Assembly: GCA_963786625.1 (NCBI GenBank) | Contig: CAWAZS010000002.1 | Coordinates: forward strand, 12,201-76,200 | Source of the DNA: an uncultured beta proteobacterium | GTDB taxonomy: Bacteria > Pseudomonadota > Gammaproteobacteria > Burkholderiales > Casimicrobiaceae | Direction of reading: 5' to 3' | Length of the DNA stretch: 64,000 nt | Shown: piece after piece, positions 1-64,000 of the stretch | How the letters are laid out: every line of letters begins with the position of its first letter | Position numbering within the stretch: position 1 is the stretch's first letter | Program-made: the position numbers and the translations under genes | Notes under the pieces: model-generated | The model's input: only the letters and a program-made list of their open reading frames with translations | Told to the model about the DNA's origin: nothing | Databases searched by the model: none

Positions 1-1
1 G

Positions 2-294
2 ATCCTGATGTTCGTCGAGGACGTCGGCCGCCACAACGCGGTCGACGCGATCGCGGGCCAGATGTGGCTCGACCGCATCGACGGCGGCGACAAGATCTTC
101 TACACGACCGGCCGGCTCACCTCGGAGATGGTGATCAAGGCCGCGCAGATGGGCATTCCGTTCCTGGTCTCGCGCTCGGGCCTGACGCAGATGGGCTACG
201 AGATCGCGCAGAAGGTCGGCATCACGATGATCGGCCGCGCGACCAACAAGCACTACCTGCTGTTCACCGGCGGCGAGCGGTTCAGGAATGCTGA
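2..294 (+). CDS. fdhD: Formate dehydrogenase accessory sulfurtransferase FdhD, C-terminal part (5' end lies outside the window)
   Basis: ORF 8..535 reads FVEDVGRHNAVDAIAGQMWL...TGRLTSEMVIKAAQMGIPFLVSRSGLTQMGYEIAQKVGITMIGRATNKHYLLFTGGERF, the conserved FdhD C-terminal core. Similarity stops near 290. The listed frame stays open to 535 and overlaps mobA, while a TGA lies at 292-294 in the +1 frame, so the true 3' end is uncertain. Confidence 0.75.
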   Translation, partial: PDVRRGRRPPQRGRRDRGPDVARPHRRRRQDLLHDRPAHLGDGDQGRADGHSVPGLALGPDADGLRDRAEGRHHDDRPRDQQALPAVHRRRAVQEC

Positions 295-389
295 TGCCGC
301 CAAGCGCCAGGCTGCCAAGACTCCAGTGCCGCACCCGCTCGCAATTCAGCCTCCTGCGCTCCGGGCGTCCGGAGCGTCGGCGGCCAACC

Positions 390-981
390 ATGGCGCGGGA
401 TCACCGGCATCGTGCTGGCCGGCGGCCAGGGCCGGCGCATGGGCGGCGTCGACAAGGGGCTCGTCGAGCTCGACGGCCGGCCGATGGTCGCGCACGTGCT
501 CGCGCGCCTCGCGCCGCAGGTCGGCGACGTGCTGATCAACGCCAACCAGAATCTCGACCGCTACGCGCGCGCTCGGCTATCCGGTCGTTCCGGACGCGGT
601 CGGCGGTTTCGCCGGGCCGCTCGCCGGCCTGCACGCGGGCATGACGCGCGCCAGCGCACGCCGCTCGTCGTCACCGTGCCCTGCGATTCGCCGTTCCTTC
701 CCGCCGATCTCGTCGCGCGCCTGCACGCGGCGCTCGACGCGGGACCGACGCGCAGCTCGCCGTCGCGAAGACGTTCGACCAGCCGCATCCGGTGTTCGCC
801 TGGTCCGCCGCGATCGTGCTGCCGCATCTCGACCGCGTTTCTCGCAGAGCGGCGGACGCAAGATCGACGCGTGGTACGCGACGCTGCGCGGTGGTCGAGG
901 TCGCCTTCGACGACGAGGCCGACGCGTTTCGCAACATCAACACCGGCGGACGAGCTCCGGCTGCCGCGGCTCGGCGGCTGA
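390..981 (+). pseudogene. mobA: Molybdenum cofactor guanylyltransferase MobA, reading frame broken several times
   Basis: MobA motifs are spread over all three frames: [34 protein letters not shown] (ORF 412..981), [40 protein letters not shown] (ORF 641..1051), [18 protein letters not shown] (ORF 792..1409) and [12 protein letters not shown]-stop (981). The ATG at 390 (MAR) is already out of frame with the GQGRRMGG motif. At least 6 indels. Confidence 0.8.
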
Positions 982-1097
982 GCGCGTGGCGAATCCTGCG
1001 CCTGCCGACGCGATCCGCCGGGCTGCCATTGCGTGGCGCGATCATCGATAATCCGGCCACCCCGATTCCTTCGCGTCTCCTCGACTGCACCGACGCC

Positions 1098-2382
1098 ATG
1101 AGCCAACCGAAGTCCCTGCGCGATCTCTCCTGCGCCGACGACTACGATCCGAACTCGATGGCCGTCGACCGGGCGCGCGCGCTGATCCGCACGTTCCTGG
1201 CGCCGGTCACCGCGACGGAGCGCGTGCACGATCCGCGCGGCGCTCGACCGCGTCCTCGCCGCCGACGTCGTCTCGCCGCTGGCCGTGCCCGGCCACGACA
1301 ATTCGGCGATGGACGGTTACGCGGTCCGCTTCGCCGATCTCGTCGCCGGACCGGGAGACGACGCTCGCGCGCGTCGGCGAGTCGTTCGCGGGCAAGCCCA
1401 GCGGCGTGACGCATCGGCGCCGGCCAGTGCGTGCGCATCTTCACCGGCGCCGTGATGCCCGCGGGCGCCGACACGGTCGTGATGCAGGAGCGCGCGAGCG
1501 AGGAGGCGGGCCGGCGTGCGGATCGCCGCCGGGGCGGTCACCAAGGCCGGGCAGAATCGCCGCTTCGCCGGCGAGGACCTCAAGGCCGGACAGGTCGTGT
1601 TTCGCGCCGGGGCAGCGCGTCCACCCGGCGGAGCTCGGCATGATGGCCTCGCTCGGCATCGGCGAGGTCACCGTCTTCCGGAAGCTGCGCGTCGCGTTCT
1701 TCTCGACCGGCGACGAGCTGAAGTCGATCGGCACGCCGCTGGCCGAGGGCGAGATCTACGACAGCAATCGCTACACGATCTACGGCATGCTCTCGCGCCT
1801 GAACTGCGACCTCCTCGACATGGGCGTGGTTCGCGACGAGCCGGACGCGCTGGAGCGCGCGTTCGCCGACGCCGCGGCCGCGGCCGACGTCGTCATCACC
1901 TCGGGCGGCGTGTCGGTCGGCGAGGCCGACTTCGTCAAGCAGCTGCTCGACAAGCTGGGCGAGGTGCTGTTCTGGAAGATCGCGATGAAGCCGGGCCGCC
2001 CGCTCGCCTACGGGCGCATCGGCGGCGCGCACTTCTTCGGACTGCCGGGCAACCCGGTGTCGGTGATGGTGACGTTCTACGAGTTCGTGCAGGACGCGCT
2101 GCGCGTCCTGCAGGGACAGCGCGACGTCGCGCCGCTGCCCACGTTCAAGGTGCCGCTGGCGGCGCCGATCAGGAAGGTCGCCGGGGCGCACCGAGTTCCA
2201 GCGGGGCGTCCTCGCCCCCGACGGCGACGGCCGACTCGCCGTGCGCACGACCGGCGACCAGGGTTCGGGCATCCTGTCGTCGATGTCGCAGGCGAACTGC
2301 TTCATCGTGCTCTCCGGCGGAGACGGGCAACTGCGCGGCCGGCGACCTCGTCGACGTCCAGTTGCTCGAAGGGCTGATCTGA
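1098..2382 (+). pseudogene. moeA: Molybdopterin molybdenumtransferase MoeA, reading frame broken several times
   Basis: The N-terminus [43 protein letters not shown] is in ORF 792..1409. [21 protein letters not shown] is in ORF 1431..1643. The long core ...HPAELGMMASLGIGEVTVFRKLRVAFFSTGDEL...ITSGGVSVGEADFVKQ...FGLPGNPVSVMVTF... is in ORF 1406..2377. The C-terminus TTGDQGSGILSSMSQANCFIVL is in ORF 2241..2615, and ...GDLVDVQLLEGLI-stop is in ORF 1516..2382. Confidence 0.85.
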
Positions 2383-2589
2383 TCAGCCGAGCGCGTGGAC
2401 CGCGAGGATGGCTGACCCGTTTCCACGACCCGCGTTGCGACCCCTGCAGGTCCTCTCCGGCCGTTGACGGCGCGGCCGGGAAGCCGATAGCTCGATCAGG
2501 GCTTTCGCAGACGCCCCGCCGCATCGCTGGCTCCGCGCCATCCAAGTTCTGCTTCGTTGCTGCCCACGCAGCAGGAGGCAATCAAGACC

Positions 2590-3393
2590 ATGGATGCGGC
2601 CATCACCCCCATTGAGCTCTCGCAACGTCTCGCGGCGTTTCCGCCGCCGACGCTCGTCGACGTTCGCCGGCAGGCGGCGTTCGAGCAGGATCCGCGAGAT
2701 CATCCCCGGCGCCATCCGGCGCCTGCCCGAGACCGTCGACGGCTGGGCCGCGGACATCGAGCCGTGGCGCCCGGTCGTCGTCTACTGCGTGCGCGGTCAC
2801 GAGGTCGGCAGGGCGCGTGCGCGGCGTTGCGCGCGCGCGGACTCGACGCGCACTACCTGGCGGGCGGGCTCGAGCAATGGCGCGCCGAGGGCAATGCGAC
2901 GACGCCGTACGCGGCGCCGACGCGCTGGGTCACGCGCGAGCGGCCGAAGATCGACCGCATCGCCTGCCCGTGGCTCATCCGGCGCTTCATCGATCCGTCG
3001 GCGGAATTCCTCTACGTGCCGAACGCCGAAGTGCGCGCCTGCGCCGCGACCAGCGGCGCGACCGCCTACGACATTCCCGATGCCCCGTACGGGCACGTCG
3101 GCGCGGAATGCAGCTTCGATGCGTTCATCCGCCGGCACGCGCTCGGCCATCCCGCGCTCGACCGGCTCGCGACGATCGTGCGGGCCGCCGACACGTCGGC
3201 GCCCGATCTGGCGCGCGAGGCGCCGGGCCTCGTTGCGGCGTCGCTCGGGCTGTCGGCGATGTTCGCCGACGACCACGCGATGCTGAAGTGGGGGATGCTC
3301 GTCTACGACTCGCTCTACGCGTGGTGCCGCGAAGCGCAGACCGAGACCCACGGCTGGTATCCGCAGAAGCTGCGCGTTCGGGAGGTCGCATGA
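2590..3393 (+). pseudogene. Rhodanese-domain / ChrB-C-terminal-domain chromate resistance protein, two frame changes in the rhodanese part
   Basis: ORF 2557..3393 carries TRWVTRERPKIDRIACPWLIRRFIDPSAEFLYVP (Chrome_Resist/ChrB-type domain). The N-terminal rhodanese segment IIPGAIRRLPETVDGWAADIEPWRPVVVYCVRGHEVG is in the other frame (ORF 2594..3286) and returns at QGACAALRARGLDAHYLAGGLEQW. It lies immediately upstream of chrA. Confidence 0.75.
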
Positions 3394-3461
3394 GCCCGCG
3401 AGCATCAGCCCTGAAGCGCGTGCGCACATCCGGAACAGGCTCAGTGCGATGCCCGGGCACC

Positions 3462-3526
3462 GTGGGTCCGGCTTCAGCCGGACACTGCTACCTCAAGTTG
3501 CACAGGCCGCCTGAAGGCGGCCCCAC
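3462..3526. repeat. REP-like hairpin pair (GTGGGTCCGGCTTCAGCCGGAC ... GGCCGCCTGAAGGCGGCCCCAC)
   Basis: Two GC-rich stem-loops with TTCA/TGAA loops lie in the chrB-like/chrA spacer. The same two motif types recur at 9493-9711 and in degenerate form at 45946-45995. Confidence 0.8.
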
Positions 3527-3541
3527 GCGGGGGCAGGGTAC

Positions 3542-4898
3542 TTGAGCCCGGAGAATTCCGCCGCCCCCGTCGCGCCGACGCGCGCCGAGGCCTTCCGCTA
3601 CTGGCTGAAGCTCGGCTTCGTGAGCTTCGGCGGACCGGCGGGCCAGATCGCGATCATGCATCACGACCTCGTCGACGCGAAACGCTGGATCTCCGAGCGG
3701 CGCTTCCTGCACGCGCTCAATTACTGCATGGTGCTGCCGGGGCCGGAGGCGCAGCAGCTCGCCACGTACATCGGGTGGCTGATGCACCGGACGTGGGGCG
3801 GCGTCGTCGCCGGCGCGCTGTTCGTGCTGCCGTCGCTCGTCGTGCTGATCGCGCTGACGTGGCTGTACCTGGCGTACGGCAACGTCCCGGCGGTCGCGGG
3901 AATCCTGTACGGGATCAAGCCGGCGGTGGTGGCGATCGTGCTGCACGCGGCGTGGCGCATCGGCTCGCGCACGTTGAAAGGCGCCGGTCCTCTGGGCGAT
4001 CGCCGCCCTTGCCTTCGTCGCGATCTTCGCGCTCTCGGTGCCGTTTCCGGCGATCGTCGCTGCCGCGGGAATCGTCGGCTACGTCGGCGGGCGCGTCGCG
4101 CCGAAGGCCTTCGCGGTCGGCGGCGGGCACGCCGCCGGCGGCGGACCCCACGCGCGTGCGGTGATCGACGACGACACGCCGACGCCCCCGCACGCCAGGT
4201 TCCGCGGGTCACGGCTCGCCTGGATCGTCGGGAGCTGTGTCCTGCTCTGGCTGTTTGCCCTCGCGATGCTCGTCGCGAGCTACGGGCCGGGGGCAACGCT
4301 GCCGCGAATGGGCTGGTTCTTCACCAAGGCTGCGCTGCTCACGTTCGGCGGCGCCTACGCGGTGCTGCCGTACGTCTACCAGGGCGCGGTCGAGACGTAT
4401 GCCTGGCTCACGCCGGCGCAGATGATCGACGGACTGGCGCTGGGCGAGACGACCCCCGGTCCGCTGATCATGGTCGTTGCTTTCGTCGGCTTCGTCGGCG
4501 GCTGGACGAAGATGCTGTTCGGACCGGAGTCGCTCGCGCTGGCCGGCATCGCCGGGGCGTGCGTGGCGACCTTCTTCACCTTCCTGCCGAGCTTCCTGTT
4601 CATCCTCGCCGGAGGGCCGGTGGTCGAGACGACGCACGGTCAGCTGCGATTCACGGCGCCGTTGACCGGCATCACCGCAGCGGTGGTCGGCGTGATCGTC
4701 AATCTGGCGCTCTTCTTCGCCTGGCACGTATTCTGGCCGAACGGCTGGACCGCCGTCGCGGCGCAGGGCGGGCTCGACTGGTTTGCGCTGGCGATAGGCG
4801 TTGCCGCCGCCGTCGCGCTCTTCCGCTTCAGGACGGGCGTCATCCCCGTGATCCTCGGCTGCGGCGCGCTGGGGATGGCTATCACGCTCGCGCGCTGA
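3542..4898 (+). pseudogene. chrA: Chromate efflux transporter ChrA, one +1 frame change near 3985
   Basis: The N-half (ORF 3542..5479) reads [56 protein letters not shown]. The C-half (ORF 4038..4898) reads [53 protein letters not shown]. These are the two CHR-family repeats. The start (TTG 3542) is uncertain. Confidence 0.85.
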
Positions 4899-4924
4899 CA
4901 GTATCGCGCGTCAATCCGCTAACG

Positions 4925-7149
4925 CTAGCGCCGTCCGGCGTTGAGCACGCCCTTCACGTCCCTCACCAGCCCGAGCGCGCGGGCGAGCACGTCGAGGCTC
5001 TTCACCTCGAGCGTGAACGCCATCCGCGTCGCGTTGTTGCGGGTGAGCGTGTTCGCCGCGGTGACGTTGATCCGCTCGCGCGAGAAGATCTCGGTGATGT
5101 CGCGCAGCAGCCCCTGCCGGTCCATCGCCTCGAGCACGACGTCGACGGGAAACACCTCGTCGCGCGGCTCGCCCCAGTCGGCGGCGATCAGGCGCTCGGG
5201 CTCGCGCATGCGCATCCGACCGACGTTGCTGCAGGTCCGCCGGTGGATCGTCACGCCCTTGCCGCGCGTGACGAAGCCGACGATGGCGTCGGGCGGCGCC
5301 GGCTTGCAGCAGCGCGCGAGATTGGTCATCAGCCGATCGACGCCGACGACCAGAATGCCGCTGCCCGACGCCGGCAGCCCGGCTCTGCCGCGCGAGCGCC
5401 TCGGCCGCGGGCTCCGCCTCGGCCGCGGCAGCCGGCTGCGCCACCGCGCGGATCGCCGTCTGGATCTGCCGCGTGTTGAGCTCGTCGCGCCCGACCGCGA
5501 CGTAGAGCTCGTCCGCCCTGGCGAAGCCCGGCCTTGGCCGCCACCGCGTCGAGGTTCACCGCCGTCGCGCCGGCGCGCTGCAGCTCGCGCTCGACGATCG
5601 CCCGGCCCTGCGCGAGCGTCTCCTCGTGCTGCTGCGCCTTGAACCACTGCCGGACCTTGGTGCGCGCGCGATGGCTGTGCACGTAGCCGAGCTCGGCGTT
5701 GAGCCAGTCGCGCGACGGCCCCCCCTGCTTGGCGGCGACGATCTCGACCCGCTGACCGTTCTTCAGCGGCTGGTTCAGCGGCACCATCGCGCCGTCGACG
5801 CGCGCGCCGCGGCAGCGGTGGCCGAGGCTCGTGTGCACCGCGTACGCGAAGTCGACCGGCGTCGCGCCGAGCGGCAGGTCGACCACCCGGCCCTGCGGCG
5901 TCAGCACGTAGATGGTGTCGGTGAACAGGCTGCTCTTGAACGCGGCCAGCCATTCCGACGCGTCGGCGACGGCGTCCTTCCAGTCGAGCACCTGGCGCAG
6001 CCACGCGATGCGGTCCTCGAACGCGGGATCGCGGCGGATGCCCTTCTGCGCGCCCTCCTTGTAGCGCCAGTGCGCGGCGACGCCGTACTCGGAGTGCTGG
6101 TGCATCTCGAACGTGCGGATCTGCACCTCGAGCGGCTTGCCCTCGGGGCCGATCACCGCGGTGTGCAGCGACCGATAGTTGTTGGCCTTGGGCTTGGCGA
6201 TGTAGTCGTCGAACTCGCGCGGCAGCGGCGTCCACAGGTGATGGACGATGCCGAGCGCCGTGTAGCAGTCCTTGACGTCGTCGACGAGGATGCGCACGGC
6301 GCGGATGTCGTACAGCGTGTCGATGCCGGACTGCTTGCGGCGCATCTTGTTCCAGATGCTGTAGATGTGCTTCGGCCGGCCGGTGACCTCGGCCCGGATG
6401 CCGGCGGCGGCGAGCTCGCGCTGGAGCAGCGCGACGACGTCCTCGATGTAGCGCTCGCGGTCGAGCCGGCGCTCGTCCAGCATCCTCGCGATCGCCTTGT
6501 AGGTGTCGGGCTCGAGCGCGCGCAGGGAGAGGTCCTCGAGCTCCCACTTGAGCTGCCAGACGCCCAGCCGGTTGGCGAGCGGCGCGAAGAGGTCCAGCGC
6601 CTCGCTCGCCGCGCGCCGTCGCGGCTCGGCCATCTCCGCGCCACCGGCCATCAGGAAGCGCAGCGCCGCCGTCCGCTCCGCGAGCTTGATCAGCACGACG
6701 CGGATGTCCTCGACCATCGCGAGCAGCATCTTGCGCAGCCGTTCGGCCTGCGCGGCGCGCTCGCCGGCCTCGCCCTGCGAGGGCAGCGCCCGGATCTCGT
6801 CCATCCGCGCGACGCCGGCGACGAGCGTCGCCACGTCGTCGCCGAAGCGCGCCGCGACGTCCTCGGCGTCGAACGCGTCCGCCCCGGGAAGGCCGATCAG
6901 GAGCGCGGCGCGGACCGTCCCCGCGTCGAGCTTCAGCCCCGCGACGATGGTGGCGGCACTCACCGCGCGGTCGATCAGCGGCTCGCCGTCGCGGCCGCGC
7001 GTCGTGCCGCAGCGCTCGCGCGCGTACGCGAGCGCCGCCTCGAACGCACGGAGGTCCTCGTCGGGATAGGTGCCGGCGAGGGCCGCGAGCCAGGCCGCAA
7101 CCGCCTGCGGCGCGCTCGCCTGCGGGGCGGCGTGCAATACGGCAACCAT
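4925..7149 (-). pseudogene. relA: GTP pyrophosphokinase RelA ((p)ppGpp synthetase I), two +1 frame changes near 5525 and 5400
   Basis: ORF 5329..7149 carries the synthetase and TGS regions (RPKHIYSIWNKMRRK, YRSLHTAVIGPEGKPLEVQIRTFEMH, IYVLTPQGRVVDLPLGATPVDFAYAVHTSLG). The hydrolase HD motif is degenerate (LLIGLP), so this is RelA rather than SpoT. The middle piece is in ORF 4911..5444. The ACT C-terminus ([38 protein letters not shown]...) is in ORF 4925..7261. Confidence 0.9.
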
Positions 7150-7202
7150 GGCGAATTATAGGACCGGCCGCCGCATTGCCCCGCGGCGTCGGGGAGCGCC
7201 GC

Positions 7203-8558
7203 TCAGGCGGCGGTGGCGGCCGCGATCGCGTCGGCGAGCACCTGCGCCTGCTTGTCGGCAACGTTCGCCTCGCGCGCCTCGACCATCACGCGCAGCACGG
7301 GCTCCGTGCCCGAGGGCCGCAGCAGGACGCGCCCGGTATCGCCCAGCGCGGCGACGGTTCCGGCCTGCGCCGCGCGGATCGCCTCGCTCGCCTTCCAGTC
7401 GTAGCCCTTCGGCACGCGCACGTTGATCAGACGCTGCGGGAACAGCGTGATGCCGGCCGTGGCCTCGGCGAGCGTCTTGCGCTGCTCGACGAGCGAGCGC
7501 AGCACCGCGAGCGCGGCGATGATCGCATCGCCGGTCGTGTGCTTGTCCAGGCACAGCAGGTGGCCGGAGTTCTCGCCGCCCAGGAGCCAGCCCTTCTCGT
7601 TCAGCCTCTCCAGCACGTAGCGGTCGCCGACCGCCGCGCGCTCGAGCACGATGCCCTCGCGCGCCAGCGCCTGCTCGAGGCCGAGGTTCGTCATCGCCGT
7701 GCCGACGACGCCGCCGACGAGCGCGCCGCGCCGCCGGTAGTCCATCGCGATCACGTAGAGGAGCTGGTCGCCGTCGTACGCGCGGCCGTCGCGGTCGACC
7801 ATCAGCAGCCGGTCGCCGTCGCCGTCGAGCGCGATGCCGATATCGGCCTTGTGCGCGACCACCGCCGCCTTCAGGTGCTTCGCGTGCGTCGCGCCCACGC
7901 CGTCGTTGATGTTCATCCCGTTCGGCTCGGCGCCGATCGCGATCACGTCGGCGCCCAGCTCGTGGAACACGGGCGGCGCGACGTGGTACCCCGCGCCGTG
8001 CGCGCAGTCGATGACGATGCGCCAGCCCTTGAGATCGAGCTCGGTCGGGAACGTGCTCTTGCAGAACTCGATGTAGCGGCCGCCGGCGTCCTCGATCCGG
8101 CGCGCCTTGCCGAGCTGCGCCGACGGCACGCAGGAGAGCGGCTGCGCCATCACGCTCTCGATCGACTGCTCGATGCTGTCCGGAAGCTTCGTGCCGTCGC
8201 CGGCAAAGAACTTGATGCCGTTGTCGTCGTAGGGATTGTGCGACGCGCTGATCACGATGCCCGCGGACAGGCGCAGCGCGCGGGTCAGGTAGGCGACCGC
8301 GGGCGTGGGCAGCGGCCCGGAAAGATAGACGTCGACGCCGGCGGCGGACAGGCCCGCCTCCAGCGCGGCCTCGAGCAGGTAGCCGGAGATCCGCGTGTCC
8401 TTGCCGATCAGCACGCCCGGGCGCACGCCGTCGCGCGCGGTGTCGGCCGCGAGCACGAGGCCCGCCGCCCAGCCCAGCTTCAGCACGAGCTCGGGAGTGA
8501 TCGGCGGCTCGCCGACGCGGCCGCGGACGCCGTCGGTGCCGAAGTAATGTCGAGTCAT
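7203..8558 (-). CDS. glmM: Phosphoglucosamine mutase
   Basis: Intact 451-aa ORF: [16 protein letters not shown]..., [16 protein letters not shown] (active-site Ser loop), ALDGDGDRL. It sits in the classic folP-glmM position. Confidence 0.95.
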
Positions 8559-8606
8559 CGTTCGGAGATCGTCAATGATTGGAAATCGCGAGGCCCTGTC
8601 GCTGTC

Positions 8607-9486
8607 TCAGCGCTCGTGCGCGCCTTGCGCGGCGTCGACCGCCGGGCTCCAGGCGCCGCCTTCGACGGCGAGCCAGACCTTGAGCGCGTCGACGGTCTCG
8701 CGCACGTCGTGCACGCGCACGATCGCCGCGCCCCGCGCCACCGCGGCGAGCGCCGCCGCGAGGCTGGCCGGCAGCCGTTCCCCGACGCCGCGCCCGGTGA
8801 GCACGCCGAGCGAGGACTTGCGCGACAGCCCCGCGAGCACCGGGTAGCCTGTCGCCGCGAGCGTGCCGATCGAGCGCAACAGTGCGAGATTATGCGCCAG
8901 CGTCTTGCCGAAGCCAAAGCCCGGATCGATCGCGATCCGCTCGCGCGCGATGCCCGCCGCCTCGCAGGCCCGCGCGCGCGCCGCGAGGAAGTCGCGCACC
9001 TCGGCCACCACGTCGCCGTAGACCGGCGCCTGCTGCATCGTCCGCGGCTCGCCCTGCATGTGCATCAGGCAGACGCCCGCCGCGCTCGCCGCGCAGGCGG
9101 CCATGCGCGCCGGGCGCCGTCAGCGCCCCGATGTCGTTGATCATCGCGGCGCCTGCCGCGATCGCCGCGCGCATCACCCCCGGCTTGCGCGTGTCGACGG
9201 CGACCGCGATGCCCTCCGCCGCGAGGGCATCGACCAGCGGGATCACCCGCGCGAGCTCGTCGGATTCGGCGACCGGCGCCGCGCCGGGACGCGTCGATTC
9301 GCCGCCGACGTCGATCAGGTCCGCGCCGTCAGAGCGCAGGCGGCGCGCGTGGTCGAGCGCGCGGGGGATGTCGAGATACCGGCCGCCGTCGGAGAACGAG
9401 TCGGGAGTGACGTTGACGACGCCCATCACCAGCGGGCGCGAGAGATCGAACAGGTGGCGGCCGCAGCGCAGAACGGATGGCTTCAT
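8607..9486 (-). pseudogene. folP: Dihydropteroate synthase, one +1 frame change near 9108
   Basis: The N-half is in ORF 8890..9486 (VMGVVNVTPDSFSDGGRY...DLIDVGGESTRPGA...MINDI). The C-half is in ORF 8607..9104 ([14 protein letters not shown]...[12 protein letters not shown]...LAGLSRKS). An extra C in ggcgcgCatggcc explains the shift. Confidence 0.9.
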
Positions 9487-9492
9487 CGCGCG

Positions 9493-9711
9493 GTGGGGCC
9501 GACTTCAGTCGGCATGCAATCGGTCGACTCGCGGAGTCCGGCTGAAGCCGGACCCACGGCATCGGTCGCCGTGCGGAGTCCGGCTGAAGCCGGACCCACG
9601 GCATCGGTCGCGTGCGGCGTCCGGCTGAAGCCGGACCCACGACGCCAGGCGCGACGCCCGGCACGACGACGTGCGGCTTTCTGCCCGCCCGTGGGGCCGC
9701 CTTCAGGCGGC
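9493..9711. repeat. REP-like hairpin cluster including a 42/41-nt tandem array (9531-9646)
   Basis: GTGGGGCCGACTTCAGTCGGC (9493) is followed by three tandem units of GCGGAGTCCGGCTGAAGCCGGACCCACGGCATCGGTCGC(C)GT, then GTGGGGCCGCCTTCAGGCGGC (9691). This fills the folP-ftsH intergenic region. There are no unique spacers. Confidence 0.85.
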
Positions 9712-9734
9712 GCACGCGCGCGGCCGCACCGGGA

Positions 9735-11622
<1,888 letters not shown>

Positions 11623-11800
11623 TGTCGCTCCTTGCGGCGATTGGATGCGGGCCGCCGCCCCCCGTTCCGGCTTGCGCCGCCGGGCATCCACACCGGATGC
11701 GCCGGGTCTTGGATTCTATCCGTTCGCGGGGGGCACGACCACCTTCGTGCCGGTTCGACGTCGCCTGATGACGACAAACGGGACGAAATTCCGTCGAATC

Positions 11801-12438
11801 TCAACTTTTCATGCCTTTTGCGACGAGGTAGACCTCTCGGCTCCGATCCCGCGACGCCCTGGGCTTGCGCACGTAAACCTTTCCGAAACGGGCCTCGCAG
11901 GGCGCGCCGGAGCTCCGCGAATCCCGCGCCCTGGAACCCTTTGACGACAAGATCGCCTCCGGGTTGCAGCCAAGCGTTGGAGAATTCCAGCGCCAGTTCG
12001 CCGAGATGCACGGACCGTGCCTGATCCGCCGCCTCGATGCCGGATAGATTGGGGGACAGGTCCGAAACGACAAGGTCCAGCTTGCGCCCGCCGAGCGCGG
12101 CTTCGAGCGCCGCCAGACCCTCGTCCGTCGCGGAAATCGGCCTGGACGAAGGTCACGCCCGGGATCGGCTCCATGGGCAGGATGTCGATCGCGACGATCC
12201 TCGCCCGCGGCCCCAGCCGCTCGCGCAGCACCTGGCTCCAGCTCCCGGGCGCCGCCCCCAGATCGGCGGCGGCGATCCCCGGCCGGAAGAGCTTGTCCTT
12301 CTCCGCGAGCTCGAGCAGCTTGAACGCCGCGCGCGACCGGTAACCGAGTCGCACCGCCTCCTTGACCCAGGGGTCGTTGACGTGCTCGGCCATCCACGCC
12401 TTGACGAACTTGTGCTTCTTCGTTGCCTTGAGGGCCAT
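11801..12438 (-). pseudogene. rlmE: 23S rRNA (uridine2552-2'-O)-methyltransferase RlmE/FtsJ, two +1 frame changes near 12125 and 11895
   Basis: MALKATKKHKFVKAWMAEHVNDPWVKEAVRLGYRSRAAFKLLEL...DLGAAPGSWSQV is in ORF 11809..12528. [34 protein letters not shown] is in ORF 11619..12011. [26 protein letters not shown]-stop is in ORF 11801..12538. An extra G in gacGgacgag accounts for the first shift. Confidence 0.85.
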
Positions 12439-12494
12439 TCGGGGACCCGTGCGCGGGGCATGGCCGGCGAGCGGCGTCGCGTAAGATACGGTGG

Positions 12495-13058
12495 ATGCGA
12501 ACTCTAACACCCGCCGAGCGCCGGGCATTTCGCGCCAAGGCGCATCACCTGCATCCCTTCGTCAGCATCGGCCAGCACGGCCTGACGCCCGCCGTGCTGC
12601 ACGAGATCGCGATCGCGCTGGCCGCGCACGAGCTCATCAAGATCCGCGTGTTCAACGACGACCGCGGCGAGCGCGAGGCGCTGCTCGCCCGGATCTGCGA
12701 GGCGCTGGATGCCGCGCCGGTCCAGCACCTGGGCAAGATCCTGACCATCTGGCGACCGGCGCCGGAGCCCGCCGCCCCGCTCGAAAAGCCGCGGAAGCAG
12801 GCTCCGCCGCGCGCCGGCAGGCCAGCACGCTCCGAGCCGAAGGGCGGCGGACGGCGGCAGGGCAGCGGCGCCGCCGTGCCCCGCGTGAAGCCCTCGGCCC
12901 GCCGCGGCGCGGCATCCACGCTCGGCCGTGAGCCGGCCGCGCGCCCGCCACGCGGCGCCGGCTCGGGCACATTGCGCAGGCGCGCTTCCTCCGGCATCGG
13001 CAGCCCTGCACCTCGCGCTCCCGGCCCCGGCCTGCGGCGCCGTCGTACGCCGCGCTAG
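12495..13058 (+). CDS. yhbY: Ribosome assembly RNA-binding protein YhbY (CRM domain) with a long Arg/Pro/Gly-rich C-terminal tail
   Basis: MRTLTPAERRAFRAKAHHLHPFVSIGQHGLTPAVLHEIAIALAAHELIKIRVF...GKILTIWRP is the YhbY fold. It is divergent from rlmE, as in most proteobacteria. Residues from about 95 to 187 are low-complexity, and the 3' end is uncertain in this error-prone stretch. Confidence 0.75.
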   Translation: MRTLTPAERRAFRAKAHHLHPFVSIGQHGLTPAVLHEIAIALAAHELIKIRVFNDDRGEREALLARICEALDAAPVQHLGKILTIWRPAPEPAAPLEKPRKQAPPRAGRPARSEPKGGGRRQGSGAAVPRVKPSARRGAASTLGREPAARPPRGAGSGTLRRRASSGIGSPAPRAPGPGLRRRRTPR

Positions 13059-13107
13059 CGGCTCGCCCGGCGGCGCTGCCGTTCCCCAGCATCGGCCACC
13101 ACCATCG

Positions 13108-14028
13108 ATGGCCGACGATCGCCGCCCGCTCGACGCGCTCGCCGTCGGCTCGATGATCGTGATGACCATGCTGTGGGGCTTCCAGCAGGTCGCGATCAAG
13201 CTGGCCGCCCACGGCATCTCGTTCGTCATGCAGGGCGCGCTGCGCTCGGCAATCGCCACGATACTCGTGCTCGGCTGGGTGCGGGTGCGGCGCATCCCGC
13301 TGTGGGAGCACGACGGGACGCTCGTGCCGGGGCTCCTCGCCGGTGTCGCCTTCGCCGCCGAGTTCGCCCTGATCTACGCCGGGCTCGGCCACACGACGGC
13401 CGCGCGCATGGTGGTCTTCCTCTACCTGGCGCCCTGCCTCACCGCACTGGGGCTGTCGGTTTTCGTCCCCGACGAGCGGCTTCGCGCCGTGCAGTGGACC
13501 GGCGTGCTGCTGGCGTTCGCGGGCCTGGTGGCGGCGTTCGCCGACGGCTTCGCGCAGCCGACGCAGCCGACGCTGGTCGGCGACGTGTTCGGTGCGCTCG
13601 CCGCACTGTTGTGGGCCGCGACCACCGTCCTGATCCGGGCGACGCGTCTCGCGCGGGTCAGCGCGACCAAGGTGCTCCTCTACCAGCTCGGGATTTCCGC
13701 CGCGCTGCTGCCGCTCGTCTCGGTCGCGCTCGGCGAGCCCGGAGTCGTCGCGTGGACGCCGGTCGCCATCGCCAGCCTCGCTTACCAGACGGTGATCGTC
13801 GCCTTCGTGAGCTATCTGACCTGGTTCTGGCTGCTCACCCGCTATCTGGCGGGACGCCTCGCCGTCTTCTCGTTCCTCGCGCCGCTGTTCGGCGTGACCT
13901 TCGGTCACCTGATCCTCGGCGACCCGATCACGCCGGGATTCGCCGCGGCGGCGGCGCTGGTTGGCGCCGGGATCGCGCTGGTCAATCTGCAGCGCCGCCG
14001 CGAGCCCGTTGATCCACCCCGAGGCTGA
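13108..14028 (+). CDS. EamA/DMT-family transporter
   Basis: The in-frame ATG at 13108 in ORF 12928..14028 gives about 306 aa with about ten hydrophobic helices and two EamA-type repeats (WGFQQVAIKLA..., LYQLGISAALLPL...FLAPLFGVTFGHLILGDP). Confidence 0.8.
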   Translation: MADDRRPLDALAVGSMIVMTMLWGFQQVAIKLAAHGISFVMQGALRSAIATILVLGWVRVRRIPLWEHDGTLVPGLLAGVAFAAEFALIYAGLGHTTAARMVVFLYLAPCLTALGLSVFVPDERLRAVQWTGVLLAFAGLVAAFADGFAQPTQPTLVGDVFGALAALLWAATTVLIRATRLARVSATKVLLYQLGISAALLPLVSVALGEPGVVAWTPVAIASLAYQTVIVAFVSYLTWFWLLTRYLAGRLAVFSFLAPLFGVTFGHLILGDPITPGFAAAAALVGAGIALVNLQRRREPVDPPRG

Positions 14029-14066
14029 CGGCGCGACGGCCGGGCGGCGGCGTGGCCGCGCGCCGC

Positions 14067-15963
14067 CTAGGTCTGCTTCGTGCGCGCGGGTCCATGCGCC
14101 GCCTTCTGCGCGACGAAGACCAGCGCGAGCAGGCCCAGGCCCAGCGCGTCCGTCACGTAGCCCGGCTTGATCAGCAGCAACGCCGCGGCGAGCAGCGCGA
14201 TCGCGCTCCCACCAGCGGCACTCGCGCAGCAGATAGCCGTGCAGCCCGGCGGCGAGGCAGACGACGCCGACCGTCGCCGACGCCGCCGAGGTGACGCTGG
14301 TGAACGCGTCGCCGATCAGCAGCAGCGAGGGCTCGTAGACGAACATGAACGGCACGATGTAGGCAGGCGCGGCGCAGCGCATCGACTCCAGCCCGACCTT
14401 CCACATGTCTGCCTTCGCGAGGCTCGCGGCCGCGAACACGGCGAGCGCGACCGGCGGCGTGATCGCCGACAGGATCGCGAAGTAGAACGCGAACATGTGC
14501 GCCGCCGGCGCGATCGCCCCCAGCTTGATGATGGCCGGCACGAGCAGCGACACCATGACGATGTAGGCGGGCGTCGTGGGCATCCCCATGCCGAGCACGA
14601 TGCCCGCCAGCGCGGTCAGCACCAGCGCGAGCAGCAGCGAGTCCTGCGCAATCGCGATCACGACCTGCGTGAACACGATGCCGAGCCCGGTGATCGTGAC
14701 GCAGCCGATCACGATGCCGGCGCACGCGCACGCCATGGCGACGGCCAGCGTGTTGCGGGCGCCGTCGATCAGCGCCTCGATCCACGTCTTCCACTCGATG
14801 CCCTCGCGCGTCGTCCGGCGCAGCAGCGCGACCGGGATGCAGACCAGCGCGCCCGCGAGCGCGCACCGCGGCGCGGAGTAGCCCAGCATCAGGCCCGCCA
14901 GCACGACCGCGATCGGCGCGAACAGGTGGCCGCGCTGCGCCATGACGTCGACAAAGCGCGGCAGCTCCGAGCGCGGCACGCCCGCCAGGCGGTGCCGCTT
15001 CGCCTCGAAGTGGACGGCGAAGAACACGGCGACGTAGTACAGGAGCGCCGGGATCGCCGCCCACAGCGCCACCTTCGCGTACGGCACGGCGAGAAACTCC
15101 GCCATCACGAACGCCGCCGCGCCCATGATCGGCGGCATGATCTGGCCGCCGGTCGACGCGACCGCCTCGACGGCGGCCGCGAACGGCGGCCGGAAGCCGG
15201 TGCGCTTCATCAGCGGGATGGTGATCGGCCCGTCGACCATCACGTTCGCCACGGCGCTGCCGGAAACGGTGCCGAAGAGGCTGGACGAGACGACCGCGAC
15301 CTTGCCGGGACCGCCGGCGGTGTGACCGGTGATCGACATCGCGAAATCCATGAACAGCTGCCCGGTGCCGCTGCGCTCCATGAACGCGCCGAACAGGACG
15401 AACAGCATCACGTAGCTCGCCGAAACGCCGAGCGTCGAGCCGAAGATCCCCTCGGTCGACAGGTACAGCTGCTCCAGCAGGACGTCGAAGGTCACGCGCG
15501 TGAAGAAGGCCGCGTAGACCAGGAACGCGATCGCGGTGAGCGGCAGCGCCCAGCCGATCACGCGCCGCGTCGCGACGAGGACGACCAGCACGGCGACCAC
15601 GGCGAAGATGCGGTCCCACGCGGTGAGCGTGTCGATGTAGATGATGCGGTTCACGAACGCGTCGTAGCCGAGGAAGATGTGCAGGACGAAGCCCCAGCCG
15701 GCGGCGAGCAGCAGCGCGTCGACGGCGCGCCAGGCGGGCGAACCGCCGGGCCGCGTCGGGTAGAGCAGGAACACGAGCGTCAGCGCGAACAGCAGGTGCG
15801 TGCCGCGGAAGATCACCGCCTCGGGGGGCCCGAACCCGGCAACGTACATGTGGTAGAGCGACATCGCCACGGCGATCGCGGCGACGGCGTAGCGCAGCGC
15901 GGGCGCACCGGGCGCGGTCGCCTGCAGCTCGTCGGAGACGACGGCCCCGGTGGGTGTGCTCAT
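14067..15963 (-). pseudogene. TAXI-type TRAP transporter fused (DctQM-like) permease, one +1 frame change near 14200 in the last 45 codons
   Basis: The N-terminal 585 aa of ORF 12652..16017 (from MSTPTGAV...) form a typical TRAP fused permease (GTHLLFALTLVFLLYP..., SSSLFGTVSGSAVANVMVDGPITIPLMKRTGF). After ...LRECRWWE an extra G (gagcgcGatcgcg) shifts the frame. The corrected end is RIALLAAALLLIKPGYVTDALGLGLLALVFVAQKAAHGPARTKQT, with TAG at 14067-14069. Confidence 0.85.
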
Positions 15964-16116
15964 GACGTCACGCGTCGACTCGGGCGATTCGCGCTCGGCG
16001 CCTGCGCTCAGACGCACGGCACCGGCGATCGCGGCCTGCCGCAGCCTGGCCGCCGCAGCGGCCGGCGCAGCACGGGCGGCAGTCCGCCCGCGGCGATGGT
16101 GGGGCCGCGCCCGCGG

Positions 16117-17064
16117 CTACAGGACGCCGGCTTCCTTGTAGTACTTCGCGGCGCCCTTGTGGAATGGCACGCCGATGTCGACCGCCATGGCCTTGGGCGT
16201 CAGTCCGTCGATGGCCTTGACCACCGCCACCATCGCCGGAATGTTCGTCGCCATCGCCTTGGTCATCCGGTAGACGGTGTCCTCGGGCAGGTCGCAGGCG
16301 ACGACGATGTGCGTCGAGTAGCCGATCACGGGGACGTCCTTGTCCTGTTTCGGATAGGTGCCTGCCTTGATGAGGATCTTGTGGTATCCGGGATTCTGCT
16401 TCGCAAGCTCGCCCATCGTCTTGTCGTCGACCGGGACGAGCTCGATGTCGCGCGCGCTCGCGAGGTCCATCACCGCGGACGCCGGCGCCGTCGTTCCCAG
16501 CGTGAACACCTGCGCGTGGCCGTCCTTCATCATTCCCACCGCATCGGTGTACGCGGCCTGGAAATTGACTTTGGACAACGATTGGTAGGTCATCCCGTTG
16601 ATCTTGAGCACCGCTTCCGTGAGCAGCTCGCCGGTGTTGCCTTTGGACTGCGTGACCACGGACTTGCCCTTGAGGTCGGCGAAGGACTTGACGTTGGCGT
16701 CCTTGAGCGCCACGACCTGGAAGTGCTGCGGATAGAGGTTCGCGACCTGGCAGACCTTCGTCACCTTCTTCGGAAACGGGGGCCGGCCCTCGATGCCGTC
16801 GACCGTCGACGCCGAATTGGCGAAGCCGACCTGCGCCTTCCCCTCGTCGACACCGCGCACGTTGGCGATGCCGGCTCCGGGCGTCTGCTGGATCTGCAGG
16901 CCCGGGACCGCGGTCTCCCAGAGGCTCTTGAGCTGGCCGCCGAGAGGGATCCACACTCCACCCTGCGGGCCGGTCATCATCGTGATCTGCTGCGCCGCGA
17001 CCGGCTGCGCGAGGGCCGCGCCAAGCAAGACCGCGCTGACGCGGATGCCGACTTCGAGTCTCAT
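16117..17064 (-). CDS. TAXI-family TRAP transporter solute-binding subunit
   Basis: The ATG at 17064 is preceded by AAGGAGGAG. It has a signal peptide (MRLEVGIRVSAVLLGAALAQPVAAQQ) and TAXI motifs (MTGPQGGVWIPLGG..., GIANVRGVDEGKAQVGFAN). It is adjacent to the fused permease. Confidence 0.85.
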   Translation of the reverse strand: MRLEVGIRVSAVLLGAALAQPVAAQQITMMTGPQGGVWIPLGGQLKSLWETAVPGLQIQQTPGAGIANVRGVDEGKAQVGFANSASTVDGIEGRPPFPKKVTKVCQVANLYPQHFQVVALKDANVKSFADLKGKSVVTQSKGNTGELLTEAVLKINGMTYQSLSKVNFQAAYTDAVGMMKDGHAQVFTLGTTAPASAVMDLASARDIELVPVDDKTMGELAKQNPGYHKILIKAGTYPKQDKDVPVIGYSTHIVVACDLPEDTVYRMTKAMATNIPAMVAVVKAIDGLTPKAMAVDIGVPFHKGAAKYYKEAGVL

Positions 17065-17196
17065 TGCTCCTCCTTGAACGGGTTCGTGCGGCCGGCGGTT
17101 CCGCCCGCGGCGCGCTCGTGGCGTACGCGCGGATTCTGTCGCCTCCACCCCACCGGGGTCAAGCATCGCGCACCGGGACGCACCCGCCCCCGGCGC

Positions 17197-17673
17197 TCAG
17201 ACGTAGCGCACCGCCAGGACCTCGTACTCGCGCACTCCGCCGGGCGCGTGCACCTCCGCGGTGTCGCCCTCGACCTTGCCGATCAACGCGCGCGCGATGG
17301 GCGAGCTCACCGAGATCTTGCCGTGCTTCAGGTCGGCCTCGTCGTCGCCGACGATCTGGTAGGTGACGTGATCGCCCGACTCCGCATCCGCGAGCTCGAC
17401 GGTCGCGCCGAAGACGATGCGGCCGTCGGCGTCGATCTCGGCGGGATTGATGATCTGCGCATGGGCGAGCCGGCGCTCGACCTCGGCGATCCGGCCTTCG
17501 ATGAAGCCCTGGCGCTCCTTGGCCGCGTCGTAGTCGGCGTTCTCGGACAGGTCGCCGTGCGAGCGCGCCTCGGCGATCGCGGAGATCACCGCGGGCCGGT
17601 CGACCACCTTCAGGTGGCGCAGCTCGGCCTTCAGGCGCGCCGCGCCGTGGACCGTCATTGGAATCTTCTTCAT
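17197..17673 (-). CDS. greA: Transcription elongation factor GreA
   Basis: Intact 158 aa: [22 protein letters not shown]...[31 protein letters not shown]... Confidence 0.95.
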
Positions 17674-17769
17674 CGTTCGATCAACCCCCGATGGTAAGCG
17701 CCCCAGGGAACGGAAGAGCCTTGCGGTTCCCGGCCGGTCCGCGCAGGCGTGCCCGCGTCCTTCGTTCGG

Positions 17770-21012
<3,243 letters not shown>

Positions 21013-21040
21013 GGTCGTCGAGCTGCTGCGCCGGTCGGCG

Positions 21041-22219
21041 CTACTTCCTCTCCATCATCTTCACGAACCGGTCGAACAGGTACGCGACGTCGTGCGGGCC
21101 CGGGCTCGCCTCCGGATGGCCCTGGAAGCCGAACGCCGGCCGGTCGGTGCGGACGATGCCCTGCAGCGTGCCGTCGAACAGCGACACGTGCGTGACGCGC
21201 ACGGTCGGCGGAAGGCTCGCCGCGTCGACCGCGAAGCCGTGGTTCTGGCTGGTGATCAGCACCTGCCCGGTGTCCCGGTCGAGCACCGGGTGGTTCGCGC
21301 CGTGGTGCCCGAACTTCATCTTGACGCTCCGCCCGCCGGATGCGATTCCGAGCAGCTGGTGTCCGAGGCAGATCCCGAAGGTCGGCACGCCGGCATCGAC
21401 GATCGTCGCGATCGCGCGGATCGCGTAGGTGCAGGGCTCCGGGTCGCCCGGGCCGTTCGACAGGAAGACGCCGTCGGGGGAGAGCGCGAGGACCGCTTCC
21501 GCGGGCGTCTGCGCCGGAACCACGGTGAGCCGGCAGCCGCGGTCGACGAGCATGCGCAGGATGTTGTGCTTGACGCCGTAGTCGTACGCCACCACGTGGA
21601 AGCGCGCCGTCGCCGCGGATCGAAAGCCGCTGCCGAGCGCCCACCCGCCCGCCGTCCACTCATAGGGCGATGTGCAGCTGACGACCTTGGCGAGATCCTG
21701 TCCGGCCATCGACGGCGCCGCCCTGGCGCGCGCGACGGCCTGTGCGACGGACGCCTCGCCCATCGCCGCGCCGGCGTAGAGGCAGCCGTTCTGCGCGCCA
21801 CGATCGCGCAGCAGCCGGGTGAGCCGGCGGGTGTCGATGTCGGCGATGCCGACGATGCCGTTGGCCGCGAGATAGGCGCCCAGCTCGCCCGTCGAGCGGA
21901 AGTTCGAGACGAGCCGCGGCAGGTCGCGGATCACGAGCCCTGCCGCGAACGGCCGCCGCGACTCGACGTCCTCCGGGTTGACGCCCACGTTGCCGATGTG
22001 CGGATAGGTGAGCGTGACGATCTGACCGGCATAGCTCGGGTCGGTCAGGATCTCCTGATACCCGGTCATCGCCGTGTTGAAGACGACTTCGCCGACCGAA
22101 GTGCCCAGGGCGCCGATCGCGCGGCCGCGAAAGACGGTCCCGTCGGCCAGCGCCAGAACCGCGGGCGTTCCCGCGGAAACGAGCGTCGGGCGGCTGCTGT
22201 CGGCGGTGGGAGCAGGCAT
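21041..22219 (-). CDS. carA: Carbamoyl-phosphate synthase small (glutaminase) subunit
   Basis: Intact 392 aa. It has the GATase triad region [13 protein letters not shown] and ...[14 protein letters not shown]. It lies 28 nt upstream of carB. Confidence 0.97.
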
Positions 22220-22333
22220 GGCGAAATCGCGTTGGGCGTGGCGTGAATCGCCGGAGGGCGGTTCGCCGGGGTCCGGACGTGCGAAGCGGGAACGCCAGCG
22301 TCACCCGCAGTCGTCCCCGCTCTTGAACAAGTG

Positions 22334-22362
22334 ATTATACCGGCGGGGGACCGGCGTTACAA
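22334..22362 (-). promoter_or_regulatory. Candidate sigma70 promoter of carAB (TTGTAA-N17-TATAAT)
   Basis: The minus strand reads gccgTTGTAAcgccggtcccccgccggTATAATcacttg. This is a near-consensus -10 with 17-nt spacing, about 115 nt upstream of the carA ATG. Confidence 0.5.
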
Positions 22363-22383
22363 CGGCGCCGCAGCGGGCGGCGC

Positions 22384-23157
22384 TCAATACGCCGCCGAGA
22401 ATCCGCCGTCGACATAGAGCAGGTGGCCGGTCACGTAGTCCGCGGCCGACGACGCGAGGAACACCGCCGCGCCGGCGATTTCGGGGGGCTCGCCCCAGCG
22501 TCCGGCCGGGGTGCGGCGCGCCACCCATGCCGAGAACTCGGCGTCGGCGATGAGCGCGGCATTCATCTCCGTCCTGAAGAAGCCCGGGGAGATCCCGTTC
22601 ACCTGGACGTTGTGCGGCGCGAGCTCCACGGCGAGGGCGCGGGTCAGCATCCTGAGCGCGCCTTTGCTCGCCGCGTACGGAACGATGTTCGGGCGCCCGA
22701 GGTCGGAGGCGAGCGAGCAGACGTTGATGATCTTGCCGCGCCGGCGCGCCTTCATCGCCGGCAGCAGCGCGCGCGTGACGAGGAACGGCCCGTCGAGGTT
22801 CGCGGCCATCAACGCCCGCCACTCGCCGGGCGCGAATTCCTCGAGCGGCTTGCGCTGGTTCATCGCGGCGTTGTTGACGAGAATGTCGACGGGGCCCAGC
22901 TCGCGCTCGATGTCCGCGATGCCGGAATCGACCGCCGCAGCGTCGGTCACGTCGAAGGCGGCGATCCGCGCCTCGATGCCGTCGCGGGCAAGCGCGGCGG
23001 CGGCGGCAGCCAGCTTGTCGCGGTTGCGGCCGTTGAGAACGATCCCCGACCCCGCGCCACCGAGGCCGCGGGCGATCGCCAAGCCCAGCCCCGATCCGCC
23101 GCCGGTGACGAGCGCCCGCTTGCCGGCAAGATCGAAGGGATGCGATGCGCCTGCCAC
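22384..23157 (-). CDS. SDR-family oxidoreductase (gluconate-5-dehydrogenase-like)
   Basis: It carries GKRALVTGGGSGLGLAIA (TGxxxGxG), NNAA, and YAASKGAL (YxxxK). The start is taken as GTG 23157, 7 nt after the dapB stop, and is uncertain. Confidence 0.8.
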   Translation of the reverse strand: MAGASHPFDLAGKRALVTGGGSGLGLAIARGLGGAGSGIVLNGRNRDKLAAAAAALARDGIEARIAAFDVTDAAAVDSGIADIERELGPVDILVNNAAMNQRKPLEEFAPGEWRALMAANLDGPFLVTRALLPAMKARRRGKIINVCSLASDLGRPNIVPYAASKGALRMLTRALAVELAPHNVQVNGISPGFFRTEMNAALIADAEFSAWVARRTPAGRWGEPPEIAGAAVFLASSAADYVTGHLLYVDGGFSAAY

Positions 23158-23164
23158 GGTTTGG

Positions 23165-23980
23165 CTATCGCAGACCGAGGACGTCCCGCATGTCGGCAAG
23201 ACCCGGACGGCCCGCCGCGCGGCGCCCCGCGACGAAATGCGCGGCACGCAGGGCGCCGGCCGCGAAGTTCTGGCGCGACGTCGCCTTGTGCGCGAGCTCG
23301 ACCCGCTCTCCTGCGCCCGCGAAGATCACGGTGTGCTCGCCGACCACGTCGCCGCCGCGCAGACTGGCGAAGCCGATGGCTCCGGCCCTGCGCTCGCCGG
23401 TCACGCCCTGGCGCGCGTAGACGGCGCAGTCGGCCAGCGCGCGCCCGCCGCCGCGCGCCGCCGCTTCGCCGAGACCCAGCGCCGTGCCCGACGGCGCGTC
23501 GACCTTGTGCCGGTGGTGCATCTCGACGATCTCGATGTCGTAGCCGGGGCCGAGCCGCTGCGCTGCCGTCTCGACGAGTGCGAGGAGCACGTTGACGCCG
23601 ACGCTCATGTTCGGCGCGAACACCACCGGGACGCTGCCTGCGTATCCCGCGAGCTCCGCCTTCTGCGCGTCCGAGAGGCCGGTCGTGCCGACCACGGCAC
23701 CGGTCCCGGCCCGCGCGCACGCGGCGAGGTGCCTGAGGGTGCCCTCGGGACGGGTGAAATCGATCAGCACGTCGGCGGCGCGCGCCGCCGCATCGACATC
23801 GGTCGCAACGACGATGCCGGTCTCCCGGCCGAAGCGCTCGCCGGCGTCGCGGCCGGCCGCCGCACTGCCGGGGACGTCGAACGCGGCGGCGAGCATCAGC
23901 CCGGGGTCGGCGAGCACTGCCTCGATCAGCGCCTGCCCCATCCGCCCGCCGGCGCCCGCGACGGCGACGCGCACGCCCAT
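23165..23980 (-). CDS. dapB: 4-hydroxy-tetrahydrodipicolinate reductase
   Basis: MGVRVAVAGAGGRMGQALIEAV...IDFTRPEG...EIVEMHHRHKVDAPSGTAL... The in-frame ATG at 23980 in ORF 23165..24391 gives 271 aa. Confidence 0.93.
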   Translation of the reverse strand: MGVRVAVAGAGGRMGQALIEAVLADPGLMLAAAFDVPGSAAAGRDAGERFGRETGIVVATDVDAAARAADVLIDFTRPEGTLRHLAACARAGTGAVVGTTGLSDAQKAELAGYAGSVPVVFAPNMSVGVNVLLALVETAAQRLGPGYDIEIVEMHHRHKVDAPSGTALGLGEAAARGGGRALADCAVYARQGVTGERRAGAIGFASLRGGDVVGEHTVIFAGAGERVELAHKATSRQNFAAGALRAAHFVAGRRAAGRPGLADMRDVLGLR

Positions 23981-23982
23981 CG

Positions 23983-24477
23983 TCACTTCTTCCCGAAGAG
24001 GTCGAGCAGCCTTTCGAACCAGGAGCGCTGGTCGGTCCACATCTCTTCGCTCGAGGCCCGCGCAAGGGCCTCGCGATTGAGCTCGGCCACCGACGCCGGC
24101 ATCTCGTCGCCTTCCCAGCGCGCGACCTTGTCGGCGACGAAGTACACGGTGAAGGTGCGATGCTCCACGACGCGGCCCTGCCGCGTGAACTCGTAGACGT
24201 AATCCCAGCGCTCGTCGCGGAACGGGCTGACGAGCAATGGCGTGCCGAGGAGTTGCCGGACCTGCACCTTGGTCTGACCGACCTTGAGCTTGTCCACCAT
24301 GTCCTGCGACAGGTAGTTGCCCTGGTTGATGTCGAGCTTGTAGATGCCGAACGAGCGCAGCGTCGGAAGATAGGTGTCGACCGTCGCGCAACCCGAGGCC
24401 AGCACGGCGGCGAGCGCGATCGCCGCGGCGGCAAGGCGGCGCGGGGAGCGGTGTTCGGGCGAGGGGATCGGGCTCAC
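23983..24477 (-). CDS. bamE: Outer membrane protein assembly factor BamE (SmpA/OmlA lipoprotein)
   Basis: It has a lipobox (...LAAVLASGC) and the BamE core FGIYKLDINQGNYLSQDMVDKLKVGQTKVQVRQLLGTPLL. It sits in the conserved position divergent from fur and upstream of dapB. GTG start at 24477. Confidence 0.8.
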   Translation of the reverse strand: MSPIPSPEHRSPRRLAAAAIALAAVLASGCATVDTYLPTLRSFGIYKLDINQGNYLSQDMVDKLKVGQTKVQVRQLLGTPLLVSPFRDERWDYVYEFTRQGRVVEHRTFTVYFVADKVARWEGDEMPASVAELNREALARASSEEMWTDQRSWFERLLDLFGKK

Positions 24478-24604
24478 GTGCCTGTGTTTTTTGCGGTGGG
24501 ACCAGCTATTATAGCCGCGCCGCTGCGCCTGCCCGGACGACCGGGCGGATCGCGCCGCGCCGGCCTTCCCGACCCCGCAATCCGCCGACCCGGAGTCCGC
24601 CGCC

Positions 24605-25045
24605 ATGTCCTCGCCGAAAGACCTGAAGAACGCCGGGCTCAAGGCGACGGCGCCGCGGCTCAAGATCATCAATCTCTTCGAGGCGTCGAAGGTCCGGCAC
24701 CTGACCGCCGAAGACGTCTACCGGCAGCTGCTGGCCGAGGGCCTCGACGTCGGGCTCGCCACCGTCTATCGCGTGCTGACCCAGTTCGAGCAGGCCGGCC
24801 TCCTCGTGCGCCACCATTTCGAATCCGGAAAGGCCGTGTTCGAGTTGAACGAAGGCCGGCACCACGACCATATCGTCTGCATGCAATGCGGTCGCGTCGA
24901 GGAGTTCTACGACCCCGGAATCGAGAAACGGCAGATCGCGGTGGCGCGCGAGCGCGGATTCCAGATCTCCGAGCACGCGCTGTACCTGTATGCGGAGTGC
25001 GTGAAGCCGCGCTGCCCGCACCGAAAGAGCGGCGGACACAACTGA
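24605..25045 (+). CDS. fur: Ferric uptake regulator Fur
   Basis: Intact 146 aa: [20 protein letters not shown]...[12 protein letters not shown]...[15 protein letters not shown]...[16 protein letters not shown]. Confidence 0.93.
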
Positions 25046-25111
25046 CGCCGGAGCCCGCCGTACGCGGCCGGCGGCGTGCGCGCGGCGTCCGCCGCCGCAT
25101 GACCAGTCATT

Positions 25112-26683
25112 TCAAGTATCGACGTCCGCCGCGGGCGTCGCGTCCGGCCTGATGTCGCGCCGGTTGAACTGGGCGAGGCGGAACCCGAGCAGCCAGAGCG
25201 CGCCGAAGTAGGCGGCGGCGCCGGCAGCGCACACGCCGGCCAGGCGTCCGACCTTGGGCCACAGCGTCGCCGAAAGCCAGAACGACGCGGGCCCGCCCAG
25301 CCAGAGCAGGACGGCGGCCAGGACGAACAGCGCGACGGCGAGCTTCGAGACGAACATGAGCCAGCCCGGACTCGGCCGGTAGATCCCGCGCTTTCTCAGG
25401 AACCAGAACAGCAGCCCGGCGTTGACGCAGGCGCCGATCGACGTCGACAGCGTCAGGCCGGCGTGGCCGAGCGGAAACATCAGGATCACGGCGAACGTCT
25501 GCGACACCAGCACGGTCACGAACGCGATCTTCACCGGCGTCGCCATGATCTGGCGCGCGTAGAAGCCGGGCGCCAGGATCTTCACCACGATCAGCCCCAG
25601 CAGCCCCGCGCTGTAGCCCAGGAGCGCGGTGCGGGTCTGCACGACGTCGTTGACCGTGAACTGCCCGTACTTGTACAGCGTCGCTATCAGCGGGATCGCC
25701 AGCACCCAGAGCGCGAGCGCCGCCGGCAGGGCGAGCATGAACGCGAGGCGCAGTCCCCAGTCGAGCAGCGACCGGTAATGCTCCGGGTCCGCATCGGCGT
25801 GGGATTTCGCGAGCGACGGCAGAAGCACGGTGCCCAGCGCCACGCCGAGAAGCGCGCCCGGGAACTCCATCAGGCGGTCGGCGTAGGTGATCCACGAGAT
25901 GCGCCCGTCGCCCAGCGCCGCCGCGAGCTGCGTGTTGATGAGCGCCGAGATCTGCGCCGCCGACACGCCGAGCACTGCGGGTCCCATCGCCGCGAGCACC
26001 CGCCGCACGCCCTCGTCGCGCCAGTCGAAGCGCGGTCCGACGAGCATTCCGATCTTCGCCAGCGGACGCAGCTGCAGCACGAGCTGCGCGATGCCCCCGA
26101 TGAACACACCCCAGGCAAGCGCCTTGATCGGCGGATCGAAATACGGCGCGAGAAACAGCGCTGCGCCGATGATCGACAGGTTGAGGAGCACCGGCGTGAA
26201 CGCGGGGATCGCGAATTGCCGGTACACGTTGAGCACGCCTCCCGCCAAGGAGACGAGCGACACGAACATCAGGTAGGGAAAGACGATCCGGATCATCTCG
26301 GCGGTGAGCTCGAGCTTGCCCGGCGTCCGCGCGAATGCCCCGGCCAGCACATAGACGAGCCACGGCGCGGCCAGCACGCCGATCACCGTGACCCCGAGCA
26401 GGACGAGCGCGAGCAGCGTGCCGACCCGTCCCATCAGGGCCCGGGTCTCGTCGAGCCCGCGCTGCCGCCGATACTCGGCGAAGATCGGAACGAACGCCTG
26501 CGAGAACGCCCCCTCGGCGAACAGCCGGCGCAGGATGTTCGGCAGGCGGAACGCCGCCTCGAAGGCGTCCATCTGCAGCCCCGCCCCGAACGCGGCCGCC
26601 TTCAGGCTTTCGCGGGCGAGTCCGGTGATCCGTGAGAGGAGCGTCATCCCGCTGACCGTCGAGACCGCCCGCAGCAGATTCAA
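25112..26683 (-). CDS. murJ: Lipid II flippase MurJ
   Basis: (M)NLLRAVSTVSGMTLLSRITGLARESLKAAAFGAG..DAFEAAFRLPNILRRLFAEGAFSQAFVP is the canonical MurJ N-terminus, followed by 14 TM segments. The start is taken as TTG 26683, and ORF 25112..26731 extends 16 codons further. Confidence 0.9.
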   Translation of the reverse strand: MNLLRAVSTVSGMTLLSRITGLARESLKAAAFGAGLQMDAFEAAFRLPNILRRLFAEGAFSQAFVPIFAEYRRQRGLDETRALMGRVGTLLALVLLGVTVIGVLAAPWLVYVLAGAFARTPGKLELTAEMIRIVFPYLMFVSLVSLAGGVLNVYRQFAIPAFTPVLLNLSIIGAALFLAPYFDPPIKALAWGVFIGGIAQLVLQLRPLAKIGMLVGPRFDWRDEGVRRVLAAMGPAVLGVSAAQISALINTQLAAALGDGRISWITYADRLMEFPGALLGVALGTVLLPSLAKSHADADPEHYRSLLDWGLRLAFMLALPAALALWVLAIPLIATLYKYGQFTVNDVVQTRTALLGYSAGLLGLIVVKILAPGFYARQIMATPVKIAFVTVLVSQTFAVILMFPLGHAGLTLSTSIGACVNAGLLFWFLRKRGIYRPSPGWLMFVSKLAVALFVLAAVLLWLGGPASFWLSATLWPKVGRLAGVCAAGAAAYFGALWLLGFRLAQFNRRDIRPDATPAADVDT

Positions 26684-26811
26684 TGCGGTCTCCGGGGGGC
26701 CGGCGCGGCAGGGCGCGGAGCGGGCCTGCATGGCACGCGGGGCATGACGGGAGGTGGCGCGGCGACGGGCATTCGGGAAGGGGAAGGCACGCGCGCGCCA
26801 CCGGGGGCGTC

Positions 26812-26840
26812 TTGCACGGCCAGCGATAAGCTGCTATTAT
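26812..26840 (+). promoter_or_regulatory. Candidate sigma70 promoter of rpsT (TTGCAC-N17-TATTAT)
   Basis: cgtcTTGCACggccagcgataagctgcTATTATgc lies in an unusually AT-rich patch 47 nt upstream of the rpsT ATG. An AGAGGAA SD follows. Confidence 0.55.
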
Positions 26841-26886
26841 GCTTGGTCTTTTTTCGCTTCTCCAGAACACAGAGGAATTTCGACCC

Positions 26887-27150
26887 ATGGCGAACAGCGC
26901 CCAAGCCCGCAAGCGCGCCCGGCAAGCGACGGAAACCAACAAGCACAACGCGAGCCTCCGGTCTTCGCTGCGCACCGCCGTCAAGCAGGTCAGGAAGTCG
27001 ATCCAGGCCGGAGACAAGGCCGCGGCGATGCAGAAGATGCAGGCGTCGCAGGCGGTCATCGACCGCATCGCGGACAAGAAGATCGTGCACAAGAACCTGG
27101 CGTCGCGGACCAAGTCGCGCCTCGCCCAGGCGATCAAGGCGATGGCCTAG
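26887..27150 (+). CDS. rpsT: 30S ribosomal protein S20
   Basis: [44 protein letters not shown]... gives 87 aa from the in-frame ATG of ORF 26839..27150. Confidence 0.93.
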
Positions 27151-27177
27151 TCCCACTCGCTTCCCGCACTTCCCGTC

Positions 27178-27202
27178 AAGGGCGCCTCCGGGCGCCCTTT
27201 TT
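27178..27202 (+). terminator. Intrinsic terminator of rpsT
   Basis: AAGGGCGCC-TCCG-GGCGCCCTT followed by a T-run (ttttt), 28 nt after the rpsT stop. Confidence 0.8.
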
Positions 27203-27491
27203 CGCTGGCGCGACGCCATCCGCGTCCGGGCGAGCGCACGACGAGCGACTGCGCCTGCAGCGACGCCCCCGGAGCGCGAAAAGTCCCCGAAACGATCGTG
27301 GGCATGGCGATTGCTTAGCAGCTTCCAATGCGTTGCCAGCGCGGCCGGCGTTGGGATCCGGAAGCCGTTCTGCGCGGCCGATCCTGGCGCGCCGGCAGCC
27401 AGTGCCGTCCGGAAGTGCCCTCGTGCCGAACAAGACCACCGCACTCGAAGGTGACCTTCGCCATTCCGGCGCGCCGCCCCCAGCGGTCGCC

Positions 27492-29645
27492 ATGGCCGGC
27501 CGCCACCTCCCGCCGCCGGGCCCCCGCCCGCCGGGCGCAGGGTGGCGGACGGGATTTCGCGTCCTGATTTGCCGGCTGTCGTCAGTCGCTGCGCTCGTGC
27601 TGCTCAGCGCGCTCGCTTCGACGTCCGCGGCCGTCGCGGCGGAGCCGGCCGTGCCGCCGCCGCAGGAGATCGAAACCTACCTCTACGCGTATCCGAAGCG
27701 TGCGCTCACGGAGCTGGCGACGCTGGTGGCGCGGCCCGGCAACAGCCTGACGTCCGAGCGCCGCCTCGTCTATGCCCTCTATGGCCAGACCATGGTCGCG
27801 GCAGGCAGGAGCACGGAAGCGGTCGAGCTCGCCGAGCATCTCGAACGGCAGGCGAGTGCCCGGCGCGATCCGCTGATCCTCGCGACCGCCCGGCTCATCC
27901 GCGCCAATGCCGAATCGCGGGCGGGGGATGCCGCCAAGGCGAATGCGCTGGCGAAGGAAGGGCGCGCGCTGCTGAAAGACGCCCGCGACCCCTACCTCGC
28001 CTACTGGGCCGCAATCACCATCGGTGTCACCGCCCGCGGCCGCGGCCAGCTCGACGAGTCGCTCGCCAACCTGCAGGAAGCGCTGGCGTTCGCCGAGAGC
28101 GCCGACAACACCTACCGCCGGTCCAACGCGCTCTACCAGCTCGCTCAGCTGTACCTGGCGCTCAAGCAGCCGCAGAACGCGCTCGATGCGAGCCAGCAGG
28201 CCTTCCGCTTCGCCGAGGCCTCGTCCAACGCGTTGGGCATGGCCAAGGCACGGATGGCGGAGTCCGCGGCGCTGGAGCTGCTGAACGATCCGGTGCGCGA
28301 GCTCGCGACGATGGAGGACGCGCTGGCGATCGCGCGCAAGGCGCGTTCGAAGGTCGCAGAGGGACTGGCGCTGATCAATCTCGCCGACATACGCCTGCGG
28401 CGCCGGCAGTACGCCGAGGCGCTGGACCTCTCGCGCGGTTCCCTCGCCCTCGCCCGGGAGTTCAACGACGTCGGCGCAATGGCGACGAGCAAGGCAAACA
28501 TGGGCTTCGCGCTGTTCGGCCTCGGCCGGGTGGCCGAAGGCAAGCGCCTTGCCGACGATGCGCTCACCGACTACGAGCGCACCGGCGCGACGGCCGAAAT
28601 CGCGTCGCTGCTGGGCGAGTACAGCCAGTACCTCGAGAGGTCGGGCGATTACAAGACGGCGCTGGCGCTCTACCACCGTGAGCGCAAGCTCTACGAGGAG
28701 ATCGCCGCGGCCGCGCATCACAAGTCGGTGCTCGAGATGCAGGAGAAGTACGAGGCGGAAAAGCGCCGCCGCGAGATCGAGCTGCTCAATCGCCAGAACG
28801 CGCTGAGCTCGGCGGAACTGCAGAACCGGGCGCTGCAGCAGCGCGTCTGGTGGCTGCTCGCCGGCGTCTTCGCGATCTCCTTCATCGTGGTCGCGGCGCT
28901 CTATCGGAAGCTGCGCATCACCAACGGTCTGCTCGCGTCGACGAACCAGGACTTGAGCGTGCGCAGCGTCCGCGACCCGCTGACGGCGCTGTACAACCGC
29001 CGCTACTTCCAGGATTTCATGCGCGACGAGCACAGCCGGCCCGAGCGCCGGCGCCGCAGCGACGGCGACAGGGCGATCCACGCCCTGCTCCTCATCGACA
29101 TCGACATGTTCAAGCAGATCAACGACCGCCACGGACACGCGGCCGGCGACGCGGTCCTCGTCGTCGTCGCCCGCCGCTTGCGCGAAACCCTGCGGGAAAC
29201 CGACATGATCGTTCGCTGGGGCGGCGAGGAATTCCTGGTCTTCGTTCCGGCGACCAGCACCGAGAAGCTGGACGAGATCGCCGCGCGGATCATGGACGCG
29301 ATCGCGGCGGAGCCGATCGTGCACCAGGGTTCCGCGATACGCGTCACCGCGTCGATCGGCTACGCCCCGATGCCGCTGCCTCCGGACAGCGTCGTGCTCT
29401 CCTGGGAGCGCGCGATCAGCCTGGTCGACATGGCGCTGTACATGGCCAAGGTCCATGGCCGCAATCGCGCCTATGGCATACGCGGATTGCGCCGCAGCGA
29501 CGACGAGGCCCTCGCGACCATCGAGCGCGATCTGGAAAAGGCCTGGGAGGGCGGGATGGTCGATATGCACCTGCAGCCGGGCCCAGCCATCGCCACGACC
29601 CCGATACTGGAGCCGCACAGGGCGCTGACGCACACCGGCGGCTGA
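27492..29645 (+). CDS. Membrane diguanylate cyclase with periplasmic TPR-like sensor domain (GGEEF, intact RxxD I-site)
   Basis: It has a signal/TM segment (VLICRLSSVAALVLLSALASTSAAVAA), about 400 aa of TPR-like helical repeats, a second TM (VWWLLAGVFAISFIVVAALY) and a GGDEF domain (RDPLTALYNRRYF...LLLIDIDMFKQINDRHGHAAGD...RETDMIVRWGGEEFLV). Confidence 0.85.
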   Translation: MAGRHLPPPGPRPPGAGWRTGFRVLICRLSSVAALVLLSALASTSAAVAAEPAVPPPQEIETYLYAYPKRALTELATLVARPGNSLTSERRLVYALYGQTMVAAGRSTEAVELAEHLERQASARRDPLILATARLIRANAESRAGDAAKANALAKEGRALLKDARDPYLAYWAAITIGVTARGRGQLDESLANLQEALAFAESADNTYRRSNALYQLAQLYLALKQPQNALDASQQAFRFAEASSNALGMAKARMAESAALELLNDPVRELATMEDALAIARKARSKVAEGLALINLADIRLRRRQYAEALDLSRGSLALAREFNDVGAMATSKANMGFALFGLGRVAEGKRLADDALTDYERTGATAEIASLLGEYSQYLERSGDYKTALALYHRERKLYEEIAAAAHHKSVLEMQEKYEAEKRRREIELLNRQNALSSAELQNRALQQRVWWLLAGVFAISFIVVAALYRKLRITNGLLASTNQDLSVRSVRDPLTALYNRRYFQDFMRDEHSRPERRRRSDGDRAIHALLLIDIDMFKQINDRHGHAAGDAVLVVVARRLRETLRETDMIVRWGGEEFLVFVPATSTEKLDEIAARIMDAIAAEPIVHQGSAIRVTASIGYAPMPLPPDSVVLSWERAISLVDMALYMAKVHGRNRAYGIRGLRRSDDEALATIERDLEKAWEGGMVDMHLQPGPAIATTPILEPHRALTHTGG

Positions 29646-29671
29646 GCGCCCCGATCGCCCCGCGTCGGAAC

Positions 29672-30883
29672 CTAGCTGCTGGCTGCCGCGAGGGGCGCCG
29701 GCCGCACGCCGCTGAGGAGGTAGGCGATGAGGTCGCGCACCGGCCGGATCTCGCTGCCGAACGGCAGCGCCGACGCGCCCCGGAAGAACAGCCCCTTCGC
29801 GACGTCGCCGCGCAACGCTGCGGCTAGCTGCATGTCGATGCAGAACTGACCGATCTTCGCGATGCCGTCGCGCAGCCCGCACTGGATCAGGCAGTCGAAC
29901 TTGAGCGTGCACCGCGGCTTCTTGTGCGCGACCGCCGAGAGCTTCGGCAGGTACTTGAGGTAGGTCGTGAGCCACGGCGTGCGCACGGCACGCGCGGGGA
30001 GCCCGGCCACGCTCATGAACTCGACGATGTCCTCGGGCTTGGCACCGGCCAGGACGCGCTTGAACTCGATGTCGGCGTCGCCTTCCTCGGTCACCGCGAA
30101 CGCCGTTCCGATCTGCACCGCGGCGGCGCCCCGCGACAGAAGATCGCGGACGCGCTCGTGCGAGTTGATTCCGCCCGCGGGGATCAGCGGCACCGCGCCG
30201 TCGGCGATGCCCTCGGCGCGGAAGAAGGCGAGGACGTCCGGAAGCACGCGTTCGAAATCGAAGCGCGGATCGGCGAGGTCCTCGATCTTCGCGGCACCGA
30301 GGTGGCCGCCTGCGTAGCGCGGATGCTCGATAACGATCGCGTCGGGCAGGCGCCCCTTGCGCATCCACTTCTTCACGACCAGCTGGATGCCGCGCGCGTC
30401 CGACAGGATCGGGATCAGCGCGACGTCCGGATGCTCGCTGGCGAGCTCCGGAAGATCGAGCGGAAGCCCCGCCCCGACGACAACGGCATCCGCGCCGCTC
30501 GCGCATGCCTGCCTCACGTAACGCGCGTAGTCGGAGAGCGCGCGCATCACGTTGACCGCGACCATGCCGCGCCCGTTGGCGATCGCCTTCGCACCGCGGA
30601 TCTCGCGCGAGAGCGCCTCGAGATTGGCCGCGTCGATCGTCGCCCGGTCCGAATGCGCGCTCGCCTGCATCAGGTCCGGATGGTGGCGGCGCAGATCGAC
30701 GCTCGCGATCGTGCCCACCGCGTCGAGGCTCGCGACGGTCCCGGCGAGCCGGTGCGCCGAAATGCCGACGCCCATCCCGCCCTGAACGATCGGCAGCAGG
30801 CGGCGACCGCGCACGACGAGGGGCGGCAGGCAGGAGAGCGCGGCCGTCAGGGGATCGGTGACAGCAGGAGCAGGCTCGGTCAT
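29672..30883 (-). CDS. Nitronate monooxygenase (NMO/2-nitropropane dioxygenase)-family FMN oxidoreductase with Cys-rich C-terminal extension
   Basis: It carries PIVQGGMGVGISAHRLAGTVA..., IPAGGINSHERVRDLL..GAAAVQIGTAF (NMO TIM-barrel motifs). The C-terminal roughly 100 aa contain C-x6-C-x3-C-x13-C (PRCTLKFDCLIQCGLRDGIAKIGQFCID). Confidence 0.8.
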   Translation of the reverse strand: MTEPAPAVTDPLTAALSCLPPLVVRGRRLLPIVQGGMGVGISAHRLAGTVASLDAVGTIASVDLRRHHPDLMQASAHSDRATIDAANLEALSREIRGAKAIANGRGMVAVNVMRALSDYARYVRQACASGADAVVVGAGLPLDLPELASEHPDVALIPILSDARGIQLVVKKWMRKGRLPDAIVIEHPRYAGGHLGAAKIEDLADPRFDFERVLPDVLAFFRAEGIADGAVPLIPAGGINSHERVRDLLSRGAAAVQIGTAFAVTEEGDADIEFKRVLAGAKPEDIVEFMSVAGLPARAVRTPWLTTYLKYLPKLSAVAHKKPRCTLKFDCLIQCGLRDGIAKIGQFCIDMQLAAALRGDVAKGLFFRGASALPFGSEIRPVRDLIAYLLSGVRPAPLAAASS

Positions 30884-31052
30884 GGGCTTCCGGACATCAC
30901 CCGCAAACGCAGGCGGAATCCGGCGAGGCTACGCCGCCTGCGATCCGTCGTCTTTGATACCGGTTAAGAACCCTGCCCGGGCCCGATGCGGGTTGCCATG
31001 CTAATATGTTGATTTAATGGGGTTCCGCCGAGTTTCGGTCGAGCCGTATGCC

Positions 31053-31982
31053 ATGTCCCCAGCGTCGCCGAAGCACTTTCTCCAGTTCAGGGACTTCTCG
31101 CTCGAGGAGTTCGACTACCTGATCGAGCGCACGCGCTGGATCAAGGAGCGGTTCAAGCGCTACGAGATCTATCAGCCGCTGCGCGATCGCACGCTCGCCA
31201 TGGTGTTCGAGAAGGCGTCGACGCGCACCCGCGTGTCGTTCGAGGCCGGCATGAATCAGCTGGGCGGCATCGCGATCAACCTGAACCGCGGCGACACGCA
31301 GCTCGCGCGCGGCGAGCCGATCGAGGACGTCGCGCGCGTGATCTCGCGGATGGTCGACGTGGTGATGATCCGCACGTTCGAGCAGTCGATCATCGAGCGC
31401 TTCGCTGCGCACTCGCGCGTTCCGGTGATCAACGGCCTGACCAACGAGTACCATCCCTGCCAGATCCTCGCCGACATCTACACGTACTTCGAGCACCGTG
31501 GCGCGATCCGGGGCAGGACGGTGGCGTGGATCGGCGACTCGAACAACGTCTGCAGCACCTGGCTGCAGGCCGCGGCGATCTTCGACTTCACCGTGCACGT
31601 GTCGACGCCTCCGGGCTACGAGATGACGCCCGAGCGTGCCGGCGTCTCGGGACGAGGTCACTTCCGGTCGTTCGCGGATCCGATGGACGCGTGCCGCGGC
31701 GCGGACCTCGTCACCACCGACGTGTGGACGAGCATGGGATTCGAGGCCGAGAACGATGCGCGCAAGCGCGATTTCGCGAAGTGGATGGTCGATGGCCCGA
31801 TGATGCGCGTGGCGAAACCCGACGCGCTCTTCATGCACTGCCTGCCGGTGCATCGCGGCGAGGAGGTCGCGGCCGAGGTGATCGACGGTCCCCAGTCCGT
31901 GGTCTGGGACGAAGCGGAAAACAGGTTGCACGCACAGAAGGCGCTGCTCGAGTTTCTCGTCTGCGGTCGCGTCAATCCATAG
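31053..31982 (+). CDS. argF: Ornithine carbamoyltransferase
   Basis: FEKASTRTRVSFEAG, GEPIEDVARV, HPCQILAD, and DVWTSMG...FMHCLPVHRGEEV are diagnostic OTCase motifs (STRTR, HPxQ, HCLP). Confidence 0.93.
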   Translation: MSPASPKHFLQFRDFSLEEFDYLIERTRWIKERFKRYEIYQPLRDRTLAMVFEKASTRTRVSFEAGMNQLGGIAINLNRGDTQLARGEPIEDVARVISRMVDVVMIRTFEQSIIERFAAHSRVPVINGLTNEYHPCQILADIYTYFEHRGAIRGRTVAWIGDSNNVCSTWLQAAAIFDFTVHVSTPPGYEMTPERAGVSGRGHFRSFADPMDACRGADLVTTDVWTSMGFEAENDARKRDFAKWMVDGPMMRVAKPDALFMHCLPVHRGEEVAAEVIDGPQSVVWDEAENRLHAQKALLEFLVCGRVNP

Positions 31983-32007
31983 CGTCGGACAAGCGCAGGA
32001 GACGGTC

Positions 32008-32373
32008 ATGATCGATCACACCGGCCTCAGCGTCACCAGCATCGCGAAGAGCAAGGGGTTCTACAAGGCCGCGCTGGCACCGCTCGGCTACGACGTGCTG
32101 GTGGAGTGGGAGCGCTTCGTCGGCTTCGGCGTGCCGCCCAAGCCCGACTTCTGGATCGGCGAGGGCGCACCCAACGTTCCGCCGATTCATGTCGCATTCC
32201 GCGCGGAGACCCGCGCGCAGGTCGATGCCTTCCACCGCGCGGCGCTCGCCGCGGGCGGTCGCGACAACGGTGCGCCCGGCCTGCGGCCGCATTACCATCC
32301 GAACTACTATGGCGCGTTCGTCCTCGATCCGGATGGGCACAACATCGAGGCCGTGTGCCATACGCCGGCGTGA
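32008..32373 (+). CDS. VOC (glyoxalase/bleomycin-resistance/dioxygenase) family protein
   Basis: MIDHTGLSVTSIAKSKGFYKAAL...HVAFRAETRAQVDAFH...YGAFVLDPDGHNIEAV, a single VOC fold of 121 aa. Confidence 0.8.
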   Translation: MIDHTGLSVTSIAKSKGFYKAALAPLGYDVLVEWERFVGFGVPPKPDFWIGEGAPNVPPIHVAFRAETRAQVDAFHRAALAAGGRDNGAPGLRPHYHPNYYGAFVLDPDGHNIEAVCHTPA

Positions 32374-32415
32374 CGGGCATCGCATGGCATCCCTGAGCGG
32401 CATTCGGCGCCATCG

Positions 32416-33387
32416 ATGATCGGTCGCGCGCTGACCCTGTGCGTCGCCGGCGCCTGGCTCGCGTGTGTGGCCCCGCCGGCGCCGGGGCAGGCCTGGCCCG
32501 ACCGGCCGATCCGCGTCCTGGTCGCGGCACCCGCCGGCAGCTCGCTCGACGTGCTCGCCCGCACGATCGCCGACCGGCTCAAGGACCGCGTCGGCCAGCC
32601 GGTCGTCGTCGAGAACAAGCCGGCGGCGGGAGGCACCGTCGCCACCGCCGAGGTCGCGAGAGCGGCACCCGACGGCTGCACGATGGTGCTGGGATTCAAC
32701 GGGCCCTTCGCCTTCGGGCCGCTGCTCTCGAAACTTCCTTACGACGTCGCGAAGGACCTGGCGCCGGTGATCATCACGTCGAGCCAGCCGAACGTGCTCG
32801 CCGTCTACGCCCCGCTGCCGGTTAAGAGCGTGCAGGAGCTGGTCGCCTGGGCCAGGGCCCATCCCGGGAAGCTGTCGTACGCGTCGGTCGGCAACGGGAG
32901 CTCGTCGCACCTCAACATGGAATTGCTCAAGTCCATGGCCGGCTTCGACGCGGTGCACGTTCCGTTCAATGGCTCGCCGCCTGCGGTCACGGCGACGATC
33001 CAGGGCGAGACGCAGGCGATGTTCGCCGTGATGCAGCCGCTGCAGGCGCAGACGCAGGCGGGCAAGCTCCGGGCGCTCGCCGTGACGACCTCCAGGCGCT
33101 TTGCGCTGCTGCCCGACCTTCCGACGATCGCGGAGTCGGGCTATCCCGGCTTCGAAGCGCTCGCCTGGAACGGCGTGATGGTTCCGGCCGGCACGCCCAA
33201 GGCTGTCATCGCGCGCCTCAATGCCGAGATGAACGCGATCCTCAGGCAGCCGGACGTCGTCGCGAAGATGAACGCATCCGGATTCGACCTGATCGGCGGC
33301 ACGCCCGAGGACTTCGGCAACCTGATCAAGCGTGAGACGGAGACCTGGGCCCCGGTGATCCGCAGGCTCGGCCTCAGGGTCGACTAG
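32416..33387 (+). CDS. Bug-family (TctC-like) tripartite tricarboxylate transporter substrate-binding protein
   Basis: It has a signal peptide, then WPDRPIRVLVAAPAGSSLDVLARTIADRL...VVENKPAAGGTVA...YASVGNGSSSHL...VPFNGSPPA. The family is strongly expanded in Burkholderiales. No tctAB genes are nearby, so this is an orphan Bug. Confidence 0.85.
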   Translation: MIGRALTLCVAGAWLACVAPPAPGQAWPDRPIRVLVAAPAGSSLDVLARTIADRLKDRVGQPVVVENKPAAGGTVATAEVARAAPDGCTMVLGFNGPFAFGPLLSKLPYDVAKDLAPVIITSSQPNVLAVYAPLPVKSVQELVAWARAHPGKLSYASVGNGSSSHLNMELLKSMAGFDAVHVPFNGSPPAVTATIQGETQAMFAVMQPLQAQTQAGKLRALAVTTSRRFALLPDLPTIAESGYPGFEALAWNGVMVPAGTPKAVIARLNAEMNAILRQPDVVAKMNASGFDLIGGTPEDFGNLIKRETETWAPVIRRLGLRVD

Positions 33388-33415
33388 CGTCGATTCGGGG
33401 CACCGTGCCGAACGC

Positions 33416-34795
<1,380 letters not shown>

Positions 34796-34886
34796 CTAGC
34801 CGAGTCCCCCCGGCCACGACGCCGCGGTCGCGTCGTCGGCATTGCCTGTAGAATCCGCGTTTCCTCTTTCCCGGCGGACGCTCCCC

Positions 34887-35372
34887 ATGCCCTCGTTCGA
34901 CGTCGTCTCCGAAGTGAACACTGTCGAGGTCCGCAACGCCGTCGACCAGACCAACAAGGAAGTGTCGACGCGCTTCGATTTCAAGGGATCGGATGCCCGC
35001 GTCGAGCATGCCGAAGGCACGCTGACGATCTATGCCGACGACGATTTCAAGCTGAAGCAGGTCACCGACATACTGACCGGCAAGCTCACCAAGCGCGGCG
35101 TCGATGTCCGCTCGCTCAAGCACGGCAGCGTCGAGAAGATCGGCGGCAACAAGGTCAAGCAGGCGGTGACGGTGCGCGTCGGCATCGAGCAGGAGCTGGC
35201 CAAGAAGATCGTCAAGCTGATCAAGGACAGCAAGATGAAGGTCCAGGCGTCGATTCAGGGCGACGCGGTTCGGGTGTCGGGTGCGAAGCGCGACGATCTG
35301 CAGAGCGCGATCGCACTCGTGAAGACCTCGATCACCGATTTCCCGGTGCAGTTCGGGAACTTCCGCGACTGA
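34887..35372 (+). CDS. yajQ: YajQ-family nucleotide / cyclic-di-GMP-binding protein
   Basis: [40 protein letters not shown]...[24 protein letters not shown], the canonical YajQ sequence of 161 aa. Confidence 0.9.
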
Positions 35373-35432
35373 CGCGGCGCCCAGCCGGCTCGCCGCCCCG
35401 GTGACGGCGGCGGCGGCCGCGCCGGCGAGGCG

Positions 35433-36017
35433 TCAGTCGAGGTCCGCGGCGAGCGCCGCGCGCATCGCGTCCGGAACGACCGGAACCGCCTCGGTGTAGT
35501 TCGGGTGGTCGACGCCGATCGCGAGGCCGACACCGTACTTGAGCGCGGCCCTCATCTCCTTCGTCAGCTCGAAGCGGAGGAAGTGCACTGCCGAGGTCTT
35601 GGATTCGTTCTCGCGCGGCAGGTCCTCGTCGGCGATCGCATACACCCGCGGGCAGCCCTCGACCTGCACCCAGACACGGTCCTCGATGCCGATCAGCCCG
35701 GCGAGCGCCGCCTTGCGGACGTCGGCATCCTCGTATTCGATCAACATCGTCGCCTTGAAGTTGGTGCCGTCCGGAACGAGGGGGTTGTACGCGTCGAGCT
35801 CGTCCTGGATGCCAGCCTCCTCGAACACCTTCTCGATCCGCAGCATCTCCTGGATCTGGTAGCGCACCGTGAGCTCGTCCTCGAACAGCAGCGTGACGTG
35901 CCGGCCCAGGTGGACGGTGCGCCGCTTCTTGTGCGCGAGCACGCGCTCGCGGAATTCGTGCCGCGCCTTGGCGTAGGCTTCGAGCGACATCAGGCTGTCG
36001 CGCTTGATCGTGGTCAT
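35433..36017 (-). CDS. DUF3501-family protein
   Basis: [63 protein letters not shown]... This is my recollection of the DUF3501 family, which is usually found next to an Hdr-like Fe-S protein and rubrerythrin. The second ATG (36017) has a GAGGGA SD, and ORF 35433..36029 allows 4 more codons. Confidence 0.7.
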
Positions 36018-36033
36018 GGCTTCCCTCATTCGA

Positions 36034-37374
36034 TCACAGTCCGTAGGCCATCCGCAGCAGCGTCAACGGGTGTTCCTTGCGCGCGCGGCTTTCCCCGCCG
36101 GACTCGGCGATGCCCTGCATGATGCGGCGGCCGGCGATCGGGCAGTCCGAGGCGACGTAATCGGGCGCGGCGTCCCCCATCTGGCGAAAGACGGGCCGGC
36201 CGATCTTCATCGAGTGGGCGAAGAACTCGCTCTTCACTCCGTAGGTGCCGTCGTGTCCAGCGCAGCGCTCGACGGTGTTCACGGTGGTCTCCGGTATCCA
36301 CTCGAGCACCTCGCGCGTCTTCTGGCCCATGTTCTGCACCCGCGCATGGCAGGGTATGTGGTAGCTCACCTTGCCGAGCGGGGCCTTGAAATCCTTCCTC
36401 AGCAATCCGTCCCGGTCGCGCAGCACCAGGTACTCGAACGGGTCGAACATCGCATCCGCCACGACTTTGACGTCCGCGTCGCCCGGAAAGATCAGTGGCA
36501 GCTCGTGCTTGAACATCAGCGTGCACGAGGGAACCGCCGTCACGATGGCGTGGCCCGAGCGCGCCAGCGTGGCGAGCGCGCCGATATTGATGTCCTTGAG
36601 CTTCTCGACCGCTTCGAGATCGCCGAGCTCGAGCTTCGGCATCCCGCAGCACGCCTCCTTCTCGACGATCCGGTACGGCACCTCGTTGTGCGCGAGGATC
36701 TGCAGCAGGTCGTGGCCGATCCCGGGCTCGTTGTAGTTGATGTAGCAGGTCGCGAAGACGGCGACCTTTCCCGGCGTGCGCTCGCCGTCGCGGACGGGCC
36801 AGGCGACGGACGCCTTCGCCGTCTCCCGGAATCGCGCGCCGTCATAGGGCGGCAACTGCGCGCCGGCCGCCACGCCCAGCACCCTGTCCATCGCCTTGCG
36901 GGCGGCGGGCATCGTGTTCACCTTGTTGACCATCTGCACGACGACGGGGATCGTCGCCAGGCGACCGACGCGGTCGGTGCTCGTCAGCAGGCGGTCGCGG
37001 AATTTCGTCTTGCCCTTCCGGAACTCGACTGCCTTGGCGCGCAGCATCAGGTGGGGGAAGTCGACGTTCCACTCGTGCGGCGGAACGTATGGACACTTCG
37101 TCATGTAGCAGAGGTCGCAGAGGTAGCACTGCTCGACGACCTTCGGGTAATCCGCCTTGGCGACGCCGTCGACCTCCATCGTCTTGCTTTCGTCGACGAG
37201 GTCGAACAGCGTCGGGAACGACTGGCAAAGGCTGACGCAGCGCCGGCAGCCGTGACAGATGTCGAACACGCGCTCCATCTCCCGCTCGAGCGCCGCTTCG
37301 TCGTAGAACTCGGGATTGCGCCAGTCCAGCGGATGGCGCGTGGGCGCCTGCAGGTTGCCTTCGCGGGCAGTCAT
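36034..37374 (-). CDS. (Fe-S)-binding protein, HdrD/GlcF/GlpC-like (two 4Fe-4S ferredoxin motifs plus two CCG domains)
   Basis: It carries [15 protein letters not shown] and [14 protein letters not shown] (2x CxxCxxCxxxCP), plus CCG-type cysteine clusters ([41 protein letters not shown]). Intact 446 aa. Confidence 0.8.
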
Positions 37375-37460
37375 CGTCGGCTCCGTTTCGGGTTCGGGTC
37401 TTGGGCGCTGCTTCGAGGGCGGACGGACGGAACTCGCTGCGGCGCTGAATCGCGGCGCGC

Positions 37461-37496
37461 AAAGTCAGTACGTCGCGGGTCTCGCGGCGTACTGAC
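37461..37496 (-). terminator. Candidate intrinsic terminator/attenuator between rubrerythrin and the Fe-S gene
   Basis: The minus-strand RNA reads GUCAGUACG-C-CGCG-AGACC-CGCG-A-CGUACUGAC followed by UUUG. This gives a 13-bp interrupted stem but only three U. Confidence 0.4.
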
Positions 37497-37547
37497 CGGG
37501 CGTTGCGCGCCGCACCGTCCGCGACGCTTCAACGCGACCATCGAGAC

Positions 37548-37973
37548 TCAGTCGGCCAATGCGTCCAGGGCCTTCTGGAAGCGATTCGCGTGCGACCGCT
37601 CGGCCTTCGCCAGCGTTTCGAACCAGTCGGCGATCTCTTCGAAGCCTTCCTCACGCGCGGATTTCGCCATGCCGGGGTACATGTCGGTGTACTCGTGCGT
37701 TTCGCCGGCGATCGCCGCCTTGAGATTCGCGCGAGTGGCGCCGATCGGAAGATCCGTCGCCGGATCGCCCACCTGCGCGATGTAGTCGAGGTGGCCGTGC
37801 GCATGGCCGGTCTCGCCCTCGGCCGTCGAGCGGAACACCGCGGCGACGTCGTTCTGGCCCTCGACGTCGGCCTTGTTTGCGAAATAGAGATAACGCCGAT
37901 TGGCCTGCGATTCGCCGGCGAAGGCAGCCTTCAGGTTCTCGTGCGTCTTGGTGCCCTTGAGATTCTTCATCAT
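37548..37973 (-). CDS. Rubrerythrin-family diiron protein (ferritin-like domain only, no rubredoxin domain)
   Basis: [39 protein letters not shown]...[14 protein letters not shown]...[14 protein letters not shown]...[12 protein letters not shown]. It has ExxH diiron motifs and is 141 aa. ORF 37548..38258 extends upstream without similarity. Confidence 0.85.
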
Positions 37974-38315
37974 GCATCTCCTTCGGTTGACAGCGCTCTT
38001 CATCCGCGTCCCGACCGTCCGGGACGCGGCAAATCGACCGGCGGCGCGCAATGCTCTGCCGACGACGTTGGGATTCTGCGCGTCGCCCGCCTCATGCGTC
38101 CAATTGATTGTGCGAATACTTGCGATAGTTTGGAGTAATGGTTGGCGCCCGGCTGCGCACCCGCCTGCGGGGATTGCGGCGCGCCGCGGCTCGCATTCGA
38201 CGAGGCATGCCGTATCGGGCAACACGGGGTTACCTCTCGTCTGCCGGTCTCGCCGCATCGGGACCCGCGATCGCTCGCGTCGGGCGGCCGGCGTCCCGGC
38301 TTCCAGCCTTGCTTC

Positions 38316-39917
38316 CTAGTCGATGCGCTCGTAGGCCGGCAGCGTCAGGAACTCGACGAACGTGTCGTTGTTGACCAGGTCCGCGAAGATGCGCGCCGCC
38401 TCGTCGTACTGGCCCGCCCCGTACGCCGCCCCCAGCAGGTCGCGGATCTTCGCGAGCTCCTCGGGGATCAACACGGCGACCATCTCCTTCGTGACCTTGC
38501 GAGCGTCGTCGAGCCGCCCTTTCGGCGAGCGGATCCACTGCCAGACCTGCGAGCGCGAGATCTCGGCGGTCGCGGCGTCCTCCATCAGGTTGTAGATCGG
38601 CACCGCGCCCTGCCCGGCGAGCCACGCGCCGATGTACTGGATCGCGACGTTGATGTTCAGGCGCAGCCCCTTCTCCGTGATCGGCGCTTCGGGCTCGAAG
38701 GTGAGGAGGTCGGCCGCGGTCACCTTCACGTCGTCGCGCCGCTTCGACGCGATCTGGTTCGGCGCGGGCATCAGCCGATCGAAGGCCTCCTTCGCGACCG
38801 GCACCAGCCCCGGGTGCGCGACCCAGGTCCCGTCGTGGCCCTGCGTCGCCTCGCGCTCCTTGTCGGCCTTCACTTTCGCGAACGCCTCCGCGTTGGCAGC
38901 CTCGTCGTTCTTCACGGGAATCTGCGCCGCCATCCCGCCCATCGCGTGGATGTTCCGCCGATGACAGGTCTTGACGAGGAGCAGCGCGTAGCTCTTCATG
39001 AAATGCGTCGTCATCGTGACCAGCGCCCGGTCGGCGAGGCAGAAATCCCGGTTGTTCCGCAGCTTCTTGATGCACGAGAAGATGTAGTCCCAGCGCCCGC
39101 AGTTCAGCCCGGCCGAGTGCTCGCGCAGTTCGTAGAGGATCTCGTCCATCTCGAACGCGGCGAGCAGCGTCTCGATCAGCACCGTCGCCTTGATCGTCCC
39201 GCGCGGCACGCCGAGGTCGTCCTGCGCCATCACGAAGACGTCGTTCCACAGCCGCGCCTCGCGGTGGCTCTCGAGCTTGGGCAGGTAGAAATAGGGGCCG
39301 GTGCCGCGCGCGAGCAGCTCCTTCGCGTTGTGAAAGACATAGAGCGCGAAGTCGAAGATGCCCCCGGAAATCGGCCGGCCGTCGACCAGCATGTGCTTCT
39401 CCGGCAGGTGCCAGCCGCGCGGGCGCACGAAGAGGACGGCGGTCTTCTCGTTCAGCCGGTACGTCTTGCCCTCGGGCGACGTGTAATCGATCCGGCGGCG
39501 GATCGCGTCGCGCAGGTTGATGTGCCCCTGCAGGTTGTTGTCCCACTTCGGCGTGTTCGCGTCCTCGAAATCGGCCATGAACACGTTCGCGCCCGAGTTC
39601 AGCGCGTTGATGACCATCTTGCGGTCGACGGGGCCCGTGATCTCGACGCGCCGGTCGGCGATGTCGGCGGGAAACGGCGCGCAGGTCCAGTCGCCTTCGC
39701 GGATCGCGCGGGTCTCGGGCAGGAAGTCCGGCAGCGCGCCCGCGTCGAGCTCGGCCTGCCGCCGCGCCCTGCGCTCGAGCAGTTCCGCGCGGCGATCGCC
39801 GAACGCGCGCTGCAGCCTGGCGGCGAACGCGACGGCCTCGGGGGTCAGGATCTGCGCGTACTCGGGGGTGATGCGACCGGTGATTTCGATGCCGGGGCCG
39901 AAACGGGTCGTGCTCAT
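38316..39917 (-). CDS. aceB: Malate synthase A
   Basis: Intact 533 aa: ...VEITGPVDRKMVINALNSGANVFMADFEDANTP...YFYLPKLESHREARLWNDVF...EHSAGLNCGRWDYIFS... Confidence 0.95.
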   Translation of the reverse strand: MSTTRFGPGIEITGRITPEYAQILTPEAVAFAARLQRAFGDRRAELLERRARRQAELDAGALPDFLPETRAIREGDWTCAPFPADIADRRVEITGPVDRKMVINALNSGANVFMADFEDANTPKWDNNLQGHINLRDAIRRRIDYTSPEGKTYRLNEKTAVLFVRPRGWHLPEKHMLVDGRPISGGIFDFALYVFHNAKELLARGTGPYFYLPKLESHREARLWNDVFVMAQDDLGVPRGTIKATVLIETLLAAFEMDEILYELREHSAGLNCGRWDYIFSCIKKLRNNRDFCLADRALVTMTTHFMKSYALLLVKTCHRRNIHAMGGMAAQIPVKNDEAANAEAFAKVKADKEREATQGHDGTWVAHPGLVPVAKEAFDRLMPAPNQIASKRRDDVKVTAADLLTFEPEAPITEKGLRLNINVAIQYIGAWLAGQGAVPIYNLMEDAATAEISRSQVWQWIRSPKGRLDDARKVTKEMVAVLIPEELAKIRDLLGAAYGAGQYDEAARIFADLVNNDTFVEFLTLPAYERID

Positions 39918-40144
39918 CGGGGAATCTCGCTGCTGGGGCGTGGAAAAACCGGTGGCGTTGGGTGTGGCCGGGCCGGGAGTCGTGTCGCGTTGCTGCGACT
40001 GTCGATTCTAGCCGATATTGCAGTGCAGCGCGAGGCGCGGCGGGGCCCGCGGATGCGGGCGTGCGGCCCAATGCCGCGGCGCCGGGACCGCCGGCGTTTC
40101 GGGGAACCGCTGCACGACGCTCACGTCGGCACTGCGGCGGCGCC

Positions 40145-40849
40145 TCAGGTCCAGCCCTCGCCCGGCTCGCCGGACAGGCGCGCGATGGTCACGTTCCAGG
40201 ACATCGTGATCCGCGGGCGCGCGCCGCGATACGGGTTGACGCTGTGCAGGTAGTCGCTGGCGAAGACGATCATCGTGCCCTCGTCCATTTTCGGCAGCAG
40301 CAGCGCCGTCACCCGGCCCGGCTCGTGCGGGCAGCAATGCGGGATTCGCGGATCGGCGAACACGAGCTGGCCGGCCATCGCATCGTCCGGATCCGGGTCG
40401 CCGGAGTCGAGCATGTAGACGATGCTCACGTTGGCCCGCAGGTGGCTGTGCGGCATGCAGTACTGGCCGTCGCGGTAGACGTTCGCCCAGCAGTCGTCGG
40501 TATAGACGTCGTGGTGCGAGAGCACGCGGTGCGCGAGCGAGAGCGCGCGGCCGTGAATGAGATCGGCCGCAGGCCGCCGCCAGCGGTCGGGTCGGCGGAC
40601 CTTCATGCCGCAGCCGCCCTTGAAGATCCACATCCGGTACGCGGGATCGCGCTCCATCTCGAGGATGGTCGCGGCGAGCTCGTCGCGGTAGCGGCGGTGG
40701 TCGGAGAATTGCGTGACGCCCGTCAGCGGCGCGGACAGGGGCTCGATGCGCTGACCCTCGGGCCACACCGCAATCGCGGACCCGCCGACGGTGACCGTCG
40801 CCGGCAGCGCCGCCTGCTCCCCGGCTCGCGCCGCTGCTCCCGGGCTCAC
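40145..40849 (-). CDS. Putative 2OG-Fe(II) oxygenase-fold protein (PF13759/TIGR02466-like)
   Basis: [28 protein letters not shown]...GQLVFADPR...[29 protein letters not shown] matches my recollection of the W.N...G....H.H...G.L.F.DPR...LFPS.L.H.V.P...R.S.SFN pattern. The start is taken as GTG 40849, 7 nt after AAGGAGG. Its first 12 codons lie inside a repeated sequence. Confidence 0.6.
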
Positions 40850-40854
40850 GCCGC
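40813..40854. repeat. Copy A of a perfect 42-nt direct repeat (copy B at 41015-41056)
   Basis: cctgctccccggctcgcgccgctgctcccgggctcacgccgc is identical at both sites, 202 nt apart. Copy A contains the GTG start of the oxygenase-like gene, and copy B contains the TGA stop of leuA. Confidence 0.9.
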
Positions 40855-41056
40855 GGCCTCCTTGTACCGTTGACGATATCGCAGCGGTCGCATCGCCGGG
40901 ATGCCGGGCCCCCTCGGCCTCCCTGTGCGGTCTCGGCAATGTTCACGCGCACGCGTCGGCCTCGTTGCGTCGACTCGCCCCGGTCGCATCCCCACGCGCT
41001 CCGCGCGCGGGGCCCCTGCTCCCCGGCTCGCGCCGCTGCTCCCGGGCTCACGCCGC
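40847..41056 (-). repeat. Intergenic cassette downstream of leuA (5' hairpin module, variable middle, 3' SD-GTG module)
   Basis: The minus strand after the leuA stop reads AGCGGCGCGAGCCGGGGAGCAGGGGCCCCGCGCGCGGAGCGCGTGGGGATGCGACCGGGGCGAGTCGACGC..GGCCGACGCG...AACGGTACAAGGAGGCCGCGGCGTG. Its paralogue lies at 44780-44909. Confidence 0.8.
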
Positions 41057-42590
41057 CAGCTGAGGATTGAGCCGCTCCTGCCAGCCGTGCAGCTTGTTCA
41101 GCGCGTTGATGTACGCCTTCGCCGAGGCGACGATGATGTCGGTGTCGGCGCCGTTGCCGTTGACGATGCGCCCGTCGCGCTCCAGACGCACCGTCACTTC
41201 GCCCTGCGCATCGGTGCCCGTCGTGATCGCGTTGACCGAGTACAGCAGCATCTTGGAGTTCGACGGCGCCATCCGCTCGATCGCCTTGAACACCGCGTCC
41301 ACCGGGCCGTCGCCGCTCGTCTCCGCGGCGAGCTCGGCGGCGCCGGCGGCCATCGCGACGCGCGCGTTGGGCGTCGTGCCCGTTTCCGACACGACCTTGA
41401 GGGCGACCAGCCGGAAGTGCTCCCTGTCGGGCGTCACCGTCTCGTCGGAGGCGAGCGCCTGCAGATCCTCGTCGAAGACCTGGCCCTTCTTGTCGGCGAG
41501 CTCCTTGAACCGGGCGAACGCATGGTCGACAGCCTCCTGGCTGCCAAGATCGATGCCGAGCTCGGCCAGTCTCGTCTTGAACGCGTTGCGGCCGGAGAGC
41601 TTGCCGAGCGAGAGCTTGTTCGCGTTCCAGCCGACGTCCTCGGCACGCATGATCTCGTAGGTTTCGCGGTGCTTCAGCACGCCGTCCTGGTGAATCCCCG
41701 ACTCGTGCGCGAACGCGTTGGCGCCGACGATCGCCTTGTTCGGCTGGACGGGGAATCCGGTGATGCCCGAGACGAGCTTCGAGGCAGCGACGATCTGCGT
41801 CGCCTCGATGCGTGTCGTGCAGGGAAAGACGTCCTTTCGCGTCTTCACCGCCATCACGATTTCCTCGAGCGACGCGTTGCCCGCGCGCTCGCCGAGACCG
41901 TTGATCGTGCACTCGACCTGGCGCGCGCCGTGCATCACGGCGGACAGCGAGTTCGCGACGGCGAGGCCGAGGTCGTTGTGGCAGTGGACCGACCAGATCG
42001 CCTTGTCGGAGTTGGGGATGCGTTGGCGCAGCGACTCGATCAGCGCGCCGAACTGCCACGGCATCGTGTAGCCGACCGTATCCGGGATGTTGACGGTCGT
42101 CGCCCCGGCCGCAATCACGGCTTCCAGCAGCCGGCACAGGAAATCGGGCTCCGAGCGCCCTGCGTCCTCGGGCGAGAACTCGACGTCGTCGGTGTAGTTG
42201 CGGGACCGCTTGACGGCGTTCACCGCCTGCGCGAGCACCTCGTCCGGCGTCATCCGGAGCTTCATCTGCATGTGGATCGGCGACGAGGCGATGAATGTGT
42301 GCACGCGCCCCGATCGCGCCGGCTTGATCGCCTCGCCGCAGCGGTCGATGTCGCGGTCGTTGGCGCGGGCCAGCGCCACACACGGTGCTGTCCTTGATCG
42401 CGCCGGCAATGGCATGGACCGCCTCCCAGTCGCCGTTCGACGACGCCGGAAAGCCTGCCTCGATGACGTCCACGCGCAGGCGCTCCAGCTGCCGCGCGAT
42501 GCGCATCTTCTCTTCCTTGGTCATCGATGCGCCGGGGCTCTGCTCGCCGTCGCGCAACGTCGTGTCGAAAATGATCAGGTGATCTGCCAT
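41048..42590 (-). pseudogene. leuA: 2-isopropylmalate synthase, one +1 frame change near 42384
   Basis: The N-terminus [71 protein letters not shown] is in ORF 40008..42590. The rest ([13 protein letters not shown]...[14 protein letters not shown]...LeuA dimerisation/regulatory domain...[19 protein letters not shown]) is in ORF 41048..42415. An extra G (gtgtgtGgcgctg) explains the shift. Confidence 0.93.
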
Positions 42591-42677
42591 GGTCCGCTCC
42601 CGGAACGTGTCGGTGCCTTGAAGGGTTCCCTGCCGGCTGCATGCCGACAGAGCTGGGTACTGCGGAAGGGGGGATGT

Positions 42678-42776
42678 TTATCTGCGCGCGGGGCGCAGCA
42701 GCAGCAGCAGAAGGCCGCCCGTGAGGGAGGTCGGCGCGGGGAGCGCGGGACGGCCGGCAGTGTGGATGCTGCTCAT
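42678..42776 (-). CDS. Candidate leucine leader peptide (32 codons, six consecutive Leu codons) upstream of leuA
   Basis: The minus strand reads ATG AGC AGC ATC CAC ACT GCC GGC CGT CCC GCG CTC CCC GCG CCG ACC TCC CTC ACG GGC GGC CTT CTG CTG CTG CTG CTG CGC CCC GCG CGC AGA TAA, giving MSSIHTAGRPALPAPTSLTGGLLLLLLRPARR. It ends 87 nt before the leuA ATG. It is too short for the ORF track. The start position was fixed from the overlapping stop of ORF 42773..43669. Confidence 0.6.
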   Translation of the reverse strand: MSSIHTAGRPALPAPTSLTGGLLLLLLRPARR

Positions 42777-42784
42777 CGGAGACG

Positions 42785-42814
42785 ACTATAACCGCAAAAA
42801 TGCAGTCGCCGCAA
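42785..42814 (-). promoter_or_regulatory. Candidate promoter for the leu leader/leuA (TTGCGG-N18-TATAGT)
   Basis: The minus strand reads ccccTTGCGGcgactgcatttttgcggtTATAGTcgtctccgATG. The -10 ends only 8 nt before the leader ATG, which would imply a (nearly) leaderless transcript. No SD is visible. Confidence 0.35.
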
Positions 42815-42840
42815 GGGGTTGGGCTCCCAAACCGCGGGCG

Positions 42841-43617
42841 CTAGGTCGGCGGGGGGGCCGGCGCGCGCCGCCGGCGCGCCGCGATCCACATCCACGCGGA
42901 CGCGACGTAGCCCGACAGCGCATAGCCGACGCAACCCGCGAACAGCACGATCGCCGGCTGATAGGAGAGGAGCGCAATGACCAGCACGAAGACGAAGATC
43001 GCGAGGAACGGCACGCTCTTCTTCAGATTGATGGTCTTGAAGCTGTAATAGCGGATGTTGCTGACCATCGTGAGGCCGGCGAACAGCGTGACGGCCCAGG
43101 CCCACCCGCGCAACCCCGCGGGATCGATGTTGTAGTCGTCGATGATCCAGACGAAGCCCGCGACCAGCGCGGCGGCGGCCGGGCTGGGAATCCCCGTGAA
43201 CCAGCGCTTGTCGGCGACGTCCAGCATGACGTTGAACCGCGCGAGCCGCAGCGCGGCGCCGGCGACGTAGACGAACGCCGCGATCCAGCCGAGCTTGCCC
43301 ATGCCTTTCAGCGCCCATTCGTAGACGATGAGCGCGGGCGCCGCCCCGAAGCTCACCATGTCGGAAAGGCTGTCGTACTCGGCGCCGAACGCGCTCTGCG
43401 TCCGCGTCAGGCGCGCGACCCGTCCGTCGAGACCGTCGAGCACCATCGCCACGAAGATCGCGACGGCCGCCTGATCGAAGCGCAGGTTCATCGCCTGCAC
43501 GATCGCGTAGAAACCGGCGAACAGCGAGGCGGTCGTGAACAGATTCGGGAGCAGGTAGATCCCGCGCCGCCGGATCCGGTTCTTCTGCAGGGCCCGCTGG
43601 GTGTCGAAATCGGTCAT
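42841..43617 (-). CDS. pssA: CDP-diacylglycerol--serine O-phosphatidyltransferase
   Basis: MTDFDTQRALQKNRIRRRGIYLLPNLFTTASLFAGFYAIV...MVLDGLDGRVARLTRTQSAFGAEYDSLSDMV carries the CDP-alcohol phosphatidyltransferase motif DG..DG..AR....S.FG...D...D. Confidence 0.88.
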   Translation of the reverse strand: MTDFDTQRALQKNRIRRRGIYLLPNLFTTASLFAGFYAIVQAMNLRFDQAAVAIFVAMVLDGLDGRVARLTRTQSAFGAEYDSLSDMVSFGAAPALIVYEWALKGMGKLGWIAAFVYVAGAALRLARFNVMLDVADKRWFTGIPSPAAAALVAGFVWIIDDYNIDPAGLRGWAWAVTLFAGLTMVSNIRYYSFKTINLKKSVPFLAIFVFVLVIALLSYQPAIVLFAGCVGYALSGYVASAWMWIAARRRRAPAPPPT

Positions 43618-43680
43618 GTCCGGGGAAAGGTAGCACAAACCCCCGACGCGACGACACCATCGCCGGCATCGGGGACTGCG

Positions 43681-44334
43681 TCAGCCCGGCGGGAACTCCG
43701 CGAGAACGGTCTCCGTCGCGTACGCCACGTCACCCACCGCCACCTTGGGCACCGCATGCGTCGCGACGTAGACGTCCACCCGCGATCCGAAGCGGATGAA
43801 CCCGTAGCGCTGGCCGCGCGCCAGCGTGTCCCCCGGCTTGGCATAGCAGAGGATCCTGCGGGCGATCAGTCCGGCGATCTGCACGCAGGTGACATCGCGC
43901 CCGTCGGCGGTCCGCAGGTGCAGCGCGTTGCGCTCGTTCTCGAGCGACGCCTTGGGGAGCGCGGCGTTCAGGAAGCTGCCGGCGTGATACCAGGCGTTGA
44001 CGACGGTGCCGTCGACCGGACTGCGATTCGAGTGGACGTTGAACACGTTCATGAACACGCTGATCTTGAGCGCGTCGCGGTCGAGGTACGGATCGCGCGC
44101 CTTTTCGACGCTCACGATGCGCCCGTCGGCAGGGGAGAGCACTGCATTCGGCTCGCGGGGAACCACGCGCGGCGGATCGCGGAAGAACTGCAGGATGAAC
44201 AGCGCCGCCGCCCACGCGAGCACGGCGGGGAGCCAGAGCGCGGCCGCCGAGAGCGCGATGGCGACAACGAGCGCCAGCGCAAGGTACGGCCAGCCCTCGC
44301 GGGCGATGATCGGATGGGGGTAGTCGTTGCGCAT
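43681..44334 (-). CDS. psd: Phosphatidylserine decarboxylase proenzyme (short, archaetidylserine-decarboxylase-like type)
   Basis: Intact 217 aa: ...DGRIVSVEK...[19 protein letters not shown]...[17 protein letters not shown], including the GS self-cleavage site. It lies directly upstream of pssA. Confidence 0.88.
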
Positions 44335-44429
44335 GGCGGTGCCCGCGGCTCGAGGAATCGGCGGGCCGGATTATGCGCCGCGCGCGGGCCCGGCGCAGCC
44401 TGCCGGCGCATTCCGCCGTCGCGCCGCCG

Positions 44430-44774
44430 TCATTGGGTCGCGGCGTCCTCGCGCATCGCGCGCTCTCCGGCCTGGCGCTTCAGCGTGTCCTCGACTCCGC
44501 GCGCCCGCTCGATCGCCGATGCCGGGCTCGCGGGAGCCGCGCCCGGGTCGAATGCCTCGACACCTCCGGCGCCCGGCGAGCGAGCTCGCTCCGCCGGCGT
44601 GCCCGCCCTGGTCGCGGGCGCACCGGAGGCGAGGCCGTACTGTTTAAGCGCCTCCCTCGCGAGCACGGCGACGATGACCAGCGCGACGAGAATGACGATC
44701 AGCCCGACCCAGCCGCGCTGCGACGCCGGCGGCTGGCGGCGCGCGAACAACTGCGTTGCGTTTCCTGGTCCCAT
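44430..44774 (-). CDS. Hypothetical small membrane-anchored protein
   Basis: 114-aa ORF with one clear TM helix (WVGLIVILVALVIVAVLA) and a low-complexity Ala/Pro/Gly tail, lying between ilvC and psd. I recognise no homology. Confidence 0.45.
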   Translation of the reverse strand: MGPGNATQLFARRQPPASQRGWVGLIVILVALVIVAVLAREALKQYGLASGAPATRAGTPAERARSPGAGGVEAFDPGAAPASPASAIERARGVEDTLKRQAGERAMREDAATQ

Positions 44775-44779
44775 GCTCG

Positions 44780-44907
44780 CACCCGCGGCCTCCTCGCACC
44801 GTTCGCGCCGTGCATACCTTTGCGCGTCGGCCGCCAGCGTCGACTCGCCCCGGTCGCATCCCCATGCGCTACCCGCGCATGGGGCCCCTGCTCCCCGGCT
44901 CGCGCCG

Positions 44908-44909
<2 letters not shown>
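44780..44909 (-). repeat. Intergenic cassette downstream of ilvC (paralogue of 40847-41056)
   Basis: The minus strand, starting in the ilvC TAG, reads TAGCGGCGCGAGCCGGGGAGCAGGGGCCCCATGCGCGGGTAGCGCATGGGGATGCGACCGGGGCGAGTCGACGCTGGCGGCCGACGCG...AACGGTGCGAGGAGGCCGCGGGTG. It contains a perfect 10-bp hairpin (44860-44884). Confidence 0.8.
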
Positions 44910-45995
<1,086 letters not shown>

Positions 45996-46025
45996 AATCA
46001 CATCCAGCGACCGAGTCGTCCCGGC

Positions 46026-46517
46026 TCAAACCCGCAGTATCCGCTCGCCGCGCCCGATCCCCGAGGCGCCGGTGCGCACCGTCTCGAGAATCACGCCGGG
46101 CTCGATCGCGGTCAGGAATGCGTCGAGCTTCGACCCCGTGCCCGTGAGCTCGATCGTGTAGCTCTTGTCGGTGACGTCGAGGATGCGCCCGCGGAAGATG
46201 TCGGCGAGGCGCTTCATCTCCTCGCGGTCCTTCCCCGCCGCCCGCACCTTGACCAGCATCAGCTCGCGCTCGATGTGGTTGCCTTCCGTCAGGTCGACGA
46301 CCTTGACGACGTCGACGAGCTTGTTCAGCTGCTTGGTGATCTGCTCGATGACGTCCTCGGAGCCGACGGTGACGATCGTCATCCGCGACATCGTCACGTC
46401 CTCGGTCGGCGCCACCGTGAGCGACTCGATGTTGTAGCCGCGCGCCGAGAAGAGCCCCGAGATGCGCGACAGCGCGCCCGCCTCGTTCTCGACCAGGATC
46501 GACAGGATATGGCGCAT
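46026..46517 (-). CDS. ilvN: Acetolactate synthase small (regulatory) subunit
   Basis: Intact 163 aa: MRHILSILVENEAGALSRISGLFSARGYNIESLTVAPTED (ACT domain). Confidence 0.93.
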   Translation of the reverse strand: MRHILSILVENEAGALSRISGLFSARGYNIESLTVAPTEDVTMSRMTIVTVGSEDVIEQITKQLNKLVDVVKVVDLTEGNHIERELMLVKVRAAGKDREEMKRLADIFRGRILDVTDKSYTIELTGTGSKLDAFLTAIEPGVILETVRTGASGIGRGERILRV

Positions 46518-46572
46518 GGTCAGTTTCCCCCCGAGGTGGCGCAGTTTGCGCCCTGCGACGGCCCGGCGGCGC

Positions 46573-48279
46573 TCACAGCTCCTCCGCCAGGATCATCTCG
46601 GTGAGGCCCTTGCCGCCGGGCACCATCGGGAACACGTTCTCGGTCTGGTCGGTGATGACGTCGACGAAGACGAGCCGGTCCTTGTGCCGGAACGCCTCGG
46701 CCAGGGCGCCGTCGACGTCGCCGGGCTTGTCCACCTTGATGCCGATGTGGCCATACGCCTCCGCGAGCTTCACGAAGTCCGGCAGCGCGTCCATGTACGA
46801 CTCCGCGTACCGGTTGCCGTAGAAGAACTCCTGCCACTGGCGGACCATCCCCATGTAGCGATTGTTGAGGTTCACGATCTTGATCGGGAGGTGGTACTGC
46901 TTGCAGGTCGACAGCTCCTGGATGCACATCTGGATCGACGCCTCGCCGGTCACCGTGACCACGGTCGCCCCGGGGTTGACGAGCTGGACGCCCATCGCCG
47001 CAGGCAGGCCGAAGCCCATCGTGCCGAGACCGCCCGAGTTGATCCAGCGGCGCGGCTTGTCGAACTTGTAGTACTGCGCCGCCCACATCTGGTGCTGGCC
47101 GACGTCCGACGTGATGAACGCGTCGCCCTTCGTCAGCTCGTAGAGCTTCTGGACCACGTACTGCGGCTTGATGAGCTCGCTCTTGACGTCGTACCGCAGG
47201 CAGTCCTTGCGCTGCCACTCCTTGATCTCCGCCCACCACGCCTTCAGCGCGACGGGATCGGGACGCTGCGGGGAGGTCTCGATCAGCTTCAGCATCTCGT
47301 CGAGGACGTCGGCGACGTAGCCGACGATCGGCACGTCCACCTTCACCCGCTTCGAGATCGACGAAGGATCGATGTCGATGTGGATGATCTTGCGGTCGCT
47401 GCGAAAGAAGTGCTCCGGGTTGCCGATGACCCGGTCGTCGAACCGCGCGCCGATGGCGATCAGCACATCGCAGTGCTGCATCGCCATGTTCGACTCGTAG
47501 GTGCCGTGCATGCCGAGCATGCCGGTGAACTGCGGGTCGGTGCCCGGGAATCCCCCGAGGCCCATCAGCGTGTTGGTGCACGGGAAGCCGAGGAGGCGCA
47601 CGAGGCGCGTCAGCTGCGGTGCCGCGTTGTTGAGGACGACGCCGCCGCCGCTGTACACCATGGGCCGCTTGGCGTCGAGCAGGAGCTGCACCGCCTTCTT
47701 GATCTGCCCGGCGTGGCCGCGGGTCACCGGGTTGTACGAGCGCAGCGAAACCGTCTTCGGGTAGTTGAACTCGGCCTTCGCCTGCGTCACGTCCTTCGGG
47801 ATGTCGACCAGCACCGGTCCGGGGCGACCGGTGGCAGCGAGATAGAACGCCTTCTTGATCGTCGGCGCGACGTCGTTCACGTCCTTGACCAGGAAGTTGT
47901 GCTTGACGCAGGGCCGCGTGATCCCGACGGTGTCGCATTCCTGGAACGCGTCCTGGCCGATCGCGTGCGTCGGCACCTGGCCGGTCAGCACGACCATCGG
48001 GATCGAGTCCATGTAGGCGGTCGCGATGCCGGTCACCGCATTCGTCACGCCCGGACCCGACGTCACGAGGCACACGCCCACCTTGTTCGACGATCGGGAA
48101 TAGCCGTCCGCCGCGTGGGCCGCGCCCTGCTCGTGGCGGACCAGCACGTGCTTGACCTTCTCCTGCTTGAAGAGCTCGTCGTAGATGTTGAGGACCGCGC
48201 CGCCGGGATAGCCGAAGACGTACTCGACGCCCTCTTCCTGGAGGCAGCGGATGACGATTTCCGCACCCGTGAGTTGCAT
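46573..48279 (-). CDS. ilvI: Acetolactate synthase (AHAS III-type) large catalytic subunit
   Basis: MQLTGAEIVIRCLQEEGVEYVFGYPGGAVLNIYDEL...GGLGTMGFGLPAAMG (ThDP motif), 568 aa from the in-frame ATG at 48279. ORF 46573..48459 extends upstream without similarity. Confidence 0.95.
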   Translation of the reverse strand: MQLTGAEIVIRCLQEEGVEYVFGYPGGAVLNIYDELFKQEKVKHVLVRHEQGAAHAADGYSRSSNKVGVCLVTSGPGVTNAVTGIATAYMDSIPMVVLTGQVPTHAIGQDAFQECDTVGITRPCVKHNFLVKDVNDVAPTIKKAFYLAATGRPGPVLVDIPKDVTQAKAEFNYPKTVSLRSYNPVTRGHAGQIKKAVQLLLDAKRPMVYSGGGVVLNNAAPQLTRLVRLLGFPCTNTLMGLGGFPGTDPQFTGMLGMHGTYESNMAMQHCDVLIAIGARFDDRVIGNPEHFFRSDRKIIHIDIDPSSISKRVKVDVPIVGYVADVLDEMLKLIETSPQRPDPVALKAWWAEIKEWQRKDCLRYDVKSELIKPQYVVQKLYELTKGDAFITSDVGQHQMWAAQYYKFDKPRRWINSGGLGTMGFGLPAAMGVQLVNPGATVVTVTGEASIQMCIQELSTCKQYHLPIKIVNLNNRYMGMVRQWQEFFYGNRYAESYMDALPDFVKLAEAYGHIGIKVDKPGDVDGALAEAFRHKDRLVFVDVITDQTENVFPMVPGGKGLTEMILAEEL

Positions 48280-48595
48280 GACTGTACCTTGCGCAAAATG
48301 GTGGATCCCGCGGGCGCCGTCGGCGCACGGGGTCTCTCGCAACACTGTCCGGCGCGAATTCGGGATGGACGCGCCCACCAGGGCTTTACCGGGTAGAAAG
48401 CCGCGATCTGGTAACCACCGTTCGGGCCCCGAGGGATTCCCCGCCGATGCTCGTGACATCGCGAAGGGAGCGGGAACGGCCGTTATTGCAGCACAACATC
48501 GGCCGTCTCCGGCCGAGGTTCAACGTTACCCGCCGGACCGGCGCCGGTCAACCCCGTTGCACCGCACAACGGCCCGATCCCCACGCCGTCCTATA

Positions 48596-49195
48596 ATGCC
48601 CGCGACCCAGCGCACGGACCTTGTCCTGGCCTCCTACCAAGAAATTTCGGCCTTTCTGGCAGATGTCGAACGCCGCGCCTTCAAGCAGGCGATGTTCGCG
48701 GTCCGCGACGAGCACAGCGCCCTCGACGTGGTCCAGGATGCGATGCTCAAGCTGACGGAGAAATATTCGGAAAAGCCGGCGGCGGAGCTGCCGATGCTCT
48801 TCCAACGGATCCTGCAGAATACGATCCACGACCACTTTCGCCGCCAGAAGGTCCGTTCGACGTGGACCACGCTCCTGTCGGCGCTGGGAAAAGGTGACGA
48901 AAAGGACGACGATTTCGATCCGCTGGAAACTTTGTCGGCAAAATCGGACTCGAACGCGAACGCCGATCCCGCGGAGCAGCTCGAACAAAGTCAGATTATG
49001 GCCATCATCGAGCAGGCGCTGGCGCGGTTGCCCGCGCGTCAACGGGAAGCCTTTCTGTTACGTTACTGGGAAGAGCTCGATGTGGCGGAAACCGCTGCGG
49101 CGATGGGCTGTTCCGAGGGCAGTGTGAAGACCCACTGCTCGCGCGCGGTTCATGCCCTGGCCCTGACGCTCAAGGCCAAAGGGGTGACACTATGA
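48596..49195 (+). CDS. ECF-type RNA polymerase sigma factor (sigma-70 family, group 4)
   Basis: It has region 2 (EHSALDVVQDAMLKLTEKY...LFQRILQNTIHDHFRRQ) and region 4 (LPARQREAFLLRYWEELDVAETAAAMGCSEGSVKTHCSRAV). It is 199 aa, and its stop overlaps the next start (ATGA). Confidence 0.88.
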   Translation: MPATQRTDLVLASYQEISAFLADVERRAFKQAMFAVRDEHSALDVVQDAMLKLTEKYSEKPAAELPMLFQRILQNTIHDHFRRQKVRSTWTTLLSALGKGDEKDDDFDPLETLSAKSDSNANADPAEQLEQSQIMAIIEQALARLPARQREAFLLRYWEELDVAETAAAMGCSEGSVKTHCSRAVHALALTLKAKGVTL

Positions 49196-49599
49196 CCTCC
49201 AAAGATCATGATTTCGCAAAGAAAATAGTCACCCTTCTCGATCAGGGGACGGCCGAGCTCAAGCCCGGGACCGCCTATCGCCTGCAGCTTGCCCGGCAGG
49301 AAGCGCTGGCGCGGCTCGCCGACCCCAAGCGCGCGGCCGATCTGCAGCTGGCCGGCGCGCATGCGTTCAGCGGGTCGGGAACCTCCGGTGGCGATCGCCG
49401 CTTCTGGGCGAGCGGCCGCCTCTGGGTGGGGATCGCGTTGATCGCCGCAGCCGGTTTCGGCTATGAACAGTGGGTGGCCCATCAGCAGCTCAAGGAGCTG
49501 GAGGAAACGGACATCGCGATCCTCTCTTCGGACCTGCCGATCGATGCCTATTTGGACCGGGGATTCCAGAATTGGCTGAATCACGCGGTGGACGAATAA
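49192..49599 (+). CDS. DUF3619-family protein (probable membrane anti-sigma partner)
   Basis: 135 aa, translationally coupled to the ECF sigma gene, with one TM (LWVGIALIAAAGFGY). The family assignment is from memory of the conserved Burkholderiales sigma/DUF3619/DUF3106/RDD module. Confidence 0.7.
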   Translation: MTSKDHDFAKKIVTLLDQGTAELKPGTAYRLQLARQEALARLADPKRAADLQLAGAHAFSGSGTSGGDRRFWASGRLWVGIALIAAAGFGYEQWVAHQQLKELEETDIAILSSDLPIDAYLDRGFQNWLNHAVDE

Positions 49600-49613
49600 C
49601 CTGCCGTCTCGCG

Positions 49614-50318
49614 TTGGCGTTTGCACTTTCGGCCGGGCTGGTCGCGAGCGCGCTTGCGCAGCCGATCGGGATCGGTTCGCCGTCCTGGGCCGAGCTGCCG
49701 GCCGCCGAACGGCAGTTCCTCGCGCCGCTCGCCCCCGAGTGGGACAGGATGGACGCCCAGCGCAAGCAGAAGTGGCGGGGCATCGCGCAGCGGTATCCGC
49801 ATATGCGCCCCGACGAGCAGCAACGCGTGCGGCAGCAGATGTCGACGTGGGCGCAGCTGTCGCCCGAGCAGCGGCAAGCCGCCCGCGAGCGGTACAAGAC
49901 CTTGAAGACGCTTCCGCCGGAAAAGAAGCAGGAAGTCCGGCAAAAGTGGGAGCAGTACCAGACGCTGCCCCCCGAAACCAGGCGCGAGCTCGCCACGAAG
50001 CCGCCGCCACCGGGAGCCAAGCCGGCGTCCCCGCCGGGAGTCCAGCCGGCTCCCGTACTGTCTCCGCCCCCGCGGCTGGTGCCGGGGGGGCCTCCGCCGC
50101 CCCCGGGCGCACCCCCGCCCCAGCTTGCGCCGGGCGGCGCAACGCTCCCGCTGGGGACACCGCCGCCGCGGCTCGTGCCAAGCGGACCGCCGCCACCCCC
50201 GGGCACGCCACCGCCGCGGCTCGTGCCAAGCGGACCGCCGCCACCCCCGGGCACGCCACCGCTGCAACCCGCGCCAGGCGGCGTATTGCCACCCTCGGGC
50301 GCCAACGCCACCAAGTGA
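49614..50318 (+). CDS. DUF3106-domain periplasmic protein with Pro-rich repetitive C-terminus
   Basis: It has a signal-like LALAFALSAGLVASALAQP, then W..L...E...L.P....W......QK.KW repeats (WAELPAAERQFLAPLAPEWDRMDAQRKQKWRGIAQRY, EQQRVRQQMSTWAQLSPEQRQAARERYK, EKKQEVRQKWEQYQ). The start is uncertain: TTG 49614 is chosen, and the open frame begins at 49470. Confidence 0.65.
   Translation: MAFALSAGLVASALAQPIGIGSPSWAELPAAERQFLAPLAPEWDRMDAQRKQKWRGIAQRYPHMRPDEQQRVRQQMSTWAQLSPEQRQAARERYKTLKTLPPEKKQEVRQKWEQYQTLPPETRRELATKPPPPGAKPASPPGVQPAPVLSPPPRLVPGGPPPPPGAPPPQLAPGGATLPLGTPPPRLVPSGPPPPPGTPPPRLVPSGPPPPPGTPPLQPAPGGVLPPSGANATK
50157..50270 (+). repeat. 48-bp tandem repeat, about 2.4 copies (encodes TPPPRLVPSGPPPPPG)
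   Basis: The units at 50157-50204 and 50205-50252 differ at 2 positions, and a partial third unit follows. It lies inside the DUF3106 gene. Confidence 0.85.
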
Positions 50319-50325
50319 GCCCCGG

Positions 50326-50919
50326 GTGACGCGCGACGCGCCCGCGGCGCCGCCGGCGTCGCCGGTGGCGACGGGCAGCAAGCGTCCCCTGGCCCGGCTC
50401 CCGCGCCGGTTTGCCTCGCTCGGCTACGAAAGCCTGGTGCTCGCGGCCATCGCGCTGCTGACGGGCTTCCTGACGGCTCCGCTCGTTTCGCGTGTCGCCC
50501 CTGGGGCAACCGCGTTCCCGGTGCCTCCGCCCGGTGGCCGAGTGCTGTCGGCCTGCGGCGTATTCGTCGTCGTGGGCGCCTATTTCGTGTGGTCATGGAC
50601 GGGCGGAAGGCGAACCCTGCCCATGAAGACGTGGCGGATGTCGCTGGTGCGCGCCGATGCGCGGCCCGTCGACGCCCGAACCGCGATCACCCGCTACCTC
50701 GCCGCGTGGCTCGGCCCGGCGGCCGCGCTCGCCGCCTATGTCGCGCTGAAGCCCGCCGGCCTGGGCGCCCACGCTGCATGGCTGCTGGCCCTCAACTTCC
50801 TCTGGGCCTTCGTCGACCCCGAGCGCCAGTTCCTGCACGACCGGATCGCGGGGACGCGGATCGTCCTGTCGGACACCGCGGTTCGCCGGGAACGAGGACC
50901 ATCGGCGCCATCCAGCTGA
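50326..50919 (+). CDS. RDD-family membrane protein
   Basis: GTG 50326 lies in ORF 50125..50919. RRFASLGYESLVLAAIALLTGFL..., SWTGGRRTLPMKTWRMSLV..., and FLHDRIAGTRIV are typical of RDD proteins. Confidence 0.75.
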   Translation: MTRDAPAAPPASPVATGSKRPLARLPRRFASLGYESLVLAAIALLTGFLTAPLVSRVAPGATAFPVPPPGGRVLSACGVFVVVGAYFVWSWTGGRRTLPMKTWRMSLVRADARPVDARTAITRYLAAWLGPAAALAAYVALKPAGLGAHAAWLLALNFLWAFVDPERQFLHDRIAGTRIVLSDTAVRRERGPSAPSS

Positions 50920-50950
50920 CCCGATCGGCCGATGCCAAGTCTCCGGCCGG

Positions 50951-51821
50951 TCAGGCCCGCGCGAGCGCCACGCCTACGCTGATCAGTGCCATTCCCGCAA
51001 TCGCGAGCGCATCGAGCGTCTCGCCGAAGATCAGCCACGCCATCACGGCGGTCACTGCGGGAACGAGAAAGAAAAGCCTGGCGACATTCGCGGCGGCGCC
51101 GTGACGCAGCAGCCAGTAGAGGAGGCTGATCGCCCCGACCGACAGCACGACGACCGACCAGCCCAGCGCGAAGGCAAACTCCGGCGTCCAGCGCACCGGC
51201 ACGTGCTCGAACGCGAGCGCGAGCGGCAGGTAGGCGCCCGCGCACGCGGCGAACTGGATCACGGCTCCCGTGCGCAGGTCGACGTGCGAGCAGAATCGCT
51301 TCTGGTAGAGCGTGCCCACGCTGATGCCGCCGAGCGCGACCGCGGTGGCCACGAGCGCGGTGACATCGCCGGTCAGTCCGAGCTTGTGCCTGACGACCAG
51401 CCAGACTCCGGCCAGCCCCAGCAGCAGCCCCAGCCATTGCCGCGGCACGACGCGCTCGCCGAGCCACCCGCGTGCGATGGCAACCGTGACGATGGGCTGG
51501 AGCCCCACCAGCATCGCAGCCGTGCCGGCGGGCATGTCGGCGGCGAGCGCGACGAACACGCCGCCGAGATAAACGCCGTGGACCAGCCACGCCGCGACCG
51601 CGACGTGCCCGACCTGCGCGAACGTGCCCGGCCACGGAGCACGGGTCGCCAATGCGACCAGCGGTCATCAGCGCGGCGACCAGCGCGAAGCGATACAGGA
51701 GAAAGGTCAGCGGGGGCGCGTACGGGAGCCCGTACTTCGCCGCGATGAAGCCGGTGCTCCACAGCAGCACGAACAGCAGCGGGAACGCGGATTGCCTTCG
51801 CGCGTGGGCGGCGTCGCTCAT
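50951..51821 (-). pseudogene. EamA/DMT-family transporter, one +1 frame change near 51660
   Basis: The N-terminus [52 protein letters not shown] is in ORF 50736..51821. The remainder (...AWLVHGVYLGGVFVALAADMPAGTAAMLVGLQPI...LFFLVPAVTAVMAWLIFGE...) is in ORF 50951..51652. Confidence 0.8.
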
Positions 51822-51942
51822 GGGAATCGGGTGCCGCGCACATACCCGGCCATGCCGGACACGCGGCGGTCAGGCCCGACCGACTGCCCGCGCGCCTGCC
51901 ACCGCGACAGCTCCTGCCGGCAACGGCGGTGCAATGCGGCGT

Positions 51943-52493
51943 TCAGAAGTTCGGCTTCGGACTCGCCGCGTCGTAGCGCGCGATGCCTTCCAGAATCTCC
52001 CGTTTCGCTTCCTCGGCGCCGACCCAGGCGGACACGCGCACCCATTTTCCGGGCTCGAGATCCTTGTAGTGCTCGAAGAAGTGCGCGATCTGCTGCGTCG
52101 TCATCTCGGGCAGGTCGCGCGGCGACTGCACGTTGCGATAGAGCGCCGGTCAGCTTGTCGATCGGCACCGCGAGCACCTTCGAATCGCCTCCCGCCTCGT
52201 CGTCCATCTTCAGCATGCCGATCGGCCGGCAGCGCACGACCACGCCCGTGATGAGCGGCATCGGCGAGAGGACCAGCACGTCGCACGGATCACCGTCGTG
52301 AGAGAGCGTGCGCGGAATGTAGCCGTAGTTGCACGGGTAGTGCATCGACGACGACATGAACCGGTCGACGAACACCGCGCCGGTTTCCTTGTCGACCTCG
52401 TATTTGATCGGATCCCCGCAGCATCGGGATTTCGATGATGACGTTGCAGTCGTTCGGGACATCCTTGCCGGCGGGCACGCGGTCGAGGTTCAT
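51943..52493 (-). pseudogene. ppa: Inorganic pyrophosphatase (family I), two +1 frame changes near 52425 and 52147
   Basis: [23 protein letters not shown] is in ORF 52290..52493. [50 protein letters not shown]...[21 protein letters not shown] is in ORF 51818..52462. [37 protein letters not shown]... is in ORF 51943..52131. Confidence 0.9.
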
Positions 52494-52570
52494 TGGCGGG
52501 AGGGCTCGTGTCGATGACGGACGGTGATTATACGGACCCCGGTGCGCGCGGCTGTATCATCGGCATCACG

Positions 52571-53388
52571 ATGGAACGTGGCCCCGGCCGGACCGATCGC
52601 GCGCGACCGAGCGGATCGCGATCCTCTCGTTGCCGCGCCGCTTGCCTGCTCGCGCCGCTCCTCGCGCTTGGCGCGGCCCTCGCGCCAGCGTCCGTCGCCG
52701 GCGCAGCCGGGCTTCGAGGCCGCGCCCCTGCCCGCGCCCTTCTCCGCCGGCAAGCCCGGCGCGGGATTGCCGCGGGGCTGGGAGCCCGTGAAGCTTTCCG
52801 CGAACAAGACGCCGACCGACTACGCGCTGGTCGAGGACGGCGACGCGGTCGTGCTGCATGCGAAGGCGATCGCCGCCGCCAGCGGGCTCGCCCAGTTCAC
52901 GGTCTTCGACGTTCGCAGCGCGCCCGTCGTCGAGTGGCGGTGGAAGGCCAGCTCGCTCGTCGACGGCGCCGACAACCGGGTCGCGGCGAAGGAGGACGCG
53001 CCGGCGCGGCTCCTGTTCGCGTTCGACGGCGACAAGTCGCAGCTGCCGCTGGTCGAGCGGGCCGTCTTCTACATCACCGAGAAGCTGTCCGGCCGCGAGT
53101 TGCCGTATGCGCTGCTGCAGTACGTATGGGCCCGCCGGCTGCCCGTGGGCACGGTGATCGAGCACCCGTACACGCGCCGCGTGCGGATGATCGTCGTGGC
53201 GAGCGGCGCCGGCGGCGTCGGGCAAGTGGCAGCGCTTCTCGCGCAACGTCTACGACGACTACCGGCAGGCGTTCGACGAGGAGCCGGGCGATCTCACCGG
53301 CATCGGGGTGATGACCGACACCGACAACACCAGCGGTTCCGTGGAAGCATGGTACGGCGACATCCGGTTCCGGCCCGCGGATCGGTAG
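52571..53388 (+). pseudogene. DUF3047-domain secreted protein, two +1 frame changes near 52690 and 53221
   Basis: The signal peptide is in frame 2 (MERGPGR...CLLAPLLALGAALAPASVAGA). The core is in ORF 52524..54164 (WEPVKLSANKTPTDYALVEDGDAVVLHAKA...EWRWKASSLVDGADNRVAAKEDAPARLLFAF...). The C-terminus is in the third frame (GKWQRFSRNVYDDYRQAFDEEPGDLTGIGVMTDTDNTSGSVEAWYGDIRFRPADR, TAG 53386-53388). Confidence 0.65.
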
Positions 53389-53432
53389 GGAACCGCCGCA
53401 CGCATCCCGCGCCGAGGTTTCCCCGGCGTCCG

Positions 53433-54507
53433 TCAGTCCCCCGAACGCGCCCCGCTGCGGTACGCCGCTCCGTAGCGAACATAGATTTCCGCCGCCTGCG
53501 CGAACAGCTCGCGCTCCTGGGGCTTCACCTCGCGGAACGCGCATGCGGGGCGGCCCGCCCAGATCCACCCCTTCGCGACCACGGTGCCGGGCTCGACCAG
53601 GGCGCGCGCGCCGATGCAGCCGCCCTCCTCGACGATGACGCCGTCGCCGACCTGCGATCCCATCCCGATCAATGCGTGGTCCCCGACGATCGCCGCGCCC
53701 ATGCGCACGTTGTGACCGACCGTCACGTCGGCGCCGATGACGAGCGGACCCCGCGCCGCATCGGTCACGAGCAGCGAGTTGTCCTGAATGTTGGTGCGCG
53801 GGCCGATCTCGACACGTGCGCCGCCGGCGACGACGACGCACCCGAAATAGACGCTCGCGTCGTCGGCCACCGCGACGTCGCCGACGAGCGCCGCAGTCGG
53901 CGCAATGTAGGCGCGACCCACCCGCGGGCGCGTCCGCGCCGCGCCCCGCGCGCTCGTCCCCGCCCGTCGGCAGGAGCGCTGCCGCGTCGAGCGGCGGCAG
54001 GTCGCCGGACGTCACCAGCGACGACTTGCTGCGATTCCGGATGGCGTACGCCGCGGCCGCGAGATCCTCCGCCCCGACCTCGCGGACCGGCGTCGCCGGG
54101 TTGCCTTCGTAGACCCACCCGCCGGCAAGCCGCTTGCGCGGCGGCACGAGGCTGCCCGCGGTGATCACGGCCCCGGCGCCGACGTGCGCACCGTCCATGA
54201 CGACGGCCGTGTCGCCAACGACGACCCGATCCTCGACCGTGCACGCATGGACCAGCGCAAATCGTCCGACGGTGACGTCGTTGCCGACGATCGCCGGCAG
54301 CGTGCTGTCGGCGATATGCACGGTCGCCCGCTCGCCGAAGTAGACGTTGGCGCCGATCCGCACCCAGTCGCCATCGGCGCGCAGCATCGCATGGTCGCGC
54401 AGCACCAGGCCGGGACCGGCGACGGTGCGGCCGACGATCGCCGCGGTCGGCGCACAATCCATCGGCGCGGCGACCGACGGCACGAAGTCGAGATAGCGGA
54501 TGAGCAT
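53433..54507 (-). pseudogene. Tandem gamma-carbonic-anhydrase-like / LbH (PaaY/CaiE/YrdA family) protein: two hexapeptide-repeat domains joined across a +1 frame change near 53940
   Basis: Domain 1 is the N-terminus of ORF 53074..54507 (MLIRYLDFVPSV...IGANVYFGERATVHIADS...VGNDVTVGRFALVHACTVED...). It has no in-frame stop. Domain 2 is ORF 53433..53921 ((V)GRAYIAPTAALVGDVAV...IGPRTNIQDNSLLV...IGADVTVGHNVRMGAAIVGD...). It has a GTG start, no SD, and an open frame extending upstream through TRPRVG. It is either a single roughly 355-aa protein or two genes. Confidence 0.7.
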
Positions 54508-54518
54508 CCTGTTGTGAT

Positions 54519-54576
54519 GGGGTCAGTGTAAGTTATCCGGCGATGCCGTTGTAGACGGATAACTTGCACTGACCCC
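54519..54576. repeat. 21-bp inverted repeat (one mismatch) with 16-nt spacer between the mutase stop and the LbH gene start
   Basis: GGGGTCAGTGTAAGTTATCCG-gcgatgccgttgtaga-CGGATAACTTGCACTGACCCC. It starts 1 nt after the mutase stop codon and ends 11 nt before the LbH ATG. It is noticeably less GC-rich than its surroundings. Confidence 0.85.
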
Positions 54577-54577
54577 G

Positions 54578-57256
54578 TTAGAAGACGGGCCTCTCGCGGT
54601 ACGTACCCCACAGTTCCCTCAGGCGTTCGACGATGTCGCCCATCGATGCACCGGCCGCGACCAGCTCGATCGTCACCGGCAGGATATTCTCGCGCTCGTC
54701 CGCGGCCACGGCAGCGAGCCGGTCGAGCAGCGCACGCACTTTCGCGTCGTCGCGCTCGCGGCGCACGCGGTGCAGACGCGCAATCTGCCGTTCCGCGGTG
54801 GTCGGATCGTAGGGGTGGATCTCGACGTCGAGCTGTTCGTCCGGCTCGACGTACCGGTTGACGCCGATCACCGGCTTCTCGCCGCTCGCCTTCCGCTTGG
54901 CAGTCTCGTAGGCGAAGTCCGCTATCCGCTGCTGGAACCAGCCGTCCTCGATCAGCTTGACGGTTCCGCCGCGGCGCTCGACCTCGTCCATTATCCGGAA
55001 GATGTCGCGCTCGAAGCGGGTCGTGAGGCTCTCGACGAGATACGAGCCGCCGAGCGGATCGGCGACGCCGGCGACACCGCTTTCGTCGGCGATGATCTGC
55101 TGCGTGCGCAGCGCGATCTTCATCGCCTCCTCGGTCGGAATCGCAAACGCCTCGTCCATTCCGTTCGTGTGCAGGCTCTGCGCGCCGCCCAGAACCGCGG
55201 CGAGCGCCTGGAGCCCCGTGCGCACGATGTTGATCTTCGGCTGCGGCTTGGTGAGCGACGCCGCCGCGGTCTGGCAGTGGAAGCGCAGCCGCATCGACTC
55301 GGGGTTCTTCGCACCGAAGCGCTCGCGCATGATCTTCGCGTAGACGCGCCGCACCGCGCGGAACTTCGCGATCTCCTCGAAGAAGTCGGCCTGGCAGACG
55401 TAGTAGAACGCGAGCCGCGGCGCGAACTCGTCGACCTGCATCCCCGTCTTCGTCACCTCGTCGACGTAGGTGACGAGGTTGCACATCGTGAACGCGGCCT
55501 CGTCCAGCGGCGATGCGCCCGCCTCGGAGATGTGATAGCCCGAGATGTTGATCGGGTTGTACCGCTTCATGTTCCGCGCGCAGTAGGTGATGCAGTCGCG
55601 GACGATGCGCACCGACGGGGCGATCGGAAAGATCCACTCCTTCTGCGCCTGGTACTCCTTCAGGATGTCCGCCTGGATCGTGCCCGAGAGCCGGTCGAGG
55701 TCGTAGCCGCGCTTGCGCGCCAGCGCGACGTACATCGCGAGCAGGATCCATGCGGTGGGATTGATCGTCATCGACACCGAGATGCGCTCGAGGTCGATGC
55801 CGTCGAACAGATGCTCGACGTCGGCGAGGGTGTCGATCGCCACGCCTTCGCGACCCACTTCGCCTTCGCAGAGCGGGTGGTCGCTGTCGTAGCCCATCAG
55901 CGTCGGCATGTCGAAGTCGGTCGACAGCCCCGTCTGGCCCTGGGCGATCAGGTACTTGAAGCGCCCGTTGGTGTCCTCGGCGGTGCCGAAGCCCGCGATC
56001 TGCCGCATCGTCCACAGCCGCCCGCGATACATCGTCGGGTAAGGACCGCGGGTGTACGGATACTGGCCGGGCAGGCCGATGTCCGAGTACGGCGTGTCGC
56101 CGACATCGAGCGGCGTGTAGACGCGCTTCAGCGGCAGACCGCCCAGCGTGCGGAATTCCGGCAGCCGCTCCGGCTGGCGCGCAAGGAAGGATGCGACCTC
56201 GTTGCGCTCCCAGGCCTCGAGTTGCGCCGCGAGCGCGGCCCGGGCCGCGTCCCCTGCGGCGTGGTCGTCGCTTCCGCGGTCGCTCATGCGTCCTCCCTTC
56301 GGTATGCCGGCGAGCAGGCGCTTCGCCGCCGCGTGCGGACCGATCGCGCGCGCATCGACCTCGGCGAGCAGGCGGGCGACGCGGCCGTCGCGCTGCTGCG
56401 ACAGCACGTCGCGCAGAATCTCTTCGCCGGCCATGAGGAGCCGGCGCTGGTTGATGGCGGTGCGCCGCGCGCTCATGGCGTCGCCGGCGTCGAGCGCATT
56501 GCGGTGGGCATCGATCGCCGCGCGCAGCTCGGCGACGCCCGCGCCGGAAAGCGCGCAGGTCGGCACGACCGGCACCAGCCAATCGCCGCTGCGCGCCGAC
56601 GCCGGTCCCATCGCCAGCATGGACTTGAGGTCGGTGATCGTCTTGTCGGCGTCGGGTCGGTCGGACTTCCCCACGACATGGATGTCGGCGATCTCGAGAA
56701 TCCCGGCCTTGATCGCCTGGATGTCGTCGCCGAGCCCCGGCGCGGAGACGACCACCGTCGTGTGCGCGGCGCGCACGATCTCGACCTCGTCCTGCCCCAC
56801 GCCGACCGTCTCGATGACGACGACGTCGTAGCCCGCCGCATCGAGAATGTCCACGGCGTCCAGCGTGCCGCGCGCGAGTCCGCCGAGCGCGCCGCGGGTG
56901 GCCATGCTCCGGACGTAGACGCCGGGGTCGCCGGCCACATCGCCCATACGGATGCGGTCGCCGAGAATCGCGCCGCCGGAAAACGGGGACGAAGGGTCGA
57001 TCGCGACGATGCCGATGCGGCGCTCGGTGCGCCGGATCTCCGCAGCGAGCCTTGCGACCAGCGTCGACTTGCCGCTGCCCGGCACGCCCGTGATCCCGAC
57101 GACGTGCGCGCGGCCCGCGTGCCGGAAGATCGCCTCCAGCGCCGGCCGGCACTCCTCGTCGCCGGCCTCGGCGCGGGAGAGCAGCCGCGCGATCGCGCGA
57201 ATCTCGCCGGCCAGCACGCCGGGAACGAGCTCGAGCGAGGGCACTGACGGCTTCAC
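54578..57256 (-). CDS. MeaB/ArgK-type G-protein chaperone fused in frame to an acyl-CoA mutase large (substrate-binding) subunit; HcmA-like signature
   Basis: 892-aa ORF. Residues 1-323 form a complete MeaB (GITGVPGSGKSTLV, DPSSPFSGGAILGDRIRM, VIETVGVGQ, GKSD). Residues 324-892 form a complete mutase TIM-barrel subunit (YPYTRGPYPTMYRGRLWTMRQIAGFGTAEDTN...GQTGLSTDFDMPTLMGYDSDHP...) with no B12 domain. The GTG start overlaps the ligase stop (GTGA). Confidence 0.88.
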   Translation of the reverse strand: MKPSVPSLELVPGVLAGEIRAIARLLSRAEAGDEECRPALEAIFRHAGRAHVVGITGVPGSGKSTLVARLAAEIRRTERRIGIVAIDPSSPFSGGAILGDRIRMGDVAGDPGVYVRSMATRGALGGLARGTLDAVDILDAAGYDVVVIETVGVGQDEVEIVRAAHTTVVVSAPGLGDDIQAIKAGILEIADIHVVGKSDRPDADKTITDLKSMLAMGPASARSGDWLVPVVPTCALSGAGVAELRAAIDAHRNALDAGDAMSARRTAINQRRLLMAGEEILRDVLSQQRDGRVARLLAEVDARAIGPHAAAKRLLAGIPKGGRMSDRGSDDHAAGDAARAALAAQLEAWERNEVASFLARQPERLPEFRTLGGLPLKRVYTPLDVGDTPYSDIGLPGQYPYTRGPYPTMYRGRLWTMRQIAGFGTAEDTNGRFKYLIAQGQTGLSTDFDMPTLMGYDSDHPLCEGEVGREGVAIDTLADVEHLFDGIDLERISVSMTINPTAWILLAMYVALARKRGYDLDRLSGTIQADILKEYQAQKEWIFPIAPSVRIVRDCITYCARNMKRYNPINISGYHISEAGASPLDEAAFTMCNLVTYVDEVTKTGMQVDEFAPRLAFYYVCQADFFEEIAKFRAVRRVYAKIMRERFGAKNPESMRLRFHCQTAAASLTKPQPKINIVRTGLQALAAVLGGAQSLHTNGMDEAFAIPTEEAMKIALRTQQIIADESGVAGVADPLGGSYLVESLTTRFERDIFRIMDEVERRGGTVKLIEDGWFQQRIADFAYETAKRKASGEKPVIGVNRYVEPDEQLDVEIHPYDPTTAERQIARLHRVRRERDDAKVRALLDRLAAVAADERENILPVTIELVAAGASMGDIVERLRELWGTYRERPVF
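56285..56299 (-). promoter_or_regulatory. Internal Shine-Dalgarno plus ATG at the MeaB/mutase junction
   Basis: The minus strand reads ccgAAGGGAGGAcgcATGagc. The ATG (56285-56287) is codon 324 of the fused ORF and the first residue of the mutase-like part. A TGA overlaps it in the +1 frame (ATGA). Confidence 0.6.
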
Positions 57257-58683
57257 GCGCCGTCCGCGAGCCGCGCGTTCAGTTCGCGGAACACTTCGCG
57301 GTCGTCGATGACCCGCCGCGCCTTGAAATCGGTCCGCGGGAACGTTCCGGGAGCGACGACTTCGACCCTGGCTCGCAACCCCAGCGTGCGCAGGAGCTTC
57401 CGGGCCGCCTCGTCCGCGAGGGCGCGCACCGCGGAGGGCCCCGCCGCGTGGACGGCCGGCGCCGCCTCCATGCGGACCAGCAACTCGTCCATCGCGCCGT
57501 CACGCGTGATGACGATCCGGTGCTCGCCGCCGTAGCCGGACAGCTCGTTGACTGCGGCATCGACCTCGCTCGGATAGACGTTCTCGCCGCGGATCGTGAA
57601 CATGTCGTCGATGCGGCCGAAGATGCCCTTCGGCAGCCGGGGGTACGTGCGCCCGCAGGGCGCGGGGCCGTCCTCCCATTGCGTGAGATCTCCCGAAACG
57701 AGCCGGATCATCGGCTGCGACGTGCGCTCGAGGTGCGTGTACACGGGCGTGCCGCGGCTCCCGAACGGCACGCGCCGGTAGGTCGCGGGATCGCAGACCT
57801 CGGTGTACACGACGTCCTGCCACAGCAGCATGCCGTCGGTCTCGGCGGTCCCGGCGAGGTTCATGAACGGCGTCATCTCCGCCATCGATCCGCAGTCGAT
57901 CACGCGCGCGCCGAACGCAGCGACGATCTTGTCGCGCACACCGGGCACCGAGGCGCCGGGCTCGCCGGAGAAGAACATCGTCTTCAGGCCGAAGGCCCGT
58001 GGATCGAAACCTTCGGCGCGCGCGACTTCCGCCAGATGCAGCGCGAACGACGGCGTCGAGTAGAACGCCGACGGCTTCATCAGGTCGAGCCACATCGCCG
58101 CGCGCGCGGTCATTCCCGGCGCGCCGGCCCCGAACGGAAACGCCTTGGCGCGCAGGCGCTCGACACCGGCGAGCGTGCCCCACGAGCCCATGTAGAGGCT
58201 GAAGATCGCCGCGATGAACACGGTGTCGCCCGGCCGCAGGCCCATGCCCCAGAGAATTCGCGCGTGCGCATTGGCGATCGCGTCCCAGTCGCCGCGGCCA
58301 ACCGCGAAGACCGTGGGCCGGCCCGTCGTGCCGGACGTGCCGTGTATGTGGTGGACCTCGCCGCCGGGAACGCAAAGGTAATCGCCGAACGGCGGCACCC
58401 GTGCCTGCGCCTCGCGCAAGTCACGCTTGGTGATGACCGGAACCTTCGCCTCGAAATCCTCGAGCGTGCGCAAGTGGTCGGGATGGAATCCGGCCTCGTC
58501 CCACTTCCGGCGATAGAAGGGCGCATGGTCCCATGCATAGCGCGCGAGCACCTGCAGCCGCTCGAGAATCGCGCGCTCGCGGCTCGCCGGCGGCATCGTC
58601 TCGCGCCGCGGGTACCAGTGGCGCGACGTTGCGGGCGGCAGGTAGTCGGCGTCGAAACGCGGCGGAAAGGTCCACGATTCCAT
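57253..58683 (-). CDS. PaaK-type AMP-forming acyl-CoA ligase (phenylacetate-CoA ligase / 2-hydroxyisobutyrate-CoA ligase family)
   Basis: Intact 476 aa: ...VHHIHGTSGTTGRPTVF (AMP-binding P-loop-like motif), FFSGEPG, MFTIRGENVYPSEVD, typical of the short PaaK/F390-synthetase branch. A GGAGG SD is present. Confidence 0.85.
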   Translation of the reverse strand: MESWTFPPRFDADYLPPATSRHWYPRRETMPPASRERAILERLQVLARYAWDHAPFYRRKWDEAGFHPDHLRTLEDFEAKVPVITKRDLREAQARVPPFGDYLCVPGGEVHHIHGTSGTTGRPTVFAVGRGDWDAIANAHARILWGMGLRPGDTVFIAAIFSLYMGSWGTLAGVERLRAKAFPFGAGAPGMTARAAMWLDLMKPSAFYSTPSFALHLAEVARAEGFDPRAFGLKTMFFSGEPGASVPGVRDKIVAAFGARVIDCGSMAEMTPFMNLAGTAETDGMLLWQDVVYTEVCDPATYRRVPFGSRGTPVYTHLERTSQPMIRLVSGDLTQWEDGPAPCGRTYPRLPKGIFGRIDDMFTIRGENVYPSEVDAAVNELSGYGGEHRIVITRDGAMDELLVRMEAAPAVHAAGPSAVRALADEAARKLLRTLGLRARVEVVAPGTFPRTDFKARRVIDDREVFRELNARLADGA

Positions 58684-58696
58684 GCAGCCGCCTCCG

Positions 58697-59113
58697 TCAC
58701 CGCGGTCCGCGCTCGGCGACGACGCGGCGGACGGCGGTGACGATCGCCTCGGGGGGCGCGTCCTGCAGGATCAGCGCCTTGACGCCCAGCGCCGTCAGCG
58801 TCGACACGTCGTCGTCCGGGATCACGCCGCCGCCGACGACGAGGATATCGTCGGCACCGCGCTCGGCAAGCAGCTTCAGCACGCGCGGAAACACCGTCAT
58901 GTGCGCGCCGGAGAGGATGCTGATCCCGATCACGTCGACGTCCTCCTGGATCGCGGCGTCGACGACCTCCTGCGGCGTGCGATGCAGCCCGGTGTAGATG
59001 ACGTCCATGCCGGCGTCGCGCAGCGTCCGCGCGACGATCTTGACGCCGCGGTCGTGACCATCCAGCCCGACCTTGGCCACCAATATGCGGATGTGATCGT
59101 GTGCGGGGCTCAC
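58697..59113 (-). CDS. Cobalamin (B12)-binding small subunit of acyl-CoA mutase
   Basis: (V)SPAHDHIRILVAKVGLDGHDRGVKIVARTLRDAGMDVIYTGLHRTPQEVVDAAIQEDVDVIGISILSGAH carries DxHxxG and SxL motifs. GTG 59113 is preceded by GGAAAGGAAGGA. It is 138 aa, and ORF 58697..59302 extends upstream without similarity. Confidence 0.88.
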   Translation of the reverse strand: MSPAHDHIRILVAKVGLDGHDRGVKIVARTLRDAGMDVIYTGLHRTPQEVVDAAIQEDVDVIGISILSGAHMTVFPRVLKLLAERGADDILVVGGGVIPDDDVSTLTALGVKALILQDAPPEAIVTAVRRVVAERGPR

Positions 59114-59313
59114 GCCGTCCTTCCTTTCCGATGCCGGGGATTCCCCTCGCAGAATCCCGGGATGGCGGATCTGCCGGTTCCGATGATAGCGCCTGGACCG
59201 GCCCCCCGCGGGCCCCGGCGGGCCAGCGAATCCGGCGGTGGCCCTGCCCGTGCGAATCCGAATGACCTCGCGAAGGCGTCTAAGATGCGATTGTTCCCGC
59301 ATCCGGAGGCCCC

Positions 59314-60105
59314 ATGCCGCGCGTCGTCCCGGTCCTGTTGATCCTGCTGGCGGTCGCGCTCGCCGCCGGCCTCGCCTGGGTCTTTCTCGTCTGGTCGTTC
59401 CCCGGCGCCCGCGGCGAAGTCGCGACGGAGCAGCGCGCGCTCGCGCCCTTCACGCGCATCGCCATCGAAGGCCTCGTCGATGCGACGCTGGTCCAGGGCG
59501 CCACCGAATCGGTGACCGTCGAGGCCCCGTCGAGGCAGCTGCCGCGCGTGCGCACCGAGGTGGTCGACGGGACCCTCGCGATCGGCGGCGGCGCGTCGCG
59601 GCGCTGGTGGTCCGAGCTCCTCGGCGGCAGCGCGCGCCCCGCCCGCGTGACGATCACCTATCGCGAGCTCGACGGAATCAGCGCCGCGGGCGCCGTCAAA
59701 GTCCAGGCCGGGCGCCTCAAGACCGATCGGCTTCGGGTGTCCGCCTCCGGAGCGACATCGCTGAAGATCGCCGACCTCGACACGAAGCTGCTTTCGCTCA
59801 CCGGCTCGGGCGCGATGAAGGCGGAGGTCGCGGGCCGGGCCACCGAACAGCGGGTGGCGATCTCCGGGGCCGGCGATTACCGCGCGGCGGATCTCGTCAG
59901 CGAAGATGCCCGCGTGGCGGTCAGCGGCGCCGGAAACGTCGTCGTCCGCGTGGAGAAGACCTTGAGAGTCGGCATCACCGGCGCCGGAAGCGTCGAGTAC
60001 CTCGGCGACCCGACGGTCACGCAGCAGATCAGCGGCGCCGGGCGCGTCAGGCGTCGCGAGGCCGCGGCCGAAAGGCTGGAGATCGCGTCGCTGTTCGCGG
60101 GGTAG
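59314..60105 (+). CDS. DUF2807-domain (putative adhesin head, GIN-type) membrane-anchored protein
   Basis: It has an N-terminal TM (VVPVLLILLAVALAAGLAWVFLV) and repeated beta-solenoid-like units (SASGATSLKI, LTGSGAMKAEV, ISGAGDYRA, VSGAGNVVV, ITGAGSVEY, ISGAGRV). Confidence 0.65.
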   Translation: MPRVVPVLLILLAVALAAGLAWVFLVWSFPGARGEVATEQRALAPFTRIAIEGLVDATLVQGATESVTVEAPSRQLPRVRTEVVDGTLAIGGGASRRWWSELLGGSARPARVTITYRELDGISAAGAVKVQAGRLKTDRLRVSASGATSLKIADLDTKLLSLTGSGAMKAEVAGRATEQRVAISGAGDYRAADLVSEDARVAVSGAGNVVVRVEKTLRVGITGAGSVEYLGDPTVTQQISGAGRVRRREAAAERLEIASLFAG

Positions 60106-60129
60106 CCACCGTTCCTCCCCGACCGCCGC

Positions 60130-60513
60130 CTAGGGCGAAGGGTGTCCGTCCCGGTCCGCCTCCCCGCCCTCCGGGCCATAGAAGAAGACCCAGACGAGGA
60201 CGTCGTCGCTGAAGTCCTCGAAGCGGTGCACGGCACCGGCCCTGACGAACAGCACGTCGTTCGCCGCGAACGGATGGCGATGTCCATCGTTGACGAACCA
60301 GCCGCTGCCGCGTGCGACGACGTACGCCTCGTCGCGCGTGTGCGGCTGCTGAAGGTCGCTGCCGCGCGGGGCATAGAGCTTGACCTGCAGCGTTCCGTGC
60401 TCGAACACCGCCGCCGAGCGCTTGCCCTCCGGCGTGGGCAGCATCGCCGCGGCCTCCGCGAGCGTGATCCGCCCGCGTTCGGCGGATGCGTGGTTTGCCG
60501 TGAGTTTGCGCAT
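60130..60513 (-). CDS. Cupin-domain protein
   Basis: 127 aa from the in-frame ATG 60513 of ORF 60130..61425. It carries HTRDEAYVVARGSGWFVNDGHRHPFAANDVLFVRAGAVHRFE (cupin_2 motifs). The ATG overlaps the upstream stop (ATGA). Confidence 0.7.
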   Translation of the reverse strand: MRKLTANHASAERGRITLAEAAAMLPTPEGKRSAAVFEHGTLQVKLYAPRGSDLQQPHTRDEAYVVARGSGWFVNDGHRHPFAANDVLFVRAGAVHRFEDFSDDVLVWVFFYGPEGGEADRDGHPSP

Positions 60514-61688
60514 CAGTGCAGGACGACCGCTGTGGCGTCGGGGATCGTATCGGGCTTGAACAGCAGCGGCAACCCCGTTCCCGGGGCGCGGTCCGCGTGT
60601 ACGCCTCCCAGCACGCGGATGTCCGTCACCCGGCAATCGCGCAGCAGCTCGACGAGCATCGCCGCCACGTCGCCCGCCCGGTCGAGCGGGTAGAGCGGGC
60701 AGCGGAAACCTTCGGCGGCGCGCGGATCGAGCGGCGACGACAGCGAGAGCCGCAACTCGCCGCCGCCCGGCGCTTCGGACGCCCGATGCGCGCTGATGAC
60801 CGCCGTGGGCTCGCCGACACTGCCGCGGAACTTGCGGATCGCGTTGCTGGCGAAGATCTGCGCGGACACCTCGCGCTGCGCGGCCAGGCCCTGGGCAACG
60901 GCAGGAAGCAGCCGCTGCGGCGCGCGTGGCAGCGCGAGTGCGGAAACCGGCCCGGCGGCGAGCTGCCGCGCCAGTTCGCGCGTGAACGGCGCACCCCATT
61001 TGCCGACTCCCGTCTCGGCGAGCAGGTCCGCGCCGGGCTTCGCGATCGCTGTGCCGACGAGGAAGCGAAGGTGCACGGTCTCGCGCGCCGCATGCACGGC
61101 GATGGGCACCGGGGCAAGGGATTGGGCGGGTAGCGATGCTCCCGGCGCGAGGGAGTCCGGCAGCCTTGTCCACTCCCGGATTTCCGGCAGGCGTGCGACA
61201 TCGATCGCCTCGATGCCGACGAGGGCATTCGCGAGCGCAATCGTCCGGTTGCCCGCGAGGGCTCCGCCTTCGACGAGTATCGTCGCAAGCCTTCGGGGAT
61301 CGTCGAGGCACCCGGACAGCGTGGCGTCGCCCTCCGCGATCTCGAGGCCGGTGACCACGACGAGCGGCAGCGCGAACAAGGTGACCGCGAGGCCGGCGCC
61401 TTCGGCCGCCTCCGCCTCCCGCCACGCGGCATCGAGCATGCGCCAGAGATGCCGCGCAATCGCAACCGACGGCGCACCGGACAAGTCCGCGGCAAGCGAG
61501 GGGCCGTCCCCGGCAAGTCGCGCGGCGAGCAACCGGCGCAGATCCCGGTCGATCGCGTCGGAACGTTGCCCGGTCTCCGCCACGAGGCTCGCGTCGGCCA
61601 TGGCGTACAGCTGGCGTGCCCCGACCGGCGCAGCTGCCACGTCCGGGAACGTGCGGGGGTCGGCGACCGGGTGTGCGGTTTCAGGCAT
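60513..61688 (-). CDS. Hypothetical protein, 391 aa (function unknown)
   Basis: The in-frame ATG at 61688 in ORF 60513..62117 starts MPETAHPVADPRTFPDV.... It is soluble and Ala/Leu-rich, with no motif I can name, and might be a betaproteobacterial DUF. It is translationally coupled to the cupin gene. Confidence 0.5.
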   Translation of the reverse strand: MPETAHPVADPRTFPDVAAAPVGARQLYAMADASLVAETGQRSDAIDRDLRRLLAARLAGDGPSLAADLSGAPSVAIARHLWRMLDAAWREAEAAEGAGLAVTLFALPLVVVTGLEIAEGDATLSGCLDDPRRLATILVEGGALAGNRTIALANALVGIEAIDVARLPEIREWTRLPDSLAPGASLPAQSLAPVPIAVHAARETVHLRFLVGTAIAKPGADLLAETGVGKWGAPFTRELARQLAAGPVSALALPRAPQRLLPAVAQGLAAQREVSAQIFASNAIRKFRGSVGEPTAVISAHRASEAPGGGELRLSLSSPLDPRAAEGFRCPLYPLDRAGDVAAMLVELLRDCRVTDIRVLGGVHADRAPGTGLPLLFKPDTIPDATAVVLH

Positions 61689-61845
61689 CGCAGATCGTTC
61701 GGGCAACGGGGGTGGGCTCGCCGGCGGCGACCGCTGCTCCCCTAACGGGCCGTTGTCGCCCGGGCAATTCTCGCACGCGGGCCGAGGGTTCCCGTCGCGG
61801 CGATCCGGAGCGAACACGCCGCCGACGCCGGAATCCGTCCGGGGC

Positions 61846-62577
61846 CTAGAGGCAGAACGGCCCGTGGGCCAGCGAGCCCGTGGCGAAGAGCGCGCGCCAG
61901 AGCCCCACGACGGCAAATCCGGCGATGAGCACGGCCGCGGCCAGACGGACGGCCTTGGCGTCGAGCCAACGGCCGGCACGGGAGACCAGCCAGCCGGTCG
62001 CCAGCAGATTGGGCAACGTACCGACACCGAACGCGAGCATGACCGCCGCGCCCTGCCAAGCCCCACCCGCAAATACGGCGATGGGCAACACGCTGTAAGT
62101 GAGCGCACACGGCACAAGCCCCCAGATCATGCCCAGCGCAAAGCGTGCCGCGGTCGAATCGGCCTGGAGCAACGGGCGCACGGCGGGAAGCGCCTTGGCG
62201 AACAAAGCGTTGCCCGCGCCTTGCAGCCAGGCCAGCCCGGCGCGCTTCCAGGCGATTGCAGCGGCCAGCCCGAGCAGGAACAGGTTGGCAACCACGAAAA
62301 CGGTGCGCTGCAGCGGCAGCCAGTCCGCCGCCGCAAGCAGGGTGCCGCCAGCACCGCCCGCGGCCGCCCCGAGCAGCGCGTAGGTCGTGATCCGCCCGGC
62401 GTTGTACGAAAGCTGGCGCCAGGCGAGCGTGCTTGCCGGGAGCAGCGGCGCCGCCGGCGCCCCGGCCGAATTCGCCCCGCCTGCCATCGCTGTCACGAAA
62501 CCCCCGCACATCGCGAGGCAATGCGCGCCGCCGAGGATTCCGGCGAGCAGCGCGCCGATCAATGCGGACAGGGCCAC
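61846..62577 (-). CDS. DsbD_2 / TauE-SafE-like membrane protein with GGxHCxxMCGG motif
   Basis: (V)ALSALIGALLAGILGGAHCLAMCGGFVTAM... It has about 6 TM segments and 243 aa. Members of this family often accompany cbb3-oxidase maturation and fnr loci. Confidence 0.7.
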   Translation of the reverse strand: MALSALIGALLAGILGGAHCLAMCGGFVTAMAGGANSAGAPAAPLLPASTLAWRQLSYNAGRITTYALLGAAAGGAGGTLLAAADWLPLQRTVFVVANLFLLGLAAAIAWKRAGLAWLQGAGNALFAKALPAVRPLLQADSTAARFALGMIWGLVPCALTYSVLPIAVFAGGAWQGAAVMLAFGVGTLPNLLATGWLVSRAGRWLDAKAVRLAAAVLIAGFAVVGLWRALFATGSLAHGPFCL

Positions 62578-62712
62578 GGTCGTTGACCTGCGACAACATG
62601 TCGCGCATGCGTCGAATCGCCGGCGAGCGCCCGGCGCCTCGCGATCGCGCCGCGCCCGGCGCCCACGCGGAGTCCTGTTCTTTTCGCGGTTTTCCCGTTA
62701 AAGTGACGAAGT

Positions 62713-62726
62713 TTGTCGCAGGTCAA
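62713..62726. promoter_or_regulatory. FNR/CRP-type box TTGTC-GCAG-GTCAA
   Basis: This is a 14-nt near-palindrome matching TTGAT-N4-ATCAA in the TTG...CAA core. It lies in the divergent spacer, 28 nt upstream of the fnr ATG and 136 nt upstream of the DsbD_2-like gene. Confidence 0.5.
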
Positions 62727-62753
62727 CGACAGTTTCCCAGGACCACCCCCGCC

Positions 62754-63560
62754 ATGCCGCTGAATGCGAAGCCAATGACCGGGATTCCGGCACCGGCCTC
62801 CCCGTCGGGCGGGCGCGGGAGCGGCCCCGCGCCGAGCGCCCCCGTCATATCGCTTCGCGACCTCAAGACGCATTGCTCGACGTGCAGCATGCGCGAGTTG
62901 TGCCTCCCCGGCGGCCTCAACAGCGACGAGCTGAAGCAGGTCGACGCGCTGGTCGGCAATCGCACCAAGCTCAAGAAGAACGACTCGCTGTACCGGGCCG
63001 GGGAGACGTTTCATGCGTTGTACGCGATCCGTCTCGGCTCCCTCAAGACCACCGTGCTGGCCGAGGACGGCCGCGAGCAGGTCTCCGGCTATCACATGCT
63101 GGGCGACATCATCGGTCTGGACGGCATCGGCACCGACCGGCACGGCTGCCAGGCGATCGCCCTGGAGGACACCGAAGTCTGCGCGCTCCCGTTCGAGCGG
63201 ATCGAGGAGCTCGCGCGGAGCGTGCCCGCACTGCAGCATAACCTCCACCAGTTCCTGTCCCGGGAAATCTCGCGCGACCACAACATCATGCTGCTGCTCG
63301 GCAGCATGCGCGCGGAGGAGCGTCTCGCCGTGTTCCTGCTGAACCTGGCCGAGCGTTATCGTCGTCGCGGCTACTCGTCCACCGAGTACGTGCTGCGCAT
63401 GACCCGGGAGGAGATCGGCAGCTATCTCGGCCTCAAGCTCGAGACGGTGAGCCGCCTGTTCTCGCGGTTCCAGGAAGTCGGGCTGATCCAGGTCCAGGGC
63501 CGCGCGGTCAAGCTGCTCGATCCCGGCGCGCTGAAGCAGCTCATCGGGCAGCGCGGGTAG
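62754..63560 (+). CDS. fnr: FNR-family oxygen-sensing transcription regulator
   Basis: It has an N-terminal Cys cluster (HCSTCSMRELCLP), a cNMP-binding fold and a C-terminal HTH (MTREEIGSYLGLKLETVSRLFSRF). The in-frame ATG at 62754 in ORF 62433..63560 gives 268 aa. Confidence 0.9.
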   Translation: MPLNAKPMTGIPAPASPSGGRGSGPAPSAPVISLRDLKTHCSTCSMRELCLPGGLNSDELKQVDALVGNRTKLKKNDSLYRAGETFHALYAIRLGSLKTTVLAEDGREQVSGYHMLGDIIGLDGIGTDRHGCQAIALEDTEVCALPFERIEELARSVPALQHNLHQFLSREISRDHNIMLLLGSMRAEERLAVFLLNLAERYRRRGYSSTEYVLRMTREEIGSYLGLKLETVSRLFSRFQEVGLIQVQGRAVKLLDPGALKQLIGQRG

Positions 63561-63567
63561 CAAGACA

Positions 63568-63593
63568 CGGCGCGCCCGCGGACGGGCGCGCCG
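63568..63593. terminator. Perfect 11-bp GC hairpin between convergent genes (possible bidirectional terminator)
   Basis: CGGCGCGCCCG-CGGA-CGGGCGCGCCG lies 8 nt after the fnr stop. There is no clear T-run on the plus strand, and a U-containing tail (UGUCUUGCUA) on the minus strand. Confidence 0.45.
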
Positions 63594-63628
63594 CGAGTGG
63601 CGGCGACGGTCGGCGCCGACGCACACGC

Positions 63629-63970
63629 TCAACGTTGCGGCAACTCGCCGGGCGCGCAGCGGGCATCCGGCTCGTCGCGCTTCGGGCAACCCGGCGGCCG
63701 CTCGTCCGGCTCGATCGGACAGTGGTTGACTTCCCACGGCGAGCGCTCCAGAAACACCGTGAGCGCCGACGAGGCGATGCCGAGCCCCCAGAAACCGAAG
63801 AATCCCATCGTGTAGATCACCTCGCGCGACACGTCGAGCGTCGCGCCGAAGAAATGCAGCTCGAACGGATCGAACACCGTGAAAAAGACCGCCTCCGCGA
63901 TCCCGGCAACGAGGAACGCGGGCCAGATCACCCACATCAACCGCCGGGAAAGACTGCCGCTCGCCTCCAT
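63629..63970 (-). CDS. Hypothetical small membrane protein
   Basis: 113-aa ORF with two hydrophobic helices (LMWVIWPAFLVAGIAEAVFFTVF, VIYTMGFFGFWGLGIASSALTVF). I recognise no family. Confidence 0.5.
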   Translation of the reverse strand: MEASGSLSRRLMWVIWPAFLVAGIAEAVFFTVFDPFELHFFGATLDVSREVIYTMGFFGFWGLGIASSALTVFLERSPWEVNHCPIEPDERPPGCPKRDEPDARCAPGELPQR

Positions 63971-64000
63971 CGCTGCCTCCTTGGTTCCCGATCGTCGATC

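What the first reader, a model, noticed from the sequence alone, without database searches (positions are those of the whole stretch)
53433..54507. Tandem gamma-carbonic-anhydrase-like (LbH) domains with complementary loss of the three metal-binding histidines
Two PaaY/CaiE/YrdA-like hexapeptide-repeat domains follow the mutase gene on the same strand. I aligned them by eye to YrdA (..NIQDGSMLH.., ..VTVGHKVMLHGC..). Domain 1 keeps ligands 1 and 3 (ERATVH, FALVHAC) but has Arg at ligand 2 (VTVGR). Domain 2 keeps only ligand 2 (VTVGHN) and has Val and Met at positions 1 and 3 (NSLLV, VRMGA). In gamma-class carbonic anhydrase (Cam), the metal is bound at a subunit interface. Two His come from one chain (His81, His122) and one from the neighbour (His117). 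The split is therefore the one expected if only a domain-1/domain-2 interface can form a complete site. Domain 2 lacks its own SD and starts at GTG. Domain 1 has no in-frame stop. The two frames differ by +1, like the other insertion errors in this window. A single roughly 355-aa two-domain protein is therefore plausible. PaaY-type LbH proteins are acyl-CoA thioesterases, which would fit a proofreading role next to a CoA ligase and mutase.
Basis: partly seen in the sequence, partly recalled or inferred. Interest (0 to 1): 0.65.

Follow-up and report, generated by a model that had tools for sequence, protein, structure and literature searches.

The report
Fused double gamma-carbonic-anhydrase-like protein, one shared site
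A single gene, broken here by a one-base assembly error, encodes two gamma-carbonic-anhydrase-like domains that each keep only half of the metal site, so one complete site can form only where the two domains meet; the gene usually closes a vitamin-B12 mutase operon for 2-hydroxyisobutyrate.

Summary
Window 53433-54507 (minus strand) is one gene for a 357-aa protein with two left-handed beta-helix (LbH) gamma-carbonic-anhydrase-like domains.

- **Frameshift.** The two-ORF appearance comes from one extra G in the run at 53926-53928. More than 120 homologue clusters are uninterrupted proteins of 342-404 aa. An independent metagenome contig about 95% identical lacks exactly that base.
- **Ligands.** Domain 1 has His64, Arg82 and His87 at the three ligand positions. 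Domain 2 has Val247, His265 and Gly270.
- **Second shell.** Domain 1 keeps Arg43 and Asp45 but has lost the Asn/Gln pair. Domain 2 keeps Asn239, Gln241, Asp242 and Tyr342 but has lost the Arg/Asp pair. This is the division of labour seen at the one metal-occupied gammaCA1/gammaCA2 interface of plant complex I.
- **Conservation.** The nine composite-site residues are at least 97% conserved in 121 close and 33 distant (25-57% identity) tandem proteins. The eight reciprocal positions drift.
- **Structure.** AlphaFold2 gives pTM 0.92, and 0.91 for a 38%-identical homologue. No solved structure contains such a tandem.
- **Context.** The gene follows hcmB, an hcl-like ligase and meaH::hcmA (78% identical to HcmA) in about 60 of 80 related loci and in a Roseovarius-type operon.

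The biochemical function (thioesterase or carbonic anhydrase) is untested.

The parts
53433..54507 (-). Whole gene for the 357-aa tandem LbH (gamma-CA-like) protein, including the stop codon TGA at 53433-53435. In this assembly the frame is broken by a 1-nt insertion.
   Evidence: Homologues of 342-404 aa cover 96-100% of the repaired protein.
53926..53928 (-). GGG run (CCC on the coding strand) that carries one extra base. This is the frameshift that splits the gene into two apparent ORFs.
   Evidence: Removing one G restores the ORF and the orthologous junction sequence. The X3 contig lacks one base at 53926, and the X1 and X2 contigs are a net 1 nt shorter across 53926-53938.
54013..54507 (-). 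Domain 1 (residues 1-165): LbH plus a short C-terminal helix. It keeps Arg43 (54379-54381), Asp45 (54373-54375), His64 as ligand 1 (54316-54318) and His87 as ligand 3 (54247-54249). Ligand 2 is Arg82 (54262-54264). The Asn/Gln equivalents are Tyr56 and Gly58.
   Evidence: AF2 pLDDT above 94.
53907..54012 (-). Inter-domain linker (residues about 166-200). It contains the conserved DLPPLD motif and a low-confidence stretch at residues 181-190. The false GTG 'start' of domain 2 (53919-53921) is Val196 of this linker.
53436..53906 (-). Domain 2 (residues 201-357): LbH plus a long C-terminal helix. It keeps Asn239 (53790-53792), Gln241 (53784-53786), Asp242 (53781-53783), His265 as ligand 2 (53712-53714) and Tyr342 (53481-53483). 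Ligand 1 is Val247 (53766-53768) and ligand 3 is Gly270 (53697-53699). The Arg/Asp equivalents are Val226 and Gly228.
   Evidence: AF2 pLDDT above 95.
54578..57256 (-). Upstream gene: a MeaB/MeaH-type G-protein chaperone fused to the 2-hydroxyisobutyryl-CoA mutase large subunit (HcmA-like), 892 aa.
   Evidence: NCBIfam MeaB (307 bits) and mutase N-terminal domain (670 bits). The mutase part matches HcmA 4R3U at about 78% identity, E 5e-289, and keeps the RQIAGF motif.
57253..58683 (-). PaaK-family acyl-CoA ligase (476 aa), presumably the 2-hydroxyisobutyrate-CoA ligase (HCL) of the operon.
   Evidence: Its best NCBIfam hit is PaaK at 257 bits, below the cut-off of 646. hcl normally sits in an operon with hcmAB and meaH (PMC7176365). 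Syntenic in about 60 of 80 loci.
58697..59122 (-). B12-binding small subunit of the mutase (HcmB-like), the first gene of the operon. The exact start codon is uncertain.
   Evidence: NCBIfam mutase C-terminal (B12-binding) domain at 148 bits, cut-off 57. It carries the GLDGHDRG motif.
54519..54576 (-). Perfect-arm hairpin in the 70-nt spacer between hcmA and the LbH gene. The arms are 21 bp with 20 of 21 complementary, and the loop is 16 nt. Its role is unknown and it may not belong to the finding.
   Evidence: RNA dG -35.9 kcal/mol, z -6.3. It occurs only once in the window.

Best explanation
**What it is.** One gene encodes a 357-aa protein made of two paralogous gamma-carbonic-anhydrase-fold (LbH) domains joined by a linker of about 40 residues. 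In this assembly the gene is split by a one-base homopolymer insertion.

**How the site is built.**
- The two domains have become complementary half-sites.
- Domain 1 supplies the face that in Cam carries His81, His122, Arg59 and Asp61. Here these are His64, His87, Arg43 and Asp45.
- Domain 2 supplies the opposite face, which carries His117, Asn73, Gln75, Asp76 and the C-terminal-helix Tyr. Here these are His265, Asn239, Gln241, Asp242 and Tyr342.
- Packed side by side like two neighbouring subunits of a gamma-CA trimer, they would form exactly one canonical three-His metal site per chain, at the intramolecular domain-1/domain-2 interface.
- The other two sites of a canonical trimer have been dismantled.

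**What is shown and what is inferred.**
- Shown: the single gene, the residue pattern, its conservation, confident two-domain models and the operon linkage.
- Inferred: the actual convergence of the three His on a metal.
- Inferred, more weakly: the chemistry. I take it to be metal-hydroxide catalysis, as in gamma-CAs and in PaaY. The most likely activity is acyl-CoA thioester hydrolysis that recycles CoA in the 2-hydroxyisobutyryl-CoA (hcl/hcmAB, with or without the lyase) pathway whose operon it closes. Within the explanation I put the thioesterase reading at roughly 0.35.
For: **Single gene.**

**Ligand mapping.** Alignment to solved gamma-CAs; the gapless D1/D2 alignment.

**Geometry in known enzymes.**
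- Cam: His81 and His122 come from one monomer and His117 from its neighbour (PMC4519908).
- Arabidopsis complex I: H130, N99, Q101, D102 and Y207 come from gammaCA1; H107, H135 and R86 come from gammaCA2 (PMC8290278).

**Conservation.**
- The nine composite-site residues are 120-121 of 121 in close homologues and 32-33 of 33 in distant tandem representatives. The eight reciprocal positions vary, for example D1 ligand 2 is R/E/A/D/P/K/S/M/T/N/G.
- In a 46-sequence alignment down to 25% identity, the invariant columns are these residues plus a few other mostly structural positions (mainly Gly, Pro and Asn).

**Structure prediction.**
- AF2 gives pLDDT 94.0 and pTM 0.92 for the window protein.
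- It gives pLDDT 91.5 and pTM 0.91 for the 38%-identical Roseovarius-type homologue.
- pTM values this high indicate a fixed relative orientation of the domains.

**Operon linkage.**
- The order B12 subunit, ligase, MeaB::mutase (sometimes a lyase), tandem LbH occurs in about 60 of 80 betaproteobacterial loci.
- The Roseovarius-type alphaproteobacterial operon also carries it. There the other operon proteins are 54-73% identical to the window's, and the LbH protein only 38%.

**Thioesterase precedent.** PaaY orthologues are Zn-dependent acyl-CoA thioesterases that use a gamma-CA active site at subunit interfaces (PMC11110157 and PMC467105).
Against: - No coordinates were available, so the His-His-His distances and the identity of the packed faces were not measured.
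- It is unknown what occupies the position of the third subunit. A two-prism assembly has no precedent among solved gamma-CAs: every Foldseek hit covers only one half of the model.
- Two of the five AF2 models of the window protein were less confident, with mean pLDDT 75 and 74.
- Function: the protein is not a PaaY or CaiE orthologue by model score.
- About 14 of 80 related genomes retain it without hcm genes, some next to mutase remnants.
- Distant tandem-family members lie beside unrelated genes such as NUDIX/PTA, XerC/D-type integrase/Hsp33 and an alkyl sulfatase. This argues for a more general role.
Confidence: 0.62

Rival explanations
1. The architecture is the same (fused, one composite site), but the protein is a genuine carbonic anhydrase that interconverts CO2 and bicarbonate. 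Its position after the hcm operon would then be incidental or serve pH or bicarbonate supply.
For: - All residues named as catalytic or structural for the gamma-CA site are present once per chain.
- The best NCBIfam hit for both halves is 'gamma carbonic anhydrase'.
- The closest solved relatives include active gamma-CAs.
- Some genomes keep the gene without hcm genes, and distant members are in housekeeping-like contexts.
- A. baumannii PaaY and TrlF show both activities.
Against: - The mutase route from 2-hydroxyisobutyryl-CoA to 3-hydroxybutyryl-CoA neither uses nor releases CO2 (established knowledge; pathway in PMC7176365).
- Tight, apparently translationally coupled placement inside the Roseovarius-type operon, between the mutase and the adenosyltransferase, is hard to explain for a general CA.
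- Scores are far below the gamma-CA equivalog cut-off: 85 and 115 bits against 250.
Confidence: 0.22
2. Each domain homotrimerises with its own kind (D1x3 stacked with or beside D2x3), as in ordinary gamma-CAs. No complete three-His site would exist. The conserved residues would serve structure or bind something other than a metal, for example an anion at a His/His/Arg site in domain 1.
For: - Homotrimers are the rule for solved gamma-CAs and for PaaY.
- Arg82 at ligand 2 of domain 1 and Gly270 at ligand 3 of domain 2 are invariant in the close family.
- The quaternary structure was not tested.
Against: - In the wider tandem family, domain-1 ligand 2 and domain-2 ligands 1 and 3 are freely variable, while the nine composite-site residues stay invariant. 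That pattern has no explanation under homotypic interfaces.
- AF2 places the two domains in a fixed mutual arrangement (pTM 0.92 and 0.91).
Confidence: 0.08
3. It is a non-catalytic or B12-related accessory factor of the mutase, acting in cofactor loading, repair or regulation and using the metal site only structurally.
For: In the Roseovarius-type operon the gene lies between the mutase and a PduO-type adenosyltransferase, among the mutase's helper genes. In the window it directly follows the MeaB::HcmA fusion.
Against: - No LbH protein is known to act on B12 enzymes (my own knowledge, not tested).
- The full catalytic second shell (Asn, Gln, Asp, Tyr) is conserved, not just the ligands.
- The gene persists without the mutase in some genomes.
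Confidence: 0.06
4. The frameshift is genuine in this organism. The gene would then be a pseudogene, two separately translated ORFs, or a case of programmed frameshifting.
For: The window sequence as given has the extra base. I could not lay reads from the source organism itself.
Against: - All 120 listed homologues, and the tblastn matches in nearly all of the 80 genome loci, are continuous.
- Near-identical contigs from three independent runs are a net 1 nt shorter here.
- Domain 2 would start inside the linker, without its N-terminal strand (the match begins at profile position 15).
- ppa and other conserved neighbouring genes are frameshifted too.
- The site is a homopolymer.
Confidence: 0.04

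Closest known systems
Heterotrimeric gammaCA/gammaCAL domain of plant and algal mitochondrial complex I (Arabidopsis gammaCA1/gammaCA2/gammaCAL2; PDB 7AQQ, 7AR7, 6X89)
   Same: - Gamma-CA-fold subunits have diverged so that only one hetero-interface keeps the full set of residues. That set is two His plus Arg from one partner, and one His plus Asn, Gln, Asp and Tyr from the other (PMC8290278).
- These chains are also the best sequence matches to domain 1.
   Different: - There the partners are separate polypeptides in a closed trimer bound to a membrane complex in eukaryotes, and each gammaCA subunit still has all three His.
- Here the two partners are fused in one bacterial cytosolic chain, each has lost the reciprocal half, and a third partner is unknown.
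PaaY (phenylacetate catabolon thioesterase) and its homologue TrlF
   Same: - LbH gamma-CA fold.
- Interfacial His3-metal site used to hydrolyse an acyl-CoA and recover CoA.
- Encoded with a PaaK-family CoA ligase pathway (PMC11110157 and PMC467105).
   Different: - PaaY is a single-domain homotrimer with three complete sites.
- The window domains score 56 and 54 bits against TIGR02287, whose cut-off is 319.6.
- The pathway here is 2-hydroxyisobutyryl-CoA mutase, not paa.
Homotrimeric CamH-type bacterial gamma-CAs and YrdA-like proteins (3TIO, 3IXC, 3R1W, 3VNP, 9JYW)
   Same: The fold of each half is the same: TM-score 0.77-0.90 relative to the target and 29-38% identity. The motif order is the same (RxD ... 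NxQD ... H ... GH....H).
   Different: Those proteins have about 170-190 aa, all three His in every chain, and three equivalent sites. No solved entry has two such domains in one chain.
hcl-hcmAB-meaH operon for 2-hydroxyisobutyrate degradation (Aquincola tertiaricarbonis type)
   Same: The upstream genes match. The mutase large subunit is 78% identical to HcmA 4R3U. There is a separate B12-binding subunit, a PaaK-family ligase and a MeaB-like chaperone.
   Different: - The chaperone is fused to HcmA here.
- Many relatives add an actinobacterial-type 2-hydroxyacyl-CoA lyase.
- The description of this operon in the one paper I read (PMC7176365) mentions no LbH gene.

Membership tests
Gamma-class carbonic anhydrase (Cam/CamH) superfamily | Left-handed beta-helix of hexapeptide repeats followed by a C-terminal helix | tested here: met
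   Pfam Hexapep in both halves. The AF2 secondary structure shows two LbH-plus-helix units. Foldseek TM-score is 0.77-0.90 relative to gamma-CA chains.
Gamma-class carbonic anhydrase (Cam/CamH) superfamily | Each LbH chain carries all three metal-binding His (Cam His81, His117, His122) | tested here: not met
   Domain 1 has H/R/H and domain 2 has V/H/G. The triad exists only once, split across the two domains.
Gamma-class carbonic anhydrase (Cam/CamH) superfamily | Second-shell residues (Arg59, Asp61, Asn73, Gln75, Asp76, C-terminal-helix Tyr/Asn) arranged across a subunit interface | tested here: met
   Present once per chain in the partition seen at the Arabidopsis gammaCA1/gammaCA2 site: R43 and D45 in domain 1; N239, Q241, D242 and Y342 in domain 2. 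The geometry itself was not measured.
Gamma-class carbonic anhydrase (Cam/CamH) superfamily | Reaches the curated score of a gamma-CA equivalog model | tested here: not met
   NF050158 gives 85.2 bits for domain 1 and 115 bits for domain 2. The cut-off is 250.
Gamma-class carbonic anhydrase (Cam/CamH) superfamily | Homotrimer with three interfacial sites; CO2 hydration activity | not testable with these tools
   No multimer prediction, no model coordinates and no assay were available.
PaaY (TIGR02287) | Score above the equivalog cut-off, and location in a paa gene cluster | tested here: not met
   56.3 and 53.6 bits against a cut-off of 319.6. The neighbours are hcm genes, not paa genes.
PaaY (TIGR02287) | Zn-dependent acyl-CoA thioesterase activity | not testable with these tools
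   This needs a biochemical assay. The only support is analogy.
CaiE (NF010150) | Score above the equivalog cut-off, and location in a cai operon | tested here: not met
   50.3 and 52 bits against a cut-off of 305. There are no cai genes nearby.
2-hydroxyisobutyryl-CoA mutase operon (hcmAB, meaH, hcl), for the neighbouring genes | Large subunit orthologous to HcmA with the substrate-site Ile (RQIAGF), a separate B12-binding subunit, a MeaB-like GTPase and a PaaK-family ligase | tested here: met
   4R3U at E 5e-289 and about 78% identity, with RQIAGF conserved. B12-binding domain at 148 bits; MeaB at 307 bits, above the cut-off of 240.75. The ligase was assigned to HCL only by family and synteny, not by direct comparison.
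Tandem gamma-CA-like family (unnamed; defined here) | About 340-370 aa, D1-linker-D2, with R..D..H..x..H in D1 and N.QD..x..H..x..Y in D2 | tested here: met
   The window protein and 120 close homologues. 32 distant representative clusters. A 46-sequence alignment.

The most novel reading that the evidence does not exclude
The tandem protein is an obligate single-site, covalently fused pseudo-heterodimer of the gamma-CA fold. It was recruited as a dedicated helper of 2-hydroxyisobutyryl-CoA metabolism. The missing third subunit leaves an open groove that binds the CoA moiety. The one composite metal-hydroxide site then hydrolyses a specific off-pathway or end-product thioester, for example formyl-CoA from the co-encoded 2-hydroxyacyl-CoA lyase or a mis-activated acyl-CoA that would block the B12 mutase. 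This would be a new quaternary solution and a new enzyme of this pathway.
Probability: 0.2. Interest if true: 0.7.

Novelty: new variant of a known kind. Interest (0 to 1): 0.55.

Why it matters
- **Evolution of the fold.** Gamma-CA-fold enzymes are textbook homotrimers with three identical interfacial sites. This is a widespread bacterial family: 248 representative clusters score E<=1e-30 against the family profile (these also include single-domain fragments and ordinary gamma-CAs), and at least 171 species-level genomes encode a relative. In it, duplication, fusion and reciprocal loss have turned the fold into a one-site asymmetric protein. That is a bacterial, single-chain counterpart of the degenerate gammaCA/gammaCAL heterotrimer of mitochondrial complex I.
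- **A testable case.** It shows how half-sites are partitioned after duplication, in a form that can be tested directly.
- **Annotation.** Current annotation ('gamma carbonic anhydrase family protein', 'acetyltransferase-like') hides the architecture.
- **Pathway.** Its recurrent place at the end of hcl-hcmAB (with or without the lyase) operons points to an unrecognised component of 2-hydroxyisobutyrate metabolism. A cultured carrier (Roseovarius sp. A-2) makes genetics feasible.
- **Assembly quality.** The case also shows that the two-ORF appearance in this window is an assembly artefact.

Tried and rejected
1. **Naturally split two-gene versions.**
   - Many 'stand-alone' D1-like and D2-like hits exist.
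   - The one I could inspect (P0209, locus L081, a 2x-coverage contig) has a D1-like stretch just upstream in another frame. It is probably another frameshift artefact.
   - P0185 was not on record. I draw no conclusion about split forms.
2. **Foldseek of the model against the PDB**, hoping for a solved tandem. Every hit covers only one half, with query-normalised TM-score about 0.4.
3. **Literature searches** for tandem or fused gamma-CAs, and for a link between hcm operons and carbonic-anhydrase-like genes. Nothing relevant turned up. One paper on acetone-degrading Desulfotomaculum lists a 'carbonic anhydrase/acetyltransferase' in a cluster that also holds a B12 mutase. I did not examine it further.
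4. **Promoter and terminator scan of 53200-54700**. There is no promoter-like site and only one weak terminator-like match inside the coding region, so the scan is uninformative.
5. **Search of the window for a third LbH partner gene.** None was found.
6. **Programmed frameshifting.** Rejected because orthologues are in frame and the shift site is not conserved.
7. **My first assignment of the domain-2 Arg59/Asp61-equivalent columns** (residues 227 and 229) was wrong by one. I corrected it to Val226 and Gly228 from the 3IXC alignment.
Full report
**1. What is in the sequence**

The feature lies on the minus strand. An ORF opens at ATG 54507 and reads a clean gamma-carbonic-anhydrase-like left-handed beta-helix (LbH) domain. 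It then runs on without a stop into an arginine-rich wrong-frame tail as far as 53074. A second LbH domain sits in another frame, from the GTG at 53921 to the stop codon TGA at 53433-53435. Both halves match Pfam Hexapep. Their best NCBIfam models are gamma carbonic anhydrase (85 and 115 bits, cut-off 250), PaaY (56 and 54 bits, cut-off 319.6) and CaiE (50 and 52 bits, cut-off 305). They are therefore members of the gamma-CA-like superfamily but not orthologues of any named family. The second ORF starts only at position 15 of the gamma-CA profile, so it lacks its N-terminal strand.

**2. One gene, broken by a one-base insertion**

- I joined the two frames conceptually and searched 5.8 billion proteins. 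The search returned 769 hits. All 120 that were listed are single proteins of 342-404 aa covering 96-100% of the query at 59-95% identity.
- The closest hit, P0001 (95% identity, 357 aa), reads ...GAGAPRVGRAYIAPTA... across the junction.
- Deleting one G from the GGG run at 53926-53928 (CCC on the coding strand) gives a 357-aa ORF reading ...GADAPRVGRAYIAPTA....
- The apparent GTG start of 'domain 2' is the Val codon of that linker.
- I also checked public reads. A 2164-nt contig from a hot-spring metagenome run (X3, depth 14.7, about 95% identical) spans 53422-54508 with exactly one gap, a base missing at 53926. More divergent contigs from two wetland runs are also a net 1 nt shorter across 53926-53938.
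- The same stretch of the window has frameshifts in other conserved genes when compared with close relatives. The pyrophosphatase gene ppa is spread over three frames, and an EamA-type transporter and a DUF3047 gene each have one shift.
- The insertion is therefore best read as a homopolymer error of this assembly. It is not biology and not programmed frameshifting.

**3. The ligand pattern**

HMMER alignments to solved gamma-CAs place the residues unambiguously. Against the plant gammaCA chain 6X89_G2, domain 1 reads ...atvH(64)iadst...vtvgR(82)falvH(87)ac..., where the reference has H, H and H. Against 3IXC, domain 2 reads ...tniqdnsllV(247)td...vtvgH(265)nvrmG(270)aa.... The two domains align with each other without gaps at 32% identity and give the same correspondence.

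| Position | Domain 1 | Domain 2 |
|---|---|---|
| Ligand 1 (Cam His81) | His64 | Val247 |
| Ligand 2 (Cam His117) | Arg82 | His265 |
| Ligand 3 (Cam His122) | His87 | Gly270 |

**4. The complementarity goes beyond the histidines**

In Cam, His81 and His122 come from one monomer and His117 from its neighbour (PMC4519908). The cryo-EM paper on Arabidopsis complex I describes the one metal-occupied interface in detail. GammaCA1 gives H130 (ligand 2) plus N99, Q101, D102 and Y207. GammaCA2 gives H107 and H135 (ligands 1 and 3) plus R86 (PMC8290278).

In the window protein:
- Domain 1 keeps R43, D45, H64 and H87, but has Tyr56 and Gly58 where Asn and Gln should be.
- Domain 2 keeps N239, Q241, D242, H265 and Y342, but has Val226 and Gly228 where Arg and Asp should be.

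Every residue needed for one site between the 'ligand 1+3' face of domain 1 and the 'ligand 2' face of domain 2 is present. Every residue of the reciprocal set is gone.

**5. Conservation**

- Across 121 sequences at 59-96% identity, the nine composite-site residues are invariant apart from two single exceptions.
- A profile search of 1.84 billion representative proteins found 248 with E<=1e-30. These include about 40 full-length two-domain proteins at only 25-57% identity.
- In 33 of these tandems the same nine residues are 32-33 of 33 conserved. The eight reciprocal positions are essentially free. For example, domain-1 ligand 2 is R, E, A, D, P, K, S, M, T, N or G, and domain-2 ligand 3 is G, T, Q, E, R, S, K, D, A, F or V.
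- In a 46-sequence alignment of the whole family, the invariant columns are R, D, H and H in domain 1 and N, Q, D, H and Y in domain 2, plus a few other mostly structural positions (mainly Gly, Pro and Asn).
- A few longer proteins with a different architecture have full His triads: P0150, P0156, P0223, P0233 and P0252. They are not part of this pattern.

This distribution is what selection on one hetero-interface predicts. It is not what domain-wise homotrimers would predict.

**6. Structure prediction**

- AlphaFold2 with the 121-sequence alignment gives mean pLDDT 94.0 and pTM 0.92. It shows two LbH-plus-helix units and only residues 181-190 of the linker at low confidence.
- The 38%-identical Roseovarius-type homologue gives pLDDT 91.5 and pTM 0.91, with all five models at 87.8 or above.
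- A pTM this high for a two-domain chain implies a fixed mutual arrangement.
- Foldseek against the PDB finds only single-domain gamma-CAs. Each covers half of the model, with TM-score about 0.42 normalised to the query and 0.77-0.90 normalised to the target. No tandem of this kind has been solved.
- I could not read coordinates. The convergence of the three His is therefore inferred, not measured, and nothing can be said about what fills the third-subunit position.

**7. Genomic context**

The gene is the last of a four-gene minus-strand operon.

| Window coordinates (minus strand) | Gene | Evidence |
|---|---|---|
| 58697-59122 | B12-binding small subunit | |
| 57253-58683 | PaaK-family CoA ligase | |
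| 54578-57256 | 892-aa fusion of a MeaB-type GTPase with a mutase large subunit, about 78% identical to HcmA of Aquincola tertiaricarbonis (4R3U, E 5e-289; RQIAGF conserved) | |
| 53433-54507 | tandem LbH gene | |

The first three genes form the known hcl-hcmAB-meaH module for 2-hydroxyisobutyrate (PMC7176365). The description of that operon in the paper I read mentions no LbH gene.

A scan of one genome per species found relatives in 171 genomes. The best 80 are all metagenome-assembled, mostly Betaproteobacteria, Casimicrobiaceae and Burkholderiales, and the closest is 82% identical.
- In about 60 of the 80 loci the same operon precedes the tandem gene.
- In about 25 loci an extra gene lies between the mutase and the tandem gene. 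[quoted passage not shown]
- About 14 loci keep the tandem gene without the operon. Some carry remnants: mutase fragments in L019 and L030, only the ligase in L036, only MeaB in L008.

A distant subfamily is represented by P0140, whose 90%-identity cluster includes WP_080458337.1 of the cultured Roseovarius sp. A-2. Its context is hcmB-hcl-meaH-hcmA-(99 aa)-tandem LbH-PduO adenosyltransferase-PhaC, with overlapping or abutting coding regions. There the other operon proteins are 54-73% identical to the window's, and the LbH protein only 38%, yet the nine residues are intact.

Other distant tandem proteins lie in unrelated contexts: NUDIX/PTA, XerC/D-type integrase/Hsp33, and an alkyl sulfatase.

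The link to the hcm operon is therefore recurrent across two proteobacterial classes. It is neither universal for the family nor obligatory.

**8. How it most likely works**

Shown:
- a single fused gene;
- reciprocal half-site retention;
- its deep conservation;
- confident two-domain packing;
- operon linkage.

Inferred:
- The two domains pack like neighbouring subunits of a gamma-CA trimer. They build one His3 metal site with a full second shell, and the other potential sites are dead.
- The chemistry available to such a site is metal-hydroxide attack. In gamma-CAs the target is CO2. In PaaY and TrlF the same site hydrolyses an acyl-CoA to recover CoA, and some orthologues do both (PMC11110157 and PMC467105).

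Given the ligase, mutase and lyase neighbours, I favour an acyl-CoA thioesterase role. Candidates are CoA recovery from dead-end or mis-activated thioesters, or hydrolysis of formyl-CoA where the lyase is present. The 2020 lyase paper noted that no specific formyl-CoA hydrolase had been identified. This remains an analogy. A plain carbonic anhydrase and a mutase-accessory role are live rivals.

**9. Novelty and verdict**

- The fold, the ligands and the idea of a degenerate hetero-interface are all known from complex I.
- What I could not find in the PDB, in the family libraries or in the searchable literature is a fused two-domain gamma-CA-like protein with reciprocally degenerate half-sites, or its association with hcm operons. 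Sources name it only generically.
- I rate it a new variant of a known kind and of moderate interest.
Its structural interpretation is well supported and extended. Its functional suggestion is untested.

Noticed in passing
window 54519-54576: A 21-bp inverted repeat (20 of 21 complementary, 16-nt loop) fills the 70-nt spacer between the hcmA stop and the LbH start. RNA dG is -35.9 kcal/mol with z -6.3. It occurs once in the window and is AT-richer than the 69.5% GC genome. In the closest related locus (L001) the tblastn matches to the mutase and the LbH protein lie only about 33 nt apart, so that locus probably has no room for the repeat. It could be an intercistronic mRNA stem-loop, an operator or a small inserted element.
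   Followed up: partly
window 50950-53400 (ppa 51946-52553 minus strand; EamA-type gene near 51660; DUF3047 gene on the plus strand near 53203-53237): Several conserved genes next to the finding are split over two or three reading frames when compared with close relatives. The inorganic pyrophosphatase gene is among them. This points to indel errors in the assembly.
   Followed up: partly
window 54578-57256 (minus strand): The MeaB/MeaH-type G-protein chaperone is fused to the N-terminus of the HcmA-like mutase large subunit (892 aa), while the B12-binding subunit stays separate. This domain order differs from IcmF. In the Roseovarius-type operon (L083) the chaperone is a separate gene.
   Followed up: partly
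L012 6156-7916, and the equivalent position in about 25 of the 80 related loci: An orthologue of the actinobacterial TPP-dependent 2-hydroxyacyl-CoA (2-hydroxyisobutyryl-CoA) lyase sits between hcmA and the tandem LbH gene. These betaproteobacteria therefore encode both the mutase route and the lyase route in one operon. The window itself lacks this gene.
   Followed up: partly
L083 1203-9326 and L092 (Roseovarius sp. A-2, GCA_002072155.1): An alphaproteobacterial version of the operon reads hcmB-hcl-meaH-hcmA, a 99-aa protein with no Pfam match, the tandem LbH gene, a PduO-type adenosyltransferase and PhaC. Adjacent coding regions overlap or abut. This organism is a cultured carrier suitable for genetics.
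   Followed up: partly
L019, L030, L036, L008 (upstream of position 8001 in each): Some related genomes keep the tandem LbH gene next to remnants of the hcm operon: about 110-nt mutase fragments, only the ligase, or only MeaB. This suggests decay of the operon with retention of the LbH gene.
   Followed up: no
window residue Asp105 of domain 1 (VVMDGAHV); equivalent Asp288 in domain 2: The Asp of the (M/L)DG motif is invariant in domain 1 across the whole tandem family but not in domain 2. From my own recollection of their sequences, ordinary gamma-CAs and PaaY conserve this motif too. PaaY is reported to bind a central Ca2+ (PMC11110157), but I did not check whether this Asp is involved.
   Followed up: no

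Follow-up and report, generated by a model that had tools for sequence, protein, structure and literature searches.

A chromosomal hcm-type operon in an uncultured betaproteobacterium and its probably artefactual meaH-hcmA fusion

A cluster of minus-strand genes in a 64-kb stretch of DNA from an uncultured betaproteobacterium (the window, meaning the whole stretch analysed) raises two questions, namely whether it encodes a B12-dependent mutase of the 2-hydroxyisobutyryl-CoA type (HCM) with its own acid-activating ligase, and whether the 892-aa open reading frame (ORF) that joins a MeaB-type chaperone to the mutase barrel represents a real fusion protein. Very likely, this chromosomal cluster is orthologous to the known hcm operon of 2-hydroxyisobutyrate (2-HIBA) catabolism, with meaH and hcmA as two genes and a spurious extra G at their junction.

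Operon layout and protein identities

The ORFs, spacings and motifs (GLDGHDRG, TMRQIAGFG and GLSTDFDMPT) listed in a first-pass annotation, made from the sequence alone, were all found in the window (Table 1). That annotation described a three-gene module; the genes are present, but the cluster is longer and a fifth gene, for a left-handed beta-helix (LbH), hexapeptide-repeat protein, had been overlooked.

Table 1. Predicted features of the hcm-type operon, in window positions
Feature	Position	Strand	Description
hcmB	58697-59113	minus	138 aa, GTG start; predicted small cobalamin-binding subunit of 2-hydroxyisobutyryl-CoA mutase
HcmB DxHxxG motif	59045-59062		within GLDGHDRG; D18-G23
hcmB-hcl spacing	58684-58696		13 nt; hcl starts 13 nt past the hcmB stop
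hcl	57253-58683	minus	476 aa; predicted 2-hydroxyisobutyrate-CoA ligase, PaaK superfamily
hcl stop/meaH start	57253-57256		4-nt GTGA overlap
892-aa ORF as read	54578-57256	minus	GTG start
meaH	56284-57256	minus	predicted MeaB-family G-protein chaperone; residues 1-323 of the 892-aa ORF
MeaH P-loop	57062-57088		GVPGSGKST
meaH/hcmA junction	56288-56299	minus	AAGGGAGGACGC directly 5' of the hcmA ATG; retained Shine-Dalgarno sequence and GGG run
GGG run	56295-56297		one G more than in L087
TGA	56284-56286		would end meaH if one G of the GGG run is spurious
hcmA	54578-56287	minus	569 aa from internal ATG at 56287; predicted large substrate-binding (TIM-barrel) subunit
Ile codon	55997-55999		residue 420 of the 892-aa ORF; HcmA position 90
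Asp codon	55916-55918		residue 447 of the 892-aa ORF; HcmA position 117
Gln codon	55643-55645		residue 538 of the 892-aa ORF; HcmA position 208
LbH gene	53433-54507	minus	fifth in operon; tandem gamma-carbonic-anhydrase/PaaY-like left-handed beta-helix; frameshifted in window

The hcmA product matches Pfam MM_CoA_mutase (1.9e-202) over residues 370-884 of the 892-aa ORF. In the PDB search its barrel is closest to HcmA of Aquincola tertiaricarbonis (4r3u_A; 4.9e-292, 975 bits), to which it is 75.4% identical over 553 aa (PDB 4R3U), as against 3e-132 and 446 bits for methylmalonyl-CoA mutase (MCM; MMUT) and 2e-109 and 370 bits for IcmF. The Ile/Asp pair that the first-pass annotation had singled out as an HcmA signature falls exactly on HcmA positions 90 and 117: I420, D447 and Q538 align gap-free to SEQRES positions 101/128/219 of 4r3u_A, which minus an 11-residue tag are HcmA 90/117/208. 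The MCM counterparts of these residues are Tyr89, Ala and Arg207. Ile90 and Asp117 are said to have been identified as specificity and stereo determinants of HcmA by Kurteva-Yaneva et al. in 2015.

Across 85 mutase genes from 84 related loci the triads split cleanly into I/D/Q (28 genes), Y/A/R (37, MCM type) and F/A/Q (17, isobutyryl-CoA mutase or ICM type), with V/D/Q in the other three; all I/D/Q loci with recoverable flanks adjoin an hcl homolog, with the exception of L019. A neighbour-joining tree places the window barrel with those of loci L082 to L085 inside the I/D/Q clade, alongside Methylibium petroleiphilum PM1 and 4R3U; this betaproteobacterial HCM clade lies apart from the MCM-type and ICM-type clades. 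Neither other residues at the two specificity positions nor placement within an MCM or ICM clade was thus found by alignment and tree. The nearest relatives are uncultured betaproteobacterial loci, L083 and L084 (ENA ERZ25039492) and L085, L082 and L087 (JGI metagenomes), whose HcmA proteins are 90-92% identical to that of the window and which carry the same five-gene operon, though with meaH and hcmA as separate genes.

The remaining products of the core module give a consistent set of matches, and the E-values of all three proteins against the solved A. tertiaricarbonis structures lie far outside the range of chance. HcmB (Pfam B12-binding, 1.9e-26) is closest in the PDB to 4r3u_C (6.8e-56; 65.6% identity over 131 aa), is likewise 138 aa long in L083 and L084, and has in His20 the predicted lower ligand. 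The ligase carries Pfam AMP-binding and AMP-binding_C_2, a fold and domain pair in common with PaaK; its best PDB match is the A. tertiaricarbonis HCL (6hdw_A; 2.9e-248, 827 bits), as against 1e-67 and 232 bits for true PaaK. It is 71.7% identical to this HCL (PDB 6HDW) over 473 aa and keeps Tyr164 and Ser239, positions whose role was reportedly described by Zahn in 2019. The meaH part matches Pfam MeaB (1.6e-84; residues 21-283 of the 892-aa ORF), exceeds the cut-off of NCBIfam TIGR00750 (307 bits, cut-off 240.75), and is 55% identical to PM1 MeaB. Its G4 motif is GKSD rather than NKxD, and all HCM-linked MeaH proteins are likewise non-canonical, with (S/A/G)KxD.

Could these genes instead encode a methylmalonyl-, isobutyryl-, ethylmalonyl- or pivalyl-CoA mutase with a phenylacetate-CoA ligase? 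Generic pipelines do label such proteins 'methylmalonyl-CoA mutase family' and 'AMP-binding protein', and the generic TIGR00641 domain model matches the mutase, but this is scarcely credible given a triad of I/D/Q rather than Y/A/R or F/A/Q, a barrel that sits in a separate clade and more than doubles its MCM score when matched to HcmA, and NCBIfam equivalog cut-offs missed by both the mutase (MCM, IcmF) and the ligase (PaaK). Three specific identities were tried and rejected: MCM, with Ile and Gln at the Tyr89 and Arg207 positions and 568 bits to NCBIfam NF006944 (cut-off 876); PaaK, with 256.6 bits to TIGR02155 (cut-off 646.3) and a far better PDB match to HCL; and an IcmF-type fused mutase, with the B12 domain in a separate gene, the I/D/Q triad, 465 bits to the NCBIfam IcmF model (cut-off 1500) and a junction between G-domain and barrel that is one inserted base from two genes. 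The proposal of an HCM-type module with a dedicated PaaK-family ligase was borne out by the PDB matches, the triad, the tree and the PM1 gene order, and the HCM identity of the module is supported on these sequence grounds.

The meaH-hcmA junction

The uninterrupted 892-aa ORF of MeaB plus mutase noted in the first-pass annotation is present, and arises since the meaH frame runs stop-free into the hcmA ATG; as a real protein, however, the fusion is doubtful, the junction being one G away from that of L087. In this closest relative (MeaH 84% and HcmA 92% identical) the junction reads AAGGAGGACGCATGA, the same 15 bases less one G as the AAGGGAGGACGCATGA of the window (junction letters CGCAAGGAGGACGCATGAGCG and CCGAAGGGAGGACGCATGAGCG, respectively). 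Removal of one G from the window restores ...KEDA* and an ATGA overlap of meaH stop and hcmA start, as in L087, and the hcmA ATG retains its own Shine-Dalgarno sequence (AAGGGAGGA). A separate 323-aa meaH occurs in L083, L084 and L087, meaH ends at or before the hcmA ATG in all betaproteobacterial relatives examined, and the meaH and hcmA frames differ in all the other relatives as well.

Elsewhere in the window at least 12 other +1 frame breaks are seen in conserved and housekeeping genes. Single inserted bases were resolved in ppa (at 52420 and 52145) and EamA (at 51660), +1 frame switches lie inside ftsH, folP, spoT, leuA, moeA and chrA, and the LbH coding sequence is split between two frames by a net +1 shift that falls in the linker joining its two domains, around 53927-53973. 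ppa, EamA and LbH are intact in the metagenomic relatives. Because of the single extra G relative to L087 together with the many other +1 breaks in conserved genes of the window, the fusion is probably a one-base insertion artefact, and the extra G is taken to be an error rather than a mutation.

If the fusion were real, insertion of a G in this lineage would have removed the ATGA overlap and yielded a 98-kDa MeaH-HcmA protein working with separate HcmB, a two-piece IcmF-like HCM; an internal start at the retained Shine-Dalgarno sequence and ATG may also give free HcmA. The ORF is unbroken with both domains full length, the 4.5-kb hcmB-hcmA stretch is otherwise without frame error, and the prior chance of an error in the roughly 24-nt tail is less than 1%. 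The extra G may have arisen by a real mutation not long ago, and the junction is evolutionarily unstable, with a stop 13 nt upstream in L082 and inserts of 60-110 nt in L084 and L087. IcmF, which aligns to residues 13-888 of the query, has the same chaperone-then-barrel order, so such a fusion can work. A real fusion is nonetheless unlikely: the difference from L087 is exactly one inserted base, of the same +1 kind that recurs throughout the window's conserved genes; no in-frame meaH-hcmA fusion was found among about 35 related loci, nor a clean MeaB-barrel two-domain protein among the 150 best cluster representatives; and fusion would cost the cell free MeaH. The conserved GPHxAAxRLL tail is missing from two database 'fusions' (P0001 and P0002), which are read as frameshift read-throughs.

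The ORF as read resembles IcmF (PDB 4XC6) in placing a MeaB-type G-domain before the barrel on one polypeptide, and the two barrels have in common the Gln at the Arg207-equivalent position; in IcmF, by contrast, the B12 domain is at the N-terminus and Phe/Ala take the place of Ile/Asp. Were the fusion true, it would link stand-alone chaperone and mutase with the fully fused IcmF as a naturally occurring intermediate, reached by loss of the ATGA overlap.

Proposed pathway and known systems

With meaH and hcmA taken as two genes, the operon of A. tertiaricarbonis L108 and M. petroleiphilum PM1 (MPE_RS22125-22140) matches the window in all four proteins and in their order, and the cluster order given in the first-pass annotation agrees with the hcmB-hcl-meaB-hcmA found on the PM1 plasmid. 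They also agree in the I/D/Q triad, in a B12 subunit that is a separate protein with DxHxxG, and in the P-loop of MeaH; the PM1 cluster has a gamma-carbonic-anhydrase (gamma-CA)-like tandem LbH gene as well. The window copy differs in being chromosomal, beside ppa and ilvIHC, whereas the PM1 copy is on a catabolic megaplasmid; in having no adjacent GntR regulator, adenosyltransferase, TPP enzyme or 3-hydroxybutyryl-CoA dehydrogenase; and in its single meaH-hcmA ORF, probably a one-base error.

By homology, active-site residues, gene order and synteny, from which enzyme activity, stereospecificity and catabolic direction are here predicted, HCL would convert 2-HIBA, ATP and CoA to 2-hydroxyisobutyryl-CoA. 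Adenosylcobalamin-dependent HcmAB, a barrel with a separate His-on B12 subunit, would then form (S)-3-hydroxybutyryl-CoA by a radical 1,2-shift, and MeaH, a GTPase chaperone, would load the cofactor and protect it. Enzymes from other loci are assumed to pass the product on to ordinary beta-oxidation or to PHB metabolism; regulation and these downstream steps are assumptions because the GntR regulator, adenosyltransferase and 3-hydroxybutyryl-CoA dehydrogenase of the PM1 cluster are missing from the window lineage.

HCM-like enzymes could also serve another substrate or direction, such as 2-hydroxy-2-methylbutyrate, lactyl- or 3-hydroxypropionyl-CoA (3-HP-CoA) as side activities, or the conversion of 3-hydroxybutyryl-CoA to 2-hydroxyisobutyryl-CoA. 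HCM enzymes are promiscuous on lactyl- and 3-HP-CoA (PMC11599936), no 2-HIBA-producing pathway was found in the 64-kb window, the cluster has neither the regulator nor the dehydrogenase seen in PM1, and natural 2-HIBA sources are poorly known (PMC7176365). Such a role is quite improbable here, however, as the substrate-contacting triad is that of the characterised enzyme, the ligase is 72% identical to HCL with positions 164 and 239 kept, and a dedicated acid-activating ligase suggests that the free acid is taken up and catabolised. The natural role that the first-pass annotation left open is indeed a question, but an already known one concerning the source of 2-HIBA, not one newly raised by this locus.

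Other B12 acyl-CoA mutases also have Asp and Gln at both polar positions: RcmAB of Kyrpidia tusciae, which likewise converts 2-hydroxyisobutyryl-CoA (PMC7176365), and the V/D/Q enzymes from Mesorhizobium, Peristeroidobacter and Sinorhizobium. Among the loci compared, those with V/D/Q had barrels with about 58% identity to that of the window and no adjoining hcl.

Chromosomal setting, the fifth gene and significance

The window and L083, L084 and L085 share one gene order, with DUF2807 on one side of hcmB-hcl-meaH-hcmA-LbH and DUF3047, ppa, EamA and, further on, ilvIHC and psd on the other; RDD and ECF sigma genes are further common flanks. The housekeeping context without oxygenate genes pointed out earlier, at a chromosomal site by ppa, is nothing remarkable: these relatives share the chromosomal position, and according to published work (PMC7176365) the majority of strains carrying the mutase-HCL cluster do not degrade xenobiotics, and many strains from pristine habitats have hcl as part of one operon together with hcmAB and meaH. 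Since hcmB-hcl-meaH-hcmA in non-degraders of fuel oxygenates has already been published and metagenomic relatives have the same arrangement in the same place, the operon is an ordinary chromosomal copy of a described system and not a new one.

The LbH product is about 355 aa in relatives, and many loci, that of the PM1 plasmid among them, encode both halves in a single frame immediately or shortly downstream of hcmA. It is similar to the PaaY, CaiE and gamma-CA types of LbH protein that go with acyl-CoA pathways: its NCBIfam and Pfam matches are to gamma-CA, PaaY, CaiE and Hexapep, all under equivalog cut-offs, and its PDB matches are gamma-CA-like proteins. Like the window ligase with respect to PaaK, it is far under the PaaY equivalog cut-off, and it differs in having two domains in tandem. 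The gene is proposed to be a conserved, co-transcribed accessory of the operon, and PaaY, found beside PaaK, suggests by analogy that its product could act as an acyl-CoA thioesterase. Both this operon-conserved tandem gamma-CA-like gene and the (S/A/G)KxD G4 motif of the HCM-linked chaperones could interest those who work on B12 chaperones.

The locus also carries a caution, as single-base insertions in a high-GC window such as this one produce long "fused" ORFs, and odd architectures need read-level confirmation. Metagenomic homologs number in the thousands; together with these, one more chromosomal, non-xenobiotic hcm operon fits 2-HIBA turnover as a common natural trait, and so supports the published view that such turnover is not an adaptation to fuel oxygenates.

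Identity of the mutase operon

The three minus-strand ORFs described in the first-pass annotation were found exactly as stated, with the 138-aa and 476-aa ORFs separated by 13 nt and the 476-aa and 892-aa ORFs overlapping at GTGA. Its motifs GLDGHDRG, TMRQIAGFG and GLSTDFDMPT are all in the sequence. Searched against all PDB sequences, the mutase barrel has as its top match HcmA of 2-hydroxyisobutyryl-CoA mutase (HCM; 4r3u_A, 4.9e-292, 975 bits, versus 446 bits for human MCM and 370 bits for IcmF). The top match of the ligase is the 2-hydroxyisobutyrate (2-HIBA)-CoA ligase HCL (6hdw_A, 2.9e-248, 827 bits, versus 232 bits for PaaK), and that of the small subunit is HcmB (4r3u_C, 6.8e-56). BLASTP identities to the Aquincola tertiaricarbonis proteins are 75.4% over 553 aa for HcmA, 71.7% over 473 aa for HCL and 65.6% over 131 aa for HcmB.

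NCBIfam holds no HCM-specific model. The G-domain scores above the NCBIfam MeaB cut-off (307 vs 241). Membership in MCM (equivalog score 568, cut-off 876) and in IcmF (465, cut-off 1500) was rejected, the specificity residues and the neighbour-joining tree also speaking against both; ICM membership was rejected on residues and tree, and PaaK membership of the ligase on its score (257, cut-off 646).

Ile420, Asp447 and Gln538 of the 892-aa ORF align by BLASTP with SEQRES positions 101, 128 and 219 of 4r3u_A, which are HcmA 90, 117 and 208 once the 11-residue tag is subtracted. The stretch holding Ile420 and Asp447 aligns to HcmA without gaps, which confirms the earlier placement of Ile and Asp at the Tyr89- and Ala116-equivalent positions. 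The alignment gives the same numbers as the Ile90/Asp117 numbering of HcmA, reportedly that of Kurteva-Yaneva et al. 2015, where both residues are reported to have a mechanistic role. A literature text search for Ile90/Asp117 gave no relevant match.

The three positions were read in every mutase gene of 84 homology-fetched loci. I/D/Q occurs in 28 genes, each sharing 65% or more identity with the window barrel, and an hcl homolog adjoins all those with recoverable flanks, locus L019 excepted. Y/A/R (MCM type) occurs in 37 genes, F/A/Q (ICM type) in 17, and V/D/Q in three that are about 48-59% identical to the window barrel and have no hcl beside them. These V/D/Q sister mutases (Table) also occur on Sinorhizobium and Shinella plasmids. 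In the neighbour-joining tree the window barrel groups with the close metagenomic relatives L082-L085 in a betaproteobacterial I/D/Q clade that includes 4R3U and HcmA of Methylibium petroleiphilum PM1, with the Y/A/R and F/A/Q clades well apart. The barrel phylogeny proposed in the first-pass annotation thus places the barrel inside the HCM clade and outside those of MCM and ICM. Residue alignment and tree both come out on the side of its HCM-type identification, which is correct and well supported by PDB matches, residues, tree and gene order.

The G4 motif of HCM-linked chaperones, which governs guanine specificity, is (S/A/G)KxD in all I/D/Q and V/D/Q loci rather than the canonical NKxD. 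In the same data set, NKxD is almost always found where the adjacent mutase is of MCM or ICM type (one such chaperone has NMAD). The (S/A/G)KxD form is a lineage signature of MeaH, the chaperone of the HCM system.

Coordinates of features in the window and in related loci
Feature	Position	Strand	Detail
hcmB-like ORF	58697-59113	-	138 aa, GTG start; Pfam B12-binding
hcl-like ORF	57253-58683	-	476 aa; Pfam AMP-binding, AMP-binding_C_2
MeaB-then-mutase ORF	54578-57256	-	892 aa, GTG start; Pfam MeaB (21-283), MM_CoA_mutase (370-884)
MeaH G4 motif	56661-56675		VGKSD, residues 195-199
Tandem LbH gene	53433-54507	-	two halves in different frames
LbH counterpart, L083	11704-12771		
LbH counterpart, L081 (PM1)	13313-14335		
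LbH shift	about 53927-53973		net +1, alignment to L083
ppa insertions	52420 (T), 52145 (C)		single bases, alignment to L083
EamA insertion	51660 (T)		single base, alignment to L083
leuA switch	about 42379		+1, HMM segmentation and translations
ftsH switch	about 9909		+1, HMM segmentation and translations
folP switch	about 9075		+1, HMM segmentation and translations
spoT (spoT/relA) switches	about 5524, 5378		two +1, HMM segmentation and translations
chrA switch	about 3978		+1, HMM segmentation and translations
moeA switches	about 1505, 1601		two +1, HMM segmentation and translations
meaH-hcmA insert, L087	1088-1200		
meaH-hcmA insert, L084	9938-10000		
V/D/Q mutase, L026	11011-12636		
V/D/Q mutase, L027	10966-12627		
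V/D/Q mutase, L028	3203-4789		
Proline-rich repeat protein	49470-50318	+	KWEQYQTLPPE-type N-terminal region

The meaH-hcmA junction

The first-pass annotation gave MeaB and mutase as a single ORF. In every related locus compared, meaH and hcmA are separate genes, and an ATGA overlap of the meaH TGA with the hcmA ATG is seen in most betaproteobacterial relatives. Residue 324 of the 892-aa ORF is an ATG at 56287 with a strong Shine-Dalgarno sequence, AAGGGAGGA, ahead of it; MeaH is 323 aa long in L083, L084 and L087. A degenerate-pattern metagenome scan gave L087, overall the relative closest to the window (MeaH 84%, HcmA 92%, downstream LbH protein 77-80%), and returned L082 again (as L086); the exact junction flanks had no match in the first metagenome scan. 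In L087, meaH ends ...CGC AAG GAG GAC GCA TGA (KEDA, then stop), and the window reads ...CCG AAG GGA GGA CGC ATG A. Over the 15 bases AAGGAGGACGCATGA the two differ solely by an extra G in the window run 56295-56297, and its removal brings back the canonical stop/start overlap. Two other readings, a 2-nt deletion measured against the common 11-nt spacer and a 13-nt deletion measured against L082, were dropped, one inserted G relative to L087 being the simplest. In the close relatives L087 and L084 an insert of 60-110 nt separates the meaH stop from the true start of hcmA, and in L087 this insert carries the AAGGAGGACGCATGA junction again. Small rearrangements appear to concentrate at the meaH-hcmA junction.

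The extra G has the same +1 sign as many other shifts in the window. At least 12 +1 frame breaks lie inside its conserved and housekeeping genes, bunched at 1-5.5 kb, 9-10 kb and 50.9-56.3 kb, including 50.9-54 kb right by the operon. Three of them could be resolved by comparison with L083, each as one inserted base outside any homopolymer; others were located by hidden Markov segmentation of codon-position GC and segment translations. Several essential genes broken at once would be impossible in a living genome, so the breaks are sequence errors, and odd ORF architecture anywhere in the window is suspect.

Among the best 150 of 1.8 billion cluster representatives there was no clean MeaB-barrel architecture; one garbled fragment aside, the search gave only double-barrel, barrel-B12-MeaB and MCM-like barrel-B12 proteins. 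The conserved GPHxAAxRLL tail is missing from the rare two-domain database proteins P0001 and P0002, which are read as frameshift read-throughs; P0003 is read as an internal deletion. P0130 (913 aa) and P0139 (887 aa) fuse all three parts, with the barrel first, the B12 domain next and MeaB last, which is not the order of IcmF. A MeaH-HcmA fusion that is real in this organism would fit the intact state of both domains, the fluidity of the junction in the window's sublineage, and IcmF, which shows such chaperone-barrel fusion to be workable. Given the junction comparison, the other +1 breaks and the lack of a clean database fusion, it is unlikely, and the only unusual feature of the operon is most likely a one-base artefact.

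Gene order and genomic setting

The operon extent first given (54578-59113) was too short and left out a fifth gene, encoding a tandem left-handed beta-helix (LbH) protein. In relatives this protein has about 355 aa (range 340-360) and two gamma-CA/PaaY/CaiE-like LbH domains, and its gene lies directly 3' of hcmA. Coupling to hcmA is frequent, the LbH start overlapping the hcmA stop in L082, L083, L084 and L087; the gene is conserved downstream of hcmA in many hcm clusters, L004-L008, L010-L013, L018 and L019 among them. By analogy with PaaY, which accompanies PaaK, the LbH protein may be an acyl-CoA thioesterase.

The PM1 plasmid carries a GntR regulator, then hcmB, hcl, meaB and hcmA. After hcmA come a small ORF and the genes of an adenosyltransferase, a TPP enzyme, a 340-aa gamma-carbonic-anhydrase-family protein, a second adenosyltransferase and a 3-hydroxybutyryl-CoA dehydrogenase. 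By comparison, the window lineage has a minimal cluster, without GntR, adenosyltransferase, TPP enzyme or dehydrogenase genes nearby. A GntR regulator is usually beside such clusters according to the literature, and 13 other I/D/Q loci have a homolog of the PM1 GntR; none adjoins the operon in window 59114-62600, in L083 1-7170 or in L083-L085 generally, and the divergent neighbour is a DUF2807 protein. Rfam gave no riboswitch or other RNA over the window, and no promoter or terminator signal across 53.2-59.5 kb rose above shuffled expectation.

The order hcmB-hcl-meaH-hcmA also occurs in beta-, alpha- and gammaproteobacterial, acidobacterial and actinobacterial genomes. For about 17 kb, the metagenomic contigs L083-L085, with HcmA 90-92% identical, run collinear with the window, sharing DUF2807, hcmB, hcl, meaH, hcmA and LbH, then DUF3047, ppa and EamA, and further on RDD, ..., ECF sigma, ilvI, ilvH, ilvC and psd. 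The chromosomal position of the operon is therefore inherited within the lineage. The protein at 49470-50318, whose L085 counterpart is DUF3106, has a C-terminal proline-rich tandem repeat, GTPPPRLVPSGPPPPPG, in two to three copies.

Core-metabolism genes elsewhere in the window include carAB, greA, ftsH, folP, glmM, spoT, dapB, fur, murJ, argF, argG, leuA, malate synthase, ilvIHC, pssA/psd and fnr, and no oxygenate-degradation genes were found in the 64 kb. The housekeeping context pointed out in the first-pass annotation is thus true of the window. It is unremarkable beside published strains: Rohwerder et al. 2020 describe many strains whose hcl shares an operon with meaH and either hcmAB or rcmAB, and state that these strains come mostly from pristine environments and have no xenobiotic link (PMC7176365), so an operon without oxygenate genes nearby is unsurprising.

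Next to the hcm genes of L001-L007, L009, L013, L014 and L081 lies a gene for a TPP-binding enzyme that shares 59-66% identity with PM1 MPE_RS22155. Its usual place in the betaproteobacterial loci is between hcmA and the LbH gene, and the window lineage does not have it. The 2-hydroxyisobutyryl-CoA lyase used by Actinobacteria is TPP-dependent (PMC7176365), which makes the role of the TPP enzyme beside the mutase worth a look.

Proposed role of the operon

By analogy with the characterised HCM system, HCL would adenylate 2-HIBA and pass it to CoA, and HcmAB would carry out a radical 1,2-rearrangement to (S)-3-hydroxybutyryl-CoA, with AdoCbl bound His-on via HcmB His20; the retained Asp of HcmA would predict the stereospecificity. 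MeaH would gate cofactor loading and repair in a GTP-driven manner. Oxidation of the product to acetoacetyl-CoA would fall to enzymes encoded elsewhere. The acid-activating ligase in the operon argues for the catabolic direction. The window operon is a further example of the published HCM system, in a genomic setting typical for such systems.
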